Of a stretch of 49,549 nt of DNA, positions 1 through 49,549 are shown in pieces (the stretch's first letter is position 1; every line of letters starts with the position of its first letter). The notes beneath the pieces are model-generated. The model was not told the DNA's origin. It ran no database searches and saw only the letters and a list, made by a program, of their open reading frames with translations. The position numbers and the translations under genes were made by a program. The stretch is from positions 1-49,549 of IMG/VR virus record IMGVR_UViG_3300047509_000025, one strand, 5' to 3'. Origin of the DNA: a virus. Lineage: Duplodnaviria; Caudoviricetes.

Positions 1-15
1 CCACCAGCCCACAAG

Positions 16-372
16 TCACACCATGGACAGCCAGGTAACGATCTCGACCTGGTGATCCCCCACAGCGCGCGCGGCCCCTTCGGCGATATAGTTGCCGAGA
101 AGGGCGCCGGCCAGCCCCATCAACGTGAACGCCGCGATGACCATGTCACGTAACCGCGGCTCACGATCGAGCGCCAGCGGCACCCACCCGGCCAGCCCGC
201 CCATGAACTTTGCATCGGCCATCGGCACCACCGTCGATGACTCGAGCCGGTCGACGCCATTGCCCATATCCCGGATCAGCATCAGCAGCGCCTTGCCCTG
301 GAATGCCGCAACAGCATCAATATTCCTATGCGCCGCCAAATGCAGCGCTGAGATCGAAAACGAGTCCGGCAT
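16..372 (-). CDS. Hypothetical protein
   Basis: 118-aa ORF with one hydrophobic stretch and a weak GGGAG upstream; no recognisable motif. Confidence 0.3.
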   Translation of the reverse strand: MPDSFSISALHLAAHRNIDAVAAFQGKALLMLIRDMGNGVDRLESSTVVPMADAKFMGGLAGWVPLALDREPRLRDMVIAAFTLMGLAGALLGNYIAEGAARAVGDHQVEIVTWLSMV

Positions 373-435
373 AACCTTGGAGCTCCCACGCGGATGGATC
401 TGTCTTCTATTCAGGCCAGTTCACAGGTTTCCATC

Positions 436-474
436 TGGTTCGATTGTGATACCATCGGTTATCAATCGAGTCCA
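436..474. promoter_or_regulatory. Tandem 19-bp operator-like boxes upstream of terS
   Basis: TGGTTCGATTGTGATACCA (436-454) and degenerate CGGTTATCAATCGAGTCCA (456-474). Confidence 0.65.
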
Positions 475-593
475 GCGCGATGTAACAAGATTCGCGCCAA
501 ATCGGCCCAGGAGTCAACGGCGTTTCGCGGGTCAAGAGAAATAAATAGGGCATCAACAAGTCATGCGGATGGCATGAATAAGGCGAAGGTAAC

Positions 594-1283
594 GTGGATA
601 AGAATAAAGGTTCAACCAAGGGCGCTGCGGTCCATACGGCGGTCGAAACTAAACGCAAGGTCATCGACTGGGAAGCGGTCGAAATGCAGTACCGCGCCGG
701 CACCCGCTCCCTGAAGGAGATCGGCGCCGAGTTCGGCGTTTCCGACGCTGGCATCATCAAGCGCGCCAAGCGCGATGGCTGGGCCCGCGACCTGAAGGCA
801 AAGATCCAGGCCAAGGCCGATGCGAAGGTTAGTGCCTCGCTGGTTAGTGCTGAGGTTAGCGCCGGAAGGAAACTAACCGAACAGGTGGTGGTCGAGGCCA
901 ACGCCAATGCCCAAGCGACCGTTCGCCTGGCCCATCGCAACGATATTTCGCGCGGCCGGCGCCTGGCCATCGCCCTGCTGGAGGAACTGGAGCAGGAGAC
1001 CGGCAACATCGACCTGTTCCACGAGCTGGGCGAACTGCTGCGCAACGAGGACGACAAGGGGCAGGACAAGCGCAACGACCTGTACATGAAGATCATCTCC
1101 AGCGCCGGCCGCGTCGACAGCATGAAGAAGCTGGCCGACACCATGAAGACGCTGATTTCCATGGAGCGCGAGGCTTACGGGATCAAGGACGAGGGCGAGA
1201 CGGCTGTGAGCGCGCTGGGCGAACTGCTCAAGCAGGTGAGCGGCACCGGCCTGCCGATCGTCAAGGACGACGCTGACGAATGA
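594..1283 (+). CDS. terS: Terminase small subunit
   Basis: N-terminal HTH DWEAVEMQYRAG..SLKEIGAEFGVS..IIKRAKRDGW typical of TerS; lies upstream of terL. Confidence 0.85.
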   Translation: MDKNKGSTKGAAVHTAVETKRKVIDWEAVEMQYRAGTRSLKEIGAEFGVSDAGIIKRAKRDGWARDLKAKIQAKADAKVSASLVSAEVSAGRKLTEQVVVEANANAQATVRLAHRNDISRGRRLAIALLEELEQETGNIDLFHELGELLRNEDDKGQDKRNDLYMKIISSAGRVDSMKKLADTMKTLISMEREAYGIKDEGETAVSALGELLKQVSGTGLPIVKDDADE

Positions 1284-2053
1284 AATACGACGAGACCACA
1301 GGCGGCGACATCTACGGCATCAGGTGCACTGTCACCGGGCGGCTGTACATTGGCTCGACCGTGGATGTCGCTCGCCGGTTCTACTTGCACCGCCGCGACC
1401 TCAAGCTTGGGAAGCATCACAGCCCTAAGCTGCAAAACGCCTGGAATAAGTACGGCGCGGACGCATTCGCGTTCGAAATTCTTGAGCGTGTTGGTGACGT
1501 CCTATTCCTGGTGGCGCGAGAGCAGTTCTGGATCTGGCGCAATGAGGCCATCATGCTCAATTGCTCCCCAACCGCTGGAAGCCCACTGGGCGTACGCCGC
1601 ACGGATGAGCAAAAGGCGCGCATGAGGGCCATCAAGGTTGCTTTCTATTCGACACCCGAAGGAAAGTGGCACCTGACTCGGATGCAAGCTGCGAATAAGG
1701 GGCGCAAACGCACGCCAGAGCAGCGCGCCAACCTATCGGCCGCGCTGAAAGGCAAAAAGCTGGGTCGGGAATGGACCGAGCAAGCGCGTGCGGAACATTC
1801 TTTGGTAATGGCAGGGCGCAAGATGCCCCCGGTATCAGATGAAACGAAGCGCCGCATATCTGAGGCATTGGTTGGGAAGAAGCTGACTGCACAGTGCATT
1901 CAGGCGTCCATCGAAAGCCGCACAGAATTCATTGCAAAAGAGCTGCCATTTTGGCGATCGCTCATGAATGAAGGCAAAAGTATCCGAGAGATAGAAAGAA
2001 TCACAGGCCGTGCACGAAAGATCATCGCACGGGAATTGAAGGCAGTCGCATGA
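1280..2053 (+). CDS. Free-standing GIY-YIG homing endonuclease with NUMOD3-like repeats
   Basis: DIYGIRCTVTGRLYIGST, R..H, LQNAWNKYG, REQFWI motifs; repeated 'E.KARM/E.RANLS/ETKRRISEA' units; ATGA overlaps with both neighbours; lower GC. Confidence 0.9.
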   Translation: MKYDETTGGDIYGIRCTVTGRLYIGSTVDVARRFYLHRRDLKLGKHHSPKLQNAWNKYGADAFAFEILERVGDVLFLVAREQFWIWRNEAIMLNCSPTAGSPLGVRRTDEQKARMRAIKVAFYSTPEGKWHLTRMQAANKGRKRTPEQRANLSAALKGKKLGREWTEQARAEHSLVMAGRKMPPVSDETKRRISEALVGKKLTAQCIQASIESRTEFIAKELPFWRSLMNEGKSIREIERITGRARKIIARELKAVA

Positions 2054-3579
2054 GCGATGAAATGACCGCAGAGCAGTTGAAGGTAATTCTTTCCGACCCA
2101 ATGAAAAGGATCAGCTCGCTCTATAAAATCCTCATCAAGGGCGAAGAAGGCGACGACAACCTGGTGCTGCAGTTCAAGCCAAACCGGGCCCAGCGCCGCT
2201 TCATCGCAAGATTGCACCATAGAAATATTATCTTGAAGGCCCGGCAATTGGGCTTCACGACTCTGATCGCCATTGTCTGGCTGGACCACGCCCTGTTCAA
2301 CGCCAACGTCCGCTGCGGCATCATCGCCCAGGACCGCGAGGCGGCCGAGGCCATCTTCCGCGACAAGGTGAAGTTCGCCTACGAGAACCTGCCGCCTGCG
2401 CTACGTCAAGCGATGCCGCTCAAGCGCGACAGCGCCACCGAGCTGCTGTTCGGCCACAACAACAGCGCCATCCGCGTGGCCACGTCCATGCGATCGGGCA
2501 CGATCCACCGCCTGCACGTGTCCGAGTTCGGAAAAATCTGCGCCAAGTTCCCCGACAAGGCCAAGGAAGTGGTGACCGGCTCGATCCCGGCCGTGCCGCT
2601 GTCGGGCATCCTGGTCATCGAGAGTACCGCCGAGGGCAGGGAAGGCGAGTTCTTCGACATGACCGAGCGCGCCATCGCGCTCAAGCAGGGCAACAAGATC
2701 CTGACGAACCGCGACTACCGCTTCCACTTCTTCCCGTGGTTCGAGGCCCCCGAGTACCGCATGGCGCCGGACACGGTCATCATCACGGACAGGGACAACG
2801 AGTATTTCGACAGCATCGAGGCGTCCGAGGATGTGACGATCGAACCAGAGCAGCGCGCCTGGTACGTGGCCACCCGCAACGCCGACTTCCCGAACAAGCC
2901 CGAACGGATGTGGCAGGAGTACCCCAGCTCGCCGGCCGAAGCGTTCCAGAAGTCGACCGAGGGCACCTACTACGTCAACGAACTGGCGCTGGCCCGCAAG
3001 CAGGGCCGCATCACCGTCGTGCCGTGGGAGCAGTCGATCCCGGTGAACACCTTCTGGGACATCGGGCTCAACGACGAGATGGCCATCTGGTTCCACCAGC
3101 GCATCGGCGCCCAGAACCGCTTCATCCGGTACTACGAGAACAGCGGCGAGACGTTCAGCCATTACGTCCACTACATGCAGTCGCTCGGCTACATCTGGGG
3201 CAAGCACTACCTGCCGCACGACGGCGACACCAAGCGCCTGGGCACGGTCCAGAATTGGACGCCGAAGCAGATGCTGGAAGACCTGAAGCTGCGCAACATC
3301 GAGATCGTCGAGCGCATCGACCGCGTGCAAACCGGCATCCAGATGGTGCGCGACGTGTTCGGTTCGTGCTGGTTCGACGAGCGCGATTGCAGCCAGGGAG
3401 TCAAGCACCTGGAGAACTACCGCAAGGAATGGGACACGCGGCTGGCAACATGGAAGGACGAGCCGCGGCACGACAAGGCATCGAACGGGGCGGACGCGCT
3501 GCGCGGCTTCGCCCAAGGCTACGAAGCCAGCACAGGAGGCGCTTGGAAGCGCAAAAAATCAAGCTGGCGCACGGCATAG
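2050..3579 (+). CDS. terL: Terminase large subunit
   Basis: Walker A-like ILKARQLGFTT, Walker B LHVSE, coupling motif IESTA, nuclease WDIG..D, PHD and PRHD..SNGADA. Confidence 0.95.
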   Translation: MSDEMTAEQLKVILSDPMKRISSLYKILIKGEEGDDNLVLQFKPNRAQRRFIARLHHRNIILKARQLGFTTLIAIVWLDHALFNANVRCGIIAQDREAAEAIFRDKVKFAYENLPPALRQAMPLKRDSATELLFGHNNSAIRVATSMRSGTIHRLHVSEFGKICAKFPDKAKEVVTGSIPAVPLSGILVIESTAEGREGEFFDMTERAIALKQGNKILTNRDYRFHFFPWFEAPEYRMAPDTVIITDRDNEYFDSIEASEDVTIEPEQRAWYVATRNADFPNKPERMWQEYPSSPAEAFQKSTEGTYYVNELALARKQGRITVVPWEQSIPVNTFWDIGLNDEMAIWFHQRIGAQNRFIRYYENSGETFSHYVHYMQSLGYIWGKHYLPHDGDTKRLGTVQNWTPKQMLEDLKLRNIEIVERIDRVQTGIQMVRDVFGSCWFDERDCSQGVKHLENYRKEWDTRLATWKDEPRHDKASNGADALRGFAQGYEASTGGAWKRKKSSWRTA

Positions 3580-3608
3580 GGCCGGCGTCTATAACAGGGA
3601 GAGAAGCC

Positions 3609-3878
3609 ATGCAATTTTACGAGAGACTGCCGCAGTTCAGCGCCATCCAGTTCGACGGCACTACCGAGAGCGTCGATAAGATGCGGCGAAGGCTGCTCAT
3701 TAAGCTCATCAAAACCACTATCGAGACCGATATCAGCGGCACGGTATTGCGTCTGAAGACCAACAATGCCGAGCACACCATACAGAACGGCGACTGGCTG
3801 GTACGCGATCCTGCTGGCACCAGTAGTGTGATGACGTCCGACGACTTCAACGAGCGCTTCGCACCGGTGGAACCATGA
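3609..3878 (+). CDS. Small phage protein (AIQF..G...GDWLVRD..G.....DDF type), 89 aa
   Basis: GGGAGAG RBS then ATG 3609; C-terminal part of the 2736..3878 ORF; motif pattern common in small phage proteins. Confidence 0.75.
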   Translation: MQFYERLPQFSAIQFDGTTESVDKMRRRLLIKLIKTTIETDISGTVLRLKTNNAEHTIQNGDWLVRDPAGTSSVMTSDDFNERFAPVEP

Positions 3879-4306
3879 CCGAACCACGCCACGCCATCGA
3901 CCTGACCCGCCACAGCTTCGTGCGCCACCTGGGCGACCTGAGCATCTACGGTTCGTGGATCTACAACAACGACCAGGAGACCGAAGAACCCTGCCTTGTG
4001 GTCATCCCGCGCTACCAGAAGCAAGGATTCAAGCCTTGCGTCGTAGCATTATCGGCTGCCTACAAGTACAATGACCCTCGTTATCTGGCCCGTGTCTCGT
4101 GGGAATTCCTGTCGTTGCTGGGCTTCGCGCAGACGCCGAGCGAGGGCCACAAGGTCGCCAGCCTGATCCACGACCACCTGGGCGACCTGCTGACCATGCC
4201 GCCGAACCCGACCAGCGTGATCGTGGTGGCCGATGCGACGATCGGCACGGGCTTGGGCAAGCGCTCGCTCGAGATCGTCGAATACGTTCCGCTGCAGCAG
4301 TCGTAA
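3875..4306 (+). CDS. Hypothetical phage protein
   Basis: 143 aa, ATGA-coupled, phage-like codon usage, lies between terL and portal. Confidence 0.8.
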   Translation: MTEPRHAIDLTRHSFVRHLGDLSIYGSWIYNNDQETEEPCLVVIPRYQKQGFKPCVVALSAAYKYNDPRYLARVSWEFLSLLGFAQTPSEGHKVASLIHDHLGDLLTMPPNPTSVIVVADATIGTGLGKRSLEIVEYVPLQQS

Positions 4307-4320
4307 TCCAAGGAGATGCA

Positions 4321-4518
4321 ATGAGCGACCAAACTTCCTTCCTCCCGACACTGCCGATCGAAGGACCGCCATGCGCCGGATGCCGGCATTGGAAGCCGCA
4401 GCAGAAGGTGATGCACACGGCGCGCGGATTCATGTTCGATGGGACGCGCCTTTGCCATTCGAATGAGATGTACAGCGACTTTTCGTGTTTCGATGCGAAA
4501 AACCCTGAGCAATCGTAA
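4321..4518 (+). CDS. Small Cys-rich protein (65 aa)
   Basis: AAGGAG RBS, ATG 4321; CAGC.HW...C...C. Confidence 0.7.
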   Translation: MSDQTSFLPTLPIEGPPCAGCRHWKPQQKVMHTARGFMFDGTRLCHSNEMYSDFSCFDAKNPEQS

Positions 4519-4539
4519 TTACAACTGATTGGGGAACCC

Positions 4540-6801
4540 ATGGACCTGCAAGACGACACCCTGACCCGCACCAAGAAGGGTTCCCCCGAAGATCGGCTGC
4601 CCGATGGCGAGGCTTACGAGGAGGAGCAGCCCGACCATCCGATGGACGCGCGCGAGATCCGCGAGCGGCACGCCATGCTGGTGTCGAAGTACCGCCACGA
4701 GCTCGAAGTGCAGGCCGACAACCGCGCCGAGATGGCGATCGACGAGGATTATTACGACCACATCCAGCTCACCGCCGAGCAGGTCAAGGAGCTCGAAGAC
4801 CGCGGCCAGGCGCCGATCGTCTACAACGTCATCGCCCAGACTGTTAACTGGGTGATCGGGTCCGAGAAGCGCGGGCGCACCGACTTCAAGATCCTGCCGC
4901 GCGGCAAGGAGGACGCCAAGCCGGCCGAGGCCAAGACCAAGTACATGAAGTACGTGTCGGACATCCACCGCACGCCGTTCAACCGCTCGCGCAGTTTTGA
5001 AGACGGCGTCAAGGTCGGCTTAGGCTGGATCGAAACCTGCGTGCCGGACGAGGACGACGACGAGCCGACCGGCGACCGTTACGAATCCTGGCGCAACATG
5101 CTGTACGACAGCGCATCGTCGGCGATGGACACGAGCGACATGCGCTACCAGTTCCGCTCGAAGTGGCTCGACGAGGACATTGCGATCGCCATGTTCCCGC
5201 ACTGCGCCGACAAGATCCGCGATTCGGTATCCGAGGTCAGCAGCTGGGGATCGACCGCGATGCTGGACGGCGACCAGGCGATGGACGGCGCCGAGGCCGG
5301 CCGCGAACTGTTCGGCGGCGCTAACCCGATCTACCTGTACAAGCGGCGCCGGGTGCGCATGATCGAAGCCTGGTACCGCGAGCCGATGACAGTGCAGAAG
5401 ATCCGCGGCGGCGCGTTCAAGGGCGACATCTACGACGAGAACGACCCGCGCCACGCCGACGAGGTGCAGACCGGCCGCGCCACGCTGCACGAGAAGGTCG
5501 TCATGCGCGTGCGCGTGATGTTCATGACCGTCACCCACCCGCTGTACGATGACCTGAGCCCGTTCAAGCACAATCGCCTGAAGTTCATCCCGGTGTGGGG
5601 CTACCGGCGCGGGCGCGACAACCTCCCATACGGCATCATCCGCGGCCTGCGCGGGCCACAGGACGGCGTGAACAAGCGTGCATCGAAGGCGCTGTACATC
5701 ATGTCGACCAACAAGGTGCTGATGGAAGAGAACATCCTGCCGGACGACGTCACGCCGGACGACTTCGCCGAGGAAGTCTCGCGCCCGGACGCGATCATCC
5801 GGGTCAAGTCCGGCAAGATCGGGGCGATCGCCTTGAACGTCGACCGCGAACTGGCGCCGGCCCACATGGAGCAGATGAGCCGCGACATCGCCATGATCCA
5901 GCAGGTGGGCGGTGTCACCGACGAGCTGCTGGGCAAGACCACCAACGCGCAGTCGGGCGTCGCGGTCAAGGCGCGCCAGGAGCAGGGCAGCCTGGCGACC
6001 AGCAAGTTCTTCGACAACCTGCGCTTCGCCGCCCAGCTCCACGGTGAGATCACGCTGTGCAACATCGAGCAGTTCGTGACCGAGCAGAAGCAGTTCCGCG
6101 TCACCAACCAGCGCGGCACGCCGGAATACATCACGATGAACGACGGCCTGCCCGAGAACGACATCACGCGCTCGAAGGCGGACTTCGTCATTTCCGAGTC
6201 GGACTACCGCGCCACCATGCGCCAGGCATCGCTCGAGGTGCTGACCGAGATGATCTCGAAGATGCCGGCCGAAGTGGGCATGGCGCTGCTGGACCTGGTG
6301 GTCGAACTGATGGACGTCGAGAACCGCGACGAGATCGCCAAGCGCGTGCGCGGCATCAATGGCATGCGCGACCCGGACGCCACCGAGCTGACGCCCGAGG
6401 AACAGGCCAGCATGGCGGCCAAGCAGGAAGCCGACGCCGCGCAGAAGGAAATGTTCATGGCCGAGTTGCGCGAGAAGAACGCCAAGGCCGCCAAAGCCGA
6501 GGCCGACACCGACCTGACCAAGGGCAAGACGGTTGAAGCAGCCATGAACGCCGCCTCGCTGGCAATGACCGCGGCCACCGCTGTGATCCAGATGCCGACG
6601 ATTGCCAAGGTGGCCGACAACCTGCTGATCGAGGGCGGATGGAACGGTGGCACGCCGGTTCCGTCCGGCATGATGCCGACCGCCGCGCAAGGAATGCCGC
6701 AAGGGATGAACCCGGCGGCGCAACAGCCACCGGCACCGCCAGAGCAGATGGTGCCGCCCGTGGAACAGCAACCACAACCACAACAAGGAGCAGTTCAATG
6801 A
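4540..6801 (+). CDS. Portal protein
   Basis: DEDYYD..Q, RGQAPIVYNVI, GLGWIE, PQDGVNKRASK, SGVAVKARQEQG motifs of P22-like portals; Gln/Pro-rich tail. Confidence 0.92.
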   Translation: MDLQDDTLTRTKKGSPEDRLPDGEAYEEEQPDHPMDAREIRERHAMLVSKYRHELEVQADNRAEMAIDEDYYDHIQLTAEQVKELEDRGQAPIVYNVIAQTVNWVIGSEKRGRTDFKILPRGKEDAKPAEAKTKYMKYVSDIHRTPFNRSRSFEDGVKVGLGWIETCVPDEDDDEPTGDRYESWRNMLYDSASSAMDTSDMRYQFRSKWLDEDIAIAMFPHCADKIRDSVSEVSSWGSTAMLDGDQAMDGAEAGRELFGGANPIYLYKRRRVRMIEAWYREPMTVQKIRGGAFKGDIYDENDPRHADEVQTGRATLHEKVVMRVRVMFMTVTHPLYDDLSPFKHNRLKFIPVWGYRRGRDNLPYGIIRGLRGPQDGVNKRASKALYIMSTNKVLMEENILPDDVTPDDFAEEVSRPDAIIRVKSGKIGAIALNVDRELAPAHMEQMSRDIAMIQQVGGVTDELLGKTTNAQSGVAVKARQEQGSLATSKFFDNLRFAAQLHGEITLCNIEQFVTEQKQFRVTNQRGTPEYITMNDGLPENDITRSKADFVISESDYRATMRQASLEVLTEMISKMPAEVGMALLDLVVELMDVENRDEIAKRVRGINGMRDPDATELTPEEQASMAAKQEADAAQKEMFMAELREKNAKAAKAEADTDLTKGKTVEAAMNAASLAMTAATAVIQMPTIAKVADNLLIEGGWNGGTPVPSGMMPTAAQGMPQGMNPAAQQPPAPPEQMVPPVEQQPQPQQGAVQ

Positions 6802-7766
6802 GCACAGCAGACAATGACGGTATGGACGGCCTGACCCCGGAAGAGATCGCAGCGCTGACGGCGCCGGACGACGAAGATCCGAACGCCACCCAGGGCGCAC
6901 TGGAAGACAAGACCGCGGCGACCGAACTGGCCGCATCGACCGAAGCCGAGGAAGACAACAAGGCAGGGGGCAAGGATGGCGCTGAAGAAAAAAAGTCTGG
7001 CGATGTCGCTGGCGCTAACACTGACCCTGCCGCTGATGTTGCAGCAGCCGCTGCTGCGCCAGCCGGTGCCGACCCTGCCGCAACTGCCGCCTCCAGCGAA
7101 TCGAGCCCAGCGCCGGGCGCGCCGATCTACGTAGCCGAAGCGCCGGCCGACGCCGAAGCGAAGCTGGCCGAGATCGCCACCAAGAAGGGCGACCTGCTGA
7201 CCCTGTTCGACGATGGCGAAATCACCGCCAAGGAATACCAGTCCAAGGTCGACGCGCTGACGAAGGACGAGCGGGCCATCGAGCGCGCCCAGGACCGGGC
7301 CGAGATCGCGGCCGACATGGAGCAGCAGCGCCTGAAGAACCAGTGGGATACCGACTGCAACGCCTTCATGGGCAAGCACAAGGACACCTACGACGGCGAA
7401 GCGAACAAGGAAGTGTTCGCGCACCTGAACGAAACCATCATCGCGTTCGCCAAGATGCCGCGCAACGCCGGGATCTCTGGCCCGGAGCTGCTTGCCAAGG
7501 CGCACAAGGCGGTGATGGCCGAGCGCGGCACGCCGGTTGCCGATACCCCGGCCGCAGCCAAGCCGGCGCCAGCAGCACCGAAGCCAGGTGCGCCGAAGCC
7601 TGCCCTGCCGCCGGACATGAGCAAGATGCCGTCGGCGTCGAGCAACGATCCTGGCGAGGGGCGCTTCGCCAGCCTGGACCGCCTGCAAACGGAGAACCCG
7701 GCAGCCTACGAGGCGGCACTGGCGAAGCTGTCGGGCGCCGAGCAAGACGCCTACCTGTCCGCCTGA
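6798..7766 (+). CDS. Scaffolding protein (putative)
   Basis: AAGGAG RBS, ATG 6798 overlapping portal stop; acidic Ala-rich N-terminus, coiled coil, short C-terminal helix; lies between portal and capsid. Confidence 0.75.
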   Translation: MSTADNDGMDGLTPEEIAALTAPDDEDPNATQGALEDKTAATELAASTEAEEDNKAGGKDGAEEKKSGDVAGANTDPAADVAAAAAAPAGADPAATAASSESSPAPGAPIYVAEAPADAEAKLAEIATKKGDLLTLFDDGEITAKEYQSKVDALTKDERAIERAQDRAEIAADMEQQRLKNQWDTDCNAFMGKHKDTYDGEANKEVFAHLNETIIAFAKMPRNAGISGPELLAKAHKAVMAERGTPVADTPAAAKPAPAAPKPGAPKPALPPDMSKMPSASSNDPGEGRFASLDRLQTENPAAYEAALAKLSGAEQDAYLSA

Positions 7767-7787
7767 TCCAACCATTGTGAGGACGAC

Positions 7788-7979
7788 TTGCTCAACATAG
7801 ACCTTCGCCCCGGCCAGTCGATCTCGATCGGCAGTTCAGTGATCACCCTCGAGTCGAAGTCGGGCCAGGTGGCGCGGCTTTCGATCGTGGCCGACAAGTC
7901 GATCCCGGTGCGGCGGGTAATGGAGCAAGGCGGCATCGCGCAACTGGCCGCGGAACAAGGGATCACCCGCAAGGCATGA
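7788..7979 (+). CDS. CsrA/RsmA-like small RNA-binding protein
   Basis: MLNIDLRPGQSISIG..VITL...SGQVARLSIVADKSIPVRR aligns by eye to the CsrA pattern MLILTRRVGETLMIG..VTV...GNQVRIGVNAPKEVSVHR; GAGGA RBS, TTG start. Confidence 0.7.
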   Translation: MLNIDLRPGQSISIGSSVITLESKSGQVARLSIVADKSIPVRRVMEQGGIAQLAAEQGITRKA

Positions 7980-7999
7980 TTTCTTTTTCGCGGCCAATA

Positions 8000-8038
8000 T
8001 GGTTGCGTTTTCAAACCACATACGGCAAAATCGCACCA
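8000..8038 (+). promoter_or_regulatory. Operator pair and putative promoter of capsid operon
   Basis: TGGTTGCGTTTTCAAACCA (8000-8018) plus half-conserved ..AAAATCGCACCA (to 8038); TTGCGT-N17-CAAAAT. Confidence 0.6.
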
Positions 8039-8050
8039 TCCGCAAACGCA

Positions 8051-8092
8051 GGAGTGTCTGGGGATTCCATCAATCCTTTAAAAAGGCACTCC
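8051..8092 (+). promoter_or_regulatory. Leader hairpin covering the capsid initiation region
   Basis: GGAGTGTC pairs with GGCACTCC; inner GGGATT pairs with AATCCT; ends 1 nt before the ATG. Confidence 0.55.
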
Positions 8093-8093
8093 C

Positions 8094-9194
8094 ATGAGCT
8101 CGACTGTATTCGGCACTTCCGATCCCAAGACCCAAAAGAAGTGGTCCGCCACCCTCGCTGTTGACCAGGCCAAGAAGTCCTACTTCGAAGGCCGCTTCAT
8201 CGGCACCGATGACAACAACATCATCCAGCGCAAGAACGATCTCGAATCGGATGCGGGCGACCGCGTCTCGTTCGACCTGTGCGTCCAGCTCCGCAACCAG
8301 CCGACCTTCGGCGACGCCAAGCTGGAAGGCCGCGAGGAAGCGCTGAAGTTCTTCACCGATGAAGTGATCATCGACCAGGTCCGCCACGCCGTCTCGTGCG
8401 GCGGCAAGATGAGCCGCAAGCGCATCGTCCACGACGTGCGCAAGGTCGGCAAGGGGCGCCTGGGCGACTACTTCGCGCGCCTGGTCGACGAGTTCTTCTT
8501 CATGTACTTGTCCGGCGCGCGCGGCGTGAACGAAGACTTCATCATGGGCACCGGCTTCACCGGCTTCGCGGGCAACACCCTGCAGGCGCCGGACACCGAC
8601 CACCTGATGTACGGCGGCGTGGCCACCTCGAAGGCGACCCTTGCCACCACCGACAAGATGACCCGCGTGGTGATCGAGAAGGCGCAGAACAAGGCCAAGA
8701 TGATGCAGGCTCGTAACCCTGACACCGCCAACATGGTGCCAGTGTCGAACGGCGCCGACGACCAGTACGTCTGCCTGATGGGCGAAGACCAAGCGTACGA
8801 CATGCGCGTGGCCGACACCACCGGCTGGCTGGACTTCCAGAAAGCTGCTGCTGCCGCAGAAGGCAAGAACAACCCGATCTTCAAAGGCGGCCTGGGCCTG
8901 CTGGGCAACACGGTGCTGCACTCGCACCGCTCGTCGATCCGCTTCACCGACTACGGCTCGGGCAGCACCGTTGCCGCCGGCCGCGCGCTGTTCCTGGGCC
9001 GCCAGGCTGGCGTCGTCGCCTACGGCAATGCCGGCGGTGGCATGCGCTTCACCTGGGAAGAGGAAGTCAAGGACTACGGCAATGAGCCGACCATCGCATC
9101 CGGCTTCATCGCCGGCATGAAGAAGGCGCGCTTCAACGGCAAGGACTTTGGCGTCATCTCGATCGACACCGCTGCCGCCAACCCGAACGCCTAA
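8094..9194 (+). CDS. Major capsid protein, N4-gp56 family
   Basis: LESDAGDRVSFDL, LEGREEALKF..D.V.IDQ.RHAV, NPIFKGGLG, KARFNGKDFGVISIDTA. Confidence 0.93.
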   Translation: MSSTVFGTSDPKTQKKWSATLAVDQAKKSYFEGRFIGTDDNNIIQRKNDLESDAGDRVSFDLCVQLRNQPTFGDAKLEGREEALKFFTDEVIIDQVRHAVSCGGKMSRKRIVHDVRKVGKGRLGDYFARLVDEFFFMYLSGARGVNEDFIMGTGFTGFAGNTLQAPDTDHLMYGGVATSKATLATTDKMTRVVIEKAQNKAKMMQARNPDTANMVPVSNGADDQYVCLMGEDQAYDMRVADTTGWLDFQKAAAAAEGKNNPIFKGGLGLLGNTVLHSHRSSIRFTDYGSGSTVAAGRALFLGRQAGVVAYGNAGGGMRFTWEEEVKDYGNEPTIASGFIAGMKKARFNGKDFGVISIDTAAANPNA

Positions 9195-9268
9195 TCGGAC
9201 TGGCCCGGTGTAACAGCCGGGTCATTCTGACAAAGCAGCGATTTCTCATTCAATTTTAGGAGCACATC

Positions 9269-9754
9269 ATGACTGTTGTTATCCGTCAATCCGACCACAT
9301 CAAGGGCATCCAGCCTACCGTCACCGCGGACAGCGCTGGCGACGTCGTGGTCAACGACTACTTCTACGACCTGCCGGCCGCGCAGAACTTGACCGGCGAC
9401 ATCATCGACCTGGGCATCCTGCCGGCCTACCACACGGTATCCGACATGATCCTGTTCGCCGATGACCTGGACACTGGCTCGGCTGCCATGACGCTGGACG
9501 TCGGTCTGATGTCCGGCACGCCGGGCGACACGACCAACACCCGCACCTGCGGCGCCGAGTTCTTCGCGGCATCCACGTCGGCGCAGGCATCGACGGTCGC
9601 CCGTCCGACGCTGAAGACCGCGTTCAACCAGATCTCCACCGAGCTGGACCGCTCGATCGGCGTGAAGGTGCTGCTGCAGGCCGCCACCGCTGCCGCCGGC
9701 CGCATCCGCCTGCGCGTGTTCATGCACGCGTCGGACCACAAGACGCAGTTCTAA
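9269..9754 (+). CDS. Virion structural protein (capsid decoration candidate)
   Basis: AGGAG RBS; GDIIDLGILP...DDLDTG...LDVG pattern; directly after the capsid gene and before a terminator. Confidence 0.65.
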   Translation: MTVVIRQSDHIKGIQPTVTADSAGDVVVNDYFYDLPAAQNLTGDIIDLGILPAYHTVSDMILFADDLDTGSAAMTLDVGLMSGTPGDTTNTRTCGAEFFAASTSAQASTVARPTLKTAFNQISTELDRSIGVKVLLQAATAAAGRIRLRVFMHASDHKTQF

Positions 9755-9767
9755 ACCGCATCACCCG

Positions 9768-9791
9768 GCGGGGGCTTCGGCTCCCGCTTTT
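9768..9791 (+). terminator. Rho-independent terminator
   Basis: GCGGGGGC-TTCG-GCTCCCGC-TTTT. Confidence 0.8.
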
Positions 9792-9825
9792 CCGTGTTCC
9801 ATCAAAATAAATCAGGGAGAGAAGC

Positions 9826-10398
9826 ATGGATATCGAATGCAAATTGCACCGGGCTGGCGGTACGCGCACCAGCATTGACACCACCGAATACCATTTCGCG
9901 CCGCGCGAAGACGGCGCCCATGTCGCTGACGTCATCAACGAGGCGCACCAGGACCGTTTCCTGTCGATTGCCGAGGGATATTGCCTGTACCGCGGCAGCG
10001 CGCCGGCACCGAAGGCTGAACCCGTCGCTGTGGCCAAGGCCGCGCCAGTGAAGCCAGCAGCACCCGTCGCGCCGAGCATCGCCGACAACATCCTTCTGGG
10101 CAGTTCCGAGCACCCAGCCAGCTTCGAAATCCACGGCAAGACCTATTCGCTGGGCGACATCGTGGCGCGCGCGCACACCGCATCCGGCCTGGACGTGAAG
10201 GAATGGAACGAGCTGGAAGACCAGAGCCGCGCTGACCTGGTCGACGAGCAACTGGACCTAATCAAAGCCGCTGACGCCGCGCCGGTCGACGAAGCCGCTG
10301 TCCGCGCTGAGCTGGCCGCCCAGTACGAAGCCAAGTTCCACAAGAAGCCGCACTACAACCTGAGCGTCGAGAAGCTGCGCGCAGCCATTTCGGCGTAA
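9826..10398 (+). CDS. Hypothetical protein (head-completion region)
   Basis: GGGAG RBS, 190 aa, short C-terminal helical domain (YEAKFHKKPHYNLSVEKLR). Confidence 0.8.
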   Translation: MDIECKLHRAGGTRTSIDTTEYHFAPREDGAHVADVINEAHQDRFLSIAEGYCLYRGSAPAPKAEPVAVAKAAPVKPAAPVAPSIADNILLGSSEHPASFEIHGKTYSLGDIVARAHTASGLDVKEWNELEDQSRADLVDEQLDLIKAADAAPVDEAAVRAELAAQYEAKFHKKPHYNLSVEKLRAAISA

Positions 10399-10402
10399 TC
10401 CC

Positions 10403-11044
10403 ATGGCGATCCTTGTTTCCGATCTGATGCGCCGGCTGAGTTCCATGATGAGCGACGATGATCTCGTGCGCTGGACCGAGGCCGAGCGGATCGATTGGTT
10501 CAATGACGCCGCCAGCGAGATCGTGCTGCGCCGCCCTGCCGCGCGCGCCGTCACCGAGCGCCTGACACTGGTGGCCGGCACCTACCAGACCTGCCCGGTC
10601 AATACGGCCCAGGTGCTCGACATCGTGCGCAACGTCAAGGCCAGCGGCGCGATCGGCGGCGCGATCAGGATCACTGACCGCCAGGGACTGGACGACGCCG
10701 ACCCGGACTGGCACAGCGCCAGAGCGGGCGCCACCAAGCACTACGTCATCGACGAGCGCGCACCGACCACGTTCTACGTCTACCCGCCCGCTGTGACCGG
10801 CGCCCAGGTCGACGCGCTGCTGGCCATGACGCCGCCGAAGGTGACGGCGGTGACCGACACGCTCGACCTGCGGGGCGAGTTCATCAACGCCATCCTGAAC
10901 TGGGCGATGTACCGCTGCCACACCAAGGACAGCGAGTTCTCGCAGGGTGGCACCGCGGCGCTGCACTACACGGCGTTTACCGACGCCATCGGCGCGCCAG
11001 CGCAGGCTGCACAGGTCAACTCCGCTACCGGGAACAGCGCATGA
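10403..11044 (+). CDS. Head-tail adaptor-like virion protein
   Basis: D...VRWTEAE.IDWFNDA..EI...RP and FYVYPP motifs of podovirus adaptor proteins. Confidence 0.7.
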   Translation: MAILVSDLMRRLSSMMSDDDLVRWTEAERIDWFNDAASEIVLRRPAARAVTERLTLVAGTYQTCPVNTAQVLDIVRNVKASGAIGGAIRITDRQGLDDADPDWHSARAGATKHYVIDERAPTTFYVYPPAVTGAQVDALLAMTPPKVTAVTDTLDLRGEFINAILNWAMYRCHTKDSEFSQGGTAALHYTAFTDAIGAPAQAAQVNSATGNSA

Positions 11045-11664
11045 AAAGCCTCGACGAGTTCCTGAAAAGCATCAACCCCTACGCACCAGGCTGCGCGATC
11101 CCGACCGCCTACTTCGGCATCCGCCAGGCGGCGATCGAGTTCTGCGAGCGCTCGCGCCTGTGGCGCTACGACGACGAGTTCACCATCACGGCCGACGAAT
11201 CCGAGGCGATCTCGACGCCCTACGGGGCCGAATTGCTCGACATCGAAACGGCGTCGTTCGACGGCGGCGCGCCGCTCGAGCCGAAGACCACGGCCTGGCT
11301 GGACGACCATCATCCGGGCTGGCGCACAGGCGCCGTGACGGGCAAGCCGCAGTACCTGACCCAGATCGACATGAACACGCTGCGCCTGGTTCCCGGCCAA
11401 GCCGGCACGGTCAACATCAGCGTCTGGCTCAAGCCCTCGCAGGATTGCGACGAGCTGCCGGACTTCCTGGCCGACCAGTACCGCGAGACGATCGCATGGG
11501 GCGCGCTGGGACGCATCCTGATGACACCGAATCAACCTTACACGAATGGCACTTTGGCGACGGGCTTCCTCGCCGCGTTCGAGCAGAAGCTGGTGGGCCT
11601 GTCACACAAGGGCACCACCGGCCAGCAGCGCGCACGCGTCCGAACCAAAGCTAATTTCCTGTAG
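11041..11664 (+). CDS. Adaptor-like virion protein
   Basis: PGC......IRQAAIEFCERS..WR and Y.ETIA.GAL motifs; ATGA-coupled. Confidence 0.65.
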   Translation: MKSLDEFLKSINPYAPGCAIPTAYFGIRQAAIEFCERSRLWRYDDEFTITADESEAISTPYGAELLDIETASFDGGAPLEPKTTAWLDDHHPGWRTGAVTGKPQYLTQIDMNTLRLVPGQAGTVNISVWLKPSQDCDELPDFLADQYRETIAWGALGRILMTPNQPYTNGTLATGFLAAFEQKLVGLSHKGTTGQQRARVRTKANFL

Positions 11665-11672
11665 GAGCCAAC

Positions 11673-12068
11673 ATGGCCGCATCGAACTACACCGCAGAAA
11701 ACATCATGAGCGCCCTGTGTGACGGCGTCGCGTTCCCGGTCCCGGCCGGCACTTGGGTGTCCGCGCACACTGGCGACCCTGGTGTCACAGGCGCGAACGA
11801 GGTATCGACAGCCGCCTGGCCGGGCTACCTGCGCCGCCAAGTCACGAGCTGGAACCCAACCGCGACCGGCGAGCGCAAGAACGGCCACCAGTTGACGTTT
11901 CCCAGTCATGACGGGCTGGCCGACATCACCCTGTCGCACTGGGCAGTCTGGGATGCGGCAAGCGGCGGCCACCCGCTCAATTCGGCAGCGCTGGACACGG
12001 CGCGCCTGCAGAAGACCGGCGACATCTTCGTGATCGATACGAACGCGATCACCTGGAAGCAGACCTGA
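11673..12068 (+). CDS. Fibre-associated virion protein
   Basis: SAHTGDPGVTGANEV...GYLR and ITLSHWAVWDAASGG pattern. Confidence 0.65.
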   Translation: MAASNYTAENIMSALCDGVAFPVPAGTWVSAHTGDPGVTGANEVSTAAWPGYLRRQVTSWNPTATGERKNGHQLTFPSHDGLADITLSHWAVWDAASGGHPLNSAALDTARLQKTGDIFVIDTNAITWKQT

Positions 12069-12703
12069 TGGAACGCTACGCCGTCAACGAAACCGCCCTG
12101 TGCGGCTTCATCACGTCCTATGGCACCGGCGCCGCGGCGCAGGGCATGGCATCAAACGCGGTTCCCACCCTGATGATCCACGCGCGCCCGCTCTCGGCAG
12201 TGATGAACATGACCGCCTCTGGTGCCGGTCTGCTGGCGAAACTGGGGCGTGGTCTGGCGTCGATGCTGACGGTGGTGCACGCGCGCGGCTACCTGCTCCT
12301 GTGCGGCGTGGGCCAGGTGGCCGCGATGACGATGAGCGCGCTGGCCGACGGTCGCCTGATCCCGGTGGCGCGCGGCACCGCAGTGATGGCGATGCGCTCT
12401 GCTGCCGATGGCATGCTCGCGCTGCTGGGGCGCGGCACGGCCAGCCAGGTACTCGACGGCTCCGCGCGCTCGACCGTACCGACACTGGGCCAGGGCGACG
12501 CTGGCATGGACATGACCGGCAGCCTTGGCATTCCCCGCCCCATGCGCACGCCGGCGCAGTTCTACCATACGCACACCTCGCGCCTGGGCTTCGTCGAGCG
12601 GCGCGCGTCCAGCCACGCTGCCGCCAACCCTGCCGGCGAGCGCACCTTCGTCGTCCCTGCCGAAGCGCGCACCGTTCACGTTTCACCGCAAAGGGACATC
12701 TGA
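12068..12703 (+). CDS. Virion-associated Ala/Gly-rich beta-strand protein
   Basis: Coupled to both neighbours; C-terminal ERTFVVPAEARTVHV. Confidence 0.65.
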   Translation: MERYAVNETALCGFITSYGTGAAAQGMASNAVPTLMIHARPLSAVMNMTASGAGLLAKLGRGLASMLTVVHARGYLLLCGVGQVAAMTMSALADGRLIPVARGTAVMAMRSAADGMLALLGRGTASQVLDGSARSTVPTLGQGDAGMDMTGSLGIPRPMRTPAQFYHTHTSRLGFVERRASSHAAANPAGERTFVVPAEARTVHVSPQRDI

Positions 12704-12978
12704 TGCAAACCTACACCAAGCAGCCAATCGACCAGCTCGACTACGACGTCGATTTCTCGCGCTGGATACCGGACGGCGACACCATCACCAGCGCGACCGC
12801 CGTGCTCGATGTCGAGGACGACCTGATCGTCGAGTCGGTCGCCATCAGCAGTCCGATCGTCAAGGTGTGGCTGTCCGGCGGCACCGACAAAGCCGCCTTC
12901 GTGGTCACCGTCACGGCGTCCACGGCCGGCGGGCGCGTCAAGGAAACCGAATTCAAACTGCGCGTGAAGGACACCTGA
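12703..12978 (+). CDS. Fibre-tail adaptor-like protein (91 aa)
   Basis: KQP.D.LDYDVDFSRW...GDTI..., KVWLSGG...GRVKETEF.LRV; ATG 12703 overlaps the previous stop. Confidence 0.75.
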   Translation: MQTYTKQPIDQLDYDVDFSRWIPDGDTITSATAVLDVEDDLIVESVAISSPIVKVWLSGGTDKAAFVVTVTASTAGGRVKETEFKLRVKDT

Positions 12979-12979
12979 C

Positions 12980-13819
12980 ATGGCCGGCATCAAGTTCGCA
13001 AACAACGCATCATCACTGCTGGCCGCCTCGATCACGGAGACTTCGACATCGGTTGCCGTGACCAGCGGCGAGGGACTGCTGTTCCCCATCCTGGGCGCGG
13101 GCGACTGGTTCATGGCCACGCTGGTCAAGCTGGTCGGGGCGCTGCCGGTCTACGAGATCGTCAAGGTCACGGGCCGATCAGGCGACGTGATGACCATGGT
13201 GCGGGCGCAGGAGGGAACCACTGCCCTGACATTCGCGGCCGGCGCCAAGTTCGACCTGCGCATGACGGCCGGCGCGCTCGATTCGAAGGCCGACCGGGTT
13301 GAACTGGACGCGAAGGCGGACCAGTCCGACGTTGACCTGAAGGCCGACCTGATCGGCCCGACGTTCACCGGCACCACCAACAACGGCAAGAGCACGATGA
13401 ACGGTTCGACCACGACAATGGCAGCGGTGCTGGTCAACGCAGCCGAGAAGATCACGGTATCGGCAGCCGCCGCGGCCGGTACCATCACGTACGACCTGAC
13501 CACGCAGTCGCTGCTGTACCTGACCCTGTCGGCGACCGGCAACTGGACGGTGAACCTGCGCGGCAACGCGAGCAACACGCTCAACAGCCTGCTGGCGATC
13601 GGCGAGGCCACCACCGCCACCCTGCTGGCCACCCAGGGAGCAACGGCATTCATTGCCAACGGCTTCCAGGTCGACGGCACGGCAGTCACGCCCAAGTGGC
13701 TCGGCGGCGCGGCGCCCGTGACCGGCAACGTATCCGGCATCGACGCCTACAGCTTCACCATCGTCAAAACCGCCAACGCCACCTTCACGGTGCTGGCCAG
13801 CCTGTCGCAGTTCAAGTAA
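12980..13819 (+). CDS. Tail fibre 1
   Basis: N-terminal anchor KFANNA...FP.LGAGDWF..EIVKVT.R...RAQEGT; C-terminal beta domain ending YSFTIVKT...FTVLAS. Confidence 0.8.
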   Translation: MAGIKFANNASSLLAASITETSTSVAVTSGEGLLFPILGAGDWFMATLVKLVGALPVYEIVKVTGRSGDVMTMVRAQEGTTALTFAAGAKFDLRMTAGALDSKADRVELDAKADQSDVDLKADLIGPTFTGTTNNGKSTMNGSTTTMAAVLVNAAEKITVSAAAAAGTITYDLTTQSLLYLTLSATGNWTVNLRGNASNTLNSLLAIGEATTATLLATQGATAFIANGFQVDGTAVTPKWLGGAAPVTGNVSGIDAYSFTIVKTANATFTVLASLSQFK

Positions 13820-13821
13820 CC

Positions 13822-14529
13822 ATGCCGCTCCTGTCCACCTTCAGCGCCGGCAGCGCGCGCGCCCTTGGCCACTTCCGCAAGGGGCGGGAAAAAACGCTCC
13901 AGACGCGCACGTTCACGGCGAACGGGACATGGGTGACGCCGTTGACGGTGGTGGAACTGGTCTCGCTGGTCGGCAAGGGTGGGGCAGGCTCGCCGAGCAG
14001 CTCTAGCACCGTGGCGCGCGGCTTCACGCTCGATTTCGTGTTCGGCACCAGTGGTTCCGGTGGCGCAAACAGCGGTGCGCTGGGGTGGTCGGCTTTTTCC
14101 GACGCGAGCGGTGCGGTCAGCGCGATCAATGGCGGCGGCTCGGGCACTATATTAGGGACGACCTACACCGGGTTCCTGGGCGACAACACCTACCAGATTT
14201 CCCTGAATACCGGGCACTACAGCAACGCGGTCCCAGGCTCTGCCTCCGCGTCCTACTCGGCCGGCTGGAAATTCTCGGGGCCGGTTATCAATGGTGATAA
14301 CGGCAGCGCTGGCGTGTCGTGGCTGGAATACGGTGGCACCATCCCCGCCACCACCGGCGCGAGCACGACCGGCTTCGGTAAGACCTTCCCTGGAGGATTT
14401 GGTGGCGCGGCAACACCTGTCACCTACCCGAACGGATCGTCCCCGGCGCCAATCGCGGTCACACCAGGCGCTTCGAATGGCTTCACCATCCAGGCCGGCG
14501 GCTCGCTTACCTTCACCTGGTTAGAATGA
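13822..14529 (+). CDS. Gly/Ser-rich putative adhesin or fibre-tip protein (235 aa)
   Basis: ATG 13822 two nt after the fibre 1 stop; MPLLSTFSAGSARALG, TFTANGTW, LVGKGGAG; Gly-rich. Confidence 0.65.
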   Translation: MPLLSTFSAGSARALGHFRKGREKTLQTRTFTANGTWVTPLTVVELVSLVGKGGAGSPSSSSTVARGFTLDFVFGTSGSGGANSGALGWSAFSDASGAVSAINGGGSGTILGTTYTGFLGDNTYQISLNTGHYSNAVPGSASASYSAGWKFSGPVINGDNGSAGVSWLEYGGTIPATTGASTTGFGKTFPGGFGGAATPVTYPNGSSPAPIAVTPGASNGFTIQAGGSLTFTWLE

Positions 14530-14597
14530 TCGCAATTGCCCAAAGCAAATGCGGTAGAATCCGAAGGATTATGACCCCTTACCTGATCAAACCGGAA

Positions 14598-14649
14598 CCT
14601 CTGTCATCACGGGCGAAGCCCTGCTTTCCCGTGAACAATGACAAGGAGG
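14598..14649 (+). promoter_or_regulatory. Long leader hairpin sequestering the RBS of tail fibre 2
   Basis: Nested pairs CCTC/GAGG, TGTCAT/ATGACA, CACGGG/CCCGTG, AAGC/GCTT. Confidence 0.6.
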
Positions 14650-14653
14650 CTCT

Positions 14654-15730
14654 ATGCCGATCAAGTTGGGTAACAACGCCATCGCGCGCCTGGCCGCGCC
14701 GTTGGCAATCGATGGGACCACCATCGTGCTAGTCGAGGCCGAATCCGGCTCCTTTCCTGCGCTCGGCGCGGGCGACTGGTTTCCGATGACGCTGTCGGAC
14801 TCCGCCGGGCATCTCGAGATCGTCAAGGTGACGGCGCGTAGTGCGAACATCCTGACCGCCGTGCGCGCCCAGGAGGCCAGCAGCGCCTTCGCGTTCGACA
14901 GCGGCGACCGCGCCGAGATCCGGCTGACGGCCGGCGTGATCAACCAGTTGCAGGTCGACACCGCCGCGGCGGTCACGCAGGCCGCTTCCGACCTGGCCGC
15001 CACGACCAGCACCCTGCGCGGCGAGACGGATGTGGCGATCGACGCCTTGGAAGCGCAGACCGCGTCGAACCTGGCCGTCGCACTCGGCGCGCTGGTGCCG
15101 ACCGGCTTCGGGCCGATCCCGTGGTCGCGTCCGACGGCACCGGCCGGCTGGATCTTCGCCGACGGCCGCACCCTGTTGGCGGCCAGCCCGTATGCGGCCC
15201 TGCGCGCGGCCTACATCGCCGACAGTTTCCCGTTCGGACAGGATGGCTCGGGCAACCCGAAGATTCCCGACATGCGCGGGCGCACGGCCGCAGGTCTGGA
15301 TAACATGGGCGGTGGCGCCGCATCGCGCCTGACCGGGGCCACGCTCGGCGCCGGACTGGGCGCGCAAACGCATACGCTTACGGCCGCCGAGATGCCGGTC
15401 CACGCGCACGGCGTCACCGATCCGACCCACGCGCACGCGGTAGCCGACCCGACCCACGCCCACAGCGTCTACGATCCTGGCCACTCGCACACGTACGACC
15501 GCTACTCGGCGATCGCGCCAGCGGTGCACCAGTCCGGCACCAACCAGAGCCGCAACAGCCAGACCATCGCAACGGGCGCGTCCGCCACCGGCATCGGCAT
15601 TTATGCGGCGGCGACCGGCATTAGCATCTACGGGGCAGGAACCGGCATCAGCATCCAGAACGCCGGCTCGGGCGGCGCGCACAACAACGTGCAGCCGACG
15701 CTGGTGACGAATTTCATCATCAAAGTGTAA
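14654..15730 (+). CDS. Tail fibre 2 with collar domain and HxH needle tip
   Basis: N-terminus paralogous to fibre 1; collar P.GWIFADGR...PDMRGR; HAH/HSH repeats; HNNVQPTLVTNFIIK end. Confidence 0.88.
   Translation: MPIKLGNNAIARLAAPLAIDGTTIVLVEAESGSFPALGAGDWFPMTLSDSAGHLEIVKVTARSANILTAVRAQEASSAFAFDSGDRAEIRLTAGVINQLQVDTAAAVTQAASDLAATTSTLRGETDVAIDALEAQTASNLAVALGALVPTGFGPIPWSRPTAPAGWIFADGRTLLAASPYAALRAAYIADSFPFGQDGSGNPKIPDMRGRTAAGLDNMGGGAASRLTGATLGAGLGAQTHTLTAAEMPVHAHGVTDPTHAHAVADPTHAHSVYDPGHSHTYDRYSAIAPAVHQSGTNQSRNSQTIATGASATGIGIYAAATGISIYGAGTGISIQNAGSGGAHNNVQPTLVTNFIIKV
15401..15490 (+). repeat. 27-nt coding tandem repeats (HxHxVxDPx), about 3.3 copies
   Basis: HAHGVTDPT HAHAVADPT HAHSVYDPG HSH. 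Confidence 0.85.
15587..15655 (+). repeat. 27-nt coding tandem repeats (TGIxI) x3
   Basis: ACCGGCAT at 15587, 15614 and 15641. Confidence 0.85.
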
Positions 15731-15743
15731 ATCAGGGGAACCC

Positions 15744-17489
15744 ATGGCGGTCATCAAGCTGGCAGGATTTACAGGAGAAGCGCCACGGGTCACGCCGCGG
15801 CTCTTGCCGGCGACCGGCGCCCAGATCGCGCAATCGGTGCGGCTCGAGGACGGAGAACTGTCGCCGTTCCGCAAGCCGTTCCCGGCGTACGAGCTGACGG
15901 GCGTGGCGGAGGGCGACATCAAGACGATCTACCGCCACCTGACCGACTGGCTGCACTGGCCGACCGCGGTCAATGCCGTGCCTGGCCCGGTGGCGCAGGA
16001 CCGCCTGTACTACACGGGCGACGGCGTGCCGAAGATGCGGGTCGGATCAAGCGTCTATCCGCTGGCGGTACCGGTGCCGGCCGCGGCCCTGACGTCGGCA
16101 CGGGTCGGCACGCTGGGCGCGATCACCTCCACGGTGCTGTACGTGTTCACCTGGGTGACCAGTTTCGACGAGGAATCGGAGCCGTCGCCGATCAGCGCGG
16201 ACTTGATTGTTTCGCCCGGCAATAGCGTGACGCTATCAGGCTTCCCGGCCACGCCAAGCGGCAGGGCCATTACCAAGCAGCGCATCTACCGCTCGCAGAC
16301 CGGCTCGGCCGGCGGCACCAACCTGTACTTCATCGCTGAGCGCGCCGCTTCCACCGGCAACTATACCGATGCGCTGGTCGCCAACGGCTTCAACGAGCCG
16401 CTGCCGTCGATCGACTGGAATCCGCCGCCGGACGACCTGGCCGGTCTGGTGTCGATGCCGAACGGGATGATGGTGGGGATCAGTGGCAAGGATCTGTGCT
16501 TCTGCGAGCCGTACCGCCCGCACGCCTGGCCGGAAAAGTACCGCCTGACCATGGACTACGACGGCGTTGCGCTCGGGGCCTATGGCGCCACGGTGGCGGT
16601 CGGCACCAGGGGCAACCCGTACCTGGTCGGCGGAACGCACCCGGAAACGATGTCGATGGAGAAGATGGAACTGAACATGCCGTGCCTGAACGCGCAGGGC
16701 ATGGTCGACCTGGGCTACGCGGTCGCCTATCCGTCGCACGACGGGCTGGTGGTGGTGCAGGGCGGTTCGGCCAACGTCACCACGGCGGCGCTGATGACGC
16801 GCGACCAGTGGCTCAAGCTGGAACCCGACCTGATGGTGTGCGGCCAGTTCTACGGGCGCTATTTTGCCTCCTACGACTACCTCGACACCGACGGCGCCGA
16901 CGTCAAGGGCACGCTGATCCTGGACCTGACCGGCGAGGCGCCGTTCATCATCCGCAGCCAGCACAAGGCCGAGGCGTTCTTCTACGAGGTCACGACAGGG
17001 TCGCTGTTCATGGTCATGGGCACCGTGATCTACGAGTGGGATTCGAAGCAGTCGATCAACGACATCTACACCTGGCGCTCGAAGGCGTTCATCCTGCCGG
17101 CGCCCACCAGCTTCGGGGCGATCCTGTTCGAACTGGACGACCGGGAAGACCTGGATGCGGTGCTGGCGGTCGAGGCCGCGGTAGCGGCGGCACTGGCGAC
17201 CAACACGGCCCTGTTCGCGGGCGACACCCTGTTCGGTGAACTCAACGGCAGCCTGATCAACACCTATCCGGTCAACGGCGACGAACTGGTGGGGGTGCCG
17301 CCGGGACCGCAGGTCAGCGTGAACGTGTACGCCGACGGCGAACTGCTGGCCGCGGTGTCGCGCGCGGGGCGGATGCAGCGCCTGCCCGGCGGCAAGCTGG
17401 CACGCCAGTGGGAGATCGAGATCACCGGCAACGCCAACATCCAGGAGCTGACCATGGCCGGCACGGCGCAAGAACTGCGGGGCGTCTGA
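15744..17489 (+). CDS. Tail nozzle / head-closure protein (putative)
   Basis: 581 aa; F.GEAPR..PRLLP, LCFCEPYRPHAWP.KY, YPS.DGLV, WRSK.F; position matches podovirus nozzle genes. Confidence 0.7.
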   Translation: MAVIKLAGFTGEAPRVTPRLLPATGAQIAQSVRLEDGELSPFRKPFPAYELTGVAEGDIKTIYRHLTDWLHWPTAVNAVPGPVAQDRLYYTGDGVPKMRVGSSVYPLAVPVPAAALTSARVGTLGAITSTVLYVFTWVTSFDEESEPSPISADLIVSPGNSVTLSGFPATPSGRAITKQRIYRSQTGSAGGTNLYFIAERAASTGNYTDALVANGFNEPLPSIDWNPPPDDLAGLVSMPNGMMVGISGKDLCFCEPYRPHAWPEKYRLTMDYDGVALGAYGATVAVGTRGNPYLVGGTHPETMSMEKMELNMPCLNAQGMVDLGYAVAYPSHDGLVVVQGGSANVTTAALMTRDQWLKLEPDLMVCGQFYGRYFASYDYLDTDGADVKGTLILDLTGEAPFIIRSQHKAEAFFYEVTTGSLFMVMGTVIYEWDSKQSINDIYTWRSKAFILPAPTSFGAILFELDDREDLDAVLAVEAAVAAALATNTALFAGDTLFGELNGSLINTYPVNGDELVGVPPGPQVSVNVYADGELLAAVSRAGRMQRLPGGKLARQWEIEITGNANIQELTMAGTAQELRGV

Positions 17490-17761
17490 TGGGTTACCCG
17501 ACCAGAAATGCCGGCAAGCCGGGCCCGCACATCCGGGCGCAGGACGAGAAGCTGCAGGGGCTGATCGGCGGGCGCGGCAAGGATGGCGCCGGCCACAAGG
17601 CGGTGACGCACGGCGACGCGGCCGAACTGGGGACGATCGCCATTGCGTCGCAGAAAGTGACGGCAGCGCCGACGGCGGCGCAGTTCAACGCCCTGGTCGA
17701 CGACGTGCACGCGCTGGCCACTGTGCTCAACGCGATGGGCGCCAAGTTCACCGGGCTGTAG
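17489..17761 (+). CDS. Small virion-associated protein (90 aa)
   Basis: ATG overlaps the previous TGA; APTAAQFNALVDDV helical motif. Confidence 0.7.
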   Translation: MGYPTRNAGKPGPHIRAQDEKLQGLIGGRGKDGAGHKAVTHGDAAELGTIAIASQKVTAAPTAAQFNALVDDVHALATVLNAMGAKFTGL

Positions 17762-17792
17762 CCAATATGCCCCGCCGGGGTGTTGTTGGCTG

Positions 17793-17836
17793 TAAAATGG
17801 TGCTAATTTCAAACCAGTGGTTCGGGAGCGCAACAT
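17793..17836 (+). promoter_or_regulatory. -10 box and operator pair upstream of the ejection operon
   Basis: TAAAAT (17793-17798) abutting TGGTGCTAATTTCAAACCA (17798-17816); degenerate second box 17818-17836 covers the RBS. Confidence 0.6.
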
Positions 17837-18329
17837 GATTTTTGGGAATCAACAGAAGACGCTGGAAATCATGCGCGGCCACCAGGGCGCTGCCGACTTC
17901 ATCGAATTGATCGTGGAACTGCTGCATTTCTGGGACGACCTGGTCGACCGCGACCATCCGGTGACCGACGACACCATCAACGACCGGATGTTCAAGGCGC
18001 TGATCACCTTGCCGCGCAACCCGTTCTACATGAGCAACTTCAGCGTCTTGAACACGGTGCTGATGAACGCGATCACGAATTGGCATGTCGCCAACAAGTT
18101 CGAGCGGGATCACCCCGATGACGAATACCGCATGCGCATCGCCTACATCCTGCGCTCGTCCTACGTCGACCTGATCACCACCAGCGCGTTGCTGGTCGGC
18201 GGCACCGCCTGGGCCATCGAAGTGGGCGAGATGATCCGCCTGTATGCCCACAAGGAAACCTACGAGGGCTACCTGGACAACCTGAAGCAGGAAACCACCA
18301 CGCGCCACGCGCAGAACGGGGAGGCATAA
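17835..18329 (+). CDS. All-alpha protein with DDxxD motif (isoprenoid synthase / prenyltransferase-like)
   Basis: GGGAG RBS, ATG 17835; HFWDDLVDRD, LPRNPFY, NWHVANKFE; helical pattern. ORF is secure, function is inferred. Confidence 0.6.
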   Translation: MIFGNQQKTLEIMRGHQGAADFIELIVELLHFWDDLVDRDHPVTDDTINDRMFKALITLPRNPFYMSNFSVLNTVLMNAITNWHVANKFERDHPDDEYRMRIAYILRSSYVDLITTSALLVGGTAWAIEVGEMIRLYAHKETYEGYLDNLKQETTTRHAQNGEA

Positions 18330-19543
18330 TGTGCTGTGACGCACCAGACGCACCGGCACCGGACCCGGCAATCGGGCAGGCCGCGATGCTGCAGGGCCAG
18401 CTTGGCAAGGACTGGCTCGACTTTTCCAAGCAGCAGTTCGCCACCGGCCAGGACCGCCAGGTCGCCGAGGACGCGCTGGTCAAGAAGGTCATCGACAGCC
18501 AGATGGCGTCGCAGGACAAGGCGAACCTGTGGGCCGACCAGGATCGCGCCACCCAGGAGCAGTACCGCACCAAGTACGATGCCTGGGCCGACGAGGACCG
18601 CGCGGCCGGCAAGGCTGCCCAGGCCGACTACGCCGGCTACGCCAAGGATGCGCTGGCGACCGGCGACAAGTATTCAGCGCAGCTCGATGGCATCGCCGGC
18701 AGCTTCGGCAAGGGCGCCGACGAGCAGAATGCGTTCGCCGCGGCGCAGCGCGACCGCTACACGAGCACGTTCCAGCCGATCGAGGACAAGCTGGCCAGCG
18801 ACGCCATGGGCTGGGACAGCGCCGAGCGCCAGGGCAGCGAGGCGGCCAAGGCCAAGGCCAGCGTGCTCAGCGAAGCGGCGCTGGCCGACCAGGCATCGCA
18901 GCGCCAGATGGCCAGCATGGGCGTCAACCCGAACAGCGGGCGCTTCAGTGGCGGTGCCCGCGCCAGCAGCCTGAATACGGCGCTGGCATCGGCTGGCGCG
19001 CAGAACATCGCGCGCGACAACGTCCAGCAGCAGGGCATCTCGCTGCGCGGCCAGGCGGTCGGCGTCGGCCAGAACGTGGTCGGCAACGCCAATACGGCGA
19101 CCAGCCTGGGCATTCAGCAGAAAGGCATGCAGCAGGGCGCCACCCAGGCGGCCTACGGCACCAAGGCAGCGGGCCAGTCGCAGGCGATGCAGGCGACGAC
19201 CGGCGGACTGGCGGCAGCGGGCGTCGGCAACACCGCAGCGCAGCTCGGCCTGGGCCAGCAGGGCGCCGGCTACACCGGGCTGGGCGTGGGCGTGAACGCG
19301 GGCAGCGCGGCGGTCGGCTCGAACGGCGCGGCCAATTCGAACTTCTACGCCAACAACGGCGTCATGAGCCAGGGATTCAGCGGCGGCATGCAGGGCGCCG
19401 CCGGCCAGGCCGGGTCGCTCAACACGCAGTACGCCAACCAGTTGAACGGCTGGGGCATGCAGCAGCAGGCCAACGCGTCCAGTTCGGCCGGCTTCGGGGC
19501 GATGCTCGGCCAAATTGCCGGCGCCGGCATCACGGTATTTTAA
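18329..19543 (+). CDS. Ejection (internal virion / DNA transfer) protein
   Basis: MCCDAPDAPAPDP start, Gln/Ala/Gly-rich, SMGVNPNSGRF motif, hydrophobic Gly-rich C-terminus. Confidence 0.7.
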   Translation: MCCDAPDAPAPDPAIGQAAMLQGQLGKDWLDFSKQQFATGQDRQVAEDALVKKVIDSQMASQDKANLWADQDRATQEQYRTKYDAWADEDRAAGKAAQADYAGYAKDALATGDKYSAQLDGIAGSFGKGADEQNAFAAAQRDRYTSTFQPIEDKLASDAMGWDSAERQGSEAAKAKASVLSEAALADQASQRQMASMGVNPNSGRFSGGARASSLNTALASAGAQNIARDNVQQQGISLRGQAVGVGQNVVGNANTATSLGIQQKGMQQGATQAAYGTKAAGQSQAMQATTGGLAAAGVGNTAAQLGLGQQGAGYTGLGVGVNAGSAAVGSNGAANSNFYANNGVMSQGFSGGMQGAAGQAGSLNTQYANQLNGWGMQQQANASSSAGFGAMLGQIAGAGITVF

Positions 19544-19552
19544 GAGGAAGCC

Positions 19553-20290
19553 ATGCAATCGACCATCGAAGCGACCATCGATCGCCACGCGCGCATCGCC
19601 CTGCAGGTGTCGGGCGGGCGCGACTCGCTGGCCTGCCTGTACCTGCTGCGCCCGTTCTGGAACCGGCTTACCGTCTACTGGTGCAATACCGGCGACGCCT
19701 ACCCCGAGACGGTCGAGATCATGCAGCATGTGGCAGCGCTGGTGCCGCACTTCGTCGAGATCGACGGGCGCCAGCCTGACGTCGTCGCGGGGTTCGGCCT
19801 GCCGTCGGACATCGTGCCGGCCAGCCACACGCCGATCGGCATCATGGGCGGCGACAGTTTCGGGCCACTGATCCAGGACCGCTATTCGTGCTGCTCGCGC
19901 GTGTTCATGCTGCCGCTGCACGAGCGCATGGTGGCCGACGGCATCACGCTGGTGATCCGCGGCCAGAAGGATGCCGACAAGCTCAAGTCGCCGATCCGGT
20001 CGGGCGCCGTCGATCTCGGCATCGAATACCTGTTCCCGATCGAGGACTGGTCGACCAGCCAGGTGATGGACTACCTGGTGGCGGAAGGCGCGCCGGTCCC
20101 GCGCTTTTACGACATGCTCGACGGCACGCCCGACTGCATGACCTGCTCGGCCTATTGGGAGCACGGCGCGGCCAAGTACCTGAAACGCTACCACCCGGTC
20201 CAGTTCGTCGAAGTGCAGCGCCGGCTCGATGTCATCAACGAGGCGGTCGGCAAGTCGATCGCCCATTTCAACAAAGAGGTGAGCGCATGA
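19553..20290 (+). CDS. PAPS/APS reductase-family protein
   Basis: PP-loop SGGRDS, NTG.AYPET, CC, RGQK, FPIEDWS, CxxC (CMTC). Confidence 0.85.
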   Translation: MQSTIEATIDRHARIALQVSGGRDSLACLYLLRPFWNRLTVYWCNTGDAYPETVEIMQHVAALVPHFVEIDGRQPDVVAGFGLPSDIVPASHTPIGIMGGDSFGPLIQDRYSCCSRVFMLPLHERMVADGITLVIRGQKDADKLKSPIRSGAVDLGIEYLFPIEDWSTSQVMDYLVAEGAPVPRFYDMLDGTPDCMTCSAYWEHGAAKYLKRYHPVQFVEVQRRLDVINEAVGKSIAHFNKEVSA

Positions 20291-21765
20291 ATTGGGGCGG
20301 CTTCGCGGGCGGGTTCTCGCATGGGTTCAACAGCGGCGTTTCGATGGGCAAGACCGTCAGCGAGGCGATCAAGCAGAAAAAGCTCGACGACGTGCGGGCC
20401 CAGGGCATCGCCGAGGCCACCGCCGCGCGCGACCAGGCCGCTGCTGCCAGCGTGACCGAGAACGGGATCGCCACCCCGGCGACCGCGGCGACGCCGCCGA
20501 CCGACATCAACAGCACGCCGGCCCCGGCGCCGGCCGCCGCCACGCCACCGCCGGTCGACAGCACGCTGGCAGGCGACCCGATGACCGCCGACCAGCCGCA
20601 GCCGGCAGCGCCAGCGCCCGCCGCACCACAAGCAGCGTCGGCACCAGCAGAACCGCCAGCAGCGGCCACCACCGCCTCGCCGGCCGCCGCCGGCATGCCG
20701 ATGGCGAAGAAACCATTCTCGGTCGGCGACAAGGGCTTCGACACGCGCGAGGAAGCGCTGGCGCACGCGCAGAAGAACGCGCCGCCGCTGATGGACTACA
20801 TGACCAAGACCATGGTGCCGAAGATGCAGGAGGCGCTGGTCGCGCAGGGCGACATCGAGAAGGCCGAGGCCTGGGGCAAGTGGGCCAAGGACAAGGACAA
20901 CGAGCGCCACATGGCGACCTGGGCCAAGGCGAAGACCGCGTTCGACAACGGCGACATCGAGGGCTCGGTCAAGCACCTGAACGCGCTGCACAAGGATTAC
21001 GACGACGGCCTGACCGTCGTCAGCCAGGAAGCGGTCAAGGACAAGGCCGGCACGCTGACCGGCTACAACATGAAGATCAAGAGCGATGCCACGGGCGAGA
21101 CGCGGGTGCAGTTCGTCGACCCGCAGACGCTGGTCAACATGGGCCTGCAGACCCTGTCTCCGATCGAGATGTTCAACAAGAGCTACGCGACCCAGACCGC
21201 CGCATCGGCGCTGGCCGCCAAGGCGCGGATCGACGCCCAGAACGACGAGCGCACCGCCAAGCGCCAGGAAGCAGCCGACGTGCGCAAGGACGCGCGCCAG
21301 GAGCAGATCGACATCCGGCGCGAGGGACGCGAAGGCCGGATCGCCGACCGCCAACACGGCTACAAGCTGGAGGAACTGACCACGGCCGAGCAGTTGAAGG
21401 AAGCCGGTGTCACGTCCGGCGAGAAGGCGAAGCTGCAGGCCAAGATCGACCTGGCGCGCCAGAACGGCGCCACGCCGGAAGACATCAAGACCATGATCCC
21501 GCACCTGATCGGGGCCGGCGAGTACAAGAAGACCACCGACCCGACCGAGCGGCGCGCCCTGGTGGCCGCCGACCTGGTCAAGAACGACCCGAGTTTCGCG
21601 CGCGCCGACGCCACCGCGCAGAACAAGAAGGTCGACCAGATGATGTCGGTCATCTACGGCGCGCCGGCCGCGAAGGCAGCGCCAGCGAGCCCGGCGGCAG
21701 CGGCGCCAGGCAAGGGCAAGGGCACGCCGTACCTGAAACCGGATGGGACCGTGATTTATCGGTAG
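20287..21765 (+). CDS. Ejection / internal virion protein (492 aa)
   Basis: GAGG RBS, ATG 20287; MNWGGFAGGFSHGF start, Pro/Ala linker, helical body. Confidence 0.7.
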   Translation: MNWGGFAGGFSHGFNSGVSMGKTVSEAIKQKKLDDVRAQGIAEATAARDQAAAASVTENGIATPATAATPPTDINSTPAPAPAAATPPPVDSTLAGDPMTADQPQPAAPAPAAPQAASAPAEPPAAATTASPAAAGMPMAKKPFSVGDKGFDTREEALAHAQKNAPPLMDYMTKTMVPKMQEALVAQGDIEKAEAWGKWAKDKDNERHMATWAKAKTAFDNGDIEGSVKHLNALHKDYDDGLTVVSQEAVKDKAGTLTGYNMKIKSDATGETRVQFVDPQTLVNMGLQTLSPIEMFNKSYATQTAASALAAKARIDAQNDERTAKRQEAADVRKDARQEQIDIRREGREGRIADRQHGYKLEELTTAEQLKEAGVTSGEKAKLQAKIDLARQNGATPEDIKTMIPHLIGAGEYKKTTDPTERRALVAADLVKNDPSFARADATAQNKKVDQMMSVIYGAPAAKAAPASPAAAAPGKGKGTPYLKPDGTVIYR

Positions 21766-21799
21766 CCGGGTGCGCCGGCTTTCACTGGCGCATCTTTAC

Positions 21800-21837
21800 T
21801 GGTTCTGAAATCGCACCGATGGGGTAAAATCGCTCCA
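21800..21837 (+). promoter_or_regulatory. Operator pair and putative promoter upstream of the giant gene
   Basis: TGGTTCTGAAATCGCACCG (21800-21818) and ATGGGGTAAAATCGCTCCA (21819-21837) containing TAAAAT. Confidence 0.55.
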
Positions 21838-21860
21838 TCCGACACCGACCGAGGCGCGCT

Positions 21861-24800
21861 GTGACCAATCCCAATTCCTTCCTGCAATCGCCATTCGATG
21901 CAATCGCCAAGCAGGATGAGGATGACGGCACGCTGCCAGGCCAGCAGGCGGTCAAGGCCGCGCCCAAGCTGGACATGCCCAAGGCGGCGCCGGCAGCCGA
22001 TGCACCCGACCAGCCCGAGCCGGCGGCCACCCGGCGCGCCGCCAAGACCACCAGCTACCTGCCACCCGACGACCTGGTGCCGCTGTTCGAGTCCGCCGCG
22101 CAGAAGTACGACGTGCCGGCCAACGTCATCATGGCGCTGGCGCACCAGGAGTCGCGCTACAACAGCAAGGCCATCGGCGAGGAAACCCAGTGGGGCCGCG
22201 CCAAGGGCATGCTGCAGTACCTGGACGACACCGCCAAGGGCCTGGGCATCAACCAGTTCGACGCCGCCCAGTCGATCGATGGCGCAGCCAAGCAGATCCG
22301 CCAGCGGCTCGACCAGGGTGCTTCCATGATCGATGCGGTCAAGGAGCACTTCGCCGGCCCTGACCGCAAGAAGTGGGGCGCCAAGACCGAGGCCTACGGG
22401 CGCGAGGTCATGGAAAAGGTCGGCAAGATCGGCGACCTGATGATGGGCAGCGCGCATGCTGGCGAGCAATCTGCCGCTGCCGCCACCGACATCCCGAAAG
22501 ACTGGGTCAAGCTGACGCCCGAGCAGGCCGCCGAGTACGAGGCCAAGTCCGCCAGCAGCACGGTGCCGAATCCACTCGCGCCGGATGCGAAGCCCGAGAC
22601 CAGCTTCCTCGACGAATACGTACTGAACCCGCTCAAGCGCGGTGCCCAGAGCATGAAGCAGGGCTTCCAGGCCAGCGGCGCCATGTACGACGCGCGCCAG
22701 CTCGCCGCAATCGGCAAGATCGACAAGGGCGAGAAGGTACCCGACCAGGACGACGCGCTGGGCTACCAGTACATGAACCCGGCCCAGCGCGCCGAGATCA
22801 AGAAGACCATGGGTGAGGCGTTCACGGTCGCGGTGAAGGACACCACCGAGACCGGCAAGAAGATCGCCGCCATCCCGCAGGACCCGATTGTCGCCGCGGC
22901 ATCGAACGCCAAAAGCTTCGATGAGTGGTGGAAATACTTCAAGCAGGCGCCGATCAAGTTCATCGCCCAGACCAGCATGGAAAGCCTGCCGAACATGGTG
23001 CCGGGCCTGGTGCTGGGAGCTGGCACGGGTCTCGCCGCGCAGGCCACCATGAAGGCCGGCGGCGTGGTCGCTGGCGCGGCCGGCATGGGCGCCGGATCGT
23101 ATGCGGTCGATTACCCGTCGTCGGTGATGTCTGCATTGCAGGACATGGGCATCGACACCAACAACCCGGATGCGCTGGCGAAAGCGTTCTCCGATCCGAA
23201 AGTGATGAAGGACGTGCAGCAGAAGGCGCACGCGCACGCTTCCGTGGTCGGCGCGCTCGACGCGGTATCGGGCGGCCGGGCCGGCGCCACCATCGTCGGC
23301 GGCAAGACCATCGCCAAGCAGGCGGCGAACCTGGGCGCCAAGACCGTCGAGCAGGGCGTGCTCGGTGCTGCCGGCGAAGCGGGCGGCCAGGTAGCGCAGG
23401 GCAAGAAGGAGCTCGAATGGGGCGCCATCATGGGCGAGTTCGCAGGCGAGATGGCCGGCGCTCCGGTCGAGATCGCGGGCGCCGCGAAACTGAAGGCACA
23501 GGAGGCGCTGGCCGCGCGCGGTGCTGATCCGGCCGCTGCACCGGCAGCCGAACCTGCTGCAACCGCCGCCCCGGCACCGATGGCCGCGCCGTCCGCGCCA
23601 GCGTCCACCCCGTCGCAGGAGGCCGGCCCGCTGTCGCGCTCGGCCGAGAACGCTGCCGAACAGCACGCCGGCCAGCCGCAGCGTGTTGTTGTCGAGACGC
23701 CACAAGGCGCTGGCGCCGGCACGCTGTCCGGCTACCAGGAGGATGCCGACGGCAATTTCGTGGCCCAGATCCAAGGCGATGACGGCCAGGTCCACCAAGT
23801 CACCAGCGCCGACGGCGTCAAGATCACCCCGGAAGCGCCCGCCGACAGCGGTCCGCTGACCGCATCCCTGTCCGCCGCTGCCGACGCGCATGAGGCCAGT
23901 CCGGCGCCGGTGCCCGAGCGCCCCGCTGCGGCGCCGGCAGAGCCCGACTACAGCACCATGCCGATCGAGGAATTGCGCGGGCGCATGAAGTACATCGCCG
24001 AGCAGGCCAAGGCGTCCGGCGGCTGGAACAAGCGCTTCATCGACGAGCGAAAGAAGGTCGAGCGCGAGATCAACGCCAAGACCGCAGGCGCGCAGGCGGA
24101 CTCGAAGCTGGCCGAGGAGCCGCTGTCGGCCGGCCCGTTCGACGACATGAAGGCGGCCAACAAGATGGCGCTGCGCTCGGCTGAAAGCACCGGCCAGCCG
24201 CATGAGGTCGTCGAGGTCAAAGGCAAGTTCAAGGTCCAGCCGATCAAGGAGACGAGCGATGCAGGAGTACCAGTCAATGTGCGTGAGCCTGGCGATGGAC
24301 GAGGAGGAAGCGATCGAGATGCTGCTGTCGCTGGGACTGCTGTCGGAGACGGACCTGTTCCTGCTCGAGACGCTGGGGGACGACCAGGAAATGCCGGAAA
24401 GCCTGCTCGAAAGGCTCAACAGCACGATACAACTGGTGATGCTGGCGCAGGCAAACCCGCCGACGCCAAGCCTGCATTAGCCGAGGCCGCGCAGCCGGAA
24501 TGGGAAAAGAACCCGTACACGCCGTACAAGTTCGCCGACCGCGAGCGCGCCGATGCGTTCATGGTCAAGAAGCAGGTCGACCCGGCCAAGTTCGAAGTGG
24601 TGCAGACCGGCAAGGTGCGCTGGGAGGTTAAACCAAAGGCGGATGGGACGGTCGCCGAGAAGTCGAATCTTGACGCAGCGCGCGAGAAGCACGCCAAGCA
24701 GGATGAGGCGGTGCGCGTGGCGGCCGAGAACATCGCACGGCGCAAGGCTGAGAAAGAAGCGGCGGCAAAGCCGATAGAGCGTCACGATGTCGAGATCATC

Positions 24801-27800
24801 AAAGAAACTGGATCCAGTAGCGCCGACATCAACAAGACCATGGCCGGCTTGCCGCCCGTGGCGGATGGACACGTTCGCCTGTACCGCGCCGAGTCGCCCA
24901 CGACCAAGTTTGACGATGTGTTCAATGCCGACGGGCTAGGCGACTTCAAGACTGATCAACCAGGTGAGCGCTATACTCCGGACCTGAAGTACGCAGACTA
25001 CTATCGCCAGCCCTACGGTAGGGACGCGAAGATCCATTATATCGACGTGCCGCAGGCTGTGGCCGACAAAGTCAAACTGAACGATGCGGAATACGTCGTC
25101 GACACTAAGATCGTTCCCGCCGCCAAAAAAGTGCCAGATGTGGCACCTGTCGAGGCTGCCGTCGACACCCAGGTCAAGCCGAAGAAGAAAGCCCCGGCCC
25201 GTGGCAAGGCCGCCGACGCCGCGCGCACGCAGGCGCTGGCCGACCACTTCACGCCGGGCAACGTGGTCAAGGGCTATGGTGGCCACGACCGCGTGCTGGC
25301 CTACACGCCACCTGACGGCGACGGCAACTTCAGCGTCAAGGTCCAGCATGTCGTCCGCAAGGGCGATGCGTGGGTCGTCGCACTAGGCACCGACGGGCGC
25401 GAGCGCACCCATTCGACCATGCCGAACGAGCGCGAACTGAAGGCTGGCCCGGTCGAGAGCGCACCAAAGGCCACCGGCAACCCGATGATCGACAACCCGG
25501 CAAGCTGGGTCATCCGCGAAAAGAAGACCGGCAAAGTCGTCATGGAGACGTTCGACCGCAAGAAGGTCGATGCCTTGAACACGAAAAAGTACGAGGCCGT
25601 GTCGATCGCCGAGCACTTGGGAAGCCTCAATCAGAAACCCGCAGCCGAGCAGGATAACACGCCAGTACCAGAGGCGACCGTCAAGTATTCTGTGGCAGGC
25701 GATGATCAGCAGCCGGACGTGAAGCAGTTCCGCGAGGCGATGGTTGAAAAGTACCCCGGCATTCGGCTCGAGCTGTTCGACCGCGGCAATGGCGACCTGA
25801 ACCTGTCCTTGGTCATAGTGCCAAAGGACGAGCGCAGTACTGGCACTGGCACAGCGTTGATGAACGACCTGACTGCCTACGCCGATGCGACCGGCAAGCG
25901 GATCGTCTTGACCCCATCGGGTGACTTCGGCGGCAATAAGGCCCGCCTGCGCAAATTCTACAAGCGGTTCGGCTTTGTCGAGAATAAAGGCCGGGCGAAA
26001 GACTTTTCGATTATGGACGCGATGTACCGCGATCCAGAGGGCGGCAAGCCGGTGCTGTATTCGGTTTCCGACGACAGCGCCGCCACCGCGATCGCCGACC
26101 TGATGGCCGCAAAGGAGGGCGAAGCAGTCATCAACCGGCCCGACGTCGGCGACATCACGGTGGCCTATGGCGATGCGAAAGCCGGGCTGGCCCACATCGC
26201 GCGCCGCCGTGGCGCCGGCTTCATGGCCCGCTTGCCAGCGCTGCTGCGCGACGGCAGCGTCTACGAAAAGCCGGGCCAGACCGGGCGCATCTTCATCGGC
26301 ACCGACAAGGACGAAGCCGTGATCCGGCTGGACCGCGACGGCGAGACCAAGAACTGGCTGCTGTCGGCCTACGAGAAGTACCCCGACCTGGCCCCGGCCA
26401 GCGCCAAGCAGTCCAGCGTCGGCCAGCAGCAGGCCGCCGACTTCAAGGTCATGAGCCCGGACGAAGTGAAGGCGGCGATCACCACCGGCACCATCGGCCC
26501 GGTGATTGCGCGCCTGATCGAGCACGGCGCCATCGTGATCCACAAGTCGGTCAAGACGCTGCCGAAGGAGGCCGGCAAGGTCGCCAAGGGCGTGCAGGCG
26601 GTCACCATGCCGGACGGCACGATCCACTTCGTGGCCGGTTCGCTGACCAACAAGAACGCGCGCGCGGTGCTGCTGCACGAAGCGTTCCACAAGGGCGCCG
26701 AGAGCCTGATCGGCTCGAAGGAGTGGGCCAACCTGATGGGCCGCGCCGGCTCGCTGTACCGCCAGTCCGAGCAGTCCTCCGGCCGTGCGCGCGAGTTCTT
26801 CGACCGGGCCAGGGCGCGCGTGGCCAGCGCCAAGGCCAAGGGCGCCGTCACAACCAGGATGGAAGTGGAGGAGTTCGCCGCCTACGCGATCGAGGAATAC
26901 GAAACGGCCCGCGACGGCATGCCGGCAGCCGTGCGCAAGTGGGTCGACGACCTGATCGGGCTGGTCAAGGCGTGGATGGTCAAGCGCTACGGCAAGCAGG
27001 TCGGACAGGTCACGCCAGCGCAGTTGTCGGCGTTCGCCAAGCTGGCGATCATGGACGTGGCCGCCGGCAAGCGCGGGGAGATGTTCGGGCCGATCGGGGA
27101 ACTGTTCAGCATGGCCGGCAGCATTACCGACACGCCAGCCTTCCAGCGCTGGTTCGGCATGAGCAAGGTGGTCGATGATAATGGTGCGCCGCTGGTGGTC
27201 TACCACGGCACCGATGCCGATATTACAGAATTCCGCACCAAGGACAACGATGGTCAAGGCAAGGAATTCCCGCTGGATGGCGCTTTCTTCGCTGAGCACC
27301 CTGATGCTGCCAACGAGTTCGGTAGTCACAAGAAGGGCACCAACGTCATCCATGCCTACCTGTCGCTGCGCAACCCGCTGGAGCGCGAGATGCGCGATGA
27401 CGGAGAGGGAATTGATGCTGACTGGCGCAACCCTATGGCAGAGCAGGATGTCATCACGGAGGCGCGCACCGCCGGGAATGATGGCGTTATCTTTCGCAGC
27501 AGCTTGACCGGCGAACGGTATTTCGTGGTGTTCGCGCCCGAGCAGATCAAGAGCGCCACCGGCAACGCCGGCACGTTCTCGCCTGACAATCCTGACATTC
27601 GCTATTCGGTCGTCGCCGATGTCGATGCGCCGGCCAATGAAGATGCCACTGCCGAACAGCAAGGATTGACTCCGCCAGAGCAGGGCCTGCTGCGCCGCGT
27701 GCAGGCGGCCATCCAGGACAACATGAACCGGGTCAAGCAGGTGCAGGAGCGCATCCTGGAAGCCACCGGCCGCGCCACGCTGGGCAAGTCCGACTACTAC

Positions 27801-30377
27801 GGCGCCGAGACCAACCGGCCGGGGCGCATCGCCGCGCGGCTTGAGGATGGCGAGGACTTCCTGTTCAAGCCGCTGATGCAGCGCCTAGCGAAGGCCGGGC
27901 ACACGCAGGCGCAACTGTCCGAACTGCTGCACGCGATGCACGCGCACGAGCGCAACGAGCGGGTGGCGGCGATCAACCCGGAGATGCCGGACGGCGGCTC
28001 GGGCATGACGGACGCGCAGGCCAACGAGATCCTGGCGCGCTACGAAGGCGACGGCTTCAAATCGCTGCACCGGCTGGCCGACGCCGCGCGCGAGATCGCC
28101 AAGGCGACCCTGGACCTGAAGCTGGCCTATGGGCTGATCAAGTCGGCCGACCACGAGATGCTGTCGACCATGTACGAGCACTATGTGCCGCTCAAGGGCG
28201 ACGGCGAGTACGGGCCGAAGATCAAGCGAGCGATGGGCCACGAGGAGCGCGACGAGCACATCCTGGACAACATCGCGCGCGACTACGACCAGGCGGTGGT
28301 GGTGGGCGAGAAGAATCTGGCGCGCCAGTCGCTGCTGCAAATGGTGCTGCAGTTCAAGGACGATGCGCTGTGGACCGCGCGCGTGCCGCCGAAGGGCCGC
28401 TACGTGGCCGGCCAGGTGCTCAACGTGATGAAGGACGGCCAGCAGGTCGCCAGCTTCACCAGCAAGCCACAGGTCAGCGCGTTCCTCGAAGGGCTGGGTT
28501 CGGCCGCGGTCGGCCACACGGTGCAGACCAGCGCCGGGGAGCAGGTCACCGAATTCACCAAGCCGCTGCAGGACAACGAGGTGATGGTCTACGTCAAGGG
28601 CGACCCGGTGCGCATCCAGATCCACGACGAGACGCTGGCGCGCCAGCTCCGACCGCTCAACCAGGGCCAGATGAATCCGGTCCTCGAATTCATGCGCACG
28701 GTGAACCAGTACCTGTCGAAGATTTACACCGGCTACAACCCGGCGTTCATCCTGCGCAACACCGCGCGCGACGCGATGACCGGCACCATCAACATGCTGG
28801 GCAACCAGGGCGCCGGCATCGCCGCGAAGGCATGGATGCAGTACCCGTCGGCATTGAAGACCATGGGCCAGTGGGCGGCCACCAAGAAGGTGCCCGACGG
28901 CCAGACCGGCAACTACCTGACCGAGTACCGTATGCACGGCGGCAAGGTCGGCGCTTCGTGGATGAGCGACCTGGAGCAGAAGGGCAAGACGCTCGAAGTC
29001 CTGTTCGACGATGCCTACGGCGCCGCCGGCTACGCGCGCGACGGCAAGGTCGGCAAGGCGGCGCGGGTGGCCGGACGCAAGATCGTCGGCGGCTTGGCCC
29101 ACGTGATCGAGATCGGCAATCAGGCCACCGAGAACGCGCTGCGGCTGGCGCTGTTCATCGCGCTGCGCAAGGATGGCATGTCGCCGGCACTGGCGGCGCA
29201 GGCGGCCAAGGGCGTCACGGTGGACTTCGACCGCAAGGGCGCGCAGACCGGCGCGCTGGGCGCGATCTACCTGTTCTTCAACCCGGCGGTGCAGGGCACG
29301 GCCAACGCGGTCAAGACGCTGGCCAAGGGTCGGCACCGGCAGCAGGCCTGGGCGGCGCTGGGCGGGCTGGCGCTGCTCGGGGTCTACGCCGCGTCGAAGG
29401 GGATGGGCGACGACAAGGACCGCTGGCTGGGAGAAGGCTGGGAGACGCGCACCAAGAACTTCATGATGAACGTGGGCTGGCACCAGTTGCGCGTGCCGAT
29501 CTCGCAGGAGTTCGCGCCGGTCTACGCGCTGGGCGTGGCGCTGGCGGAAGGGCTGCACGGCGAGACGAAGGCGAAGACAGCGGCGCGCGTGGTGTCCTCG
29601 TTCATTGACGCCTACTTCCCGCTGCAAGGCGCGTTCAAGGCCGATAGCGACAACCACCTGCTCGACGCCGCGCTGGCGACCGTGCCGACCGTGTTCAAGC
29701 CGCTGTCCGAGAGCGCGGCCAACCGCAACAGTTTCGGTTCCCAGATCGTGCCCGAGAACGAACTGACCAAGGACCGGCCCGATAACCTCAAGATGTTCCG
29801 CGGCACCAAGAACTCGATGTACGACAAGGCGGCGCAGGGCATGGCGGCGGCCGGCGTGATGGCGGGCTTCGCCGGCCAGTACGAGAATGACATCACCAAG
29901 GTCAGCCCGGAGACGCTGAAGTCGTTGTGGCGCACCTACACGGGCGGGCTGGGGCAGTTCGTCACCGACTCGGTCGGGCTCGCCTCGATGACGGTGGCCG
30001 ATCCGTCCCAGGTGGAAGTGGGCGACGTGCCGATCGTCAAGGATTTCGTGCACGACCAGGACGTCAAGCCGATCCGCGGCAGGTACTACGACTTGGCGCG
30101 CGAGGCGCACGCCGCGATCACCGAGTTCGAGCAGGCCAAGAAGGCGGGCGACGGCGACGCGCTGGACGCGATCTTCAAGGACGACGCCAAGGCCCGGTTG
30201 GTCGGACTGGGGCGGATGGTGCGCAGCACCAACAAGGCCGCCGCCGCCGTGCGCGACGAAGCGGTCGACGTCAACGCCGACAAGCAGATGGCCCCGGCCG
30301 CCAAGCGCGCCGCGCTCAAGAAGATCGAGCAGACCGAGGAGGAGCTGTACCGGGCGGCGATCGAGGCGTTCAAGTAA
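21861..30377 (+). CDS. Large polyvalent ejection protein: SLT transglycosylase, ART-like, GNAT, BECR-like, zincin, ART-PolyVal-like and LPD38-like domains
   Basis: QESRYN..A...RAKGMLQ (SLT); VRLYRAE..YT..LKYADYY; VPKDERSTGTGTALM..L.KFYKRFGF (GNAT); GDITVAYG...GLAHI; LLHEAFH; AFQRWFG.SKVVD.NG.PLVVYHGT..QIKSATGN.GTF; VDFDRKG..YLFFNPAVQG. Confidence 0.88.
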   Translation: MTNPNSFLQSPFDAIAKQDEDDGTLPGQQAVKAAPKLDMPKAAPAADAPDQPEPAATRRAAKTTSYLPPDDLVPLFESAAQKYDVPANVIMALAHQESRYNSKAIGEETQWGRAKGMLQYLDDTAKGLGINQFDAAQSIDGAAKQIRQRLDQGASMIDAVKEHFAGPDRKKWGAKTEAYGREVMEKVGKIGDLMMGSAHAGEQSAAAATDIPKDWVKLTPEQAAEYEAKSASSTVPNPLAPDAKPETSFLDEYVLNPLKRGAQSMKQGFQASGAMYDARQLAAIGKIDKGEKVPDQDDALGYQYMNPAQRAEIKKTMGEAFTVAVKDTTETGKKIAAIPQDPIVAAASNAKSFDEWWKYFKQAPIKFIAQTSMESLPNMVPGLVLGAGTGLAAQATMKAGGVVAGAAGMGAGSYAVDYPSSVMSALQDMGIDTNNPDALAKAFSDPKVMKDVQQKAHAHASVVGALDAVSGGRAGATIVGGKTIAKQAANLGAKTVEQGVLGAAGEAGGQVAQGKKELEWGAIMGEFAGEMAGAPVEIAGAAKLKAQEALAARGADPAAAPAAEPAATAAPAPMAAPSAPASTPSQEAGPLSRSAENAAEQHAGQPQRVVVETPQGAGAGTLSGYQEDADGNFVAQIQGDDGQVHQVTSADGVKITPEAPADSGPLTASLSAAADAHEASPAPVPERPAAAPAEPDYSTMPIEELRGRMKYIAEQAKASGGWNKRFIDERKKVEREINAKTAGAQADSKLAEEPLSAGPFDDMKAANKMALRSAESTGQPHEVVEVKGKFKVQPIKETSDAGVPVNVREPGDGRGGSDRDAAVAGTAVGDGPVPARDAGGRPGNAGKPARKAQQHDTTGDAGAGKPADAKPALAEAAQPEWEKNPYTPYKFADRERADAFMVKKQVDPAKFEVVQTGKVRWEVKPKADGTVAEKSNLDAAREKHAKQDEAVRVAAENIARRKAEKEAAAKPIERHDVEIIKETGSSSADINKTMAGLPPVADGHVRLYRAESPTTKFDDVFNADGLGDFKTDQPGERYTPDLKYADYYRQPYGRDAKIHYIDVPQAVADKVKLNDAEYVVDTKIVPAAKKVPDVAPVEAAVDTQVKPKKKAPARGKAADAARTQALADHFTPGNVVKGYGGHDRVLAYTPPDGDGNFSVKVQHVVRKGDAWVVALGTDGRERTHSTMPNERELKAGPVESAPKATGNPMIDNPASWVIREKKTGKVVMETFDRKKVDALNTKKYEAVSIAEHLGSLNQKPAAEQDNTPVPEATVKYSVAGDDQQPDVKQFREAMVEKYPGIRLELFDRGNGDLNLSLVIVPKDERSTGTGTALMNDLTAYADATGKRIVLTPSGDFGGNKARLRKFYKRFGFVENKGRAKDFSIMDAMYRDPEGGKPVLYSVSDDSAATAIADLMAAKEGEAVINRPDVGDITVAYGDAKAGLAHIARRRGAGFMARLPALLRDGSVYEKPGQTGRIFIGTDKDEAVIRLDRDGETKNWLLSAYEKYPDLAPASAKQSSVGQQQAADFKVMSPDEVKAAITTGTIGPVIARLIEHGAIVIHKSVKTLPKEAGKVAKGVQAVTMPDGTIHFVAGSLTNKNARAVLLHEAFHKGAESLIGSKEWANLMGRAGSLYRQSEQSSGRAREFFDRARARVASAKAKGAVTTRMEVEEFAAYAIEEYETARDGMPAAVRKWVDDLIGLVKAWMVKRYGKQVGQVTPAQLSAFAKLAIMDVAAGKRGEMFGPIGELFSMAGSITDTPAFQRWFGMSKVVDDNGAPLVVYHGTDADITEFRTKDNDGQGKEFPLDGAFFAEHPDAANEFGSHKKGTNVIHAYLSLRNPLEREMRDDGEGIDADWRNPMAEQDVITEARTAGNDGVIFRSSLTGERYFVVFAPEQIKSATGNAGTFSPDNPDIRYSVVADVDAPANEDATAEQQGLTPPEQGLLRRVQAAIQDNMNRVKQVQERILEATGRATLGKSDYYGAETNRPGRIAARLEDGEDFLFKPLMQRLAKAGHTQAQLSELLHAMHAHERNERVAAINPEMPDGGSGMTDAQANEILARYEGDGFKSLHRLADAAREIAKATLDLKLAYGLIKSADHEMLSTMYEHYVPLKGDGEYGPKIKRAMGHEERDEHILDNIARDYDQAVVVGEKNLARQSLLQMVLQFKDDALWTARVPPKGRYVAGQVLNVMKDGQQVASFTSKPQVSAFLEGLGSAAVGHTVQTSAGEQVTEFTKPLQDNEVMVYVKGDPVRIQIHDETLARQLRPLNQGQMNPVLEFMRTVNQYLSKIYTGYNPAFILRNTARDAMTGTINMLGNQGAGIAAKAWMQYPSALKTMGQWAATKKVPDGQTGNYLTEYRMHGGKVGASWMSDLEQKGKTLEVLFDDAYGAAGYARDGKVGKAARVAGRKIVGGLAHVIEIGNQATENALRLALFIALRKDGMSPALAAQAAKGVTVDFDRKGAQTGALGAIYLFFNPAVQGTANAVKTLAKGRHRQQAWAALGGLALLGVYAASKGMGDDKDRWLGEGWETRTKNFMMNVGWHQLRVPISQEFAPVYALGVALAEGLHGETKAKTAARVVSSFIDAYFPLQGAFKADSDNHLLDAALATVPTVFKPLSESAANRNSFGSQIVPENELTKDRPDNLKMFRGTKNSMYDKAAQGMAAAGVMAGFAGQYENDITKVSPETLKSLWRTYTGGLGQFVTDSVGLASMTVADPSQVEVGDVPIVKDFVHDQDVKPIRGRYYDLAREAHAAITEFEQAKKAGDGDALDAIFKDDAKARLVGLGRMVRSTNKAAAAVRDEAVDVNADKQMAPAAKRAALKKIEQTEEELYRAAIEAFK
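24259..24480 (+). CDS. Nested (overprinted) acidic 73-aa protein inside the giant gene
   Basis: AAGGAG 7 nt before ATG; genome-typical G/C-ending codons in this frame while the giant-gene frame turns atypical and low-complexity. Confidence 0.7.
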   Translation: MQEYQSMCVSLAMDEEEAIEMLLSLGLLSETDLFLLETLGDDQEMPESLLERLNSTIQLVMLAQANPPTPSLH

Positions 30378-30467
30378 CGCGGCGCGGGGCCGCTTTATTC
30401 GCCCCGCATCACTTCTAATGACCACAACATTATCGAAGGAGAATGAACCATGTCCGGCAGCAAATAC

Positions 30468-30506
30468 TGGTTTGAAATTAGAACCAGAACAGATAAAATC
30501 GGGCCA
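30468..30506 (+). promoter_or_regulatory. Operator pair and promoter of the lysis cassette
   Basis: TGGTTTGAAATTAGAACCA (30468-30486); TTGAAA-N16-TAAAAT; degenerate second box ending AAATCGGGCCA. Confidence 0.65.
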
Positions 30507-30534
30507 CCACCGACGACAGCCACAGGCGCTTTGA

Positions 30535-30888
30535 ATGGACGAAGAGATCAAGACAGCGACCCAGATGGCAAAGATCGCCAAGGACCCCTCAACGTATTCA
30601 GCGATTACTTACGCGTGGGTTCTGGCAATCGCACTGTTGGGGGGCATCGTGCGCATCGTTAAAGAAAAGCAACTGGGCGACAAAAGCTGGAAGCAGATCG
30701 TCGGCATCTTCCTGACCGAACTGCTGATTTCGTGCTTTGCCGGCGTGAATACATTTTTCCTCTGTGAATCGCTCGACGCCAAGCCGCTGTACACGGCGCT
30801 GATGGTCAGCACCGCGAGCTACATGGGCGGGCGCGCGCTGATGGTCGCCGAGGCCTGGTTCTCCACCAAGTTCGGCAAGGGCGAATAA
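30535..30888 (+). CDS. Holin (LydA-like)
   Basis: KDP..Y..ITYAWV....LGGIV, about 3 TM segments, YMGGRAL; precedes the endolysin. Confidence 0.8.
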   Translation: MDEEIKTATQMAKIAKDPSTYSAITYAWVLAIALLGGIVRIVKEKQLGDKSWKQIVGIFLTELLISCFAGVNTFFLCESLDAKPLYTALMVSTASYMGGRALMVAEAWFSTKFGKGE

Positions 30889-30891
30889 GCG

Positions 30892-31512
30892 ATGAACCTC
30901 GACCAGCTCAAGCGCATCATGCCCGGAACCACGCGCGGCGCTGTCTTCATCGGCCCGCTGGTGCGCGCGATGGCCGAATTCCACATCGACTCACGCAAGC
31001 AGCAAGCCGAGTTCCTGGCCAATATCGGCCACGAGACGGGCAACCTGTCCGTGTTCGAAGAAAACCTGAACTACAGCGCCGAGCGCCTGATGGTCGTCTG
31101 GCCGAAGCGCTTCCCGACCATAGCCGCGACGATCGGCTACGCGCGCAACCCGGTGGCGCTAGCCAACAAGGTCTACGCGAACCGGATGGGCAACGGCGAC
31201 GAGAAAAGCGGCGACGGGTGGCGCTACCGCGGGGCCGGCGCGCTGCAACTGACCGGCAAGGACAATCACGCCGAATGTGGCGCCCACTTCAACATCAAGC
31301 CTGCCGATGTCGGCGACTGGCTGCGCACGCCGGAAGGTGCGGCGCGCTCGGCCGCTTGGTTCTACACCAAGCGCGGCCTGCACCTGAACGACAGCTTCGA
31401 CCACATCTGCGACTTGATCAACATCGGCCGCGAGACGGACCGCGTGGGCGATGCAATCGGCTACAAGGATCGGCTTGCCATCCGCTCCCTCGCTATGGCG
31501 GAGCTGGCATGA
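30892..31512 (+). CDS. Endolysin, glycoside hydrolase family 19
   Basis: AEFLANIGHETG, EENLNYSA, YANRMGNG...GDGWRYRGAG.LQLTGKDN. Confidence 0.93.
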   Translation: MNLDQLKRIMPGTTRGAVFIGPLVRAMAEFHIDSRKQQAEFLANIGHETGNLSVFEENLNYSAERLMVVWPKRFPTIAATIGYARNPVALANKVYANRMGNGDEKSGDGWRYRGAGALQLTGKDNHAECGAHFNIKPADVGDWLRTPEGAARSAAWFYTKRGLHLNDSFDHICDLINIGRETDRVGDAIGYKDRLAIRSLAMAELA

Positions 31513-31868
31513 AGATCGACTGGATGCTGACCATCCTGGTGTGCGCGGTCGTGCTGACGATCTACTCGTTCTGGCATGCGCAGAAGAACCCCACTTTCGA
31601 CTTCAACTGTTTCGACCTGTTGATGGTGAACGGAAAGGTCGACAAGACCTCGGTGGCCTTCATGCTCGTGCTTGGCGTGACCACCTGGCTCATGGTCGAC
31701 CTGCAGATCAAAAGCAAGATGACGGAAGCGTATTTCCTTGCGTACTCAGGGGCATGGATCGCGCCGCTGGTCGCCAAGATCGTCTTCGGAAAAACTGAGA
31801 TGCCCGGCACCACGACCACCAGCACCACATCCATCACGCAGGCAACAACTGAAAAGGTCGCGCCATGA
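31509..31868 (+). CDS. 3-TM membrane protein in the lysis cassette (holin/antiholin-like)
   Basis: ATGA-coupled on both sides, GGAG RBS, three hydrophobic segments. Confidence 0.7.
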   Translation: MKIDWMLTILVCAVVLTIYSFWHAQKNPTFDFNCFDLLMVNGKVDKTSVAFMLVLGVTTWLMVDLQIKSKMTEAYFLAYSGAWIAPLVAKIVFGKTEMPGTTTTSTTSITQATTEKVAP

Positions 31869-32476
31869 TCGATATCGGCCTTGGGCTGCTGAAAATGTTC
31901 TGGAAGCCGGTGGCTGGCGTCGCGCTGGCGGTCGCGCTGTTCTTCGCTTGGCAGTCGCACGAGGCCGCCGTCCAGAAGCGCGGCTACGACAAGGGTTACG
32001 TGGCCGGAATCAAGAAGGGCACCTACGACGGCTACCTCAAGGGCTACGGCGCCGCGATCACCGAGCGCCAGGCCGCCGACGACCAGAAGCTGGCCGAAGC
32101 CACTACGAAAGCGCGCGCCGCCGAGCTCGCCATGCAGGAAGAATTCGCCAAGCAGTCGGCCCAACGCCAACAGGAGAAGGTGGCATATGAAAAAACGATC
32201 GATGATCTGCGCGCTGACGCTCGCCGCGGCGACAGCGGGATGCGCCTCCCTGCCGGCACCTGCCCCGACAGTGGTGCGCGCGTACCTGCCGACACCAAGG
32301 CCGCAAGTCCCGGCGCTGCCGGCGGACTACCAGATCCGACAGGAGGCAACGTCGTGCCTGAAGTTGCTGACAACGTTCTCGGCGCCGCCGCCGACCTTAG
32401 ACAAGGTGTGCGGCAAACCAACGAATTGATCCGGCTCTACAACCAGTGCCGCGCCACCGCCAACGCATCACCATAA
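31865..32476 (+). CDS. Rz: Inner-membrane spanin
   Basis: N-terminal TM, periplasmic coiled coil, contains an embedded lipoprotein gene. Confidence 0.85.
   Translation: MIDIGLGLLKMFWKPVAGVALAVALFFAWQSHEAAVQKRGYDKGYVAGIKKGTYDGYLKGYGAAITERQAADDQKLAEATTKARAAELAMQEEFAKQSAQRQQEKVAYEKTIDDLRADARRGDSGMRLPAGTCPDSGARVPADTKAASPGAAGGLPDPTGGNVVPEVADNVLGAAADLRQGVRQTNELIRLYNQCRATANASP
32187..32429 (+). CDS. Rz1: Outer-membrane spanin lipoprotein embedded in Rz
   Basis: MKKR + hydrophobic stretch + lipobox TAG-C; Pro-rich; +1 frame within Rz. Confidence 0.85.
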   Translation: MKKRSMICALTLAAATAGCASLPAPAPTVVRAYLPTPRPQVPALPADYQIRQEATSCLKLLTTFSAPPPTLDKVCGKPTN

Positions 32477-32519
32477 GAAATGAGCGACGCATGAATCGAT
32501 CACGCACGGCGGGAACGCC

Positions 32520-33872
32520 ATGAACCCGCAAAACAGAACATACACGCTCAATGGCGGCAAGGTGTATGCCGGCCGGTTGACGCCGGGCGGAAGTGGCGGC
32601 GGCTCGCCCGGCGCTTCCGGCGTTGGAGTGCTGGTGACTGCGCCAGGCACCGGTGGCGACATCCTGTCGATCCGCCCCGCTCATGGCTACCTGAAAAGCG
32701 TGCATGCGAACGACCTTGCTGCGCTCAACCCATGCCCAGGCGATGCGTGCTGGTATTCGGAAGCGAGCAAGCAGAATGGCCCTTGGGCGAACTGGTGCGG
32801 CGCAGTCTACGCTGCCGATTATTCGCAGTACGGCGCGATGGTGTACTGGGGCGGCGGCCATGGAGGCTACGACGGAACCGAGTTCTATATCTTCGACTTC
32901 ACCACGCAGAAATGGTCGCGCCTGAATAATCCGGTGTCCTACGATTTCCTGCCAGATACCGGCGCCGACTGGTGCGATGCGGTCATTGAAGGCTATCCGG
33001 TCGCCCCGGCGTCGCATACATATGGCGGCCCGGTGTATCAGGCGTCTGCTTACGGGGGCGGAAACAAAGGTTCGTGGGTGCTGCCATACAACGTGTACGG
33101 CGGCGGGGCTGGCTCGGGCAATGGCACGGTAGGCTATCGGCCGCACGCGGTTGATCTGGAGACTGGCGCATGGCGGCGCCTGACCGATACCACGCGTCAG
33201 GCGTACTACCCGTCAGCCGTGCAGGGATCATGTTTCGTAGACAAACACGGCATGCTGTGGGGCATTCAGGGGTCTAGTTCCGACACCCACGTCAAGATCG
33301 ATCTTGCCGCGCCAGGCGCCGTGAAAACCCTGACCAACTATGACGGACACTTTTACACGCCCGGCTACTACTGGTCGTTCGGCTACGTGCCGGCGCGGGA
33401 TTTCCTGGTCATGGCGTACCTGAATTACTCGGGCACGACAGTCAGCCTGGCCATCTATGACCTGGCGATTACAAGCGGCGCTATGGATGTCAACCCACCT
33501 GTAACTGGTGCCCCGGATTTCCTGCCAGCGCCTGGCAGCGGTACCCTAAACGCGTCCGGGTTCGGTTTCGACTACTGCCCGGACAACAACAAGTTCTACG
33601 CCTACGAGGGCTTCGGTTCGCAAATCGTCCACGTCCTGACCCCGCCCGCTTCCGGGAGCTGGAAGACCGGCACCTGGGTCTGGACCACCGAGACGATGCT
33701 CGGCGAAACGGCCGTGGGCCTGATCGGACAGGGCACGCAGGCATTCACCAAATGGAAGTACATCCCAGCGCTGCAATGCTTCGCGTGGTCGCAAGGCACC
33801 CAAATTCGCAATTCACCCGACGGCACGCCACGCGCTGGCGCCCTTCAACTCTATCGCCCTGTAGGAACCTGA
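32520..33872 (+). CDS. Beta-propeller-like (kelch-like) protein
   Basis: WCGAVYA...WGGGHGGYDGTEFYIFDF...WSR, SHTY; Gly/Tyr/Trp-rich blades. Confidence 0.6.
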   Translation: MNPQNRTYTLNGGKVYAGRLTPGGSGGGSPGASGVGVLVTAPGTGGDILSIRPAHGYLKSVHANDLAALNPCPGDACWYSEASKQNGPWANWCGAVYAADYSQYGAMVYWGGGHGGYDGTEFYIFDFTTQKWSRLNNPVSYDFLPDTGADWCDAVIEGYPVAPASHTYGGPVYQASAYGGGNKGSWVLPYNVYGGGAGSGNGTVGYRPHAVDLETGAWRRLTDTTRQAYYPSAVQGSCFVDKHGMLWGIQGSSSDTHVKIDLAAPGAVKTLTNYDGHFYTPGYYWSFGYVPARDFLVMAYLNYSGTTVSLAIYDLAITSGAMDVNPPVTGAPDFLPAPGSGTLNASGFGFDYCPDNNKFYAYEGFGSQIVHVLTPPASGSWKTGTWVWTTETMLGETAVGLIGQGTQAFTKWKYIPALQCFAWSQGTQIRNSPDGTPRAGALQLYRPVGT

Positions 33873-33873
33873 C

Positions 33874-35418
33874 ATGCCAATTTCCCCACCAGTCATCGAC
33901 GCCAGTTCGACGGGCAATGCGCAGTATGCTGATAACGCCACCTGGAACCATACGGTCGGCGCGTCGGCCAACTATCTCAGTGTCGGCATCAAGGAATCCG
34001 GCTCTGCCGACAAACTGGACTCAGGCACCGTCACCTTCAACGGTGTCGCGCTGACCAGGGTGCGGCCCGCCGCAGGCACTGGCGGCCAGGTGTACATCTA
34101 TGAATTGGAGAACCCTGCTGTCGGAACGCACGCTATCGTCGTGGGGTTCGAAACTGGGGCCTGCCAGGCGGTTTGCTGGGCGTCGTCGTGGGTCGGAGTA
34201 GATCTGACTGTTGCGCGCAGCCATACCAGCAGTGGCAACATCAACTCCGGGCCTGACGCGCTGGCCATTACGGGGTCCTCCGCAGGAACGGTCACGCTGG
34301 ACTATATCGGCAGTAATGACAATGCCGCGTTCACCAACCATGTCTCGCAAACATTGCTTGGACAAGGGACTAACGGCACGGAAGCAAATGCCTATCTGGC
34401 CGCGTCCTACAAGGTCAATGCTTCGACGATGAACTGGACCTGGGCGGCATACAGGGAATGGGATCATAGCGCCATTACATTGACCGGTCTGGCCGTGGCC
34501 GACACCACCGCGCCGATCTTGTCCAGCCCGACCGCATCGGCGACCAGCACCACCACTGCGACCGCCACCGTCAGCACCGACGAAGCGAACGGCACGCTGT
34601 ACACGCTGTTCTCGACCAATGCGACCGAAACGGCCAGCACGATCCGCAGCAGCGGCCAGTCGCAGGCGGTCACGGCAACCGGGGTGCAGACGGTCAACAA
34701 GACCGGGCTGACCGCCAGTACCACCTACTACGCACACCACGTCCACGACGATGCGGTCGGCACGCCAAACGTGTCGAACGTGGTCCACTCTGCTTCGTTC
34801 GCTACCCCGGCAGCCGGCGACACCACGCCACCCACGCTGTCGTCCCCGACCGCGCTGAAGACCGGCTCGACCACGGCCACCGGCACCGTCACCACCAACG
34901 ACGGGACCGGCGTGCTGCGCTATTACGTGTCGGCCAACGCCAGCGAGTCGCAGGCGACTCTTCTGGCGTCCGGCACCACGCAAGCTGTCACTGCGACCGG
35001 TGTGCAGAACGTGTCGAAAACTGGCCTGACGCCAAGCTCTACCGTGCGATTCCACTACATGCACACCGACCCGTCGGGCAACCAAAGCACGGTGTGGAGT
35101 TCGGCCACGATCACGCTCGATGCGGCCCCTTCGGGAGGATCGTTCCTGACCAACCAGCTGGTCAACCGCGCGATCGATCCGACTTCCGGCCAGACCGGCG
35201 GCGTGCTGCAGGCAAGTCAGGCGGGCTGGGAGGTGTGCGTGCACGACAACGCGAGCGGCGCGCTGATCGGGTCCAAGGTCACCGGGCTGTCCACTAACTC
35301 GCTCGGCAAGCTTGCGATCAGCAACCACGCTGGCACTACGGCGGGCACCGTGTACCGCCTGGACTACTACAACACCGTGACCGGCATGTTTGGCGTCCAG
35401 CGCGCAACGGCGGCCTGA
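33874..35418 (+). CDS. Thr/Ser-rich beta protein with two tandem Fn3-like repeats
   Basis: DTT.P.LSSPTA...VTATGVQ.V.KTGLT repeated at 34501 and 34819. Confidence 0.7.
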   Translation: MPISPPVIDASSTGNAQYADNATWNHTVGASANYLSVGIKESGSADKLDSGTVTFNGVALTRVRPAAGTGGQVYIYELENPAVGTHAIVVGFETGACQAVCWASSWVGVDLTVARSHTSSGNINSGPDALAITGSSAGTVTLDYIGSNDNAAFTNHVSQTLLGQGTNGTEANAYLAASYKVNASTMNWTWAAYREWDHSAITLTGLAVADTTAPILSSPTASATSTTTATATVSTDEANGTLYTLFSTNATETASTIRSSGQSQAVTATGVQTVNKTGLTASTTYYAHHVHDDAVGTPNVSNVVHSASFATPAAGDTTPPTLSSPTALKTGSTTATGTVTTNDGTGVLRYYVSANASESQATLLASGTTQAVTATGVQNVSKTGLTPSSTVRFHYMHTDPSGNQSTVWSSATITLDAAPSGGSFLTNQLVNRAIDPTSGQTGGVLQASQAGWEVCVHDNASGALIGSKVTGLSTNSLGKLAISNHAGTTAGTVYRLDYYNTVTGMFGVQRATAA

Positions 35419-35419
35419 C

Positions 35420-38329
35420 ATGACGACCTTCCTGAAGCTGACCAGCCCGAACAGCGCCACCGCACCGTTTGCGTTCGGTGTCGGCTTTGCGAAGGGGGAT
35501 ATTCCTTCATCCTTCGCCACGTCCGACCTGGCCAACTATCAGGTCAACGTGAAGCGGCGCTGGAACGACGGTAGCGTCAAGACGGCGACCGTGTCCGGCT
35601 TCGCGGCCCTCACCGCCAACGTGCAGAAGACGGTCACGTTCGCGCCCGGCACGCCGCCAACCGGCACCAGCCTGACCGCCGCCGACATTGCTACGGCGGT
35701 AGCCGCGGCAGGGACGACGGCGGTGCAGTGCGGCTCCTACGGCACCGTCAATCTGTCGTCGCTGACGGCAACCCCGTTCCAGACATGGGACAGCGGCCCG
35801 CAGATGATCAACTGCATCTACCGCGCCGGGATCACCGGCACGCACCTGCATGCGTGGTTCGACGTACGCCTGTTCGCGGGCGGCAAAATGGACATCATCG
35901 CCTGGGTCGAAAACGGCTACCTTGATGATGGCGCTGGCGCGGTGGCAACAAATGCGGATGTCACCTACAGCCTGGCCATCACGCTCGGCGGGACGGTGGT
36001 ACAGAACAACGGCGGCGTGGTGCTCACGCACTGCCCGAATACCTGCGTGTTCGGCTTCGGCTGGGTCGGCGGCGATCCGCAAGTGACGCCGCAGCATGAT
36101 GTCGCCTACATGCGCGGCGCGGCCAAGCTGACGCAGAACTACGCGCGCTCGAACCCGAACAATACGACGCTCAACGCACTGCTGCAGACCTACACGCCGA
36201 ACGTCGAGATGTCGATTTACTGGGACATGACTGGCGCTGGAGCCAATCCATCAATCGCGCTGTTGCCGCATTGGAATGCGCTGTACATGGGGACTGCAGA
36301 TGCGCGCGCCTACCGCGCGACCATCGTCAATTCACTCAGTATGGGCTCGTATGGAATTAGCTGGCGCGACGCGACCACCAAGAAGGTGTTGAAGCCATCG
36401 AATTTCGCCTCATGGTCGGTCGATGGTCCGGGCGGCTCAGCCACCTCCGGGGTCAATCTGTCGAACGGCTCCAAGTGGGAAATCAACCACGCGCCGGGCG
36501 AGAGCTACCTTGCCTACCTGCTGACCGGGCGCTACGCCCACTATGAACTGCTGCTGAAACACGCGGCGACCTGCTATATCACGCGGTCGACCGGAGCGAC
36601 CGGCGTGGTGACGATGGGCAGCGGCACAAGCCGCAAGCTGGTGCATCAGGTGCGCGGCACGGCATGGACGATCCGCACCCTGTCACTGTTGGCTGCCATC
36701 GCACCGGATTCGGAAATCGCCGCGGGCGGCGTGGCTGCCGAATACCGCACTCTGCTGGTCAACAACGTCGCGTACTGGAAGTCGGTCACGCAGACGGCCG
36801 GCATCAACCAGCTCGGCTACCTGTACGAATACGGCGCCAGCGGCAGCCTTGACGCCTACGGGCCGGGATGGTCGCCAAGCTGGCAGCACGACTGGTGGGC
36901 AGCGTCGATGGGCCTCGGCTCCGATCTGGAGCCGCTGGCCGACATGACGGAATATAACTTCGTGCGCGACTGGCTGTACAAGGGCGTGGTCGGCAGGGTC
37001 GGGGACAGCAGCGGCTTCTACTTCGGCGAGGCATCGACCTACGCCGTCAAGATCAGCGACGCGAGCAGCCTCGACCCGACCACATGGCTCGATTCGTGGG
37101 CCACAGTCTATCAGCGCACCTTCGCGCACCTGTCTGGCGGCGCGGACTCGATCGCCAAGGATGACACCTTGATTAACTCGGGCAATCCGGCTGCGTTTGA
37201 GCCGGTGCCCAACACAACCGGCGCGGGCGGCCCTGCTGACGCGGAATTCGGGCGCTGGGGGTACCTGCTGCCCGCCCTGTGCTACGCCGCCGAACATGGC
37301 GCACCGGGCGCTGCCGCCTCGTATGCGCGCGTCACAGGCGCGACCAATTACTCGACGCTCAACACCGCAGGCTTCGACCAGGCACCCCAGTGGGATGCCA
37401 CCCCACGTTCAATTCCAGGAGAAGCAATGACGGCAATTTCCGGGCCAACCAGCCGCGTCGATACCGGCAACGAGATCCCCGGCTGCACCATCGTCGGGTC
37501 CACGCCCGGTTACGGCCTGCTGGCGCAGGACATTACCAGCGGCGGCACGGACGGCAGCTCGCCGCTGTTTGCATCGCTGGAATTCCCGGCCGACCAGGAT
37601 TATGAAGTCAGCGCCACCTTGGTGACGGCGCCGACCGGGACCTTCACGTTGGAACTTGGCGATGACGGATCGCTGTATTACAGCGGCGGGGCCAACGTCC
37701 TGATGCTGCAATTCTGGAAAGGCGTGCAGCAGGTCGGCGCGCCGAAGCTGGTCACATTCTCGGCGGACGGCACGCCAAGCATTGTTACTGGCGTCACCAT
37801 TTCGCCGACCACGGCTACAGGGTCGGTGACGTTCACCGGCACCGTAGAGGGAAGCGGATCGCCGTCCCAGGCGCTGACCTACGCCAAGATGAGCGGGCCG
37901 GGCACCCTGGTCGGTGCTGCCTACACCGAGCCGGCGGCGACCAATTCAATTCAGTATGCCGTGGTGCGCGCCACCAGCGTGCAGGACCCTGACTACTGGG
38001 CCGACGCGGTCATCACCATCGCCGCCTCCATCACGCCTGTGACCGCCACCAGCGTCACGGTCACGTTCGAGAACCGCAGCGGCGACCTGCAGTCGAACCT
38101 GGCGGGCATGAAGTGGGCGTTCTTCGACCAGCCCCGACCCGATCTACTGAGCGCACCGGTCGCCAAGGGCTCGGCCGAAAGCACGAACAGCGCGGGCGTG
38201 CTGGTGCTCGACATCACCGGCACCGCGCTGCTGTCCGGCGCCACCGGCTACCTGGTGTTTTCCAACACGGACGGCACGGCCTCGCAGGCGGGCCAGATCG
38301 CCTTCGCCGGCCCCGTCGTGGTGGTCTGA
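35420..38329 (+). CDS. Large accessory protein: polysaccharide-lyase-like N-terminal part plus Ig-like C-terminal part
   Basis: PFAFG..F.KG...Q.NV.RRWNDGSVK.A; IALLPHW, HAP..SYLAYLLTG, QVRG.AW..R helical-barrel pattern; VTGVTISP Ig-like domain. Confidence 0.6.
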   Translation: MTTFLKLTSPNSATAPFAFGVGFAKGDIPSSFATSDLANYQVNVKRRWNDGSVKTATVSGFAALTANVQKTVTFAPGTPPTGTSLTAADIATAVAAAGTTAVQCGSYGTVNLSSLTATPFQTWDSGPQMINCIYRAGITGTHLHAWFDVRLFAGGKMDIIAWVENGYLDDGAGAVATNADVTYSLAITLGGTVVQNNGGVVLTHCPNTCVFGFGWVGGDPQVTPQHDVAYMRGAAKLTQNYARSNPNNTTLNALLQTYTPNVEMSIYWDMTGAGANPSIALLPHWNALYMGTADARAYRATIVNSLSMGSYGISWRDATTKKVLKPSNFASWSVDGPGGSATSGVNLSNGSKWEINHAPGESYLAYLLTGRYAHYELLLKHAATCYITRSTGATGVVTMGSGTSRKLVHQVRGTAWTIRTLSLLAAIAPDSEIAAGGVAAEYRTLLVNNVAYWKSVTQTAGINQLGYLYEYGASGSLDAYGPGWSPSWQHDWWAASMGLGSDLEPLADMTEYNFVRDWLYKGVVGRVGDSSGFYFGEASTYAVKISDASSLDPTTWLDSWATVYQRTFAHLSGGADSIAKDDTLINSGNPAAFEPVPNTTGAGGPADAEFGRWGYLLPALCYAAEHGAPGAAASYARVTGATNYSTLNTAGFDQAPQWDATPRSIPGEAMTAISGPTSRVDTGNEIPGCTIVGSTPGYGLLAQDITSGGTDGSSPLFASLEFPADQDYEVSATLVTAPTGTFTLELGDDGSLYYSGGANVLMLQFWKGVQQVGAPKLVTFSADGTPSIVTGVTISPTTATGSVTFTGTVEGSGSPSQALTYAKMSGPGTLVGAAYTEPAATNSIQYAVVRATSVQDPDYWADAVITIAASITPVTATSVTVTFENRSGDLQSNLAGMKWAFFDQPRPDLLSAPVAKGSAESTNSAGVLVLDITGTALLSGATGYLVFSNTDGTASQAGQIAFAGPVVVV

Positions 38330-38772
38330 TGAATTTCGTCCTCGCCACCCAGCGCGCGCCCAGCGGCAACCGCATTCTCGACTTCATGCTGGTCGCGGCA
38401 CTGGGTGACACCACGCCGCCGACGTTCGACGGCGTGCTCGCGGCGACGGCGACCACCCGCTGGGTAACGCTGAACTGGCTGGGCACGGTGGCCGATGACG
38501 ACAGAGGCTTCGTGCGCCACGAGTACCGCATCGACAGCGGCGCCTGGATCGCCGCTACGGCCAGTGAGGAGGTCAGCAGTTCGCATGTGTTCAAGGGCCT
38601 GACGCCCGACACCCTGTACCTAGGGGAGATGCGCGTGTGCGACGGCGCCGGCAACTATTCCGCGCCGTTATCGGTGACAATAGCGACGCTGGCGCTGCAC
38701 TTTGACGCTTTGCAGGCGCCCTCATCACGCACGCTGAAAGTGGACGCCAATACCCGCACCGTGGTCGCCTGA
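38329..38772 (+). CDS. Fn3-domain protein (147 aa)
   Basis: DTTPPTF..., LNW, YRIDSGAW, GLTPDTLY..RVCDGAGNYS; ATG overlaps the previous stop. Confidence 0.8.
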   Translation: MNFVLATQRAPSGNRILDFMLVAALGDTTPPTFDGVLAATATTRWVTLNWLGTVADDDRGFVRHEYRIDSGAWIAATASEEVSSSHVFKGLTPDTLYLGEMRVCDGAGNYSAPLSVTIATLALHFDALQAPSSRTLKVDANTRTVVA

Positions 38773-38807
38773 ACCGTGTTCTCTCCAGCCGCTCCCAAGC
38801 GGCCTTC

Positions 38808-38837
38808 GCCATCACTCACAAGGCGGTGGCCTTTTTT
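38808..38837 (+). terminator. Terminator ending the late operon
   Basis: GCCATC..GGTGGC stem followed by CTTTTTT; second hairpin GCCGCT/AGCGGC just upstream. Confidence 0.65.
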
Positions 38838-38914
38838 GTTCGACATTGATCCGAAACAAGTTATCGCCCATCAGGCGAGCTATGCTATAAGCAAACCCAC
38901 CTTCGGAGGCTGAC

Positions 38915-39085
38915 ATGGATGAACTGCAATTGAGAGACGCGCGGCTGGGCTGGCGCGGCGTGGCGATCCTGGGCGCGCTCGGCGCCGCGGCCTACGCAGC
39001 AACGGCGCTCTACGGCGAACTGGCGATCGGCGTCATGGCCGGCCTGACGGTAGGCTACCTGTTCGCACGCTGCACGAAATACTAA
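38915..39085 (+). CDS. Small 2-TM membrane protein (56 aa), absent from the ORF track
   Basis: GGAGG RBS; MDELQLRDARLGWRGVAILGALGAAAYAATALYGELAIGVMAGLTVGYLFARCTKY; extended -10-like TGCTATAAG at 38883. Confidence 0.7.
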   Translation: MDELQLRDARLGWRGVAILGALGAAAYAATALYGELAIGVMAGLTVGYLFARCTKY

Positions 39086-39171
39086 AACGAAAGCTTTCCT
39101 ATCCGACCGGTTTTGATGTAGAGTCGAGTTGTTGAACAATATCAACGACAACTACTCAAAACGGGGAATAT

Positions 39172-39429
39172 ATGAATGCAGCAGACGAAGCTTTGACGGC
39201 GGACGCACAACTGGCCAATACCATCCTCGACAAGATCATCGCCACGCAGGGACTGAAGAACGACGCCGCGCTGGGCCGCGCGCTTGATACGAAGCCGCCG
39301 GTCATCAGCAAGGTGCGCCATGGCCGCCTGCGCCTCGGCGACACCCTGATCGTCCGCATCCACGAACTGACCGGCTGGCCGGTGCGCCAGATCAAGGCGC
39401 AGTTGAATCGTCCCTGCATCTGTAGCTAA
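39172..39429 (+). CDS. Small HTH protein (LKNDAAL...PPVISK.RH type)
   Basis: GGGGA RBS; motif recalled from Oxalobacteraceae chromosomal proteins. Confidence 0.8.
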   Translation: MNAADEALTADAQLANTILDKIIATQGLKNDAALGRALDTKPPVISKVRHGRLRLGDTLIVRIHELTGWPVRQIKAQLNRPCICS

Positions 39430-39447
39430 GGCGCAACAGCATCACCC

Positions 39448-39594
39448 GCCACCCTTGCCCGGTGGCATACTTAGAACGGTAGTAGGCCGCGCGCTGGCGA
39501 CTCGGACAAGCCCAGCAGATACGCATGATATGGAAGCCGTGTTTCCACCCGTCCTTGGCGGGCCTTCCACGGCGCAGGGCGTATCAGTTCCGTT
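39448..39594 (+). ncRNA. Candidate structured RNA or leader
   Basis: Stems GCCACC/GGTGGC, AACGG/CCGTT, GCTGG/CCAGC, GATACGC/GCGTATC, TGGAAG/CTTCCA, CCCGTC/GGCGGG in an intergenic gap; no family recognised. Confidence 0.3.
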
Positions 39595-39624
39595 GTTTTG
39601 ATCGCAGTCCCACGAGGAGCAATC

Positions 39625-39756
39625 ATGCAGCAGCTACGCCCCACCAAAGAACAAACCCGCGCCTACCTGCAGTCCCGCCAGCGCGCCACGACCCCACCTC
39701 CATCGATCGAGGAGATCCGGCGCCAGCTCGGATGGAACCTCAAGCCGGATCGGTAA
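39625..39756 (+). CDS. 43-aa peptide (PPPSIEEIRRQLGW), absent from the ORF track
   Basis: GAGGAG RBS; MQQLRPTKEQTRAYLQSRQRATTPPPSIEEIRRQLGWNLKPDR; 3' end overlaps the int stop convergently. Confidence 0.7.
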   Translation: MQQLRPTKEQTRAYLQSRQRATTPPPSIEEIRRQLGWNLKPDR

Positions 39757-40801
39757 CGGCTGCGAGCCACTTCCACCCGGCCATGCAGTCGCCGGCCTGC
39801 CGCAGGTGCGTATAGCGCTTGAGGCTGCCCCAGGACCTGTGCCCGCTGACGGCGGCAACGTGCGGTATCGAGTTGCCCATCTCGAACAGCCTGGAAACCC
39901 CGTGGTGCCGCATGTCGTGCAGGTGCAGGTCGATTACCCCCAGGAACTGGCAGGCGCGCGTAAAGGCTGCGCCGATTGCGTCTCCCGTGTAGGGGAAGAT
40001 GAATTCGCCTGCGCGCGGCATGGACCGGAGGATGGCTTCGGCCTCGGGCGGCAGGTCGCACCACACATGGTTGCCGATCTTCTGGCCCGGATGCTTCAGG
40101 TCGCGCACGAGTATCCGGCCCGGCTGCAGGTCTTCCCAGCGCAGCCGCGTGATCTCTTCCAGTCGCCGTGTCGAGAACAGGGCGAACGCAACAATCTTCT
40201 GCATCGGGTTGGAGTCTGGGCGCTTGAAGCGGACCTGGCCGAAGTGGTGCATGATCTGGTCCAGTTCGCCGAGGGTCGGGCGCCGGTCGCGCGAAGCACT
40301 CTTGCCGGTGATGCCCATTTTCTTGCCGACCACGAATGCGTCCTTCATCGCCTGCTGGTCCAGCGGGTAGCCCCACGCCGGGCGCGCGATCGCCACCACC
40401 GCGCCCAGGTGCGACAGGTAGCTCGCCACCGTCTGCGGCTTGCACTTCAGCCGCCGTGCAAACGCCAGGATGGCCGGGCTGTCGATCTCCGAGCAGTGCA
40501 GCTCGGCCAGCGCGTCGGCCTTGATCGCACCCAGCACCTGTAGCTTGGTCCGGCCAAGCTCCCGCTTCGACTCGGCGATATAGCGCTCGATCACCAAGGA
40601 CAGGGGAGGGTCATCGGGGCAGTCGAGGGCATCGGGCGCGGCCAACTCGGTTTCGCGCTTCTTGAGCCACGCCTGGGCGATGCCTTTGCGGTCGAATGTC
40701 TTGGACTCCGTATGCGCCGCCTTACCCTCTCGCATCATGCGGATTTGCGCGGTATAGCCAACCGTCCCGTCTTTTCGCTTGCGGCTTGTGATCGTTCCCA
40801 T
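39740..40801 (-). CDS. int: Tyrosine integrase, dusA-associated type
   Basis: MGTIT.RKRKDG..GYTAQI N-terminus; catalytic R (STRRLEEI), K, HDMRH, GH, RYTH; adjacent dusA-like att core. Confidence 0.93.
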   Translation of the reverse strand: MGTITSRKRKDGTVGYTAQIRMMREGKAAHTESKTFDRKGIAQAWLKKRETELAAPDALDCPDDPPLSLVIERYIAESKRELGRTKLQVLGAIKADALAELHCSEIDSPAILAFARRLKCKPQTVASYLSHLGAVVAIARPAWGYPLDQQAMKDAFVVGKKMGITGKSASRDRRPTLGELDQIMHHFGQVRFKRPDSNPMQKIVAFALFSTRRLEEITRLRWEDLQPGRILVRDLKHPGQKIGNHVWCDLPPEAEAILRSMPRAGEFIFPYTGDAIGAAFTRACQFLGVIDLHLHDMRHHGVSRLFEMGNSIPHVAAVSGHRSWGSLKRYTHLRQAGDCMAGWKWLAAVTDPA

Positions 40802-40811
40802 GCTTCACCAT

Positions 40812-41078
40812 TTGCTACATGCCAATCCAGTTGCTACGCGCGTAGCAGCGCGGCAGCGGAAATAGTCATAAACGAGCGAAAATGGTTTTGCAATGAGCCC
40901 GATGGTCAGGGAATCGAACCCGAGGGCGGATGGGGAAAAGGCAGCAATACCAATGACTTGCGTGGCAGGCATCTTTTCTGTGGCCCCCATGATGGACTTT
41001 GCCGACTGAGGTGCCCGAGCCCTTATCCGGCAAGGCTTTCAGCGCAGCCTGGCACAGCAGGTAGCAAAATCGTAGCAA
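40812..41078. other. attP: dusA 5' core with arm-type repeats
   Basis: TTTTCTGTGGCCCCCATGATGGAC (40974-40997) encodes FSVAPMMD, the DusA N-terminal motif, then diverges to a stop; TTGCTAC at 40812 and 40831, GTAGCA(A/G) at 40842, 41061 and 41072. Confidence 0.85.
40883..40921. promoter_or_regulatory. Degenerate operator pair inside attP, upstream of int
   Basis: TGGTTTTGCAATGAGCCCG (40883-40901) and TGGTCAGGGAATCGAACCC (40903-40921), 20-bp period. Confidence 0.5.
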
Positions 41079-41084
41079 TCCAGA

Positions 41085-41345
41085 TTAGCCGTGCAGCTTG
41101 GTGAAATCCTTGGATGCACTGGCGCGCTGTCGGTCGATGTAGTCGGCCATATCTTGCAGGTGGACGCCGCGCGCCGCCTTTTGGCTCGGCTCGATGCGCA
41201 GTACGTTCAGCGGGATCTCGCCGGCCGCCGCCTTCTTCAGCAACTTCTCGGGCGACAGGTGCGGGAACCAGTCGCGGCACACGTCGGCGATCGGTATCAC
41301 GGCTTTGCCCTGGTAGAAAGCCAGCAGCAGGAAGGCTGTGTCCAT
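41085..41345 (-). CDS. PrtN-family protein, probable excisionase (86 aa)
   Basis: MDTAFLLLA.Y.GKAVIP...VCRD.F.HL...SQKAARGVHLQD.ADYID; GAGG RBS; flanks attP. Confidence 0.85.
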   Translation of the reverse strand: MDTAFLLLAFYQGKAVIPIADVCRDWFPHLSPEKLLKKAAAGEIPLNVLRIEPSQKAARGVHLQDMADYIDRQRASASKDFTKLHG

Positions 41346-41361
41346 GGGAAACCTCGTGGGC

Positions 41362-41385
41362 AAAAAAAGGGAGCCCGAAGGCTCC
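41362..41385 (-). terminator. Rho-independent terminator directly upstream of xis
   Basis: Minus strand GGAGCC-TTCG-GGCTCC-CTTTTTTT. Confidence 0.85.
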
Positions 41386-41410
41386 AGTTGGGACGGTGAT
41401 GCAGGCGGGC

Positions 41411-41599
41411 TCACCTTCCGGGGGAGGAGGCAGGGCGAAAGCGGCGCGGCAAGCGAACCATCGGCAGCAGGCAGGCCGCCAGCGCGACGCCAGAGACGAT
41501 CAGCGGGCCGGCGCCGACGGCATACAGCTTGGTGCTGGCGGTGATCACGACGGCGATCCAAGTAGCGACGCCGAGTAACATTGCTGGGAAAACATGCAC
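41411..41599 (-). CDS. Small 2-TM membrane protein (62 aa)
   Basis: AAGGGG RBS, GTG start, two hydrophobic segments, basic tail; own promoter and terminator. Confidence 0.6.
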   Translation of the reverse strand: MHVFPAMLLGVATWIAVVITASTKLYAVGAGPLIVSGVALAACLLPMVRLPRRFRPASSPGR

Positions 41600-41638
41600 G
41601 ATGAACCCCTTTCTGTTGTGGCGCCGTTTTCCCGCCAG

Positions 41639-41676
41639 TGGTTTGATTATAGAACCAGTTGTGACAAGTGCAACTA
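41639..41676 (-). promoter_or_regulatory. Leftward sigma70-like promoter overlapped by an operator pair
   Basis: Minus strand TTGCAC-N16-TATAAT; box TGGTTTGATTATAGAACCA (41639-41657). Confidence 0.7.
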
Positions 41677-41679
41677 GAT

Positions 41680-42273
41680 TCAGAAGGCCGCAATGCGCTC
41701 GGTCAGGATATCGGCGTAGACGTTCATGGCGACCAACTGGTTGCGCAGCCGCTGCTGTTCGCCGGCTGGCAGGCCAGCAAATACAGGCGAAGAATCACAG
41801 AACGCATAAAGCTTGTCGCACTTGTCGACCAGTTCGGCCCGTTCATCGATAACGCGCTGCTGGTGCGGTGGCAGGAAGCTCACCTGGCCGCCTGTCTTCG
41901 GCTCGGCAGCGAACACAGCGCGCTCATGCAGGTGCTGTTTCAGCGCGTAGCCCATCAGCGGCCAGATTTTCTGCTTGGCGTTCTCGCGCGCGATCTTGCG
42001 GCCGATCTCGTCGTCGAAGTTCTCCGGGCTGGCGCAGGCGCTTTCGCCAGTGACAGTGAAACCGTTGCGCAGCACCAGGACGCAGAAGGTCAGCAGGTCG
42101 AGTTGCTTCGTGCTGCCGTCGTCCACGCCGTCGGCGATGGCTGCGCCGCGCACGCCGTTGGATGCCGTGAAGTAGTGCGTTTCCGCGATGTTCGCCTCGA
42201 TGTCGGCTGGCGTGACGCGCGGCGCCGTCTTGCCCTTGGTTTGGATTTCCTGCTCGATTGCTTGGTCGCTCAT
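41680..42273 (-). CDS. Gp49/Sf6-gp66-family domain fused to a crAss001_48-like helical domain (candidate anti-defence sponge)
   Basis: PRVTP.DIE, LTFCVLVLRNGFTVTGESACASPENFD.EIGRKIA; C-terminal PPHQQRVIDE..EL..K..KL..F...F..L...EQ..L..Q...M..Y..IL.ERI. Confidence 0.85.
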   Translation of the reverse strand: MSDQAIEQEIQTKGKTAPRVTPADIEANIAETHYFTASNGVRGAAIADGVDDGSTKQLDLLTFCVLVLRNGFTVTGESACASPENFDDEIGRKIARENAKQKIWPLMGYALKQHLHERAVFAAEPKTGGQVSFLPPHQQRVIDERAELVDKCDKLYAFCDSSPVFAGLPAGEQQRLRNQLVAMNVYADILTERIAAF

Positions 42274-42317
42274 AGATACCTTTCAGTGTGCCGCGCGGAT
42301 CGGTGCGCGGCTGCCCG

Positions 42318-42515
42318 TTAATCATTCGGCACTTCGTCTGCATCGGTCGGCGCGCATGCAGGGCACGGCAAGCCCTTGACGCGCATGGTGCCATTGCAAT
42401 CGCCGCAGCGTGACGGCTTAATCTCTTCCGGTTCGGCCTCGACTACTTGGCCAAAGATCGCTTCCCAAGCGCCGGCTGGGATCGTGCCGGGGCGACGGCC
42501 AGAACCCTTGCTCAT
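42318..42515 (-). CDS. Small zinc-ribbon protein (65 aa)
   Basis: MSKGSGRRP..WEAIF plus CGDC..CPAC; ATGA-coupled. Confidence 0.65.
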   Translation of the reverse strand: MSKGSGRRPGTIPAGAWEAIFGQVVEAEPEEIKPSRCGDCNGTMRVKGLPCPACAPTDADEVPND

Positions 42516-42916
42516 GCTGCCCGCCCGAACAGTGCGTTGACGAGCTTGTCGCCCCGCTTCGCCTTCTTTTTCCAATGGCGCTGGCGGTCGGTGGCGCGCT
42601 TCTTTTCCATCACCTCGTCGTTGCGGTGAACCTTGCGCCAGCGCCGCGAATAGATTTTGTCGTCCTGCGCCTTGAGTCTGCATTCGACGTCGGTGCCGGG
42701 GCCGTCGTGGAAGACCGGCGAGAACCGGCCGCCGGTGCCGAGCGCGCGCACGTAGGAGCCGATGTGCACCTGGCCGTCGGCGTGCATCAGCCGCAGCCGG
42801 TGCTGCACCTGCGGTGGCGTCAGGCCGGTTCCTGCGACGACCTGCGCGCGGGTGCCGGGCAGGTACGCCTGAATTGCCCCGCGCTGGGCTTCGGCGATGA
42901 TCTCGAAGAAGTTCAC
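42512..42916 (-). CDS. Hypothetical wHTH-like basic protein
   Basis: PGTRAQVVAGTGL...V..RLRLMH..GQVHI; basic C-terminus; coupled ORF. Confidence 0.7.
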   Translation of the reverse strand: MNFFEIIAEAQRGAIQAYLPGTRAQVVAGTGLTPPQVQHRLRLMHADGQVHIGSYVRALGTGGRFSPVFHDGPGTDVECRLKAQDDKIYSRRWRKVHRNDEVMEKKRATDRQRHWKKKAKRGDKLVNALFGRAA

Positions 42917-44244
42917 GGCGCCGCCTGGAACAGCCGCTTGATCGCCACCACGCCGTCGGTGCGCTCGATGATCTCGAATGCCTCGCCGATGTCCATCATC
43001 CCACCGAGTTGGCGGAACATCGCGCCGGCATAATGGACGCCTTCGACGGTCAGCACGTCGGCGATATCATCGTAGGCGAACGCGAGCGGCAGGTGGGAGG
43101 CGACAGTCGTCTCATCCGCGCCGCTGTCGATGGTCACAGCGAAAGCTGGATCAGGCTCAGCAAAAACGTCGATCCCGACAACCCCGTCAGCGGTGTTGAC
43201 CAACATAATGCAGGAATCAGCCGCTGGCGCTGCGAACGTCCCTTCGAGCACCGCCACGACCGTCTCTGTCGGCAGGGCCGCCACGCGCTCGGCTTCGGCC
43301 TTGGCGTCGACCCGCGCTTGCTCGGCGCGCGCTGCTGCAGCCTGGGTAGCGGCGAACGCCTTGCGCTCCAGTTCGAACGCTTCACGCTCGCCGGCCAGAC
43401 GCGACTGCTCGGCGGCGGCAGCGGCCTGCGCGCGGGCGATCTCGGCCTGCTGGGCTTCGAGCTGGCGCTTGGTCTCGGCGGCCACGCGTTCGCACTCTGC
43501 CTTCGCCGCTTCGTCGACGACGCGCTGGCGTTCGGCCTGTTCCGCTGCGGCCTTGCGTGTGGCTTCGGCCAGTTCGGCGCGCTGGCGCTCGATCTCAAGG
43601 GCCGCCACGCGATTCGCTTCGGCCTGCTCTGCCTGGCGCACTGCTTCGTCCTCGCGCGCCTTGGCTGCGTGATACAGGTCGTTCAGCGCACGGATGGCCG
43701 ACAGCACGGCGCCGCTGGCTTCGTCAGCCAATTCAGCGAAGTCGGCGCTGGTGTCGAACTGCTCGAGCGCTGCTTTTTCGGATGCGATCACTTCCGACGT
43801 TTCGCCGGCCATGCCCAGCGGGATGCCGCGGATCGCTTCGATCTTGGCGCGGATGGCGGCGATGCGGGCCTGCTCGATGCGTTCGCGCTCGGCCTTCTCT
43901 TCGGCCAGCTTCTTCTCGTGCGCCTTGATCTGGGCGTCGATCGGGTCTTCCAGCGCGGTCAGTTTTCCGGTGATGTCCTTCGCTTCCTGGTCGATGTCCT
44001 TGCAGCGCTGGAGCGCCGGGGCCTTGATCTGGACGCGCATCTTTTCCAGGCCGACCCGCAGGTTGCGCAGTTCGGCGCGCGCCGCGACCGCATCCTTCAT
44101 GCCGGCGGTGGTGGCGACCGGAAAGATAACCTTCTCGTACTTGCCGCGCAGTTCGCCCAGCGCCGCAGCGGTGGTCGAGTATTCGGCGATCTTGGTGGTG
44201 ATGGCCGGCACTGGTGCTGGCGCGATGATGTCCTGCTCTTGCAT
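42913..44244 (-). CDS. Coiled-coil early protein
   Basis: AGGAG RBS; TAGMK.A..ARAELR.LR..LEK.R..IKAP, long Ala/Glu/Arg coiled coil. Confidence 0.8.
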   Translation of the reverse strand: MQEQDIIAPAPVPAITTKIAEYSTTAAALGELRGKYEKVIFPVATTAGMKDAVAARAELRNLRVGLEKMRVQIKAPALQRCKDIDQEAKDITGKLTALEDPIDAQIKAHEKKLAEEKAERERIEQARIAAIRAKIEAIRGIPLGMAGETSEVIASEKAALEQFDTSADFAELADEASGAVLSAIRALNDLYHAAKAREDEAVRQAEQAEANRVAALEIERQRAELAEATRKAAAEQAERQRVVDEAAKAECERVAAETKRQLEAQQAEIARAQAAAAAEQSRLAGEREAFELERKAFAATQAAAARAEQARVDAKAEAERVAALPTETVVAVLEGTFAAPAADSCIMLVNTADGVVGIDVFAEPDPAFAVTIDSGADETTVASHLPLAFAYDDIADVLTVEGVHYAGAMFRQLGGMMDIGEAFEIIERTDGVVAIKRLFQAAP

Positions 44245-44316
44245 GGTGACTCTCCTGAATTTATTTGAGATTGCCGGCCGTTGCCGGCATTGGTCGCTGG
44301 ACTGGTTCGCTTGTAA

Positions 44317-44898
44317 TTAGCCGTCGCTGCGCAGGCTGAGCGCCGTGGAATTGTCCACGATCAGAGCAGTAAGCTTGTCGGCCACTTGAGTTTTGATTTT
44401 CTCGGTCACAAGCTGTTCGATGTCCTTCTTGACCTTTTCGCCCAACTCTTTGACCTTCGCATCGACCATGGCCGGGATGCTCTTGGTCGCGTAGAAGTCG
44501 AAGTGCGAATACTCGGCACGGCTGCCGCCGTAGCCATCGGAGGATGCTGGGCGGCCATCGCTGGTCAGCGTTTTCCTGGTAATGGCGCCATCGACTGCCT
44601 CGATCAGCAGTGATTCGATGGTGAAGTTTTCCTTCTTGACGCGGCCATATTCATCGGTCGAAGTGCGGTTCACATCCATCAGCGATGCCACCTTTTCCGT
44701 GACCATCGTGTTGATGTTAGCCGTCACCAGCGACATGATTTGCTCGTCGATCTTTTGTTGCGCTGACTTCATGACGGTATCGGTCAGCTTCGCCAGCACC
44801 TTGTTTTCGATGCTCGTGATGATTTGATGCTTCACTTCTTGGTCAATCGAGGAATCTTCTTCGATCCAATCCAGATCGATTTCTACGGCAAATTTCAT
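44317..44898 (-). CDS. Hypothetical protein
   Basis: AGGGAG RBS, 193 aa, helical. Confidence 0.8.
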   Translation of the reverse strand: MKFAVEIDLDWIEEDSSIDQEVKHQIITSIENKVLAKLTDTVMKSAQQKIDEQIMSLVTANINTMVTEKVASLMDVNRTSTDEYGRVKKENFTIESLLIEAVDGAITRKTLTSDGRPASSDGYGGSRAEYSHFDFYATKSIPAMVDAKVKELGEKVKKDIEQLVTEKIKTQVADKLTALIVDNSTALSLRSDG

Positions 44899-44935
44899 GG
44901 CGTTGCTCCCTTTGTGGTTGTGGTTGTGCTGCTGG

Positions 44936-45220
44936 TTATTCGTCGTCGTTCTGGTAAGGCTGGGTCAGGCTGGCATCGTCGAACACATCGGCTTCGCAGC
45001 AGTTGCTGACGGTGCGCACATCGCGGTGGGTGCTGACGCTGCCCCAATACTCGGTTACGCCGTAGCCGAAGTCGGCGCGCCCGGCGCGGCACGGCTCGCC
45101 GCACTCGCCGCAGAACGGGCCGTGCTGCTTGCCGATGCACTGCCCGCCGCCAAGCCGGTGCGGAAAGCCATAGTGCTTGCAGGTGCAGACAACCGCCGTT
45201 TTGAGTTGCACGCCCATCAT
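44936..45220 (-). CDS. Cys/His-rich metal-binding protein (94 aa)
   Basis: CTC..Y.FPHR.GGG.C, CGEC..C, SNCCEA; ATGA-coupled. Confidence 0.7.
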   Translation of the reverse strand: MMGVQLKTAVVCTCKHYGFPHRLGGGQCIGKQHGPFCGECGEPCRAGRADFGYGVTEYWGSVSTHRDVRTVSNCCEADVFDDASLTQPYQNDDE

Positions 45221-45558
45221 TCCCCCTCGACGGTCTTGGCCGTCAGCGCGCGCAGTTCGTCGCGCAGAGTCACGATGTGCTGCCGGGTTTCGGCGTCCAT
45301 CTTCCATTCGCTGATCAGGTTGAAGAAGCCGGCCGCGCGCTTCATCGCCTTTGCAGCGCGCACCGGGATCTCGCCGCCGGTCGCGCGCCGGTTCTCGTAG
45401 GCCAGCACGTCTTCGATCCGGTAGCGGATCGTGTTGTGGCCCAGGTCGAGGAACTGGGGCCCGGCGCCGGTCTTGCGCCAGGACTGGATCGTGCGAACGC
45501 TTTTCTTCCAGCGCTCCGACAGTTCGGTTTCGGTAAGGCGGGCATCCATGGCGGTCAC
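45217..45558 (-). CDS. AlpA/Xis-like HTH protein
   Basis: LTETELSERW..SVRTIQSWR..GAGPQF..LG...IRYR.EDV. Confidence 0.85.
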   Translation of the reverse strand: MTAMDARLTETELSERWKKSVRTIQSWRKTGAGPQFLDLGHNTIRYRIEDVLAYENRRATGGEIPVRAAKAMKRAAGFFNLISEWKMDAETRQHIVTLRDELRALTAKTVEGE

Positions 45559-46415
45559 TCCGCTGCCTGCTGCGGTGCCGGGCCGGCCTTGCCAACGATG
45601 TCGTTCAGTCGCGACGACTTATTCGCTTCGCGCGGCGGCGCAGTCAGCTTCGCCTTGCGGCCATTCACGGCAGCGACGAAGTCACGGAAGTCGAAATCGG
45701 TGCCCTTGGCCTTGATCTCGGCGTCGCCGTCCTTCCAGACCTGCTCGAGCGCCGGCAGGTCGGCAGCGCGCGCGGCGGCGCCGCACCACTTGTCGGCCAG
45801 CGCCGTGTCAAGCGCAGCGGCCTGCCCGTCGTCGTCCGCCTGATCGTGCGTGGCCAGGCCGGTGGCGGCCAGCAAGGTATAACGCTGAAGGTAGGTGATC
45901 GCCGATGCGACCTGCTGGATCTGGTTCTTCTTGCCGCTGTCGTCCTTGGCGGCCTGCATCGACACGCTTTCGCTGTGTCCCATGCGGTGCGTGATCTTGC
46001 AGGTGACGGTCGCCATGCTGCCGTCCTGCTTCACGTCCCAGCTATGGGAGAAGCCGTGCGCCGCCAGTCCTTCGACGATGGCGTTGGTGACGTTGCCTAG
46101 CGTGGCGTGCTTGTAGCCGGTGAAGGTGCCGTCCTTGTTCTCGTAGCCGACCAGCTTGTCCTTGACGATGGTCGGCGGGTTCTTCTTGAACTCGGCCATG
46201 TCGGCGACGTAGGCCTTGCGCGCCTGGTCGGCTTCCCACTCGCGCTGGAGCTGCATGAAGTCGCGGATCTGCTCGATGCTGCCGCCGTTCTTCATGGCAT
46301 ACAGCACGATATCGGCGGGCGTGGCCGGTACGGTCGCCAGAGCGCGCGGCGCCGGGTCAAGATCCTGCTGGCAGCGCGGCTGGACCTGCGTGGAAAGATT
46401 GTTTTCGGTGTTCAT
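45555..46415 (-). CDS. ERF-family single-strand annealing protein
   Basis: YKHATL, VTCKITH.MGHSE, NQIQQ.ASAITYLQRYTL.A.TG....DDDG. Confidence 0.9.
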   Translation of the reverse strand: MNTENNLSTQVQPRCQQDLDPAPRALATVPATPADIVLYAMKNGGSIEQIRDFMQLQREWEADQARKAYVADMAEFKKNPPTIVKDKLVGYENKDGTFTGYKHATLGNVTNAIVEGLAAHGFSHSWDVKQDGSMATVTCKITHRMGHSESVSMQAAKDDSGKKNQIQQVASAITYLQRYTLLAATGLATHDQADDDGQAAALDTALADKWCGAAARAADLPALEQVWKDGDAEIKAKGTDFDFRDFVAAVNGRKAKLTAPPREANKSSRLNDIVGKAGPAPQQAAE

Positions 46416-46443
46416 GACGCGGTACTCCTAGAATGTGTGGTGA

Positions 46444-46647
46444 TCAGCGGTCGACGTACGAAACCGGCTGGACTTCGAAGCGGCGGTCCGGGCAGACTTG
46501 TTTCAGCAGGTCGATGTCTTCGTCCGAGCGGCCTTTGCCGTCGTAGCTGCGCAGCACCCGCTTGATGATGGCGCGTTCCTGGCCGTCTGGTGTGGTGATG
46601 GTCTCGATTTCAACGAGCACGACGTTGTCGAAGGTGGCCATGATCAA
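46444..46647 (-). CDS. Hypothetical protein (67 aa)
   Basis: Coupled between the YqaJ and ERF genes. Confidence 0.65.
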   Translation of the reverse strand: MIMATFDNVVLVEIETITTPDGQERAIIKRVLRSYDGKGRSDEDIDLLKQVCPDRRFEVQPVSYVDR

Positions 46648-47681
46648 GCTGCTTCCGAGATACGCACGTTACGGAAAGGCGCGACGGTCGCTTCGATCTC
46701 GCATTCCTTGATCTGCGAGACGGAAATCGAAATGCGCTGGCTGGCCTGCCGGGTGTAGCAGCGGTACGATTCCTTGTTGGTGCCGGCGCTGATCTTGAAG
46801 CCGTCGGCGGCGATCGATTTGGCCGCCTGGACGATGGTCAGGATCTCGGCTTTCGCGGCGCTCTTGCGCTCGGCTGCCGCCTTCTCGTCGGCGCCGGCCG
46901 CCTTGTAGGCCATGCACAGGGCGGCCAGGTGGGCGTTGTCGGTCAGGTCGATGCTCGAACCGTCGTTGTCGCGGTAGACGCGGGCGATGGTGGCGCCGTC
47001 CTTGGTGAAGTCCGGCGGCGGCACGTCACCCATGTCGACGCCCAGCCAGAACTCGGCGCACTTGAGCCGAATTGCCTCGCCGACGGCGGCGTCGCGCTCG
47101 CGGAACACGATCTTTGGTGTGTTTCCGCCAACAAGTGGTGCGATTATCGACCACTCCAGACCTGCCACTTCCAACTGGTGCGAGACTTGGAACTCAATGT
47201 GCGGCGGCGCCTCGATGACTTCGCCGTCGTCGAGCCACGCGCGGCGGAATTGCAGGCCATCGACATTCTTGATCTCGAGGATGCCTTCGCCGTGCTTGCG
47301 GAACAGGTCGCGCGCCGTCTCGTCGCCTTCGTAGTGCTCGGCCAGGCCGACGATCTTAAAGTCGAACGACGAGCCCATGCGCAGTTCGGGGATGCGCATA
47401 TAGCATTTGAACGGCGCCGCCAGCAGGCCGCAATCCTCGGCGACGCCGGCCGCGATCGCGGCTTCGAGGCGGTTGCCCCACACTGTGCGGTCCGATGCTT
47501 CGAACGGTGCCGGCGCCAGCAGGCCGGCCTTGACCTGGTGCAGCTCGTAGATGGTGCGGGCATTCTCGTAGACGCCGGCATTGAACAGGCCGGCGCATTC
47601 GGTGCTGGTCAGGTCTAGCTTGCGCGCGGCCAGCCAATCGGCTTCGGTCGCATGGGCGATGGTTTCGCGGGTGATCTGCAT
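46644..47681 (-). CDS. YqaJ-like (lambda exonuclease family) recombination nuclease
   Basis: WLAARK..LTSTE, WGNRLE..IA, SSFD, LEIKNVD, Q..HQL; GGAG RBS. Confidence 0.9.
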   Translation of the reverse strand: MQITRETIAHATEADWLAARKLDLTSTECAGLFNAGVYENARTIYELHQVKAGLLAPAPFEASDRTVWGNRLEAAIAAGVAEDCGLLAAPFKCYMRIPELRMGSSFDFKIVGLAEHYEGDETARDLFRKHGEGILEIKNVDGLQFRRAWLDDGEVIEAPPHIEFQVSHQLEVAGLEWSIIAPLVGGNTPKIVFRERDAAVGEAIRLKCAEFWLGVDMGDVPPPDFTKDGATIARVYRDNDGSSIDLTDNAHLAALCMAYKAAGADEKAAAERKSAAKAEILTIVQAAKSIAADGFKISAGTNKESYRCYTRQASQRISISVSQIKECEIEATVAPFRNVRISEAA

Positions 47682-47724
47682 GGTGCTCTCCGGTTGGTTA
47701 TGACTGGCACCGTCTGCGATGCCA

Positions 47725-47786
47725 TGGTCATATTATCAGCCCGGTGTTTTGAAAATGCAACCACTTTCGACGTGAAAATCGAACCA
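47725..47786 (-). promoter_or_regulatory. PL/OL: leftward early promoter with three operator boxes
   Basis: Minus strand TTGCAT-N17-GATAAT (47760-47732); boxes at 47725-47743, 47745-47763 and 47768-47786. Confidence 0.75.
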
Positions 47787-47801
47787 GTGTCGTAAAAAAC
47801 G

Positions 47802-48392
47802 TCAGTTACGGGTAAATAGCACCGGGGTGGCGAATTCGAGAATCACGCTCTCGCGCGTCGCCGGCCCAGACAGGTTGTAGGTGCCCTCGCGGTAGCCGCG
47901 CTTGACTGCTGCGACCACCTGTGGGCCACCCTTGATCTGTACATAGCACAGCCGCCCGAGCAGCGCCGGGTCGACCCCGTTGTGGGCGCGGCAGAAAAAT
48001 ACCGCCCCATCAAGCCAATCGAGCGGCGTGCCTGCCGTCCTGCACTGGATGGCGATCGCATTGTCCGGCAGATCGTCCGGCGCCGAAGTTCGCTCGACGA
48101 CGTCGGGCCCGTATTCCTCAACGGTTCCATCGCCGCGCATGGCGCCCACCACCGGCACCCGCTTGCCACTCACCGGGCGCACCGTGACGCCTGCGTTCTC
48201 GACAATCCGGTGCAGGGGTTCGCCGAAGATGTTGGACAGCTTGACCGCCTCATCGAGCTGAAGCTTACGCACACCCGAGAACACCAGGCTCAATTGGCTG
48301 TGGCTCATATCCATCGCCTTTCCCAGTCCACGCAACGACAGTTTCCTGTCGGCCATGAGGCTATCGAAATAGCGGCGGTTAACTTCTGACAT
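47802..48392 (-). CDS. CI-like repressor (XRE HTH plus degenerate S24-like domain), 196 aa
   Basis: LSLRGLGKAMDMSHSQLS...G.RKL HTH; VPVVG linker; VKR; divergent from the Cro-like gene and flanked by operators. Start chosen at ATG 48392. Confidence 0.8.
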   Translation of the reverse strand: MSEVNRRYFDSLMADRKLSLRGLGKAMDMSHSQLSLVFSGVRKLQLDEAVKLSNIFGEPLHRIVENAGVTVRPVSGKRVPVVGAMRGDGTVEEYGPDVVERTSAPDDLPDNAIAIQCRTAGTPLDWLDGAVFFCRAHNGVDPALLGRLCYVQIKGGPQVVAAVKRGYREGTYNLSGPATRESVILEFATPVLFTRN

Positions 48393-48434
48393 ACGGCTTC
48401 GTCCCAACTCTAGCCGGTTAGGCTTTAGCGCGGC

Positions 48435-48507
48435 TGTCGTGGAAATGCAACCATCATTGAGTTTCTTGTTGGTGGGAAAATCGAACCAGAGTAGACTATG
48501 CGCACCG
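48435..48507 (+). promoter_or_regulatory. PR/OR region
   Basis: TGTCGTGGAAATGCAACCA (48435-48453), TGGTGGGAAAATCGAACCA (48470-48488); TTGGTG-N17-TAGACT. Confidence 0.7.
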
Positions 48508-48534
48508 AATTGTTTTTCCATATCAAGGACCAAA

Positions 48535-48891
48535 ATGAACAGTAATGATGATAGTGCCGGATCACTGGCCGGCGAGCTTGATAAAACCCAAGCGTTGATC
48601 CCTGTCACCGACCTGAGCCAGGTCAAGACCGAAGCCCAGGTCACCGGCCCGCTGGCCAAAGTCCTGCGCAAAAACCTGAAGCACTCGCAATCCCGGTTCT
48701 GGAGCGCCATCGGCATCACGCAGTCCGGCGGTTGCCGCTACGAGCTGGGCGAACAGCCCATCCCCCAGCCCGTCCGCATCCTGATCTTTGCCCGCTACAT
48801 CGCCGGCCTGGAGATCGACGCCTCGACCAGAAAAGGGGCGGCCGAGTTGGTCAGATTAGCACACCTGCAGGCCGCGGCGCGCACGCAATAA
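48535..48891 (+). CDS. Cro-position XRE regulator (RsaL/BswR-like), 118 aa
   Basis: AAGGA RBS; LRK.L..SQSRFWSAIGITQSGGCRYE.G...IP.PV.IL. Confidence 0.8.
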   Translation: MNSNDDSAGSLAGELDKTQALIPVTDLSQVKTEAQVTGPLAKVLRKNLKHSQSRFWSAIGITQSGGCRYELGEQPIPQPVRILIFARYIAGLEIDASTRKGAAELVRLAHLQAAARTQ

Positions 48892-48925
48892 ACCCATATT
48901 TTTCTTAATTTCATACGAGAAATTT

Positions 48926-49435
48926 ATGCCTAAACCTCTGACGGCTCAGCAACTTCGTGAACGGCTTTTGTACGACCCAGTTACTGGCGAGTTTCGGCGG
49001 GTATCTAAGCATCAACCGCAATCAGGATGGAAACTCGCCGGGACGCTCCACAGCGGCGGATATGTCCAAATCGGAGTCGGAAATAGTTTGTACTTCGATC
49101 ACCGCTTGGCATGGCTTTACATGACGGGGTCCTGGCCAAAACACGACGTCGACCATTTCAATGGAGCCCGGACTGACAATCGATTTGCGAATCTTCGCGA
49201 TATCGAGAGGTACGAGAACCACGAAAACCAAACTCGTGTGTCGATCGACAACAGGTGTGGTTTCCTTGGCGTAAAGAAGACCAAGACGGGCTATCAAGCG
49301 CGCATCTGTAAGCGCGGGAAGCAAATGTATCTCGGTGTGTACCCAACGCCGGAATTGGCGCACCAGAGATACTTGGCTGCAAAGTCGGAATTTCACCCAA
49401 CCTCTTTTCTTGCTGGAGATAATAAATGTTTTTAA
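48926..49435 (+). CDS. HNH homing endonuclease with AP2-like C-terminus
   Basis: L.YDP.TGEF, HRLAWLYMTG.WP..VDH.NG.RTDNR..NLR, GFLGV, YLG.Y.T.E.AH; lower GC. Confidence 0.9.
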   Translation: MPKPLTAQQLRERLLYDPVTGEFRRVSKHQPQSGWKLAGTLHSGGYVQIGVGNSLYFDHRLAWLYMTGSWPKHDVDHFNGARTDNRFANLRDIERYENHENQTRVSIDNRCGFLGVKKTKTGYQARICKRGKQMYLGVYPTPELAHQRYLAAKSEFHPTSFLAGDNKCF

Positions 49436-49549
49436 TTGGCCTTGCACGACTCGGCAGAGACGCCGAAATTCGATTTCTTCCTGACGGAACGCCCGTCGCC
49501 AACCTGGCGCTGGCCTTCAACTACGGGAAAAAGGGCGCCGACGGCAAAC
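49426..49549 (+). CDS. ssb: Single-stranded DNA-binding protein (5' part, truncated by window end)
   Basis: GGAG RBS; MFLIGLARLGRDAEIRFLPDGTPVANLALAFNYGKKGADGK. Confidence 0.85.
   Translation, partial: MFLIGLARLGRDAEIRFLPDGTPVANLALAFNYGKKGADGK

Follow-up and report, generated by a model that had tools for sequence, protein, structure and literature searches.

The giant DarB-like proteins of Bcep22-like (Lessievirus) and Gervaisevirus phages are the closest described counterparts of the locus considered here. The homologue in phage JC1, gp69, is virion-associated, with 51 unique peptides, and the available part of the same source reports no homologues of the P1 proteins DdrA, DdrB, Hdf and Ulx in JC1 (PMC9144972). 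The passages of PMC5512222 that touch on overlapping, nested or embedded reading frames describe no nested gene in the giant, and no account of nested genes within DarB-like or polyvalent genes was found in a literature search in which subscription journals were thinly covered. A second line of work, cited here from partial texts, concerns the protease Lon: tails that end in histidine act as autonomous Lon degrons, with KD values of 3 uM for -RVTLH and 30 uM for -DLSLH (PMC11986505), LarA controls Lon via a tail ending in histidine (PMC10665427), and T4 PinA and T7 gp4.5 are named as Lon-targeting (PMC10286901).

The present locus lies in a complete virus record of 49.5 kb, analysed over its whole length of 49,549 nucleotides (the window), which carries portal (P22-like), capsid, tail, holin and endolysin genes. 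Within its giant DarB-like gene, a frame of 73 codons in the +1 register is, judging from its sequence and that of its relatives, very likely a real accessory gene.

The giant gene and the frame nested in it

The giant belongs to the DarB-like proteins of Bcep22-like and Gervaisevirus phages by PHROG 10089, by its LPD38 and SLT domains and by tblastn matches of 58-64% across the C-terminal part, its nearest cultured kin being Bcep22-like Burkholderia phages and Ralstonia Gervaiseviruses. It is a large, multidomain protein with LPD-, SLT- and ART-type domains, encoded in a virion module (Table 1). No Pfam match to a methylase or an SNF2-type helicase was found in the window's giant; most relatives have both. 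The helical anchor domain was seen in 19 of the 19 giants compared, 14 of which had been retrieved via the anchor or the entire giant, and the small domain with the VVQTGK motif often, not always, adjoins the slot that holds the nested gene in related giants.

Several other features of the window were observed. GC3 of the giant frame goes down to ~0.65-0.75 at positions 24650-25100, 25550-25950 and 27100-27400, without a frame switch, which suggests that these low-GC3 blocks are modules acquired recently. Directly before the ART domain, at 27154-27182, there is a weak promoter-like site. The virion module includes a PAPS-reductase-like gene (19553-20290), as it does in Bcep22-like and Gervaisevirus phages, and the lysis genes are followed at 32520-38329 by three large plus-strand ORFs (450, 514 and 979 aa), for which searches of Pfam and PHROG gave no PHROG match and a weak kelch match in the first only.

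Table 1. Positions of the giant gene, its domains and the nested gene in the window, with examples of a second nested gene in related giants
Feature	Position	Strand	Remarks
Giant DarB-like polyvalent gene	21861..30377	+	2838 aa; Pfam, PHROG 10089, tblastn
SLT lytic transglycosylase domain of giant	22083..22394	+	Pfam PF01464, E 1e-9
Helical anchor domain of giant	23946..24095	+	aa 696-745, upstream of nested gene
Shine-Dalgarno-like AAGGAG	24246..24251	+	7 nt before nested ATG
Ala/Gly/Asp/Pro linker of giant	24258..24482	+	aa 800-874; shifted reading of nested gene
Nested gene, +1 frame of giant	24259..24480	+	73 aa; ATG at 24259, TAG ends at 24480
C-terminal tail NPPTPSLH of nested protein	24454..24477	+	most conserved polar feature of the family; putatively Lon-degron-like
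Small domain (VVQTGK motif) of giant	24519..24641	+	downstream of slot
GNAT-like domain of giant	25797..25982	+	PF13508, E 7e-4, below Pfam cut-off
PBECR1 nuclease-like domain of giant	26133..26378	+	PF18809, E 1e-3, below Pfam cut-off
ART-PolyVal domain of giant	27174..27578	+	PF18760, E 1e-27
LPD38 domain of giant	29418..30038	+	PF18857, E 6e-29
Second nested gene, examples	L001:9378-9701, L003:6680-7003, L006:15585-15902		many others

A sequence-only reading of the window had pointed out a Shine-Dalgarno-like (SD) motif seven nucleotides before an ATG that opens a 73-codon +1 frame, and this arrangement was confirmed with the same translation; start, stop and ribosome-binding site all fall within the larger ORF on the same strand. 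The SD region folds weakly (z +1.14), the other in-frame starts, at 24277 and 24319, are weaker, no promoter-like site was detected upstream of the nested gene in a sequence scan, and the encoded protein has a net charge of -13. A contig of run X1 matches positions 23578-26000 with no mismatches or gaps; the run may be the source of the record, and the match is hence not independent. Coverage by a second run, X2, does not extend to the nested gene.

The switch of the giant frame to A/T-ending codons over this span, also part of that reading, was found in 51 of 75 codons, against 352 of 2764 elsewhere. Over the span the nested frame has a GC3 of 0.85, and the giant frame, which here encodes a linker of Ala16, Gly15, Asp9 and Pro8, has one of 0.32. 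Among 24 alternative-frame ORFs of at least 25 aa in the giant, the nested ORF alone has a positive codon-fit score (+38.7; runner-up -23.1), and in sliding windows along the giant the +1 frame exceeds the giant frame in fit to coding usage solely at the nested span. The top codon-fit score in 300 synonymous shuffles was -21.4. ORF length and SD alone are not significant, because shuffles often give them (a +1 ATG ORF of at least 73 aa with a 5-nt SD in 30 of 300, and a nested span free of stops in 141 of 300); the codon switch is significant.

Relatives of the nested gene and the question of the passenger frame

Single-sequence searches with the 73-aa protein returned nothing from viral contigs, the protein collection, Pfam, PHROGs or the ESM Atlas, and homologues were reached via the flanking domains of the giant rather than by direct query. 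At the slot, +1 ORFs with an SD and a start are present in RPZH3, Alix, BcepMigl, Bcep22, JC1, Pavtok, PEp14, Stean, Parlo and many metagenomic contigs; homologues occupy the +1 frame of giants in cultured phages of Ralstonia, Burkholderia, Erwinia, Serratia and Klebsiella and in metagenomic phages. One of them, L030, shares 35% identity with the window protein across 68 residues (E 8e-7), a seven-sequence profile (A5) recovers the held-out L053 (7e-18), L057 (2e-14) and L049 (1e-9), and L053 found a member within the giant gene of Klebsiella phage ZX1 (E 5e-6). Searches led by the small proteins reached seven distinct contigs, all seven with the gene nested in the +1 frame of a giant ORF, and eight predicted proteins on short contigs, where gene callers had called homologues, match the family. 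Two weak matches in 401 bacterial genomes of one class (E 3e-4 and 6e-4), both longer unrelated frames and one containing a stop, were rejected because they rescored at E 0.01-0.08; L057 tblastn matches in 16 of 17 phage records, at E 4-9, were disregarded.

An SD-like match of at least 4 nt precedes the start in all 27 slot ORFs tallied, start choice being SD-weighted, and members only 12-39% identical to the window protein retain their own SD, start and stop. The slot is found in the same third of related giants, near the anchor, with the SLT region on one side and the enzymatic domains on the other; its immediate neighbours vary, and in L053 the nested gene precedes the anchor domain. Acidity, which the earlier reading had treated as the key property of the protein, is not a family trait: net charge across members runs from -17 to +10, and L068, the window's nearest giant relative on the tree, has a neutral copy. 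The family profile does not recognise the 54-aa slot ORFs of Burkholderia phages or two others at the slot. Short slot ORFs (46-60 aa) with an SD and a Gln or His end were also seen (L003:4814-4978, L004:4190-4354, L027:4317-4499, L039:3528-3668) and may be degenerate members of the family or have replaced them. No nested gene is annotated within the giant in any of the 14 GenBank regions examined.

Substitutions point to selection on the nested frame. Seven disjoint pairs, including two of the 54-aa type, were compared: differences at giant codon positions 1, 2 and 3 number 125, 100 and 80 inside the nested gene and 153, 151 and 271 in its flanks (Fisher p 5e-9). Position 1 of the giant codon is the wobble position of the nested frame, and the contrast is blunted because some flanks are non-homologous. 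Of 18 pairs, 16 show higher conservation in the nested frame than in the giant frame, and the window and L068 stand at 36% in both frames. Purifying selection is modest, with frequent change at nested positions 1 and 2, and in several close pairs the nested gene diverges faster than the flanking giant domains. Codon fit, the wobble shift and the homologue family together bear out the selection that had been supposed to act on the nested frame, at modest strength. In a set of 18 full giants, a positive codon fit was obtained for 31 of 372 alternative-frame ORFs of at least 45 aa; all 31 are in the +1 frame, and an SD of at least 4 nt precedes 30 of them, against 52 of the other 341.

The nested gene had been described as overprinted on the giant and inherited inseparably from it. 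For the first of these claims, codon usage and substitutions point the other way, to the giant frame as the passenger: the typical codons sit in the nested frame, which is not the pattern of de novo overprinting. The small gene is probably the older frame here and the giant's linker its shadow, as far as sequence comparison can tell; capture of an older gene is a deduction, because no search gave a free-standing copy to demonstrate it. Inseparable inheritance is contradicted by four cultured relatives, UAM5, Itty13, Skulduggery and SopranoGao, whose entire records gave no match to the family profile, at limited sensitivity (0/5 and 0/5 records matched, and 1/5 in a control set, which missed 54-, 60- and 46-aa slot ORFs and L015, a record without the gene). 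The giant's linker is short or absent in all four, and on a tree built from one giant domain, with 16 rows, the four absences require four changes, the giants being mosaic. Two natural with/without pairs are available, RPZH3 and UAM5, and ZX1 and SopranoGao. In the latter pair the flanks are 97% and 93% identical, and 226 nt in ZX1 correspond to 55 nt in SopranoGao, an in-frame change of 57 codons; the 226 nt include the SD, the start codon and almost all of the gene.

Other +1 ORFs were observed in related giants. Most of them carry a second nested gene of ~95-135 aa, preceded by a strong SD and located ahead of the methylase/helicase region (Table 1); absent from the window, this gene has several weak Pfam TnpV matches (best E 1.8e-4, below cut-off) and is retained in RPZH3 and Alix, whose giants show no methylase/helicase match. 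Some Ralstonia phage giants hold a 184-aa +1 ORF with an SD (L035:4140-4694, L038:4143-4697, L021:5052-5606), for which the Pfam match is just HTH_20 (E 0.049) and whose motif we take to be that of an HNH homing endonuclease; if so, a ready-made gene would have been inserted with the giant frame unbroken. Basic +1 ORFs of 37-45 aa with an SD share a similar Met-Ala...Gly-Ser-Pro-x-x-Gln-Lys start at four loci (L005:5632-5769, L020:3597-3710, L032:3718-3831, L050:3203-3328) and have a codon fit of about zero. A very basic 44-51 aa +1 ORF with an SD, downstream of the slot, is common to L065:8400-8534 and L067 (reverse strand). Directly upstream of the anchor, two giants without the slot gene carry a 50-aa +1 ORF with good codon fit and no Pfam match (L046:2564-2716, L052:3564-3716). 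A third candidate nested ORF, of 74 aa with a GTG start (L010:21306-21530, L014:21312-21536), is located at aa ~3550-3575 of the PEp14 and Stean giants.

Predicted fold, terminal histidine and possible roles

AlphaFold2 predicts three helices for the window protein (H15-24, H30-40 and H47-65; mean pLDDT 79) and three for the L068 protein (pLDDT 85), each followed by a non-helical tail, the C-terminal end of the nested protein being modelled at low confidence. No convincing match in Pfam, PHROG, PDB or the Atlas emerged from scans with the family (top PHROG match 2996, E 0.0014, in one of 16 members; top PDB sequence match E 0.089), and Foldseek gave no match at E 0.001 in PDB or BFVD. The top VIA Z was 4.7 for the window model and 3.9 for the L068 model; rows for sigma region 4 and helix-turn-helix proteins (Z 3.4-4.7 for the window, weaker for L068) are within the background of small helical bundles. 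Searches with these predicted models establish neither a known nor a new fold. The first two helices look somewhat like SHOCT or MshEN half-motifs, a likeness that Pfam does not support, with the MshE/PilF rows at just Z 3.2-3.3.

The nearly invariant columns of the family are Met-1, Ala-18, Leu-62 and the final His-73. A terminal His is present in 24 of 26 members and in 10 of 10 clusters at 50% identity (endings LH 18, RH 3, VH 2, KH 1, Gln 2), and the 54-aa Burkholderia slot ORFs have Gln at the end; elsewhere it was found in none of 21 other nested genes, none of 22 window genes and 13 of 1027 background +1 stops. The window protein, ending in -SLH, has the terminal His of a Lon degron; its third-last residue, Ser, departs from the full x-L/I-L/I/V-H pattern, and it matches just the weak tested variant -DLSLH. 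By analogy with the tested tails, the balance tips slightly towards a conserved His tail that functions as a Lon degron. Such a degron may merely limit lifetime and says nothing on the protein's job.

The explanation preferred here begins with internal initiation on the giant's transcript, which would very probably yield a separate nested protein. Its product is likely an optional, short-lived three-helix protein, across whose gene the giant reads as a low-complexity linker, and the His-ended tail is predicted to engage the Lon of the host. Taken as a whole, this chain from internal initiation through short life to Lon has somewhat less than an even chance of being right. Its most speculative extension is that the nested protein, by occupying or tuning Lon during giant synthesis, would protect the linker-rich virion giant until packaging; shielding of this kind is tentative and on the unlikely side. 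A broader version would see swappable +1-frame cassettes in giant ejection-protein genes, with 'linkers' as their shadows and this one as a new family of Lon modulators whose degron-mimicking His tail shields the giant or blunts Lon-dependent host defence; in that full form it is less likely again.

The constancy of position would also suit a protein that binds to the giant's N-terminal third and escorts it or helps to package it, as P1 Dar needs extra proteins, the His tail merely clearing the helper afterwards. The gene is never found outside a giant, and its place, near the anchor, invariably falls after the SLT region and ahead of the enzymatic domains; the JC1 giant is in the virion, and the available text reports that the P1-type helpers were not found there (PMC9144972); and E. 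coli GndA, which according to the part of the preprint available relocalises the product of its host ORF, offers a precedent (bioRxiv 10.64898/2026.10.22.760973). An escort would be harder to reconcile with four cultured phages that keep the anchor without the nested gene, with a surface charge that flips between -17 and +10, with differing immediate neighbours and with the L053 gene preceding the anchor, and we rate it as unlikely.

The patchy presence (four changes on the 16-row tree) and fast divergence of the gene would be expected of an accessory protein that acts on the host and has nothing to do with the giant or with control of Lon, one for which the linker is a late-expressed, low-cost slot and the tail a means to a short life. 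Unrelated small +1 ORFs, including the TnpV-like genes and the 184-aa endonuclease-like ORF, share these giants. Were the gene indifferent to the giant, it might also be expected at other sites, yet free-standing copies did not turn up in any search, and this role appears somewhat less likely than an escort.

On the sequence-only reading, the protein would be acidic and would serve one of the effector domains (ART, PBECR1 nuclease or GNAT) as immunity protein or chaperone. In favour of this, strong acidity is seen in the window protein and in one clade, the acidic carriers L030/L061 and L065 have ART-PolyVal, and Lon often degrades unstable antitoxins (PMC10286901, available in part). However, among 15 full-length carriers ART is present in two, GNAT in four, PBECR1 in two and none of these in seven, in counts that distant domain versions could have escaped at the thresholds used; the acidic carriers L062 and L064 are without ART; and GNAT (in Skulduggery) and PBECR1 (in Itty13) occur without the nested gene. 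Because of the poor co-occurrence, the acidic carriers without ART and the charge range, immunity to these domains is very improbable; the protein might yet chaperone a different part of the giant. Least credible of all is an untranslated frame, left by compensating frameshifts or produced by linker composition, since the recurrence of length and SD in 30 of 300 shuffles and the lack of a Pfam, PHROG, PDB or Atlas family stand against an SD, start and stop retained at 12-39% identity, a substitution bias of the nested frame, confident fold predictions (pLDDT 79 and 85) and gene callers that called homologues on short contigs.

Whatever the role of the protein, between one and three conserved small genes inside the largest gene have gone unrecorded in the annotations of Bcep22, JC1, Pavtok, Parlo, ZX1 and several Ralstonia phages, and annotation-based proteomics would therefore not look for them. 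Whole genes read through would be a concrete origin for some low-complexity linkers of polyvalent proteins. The nested products are candidates for the accessory factors of Lessievirus DarB-like proteins, which the available part of PMC9144972 reports as not found, and the terminal His offers the family a sharp, cheap test.

Likeness to known systems

Nested genes are known as a kind (Rz1, GndA), and this protein family is, by its sequences, new and unannotated. The Rz/Rz1 spanins, which are annotated in these phages (PMC9144972, available in part), likewise have one gene lying wholly within another and using a start of its own. Unlike Rz/Rz1, the nested gene shows no lipoprotein or spanin features, its slot is optional and the outer frame is a mere linker. 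E. coli GndA, as described in the available part of the preprint cited above, resembles the arrangement proposed here in being an unstable small protein made by internal out-of-frame initiation (within gnd); it differs in that its outer gene encodes a structured enzyme and in being membrane-associated and heat-induced, whereas here it is the nested frame that has genome-typical codons. The TnpV-like nested gene (PF14198) has the same +1 arrangement with an SD in the same giants, but it belongs to another family and slot, is absent from the window and is never His-ended. Among Lon substrates and regulators, SulA, Smg, Y2287, Y2220 and LarA are without homology to the family, in which Ser, Thr or Arg usually takes the third-last place instead of Leu or Ile; the likeness lies in a free C-terminus made of a hydrophobic residue and His, and the family's -SLH and -TLH endings match tested degrons (PMC11986505 and PMC10665427, each available in part).
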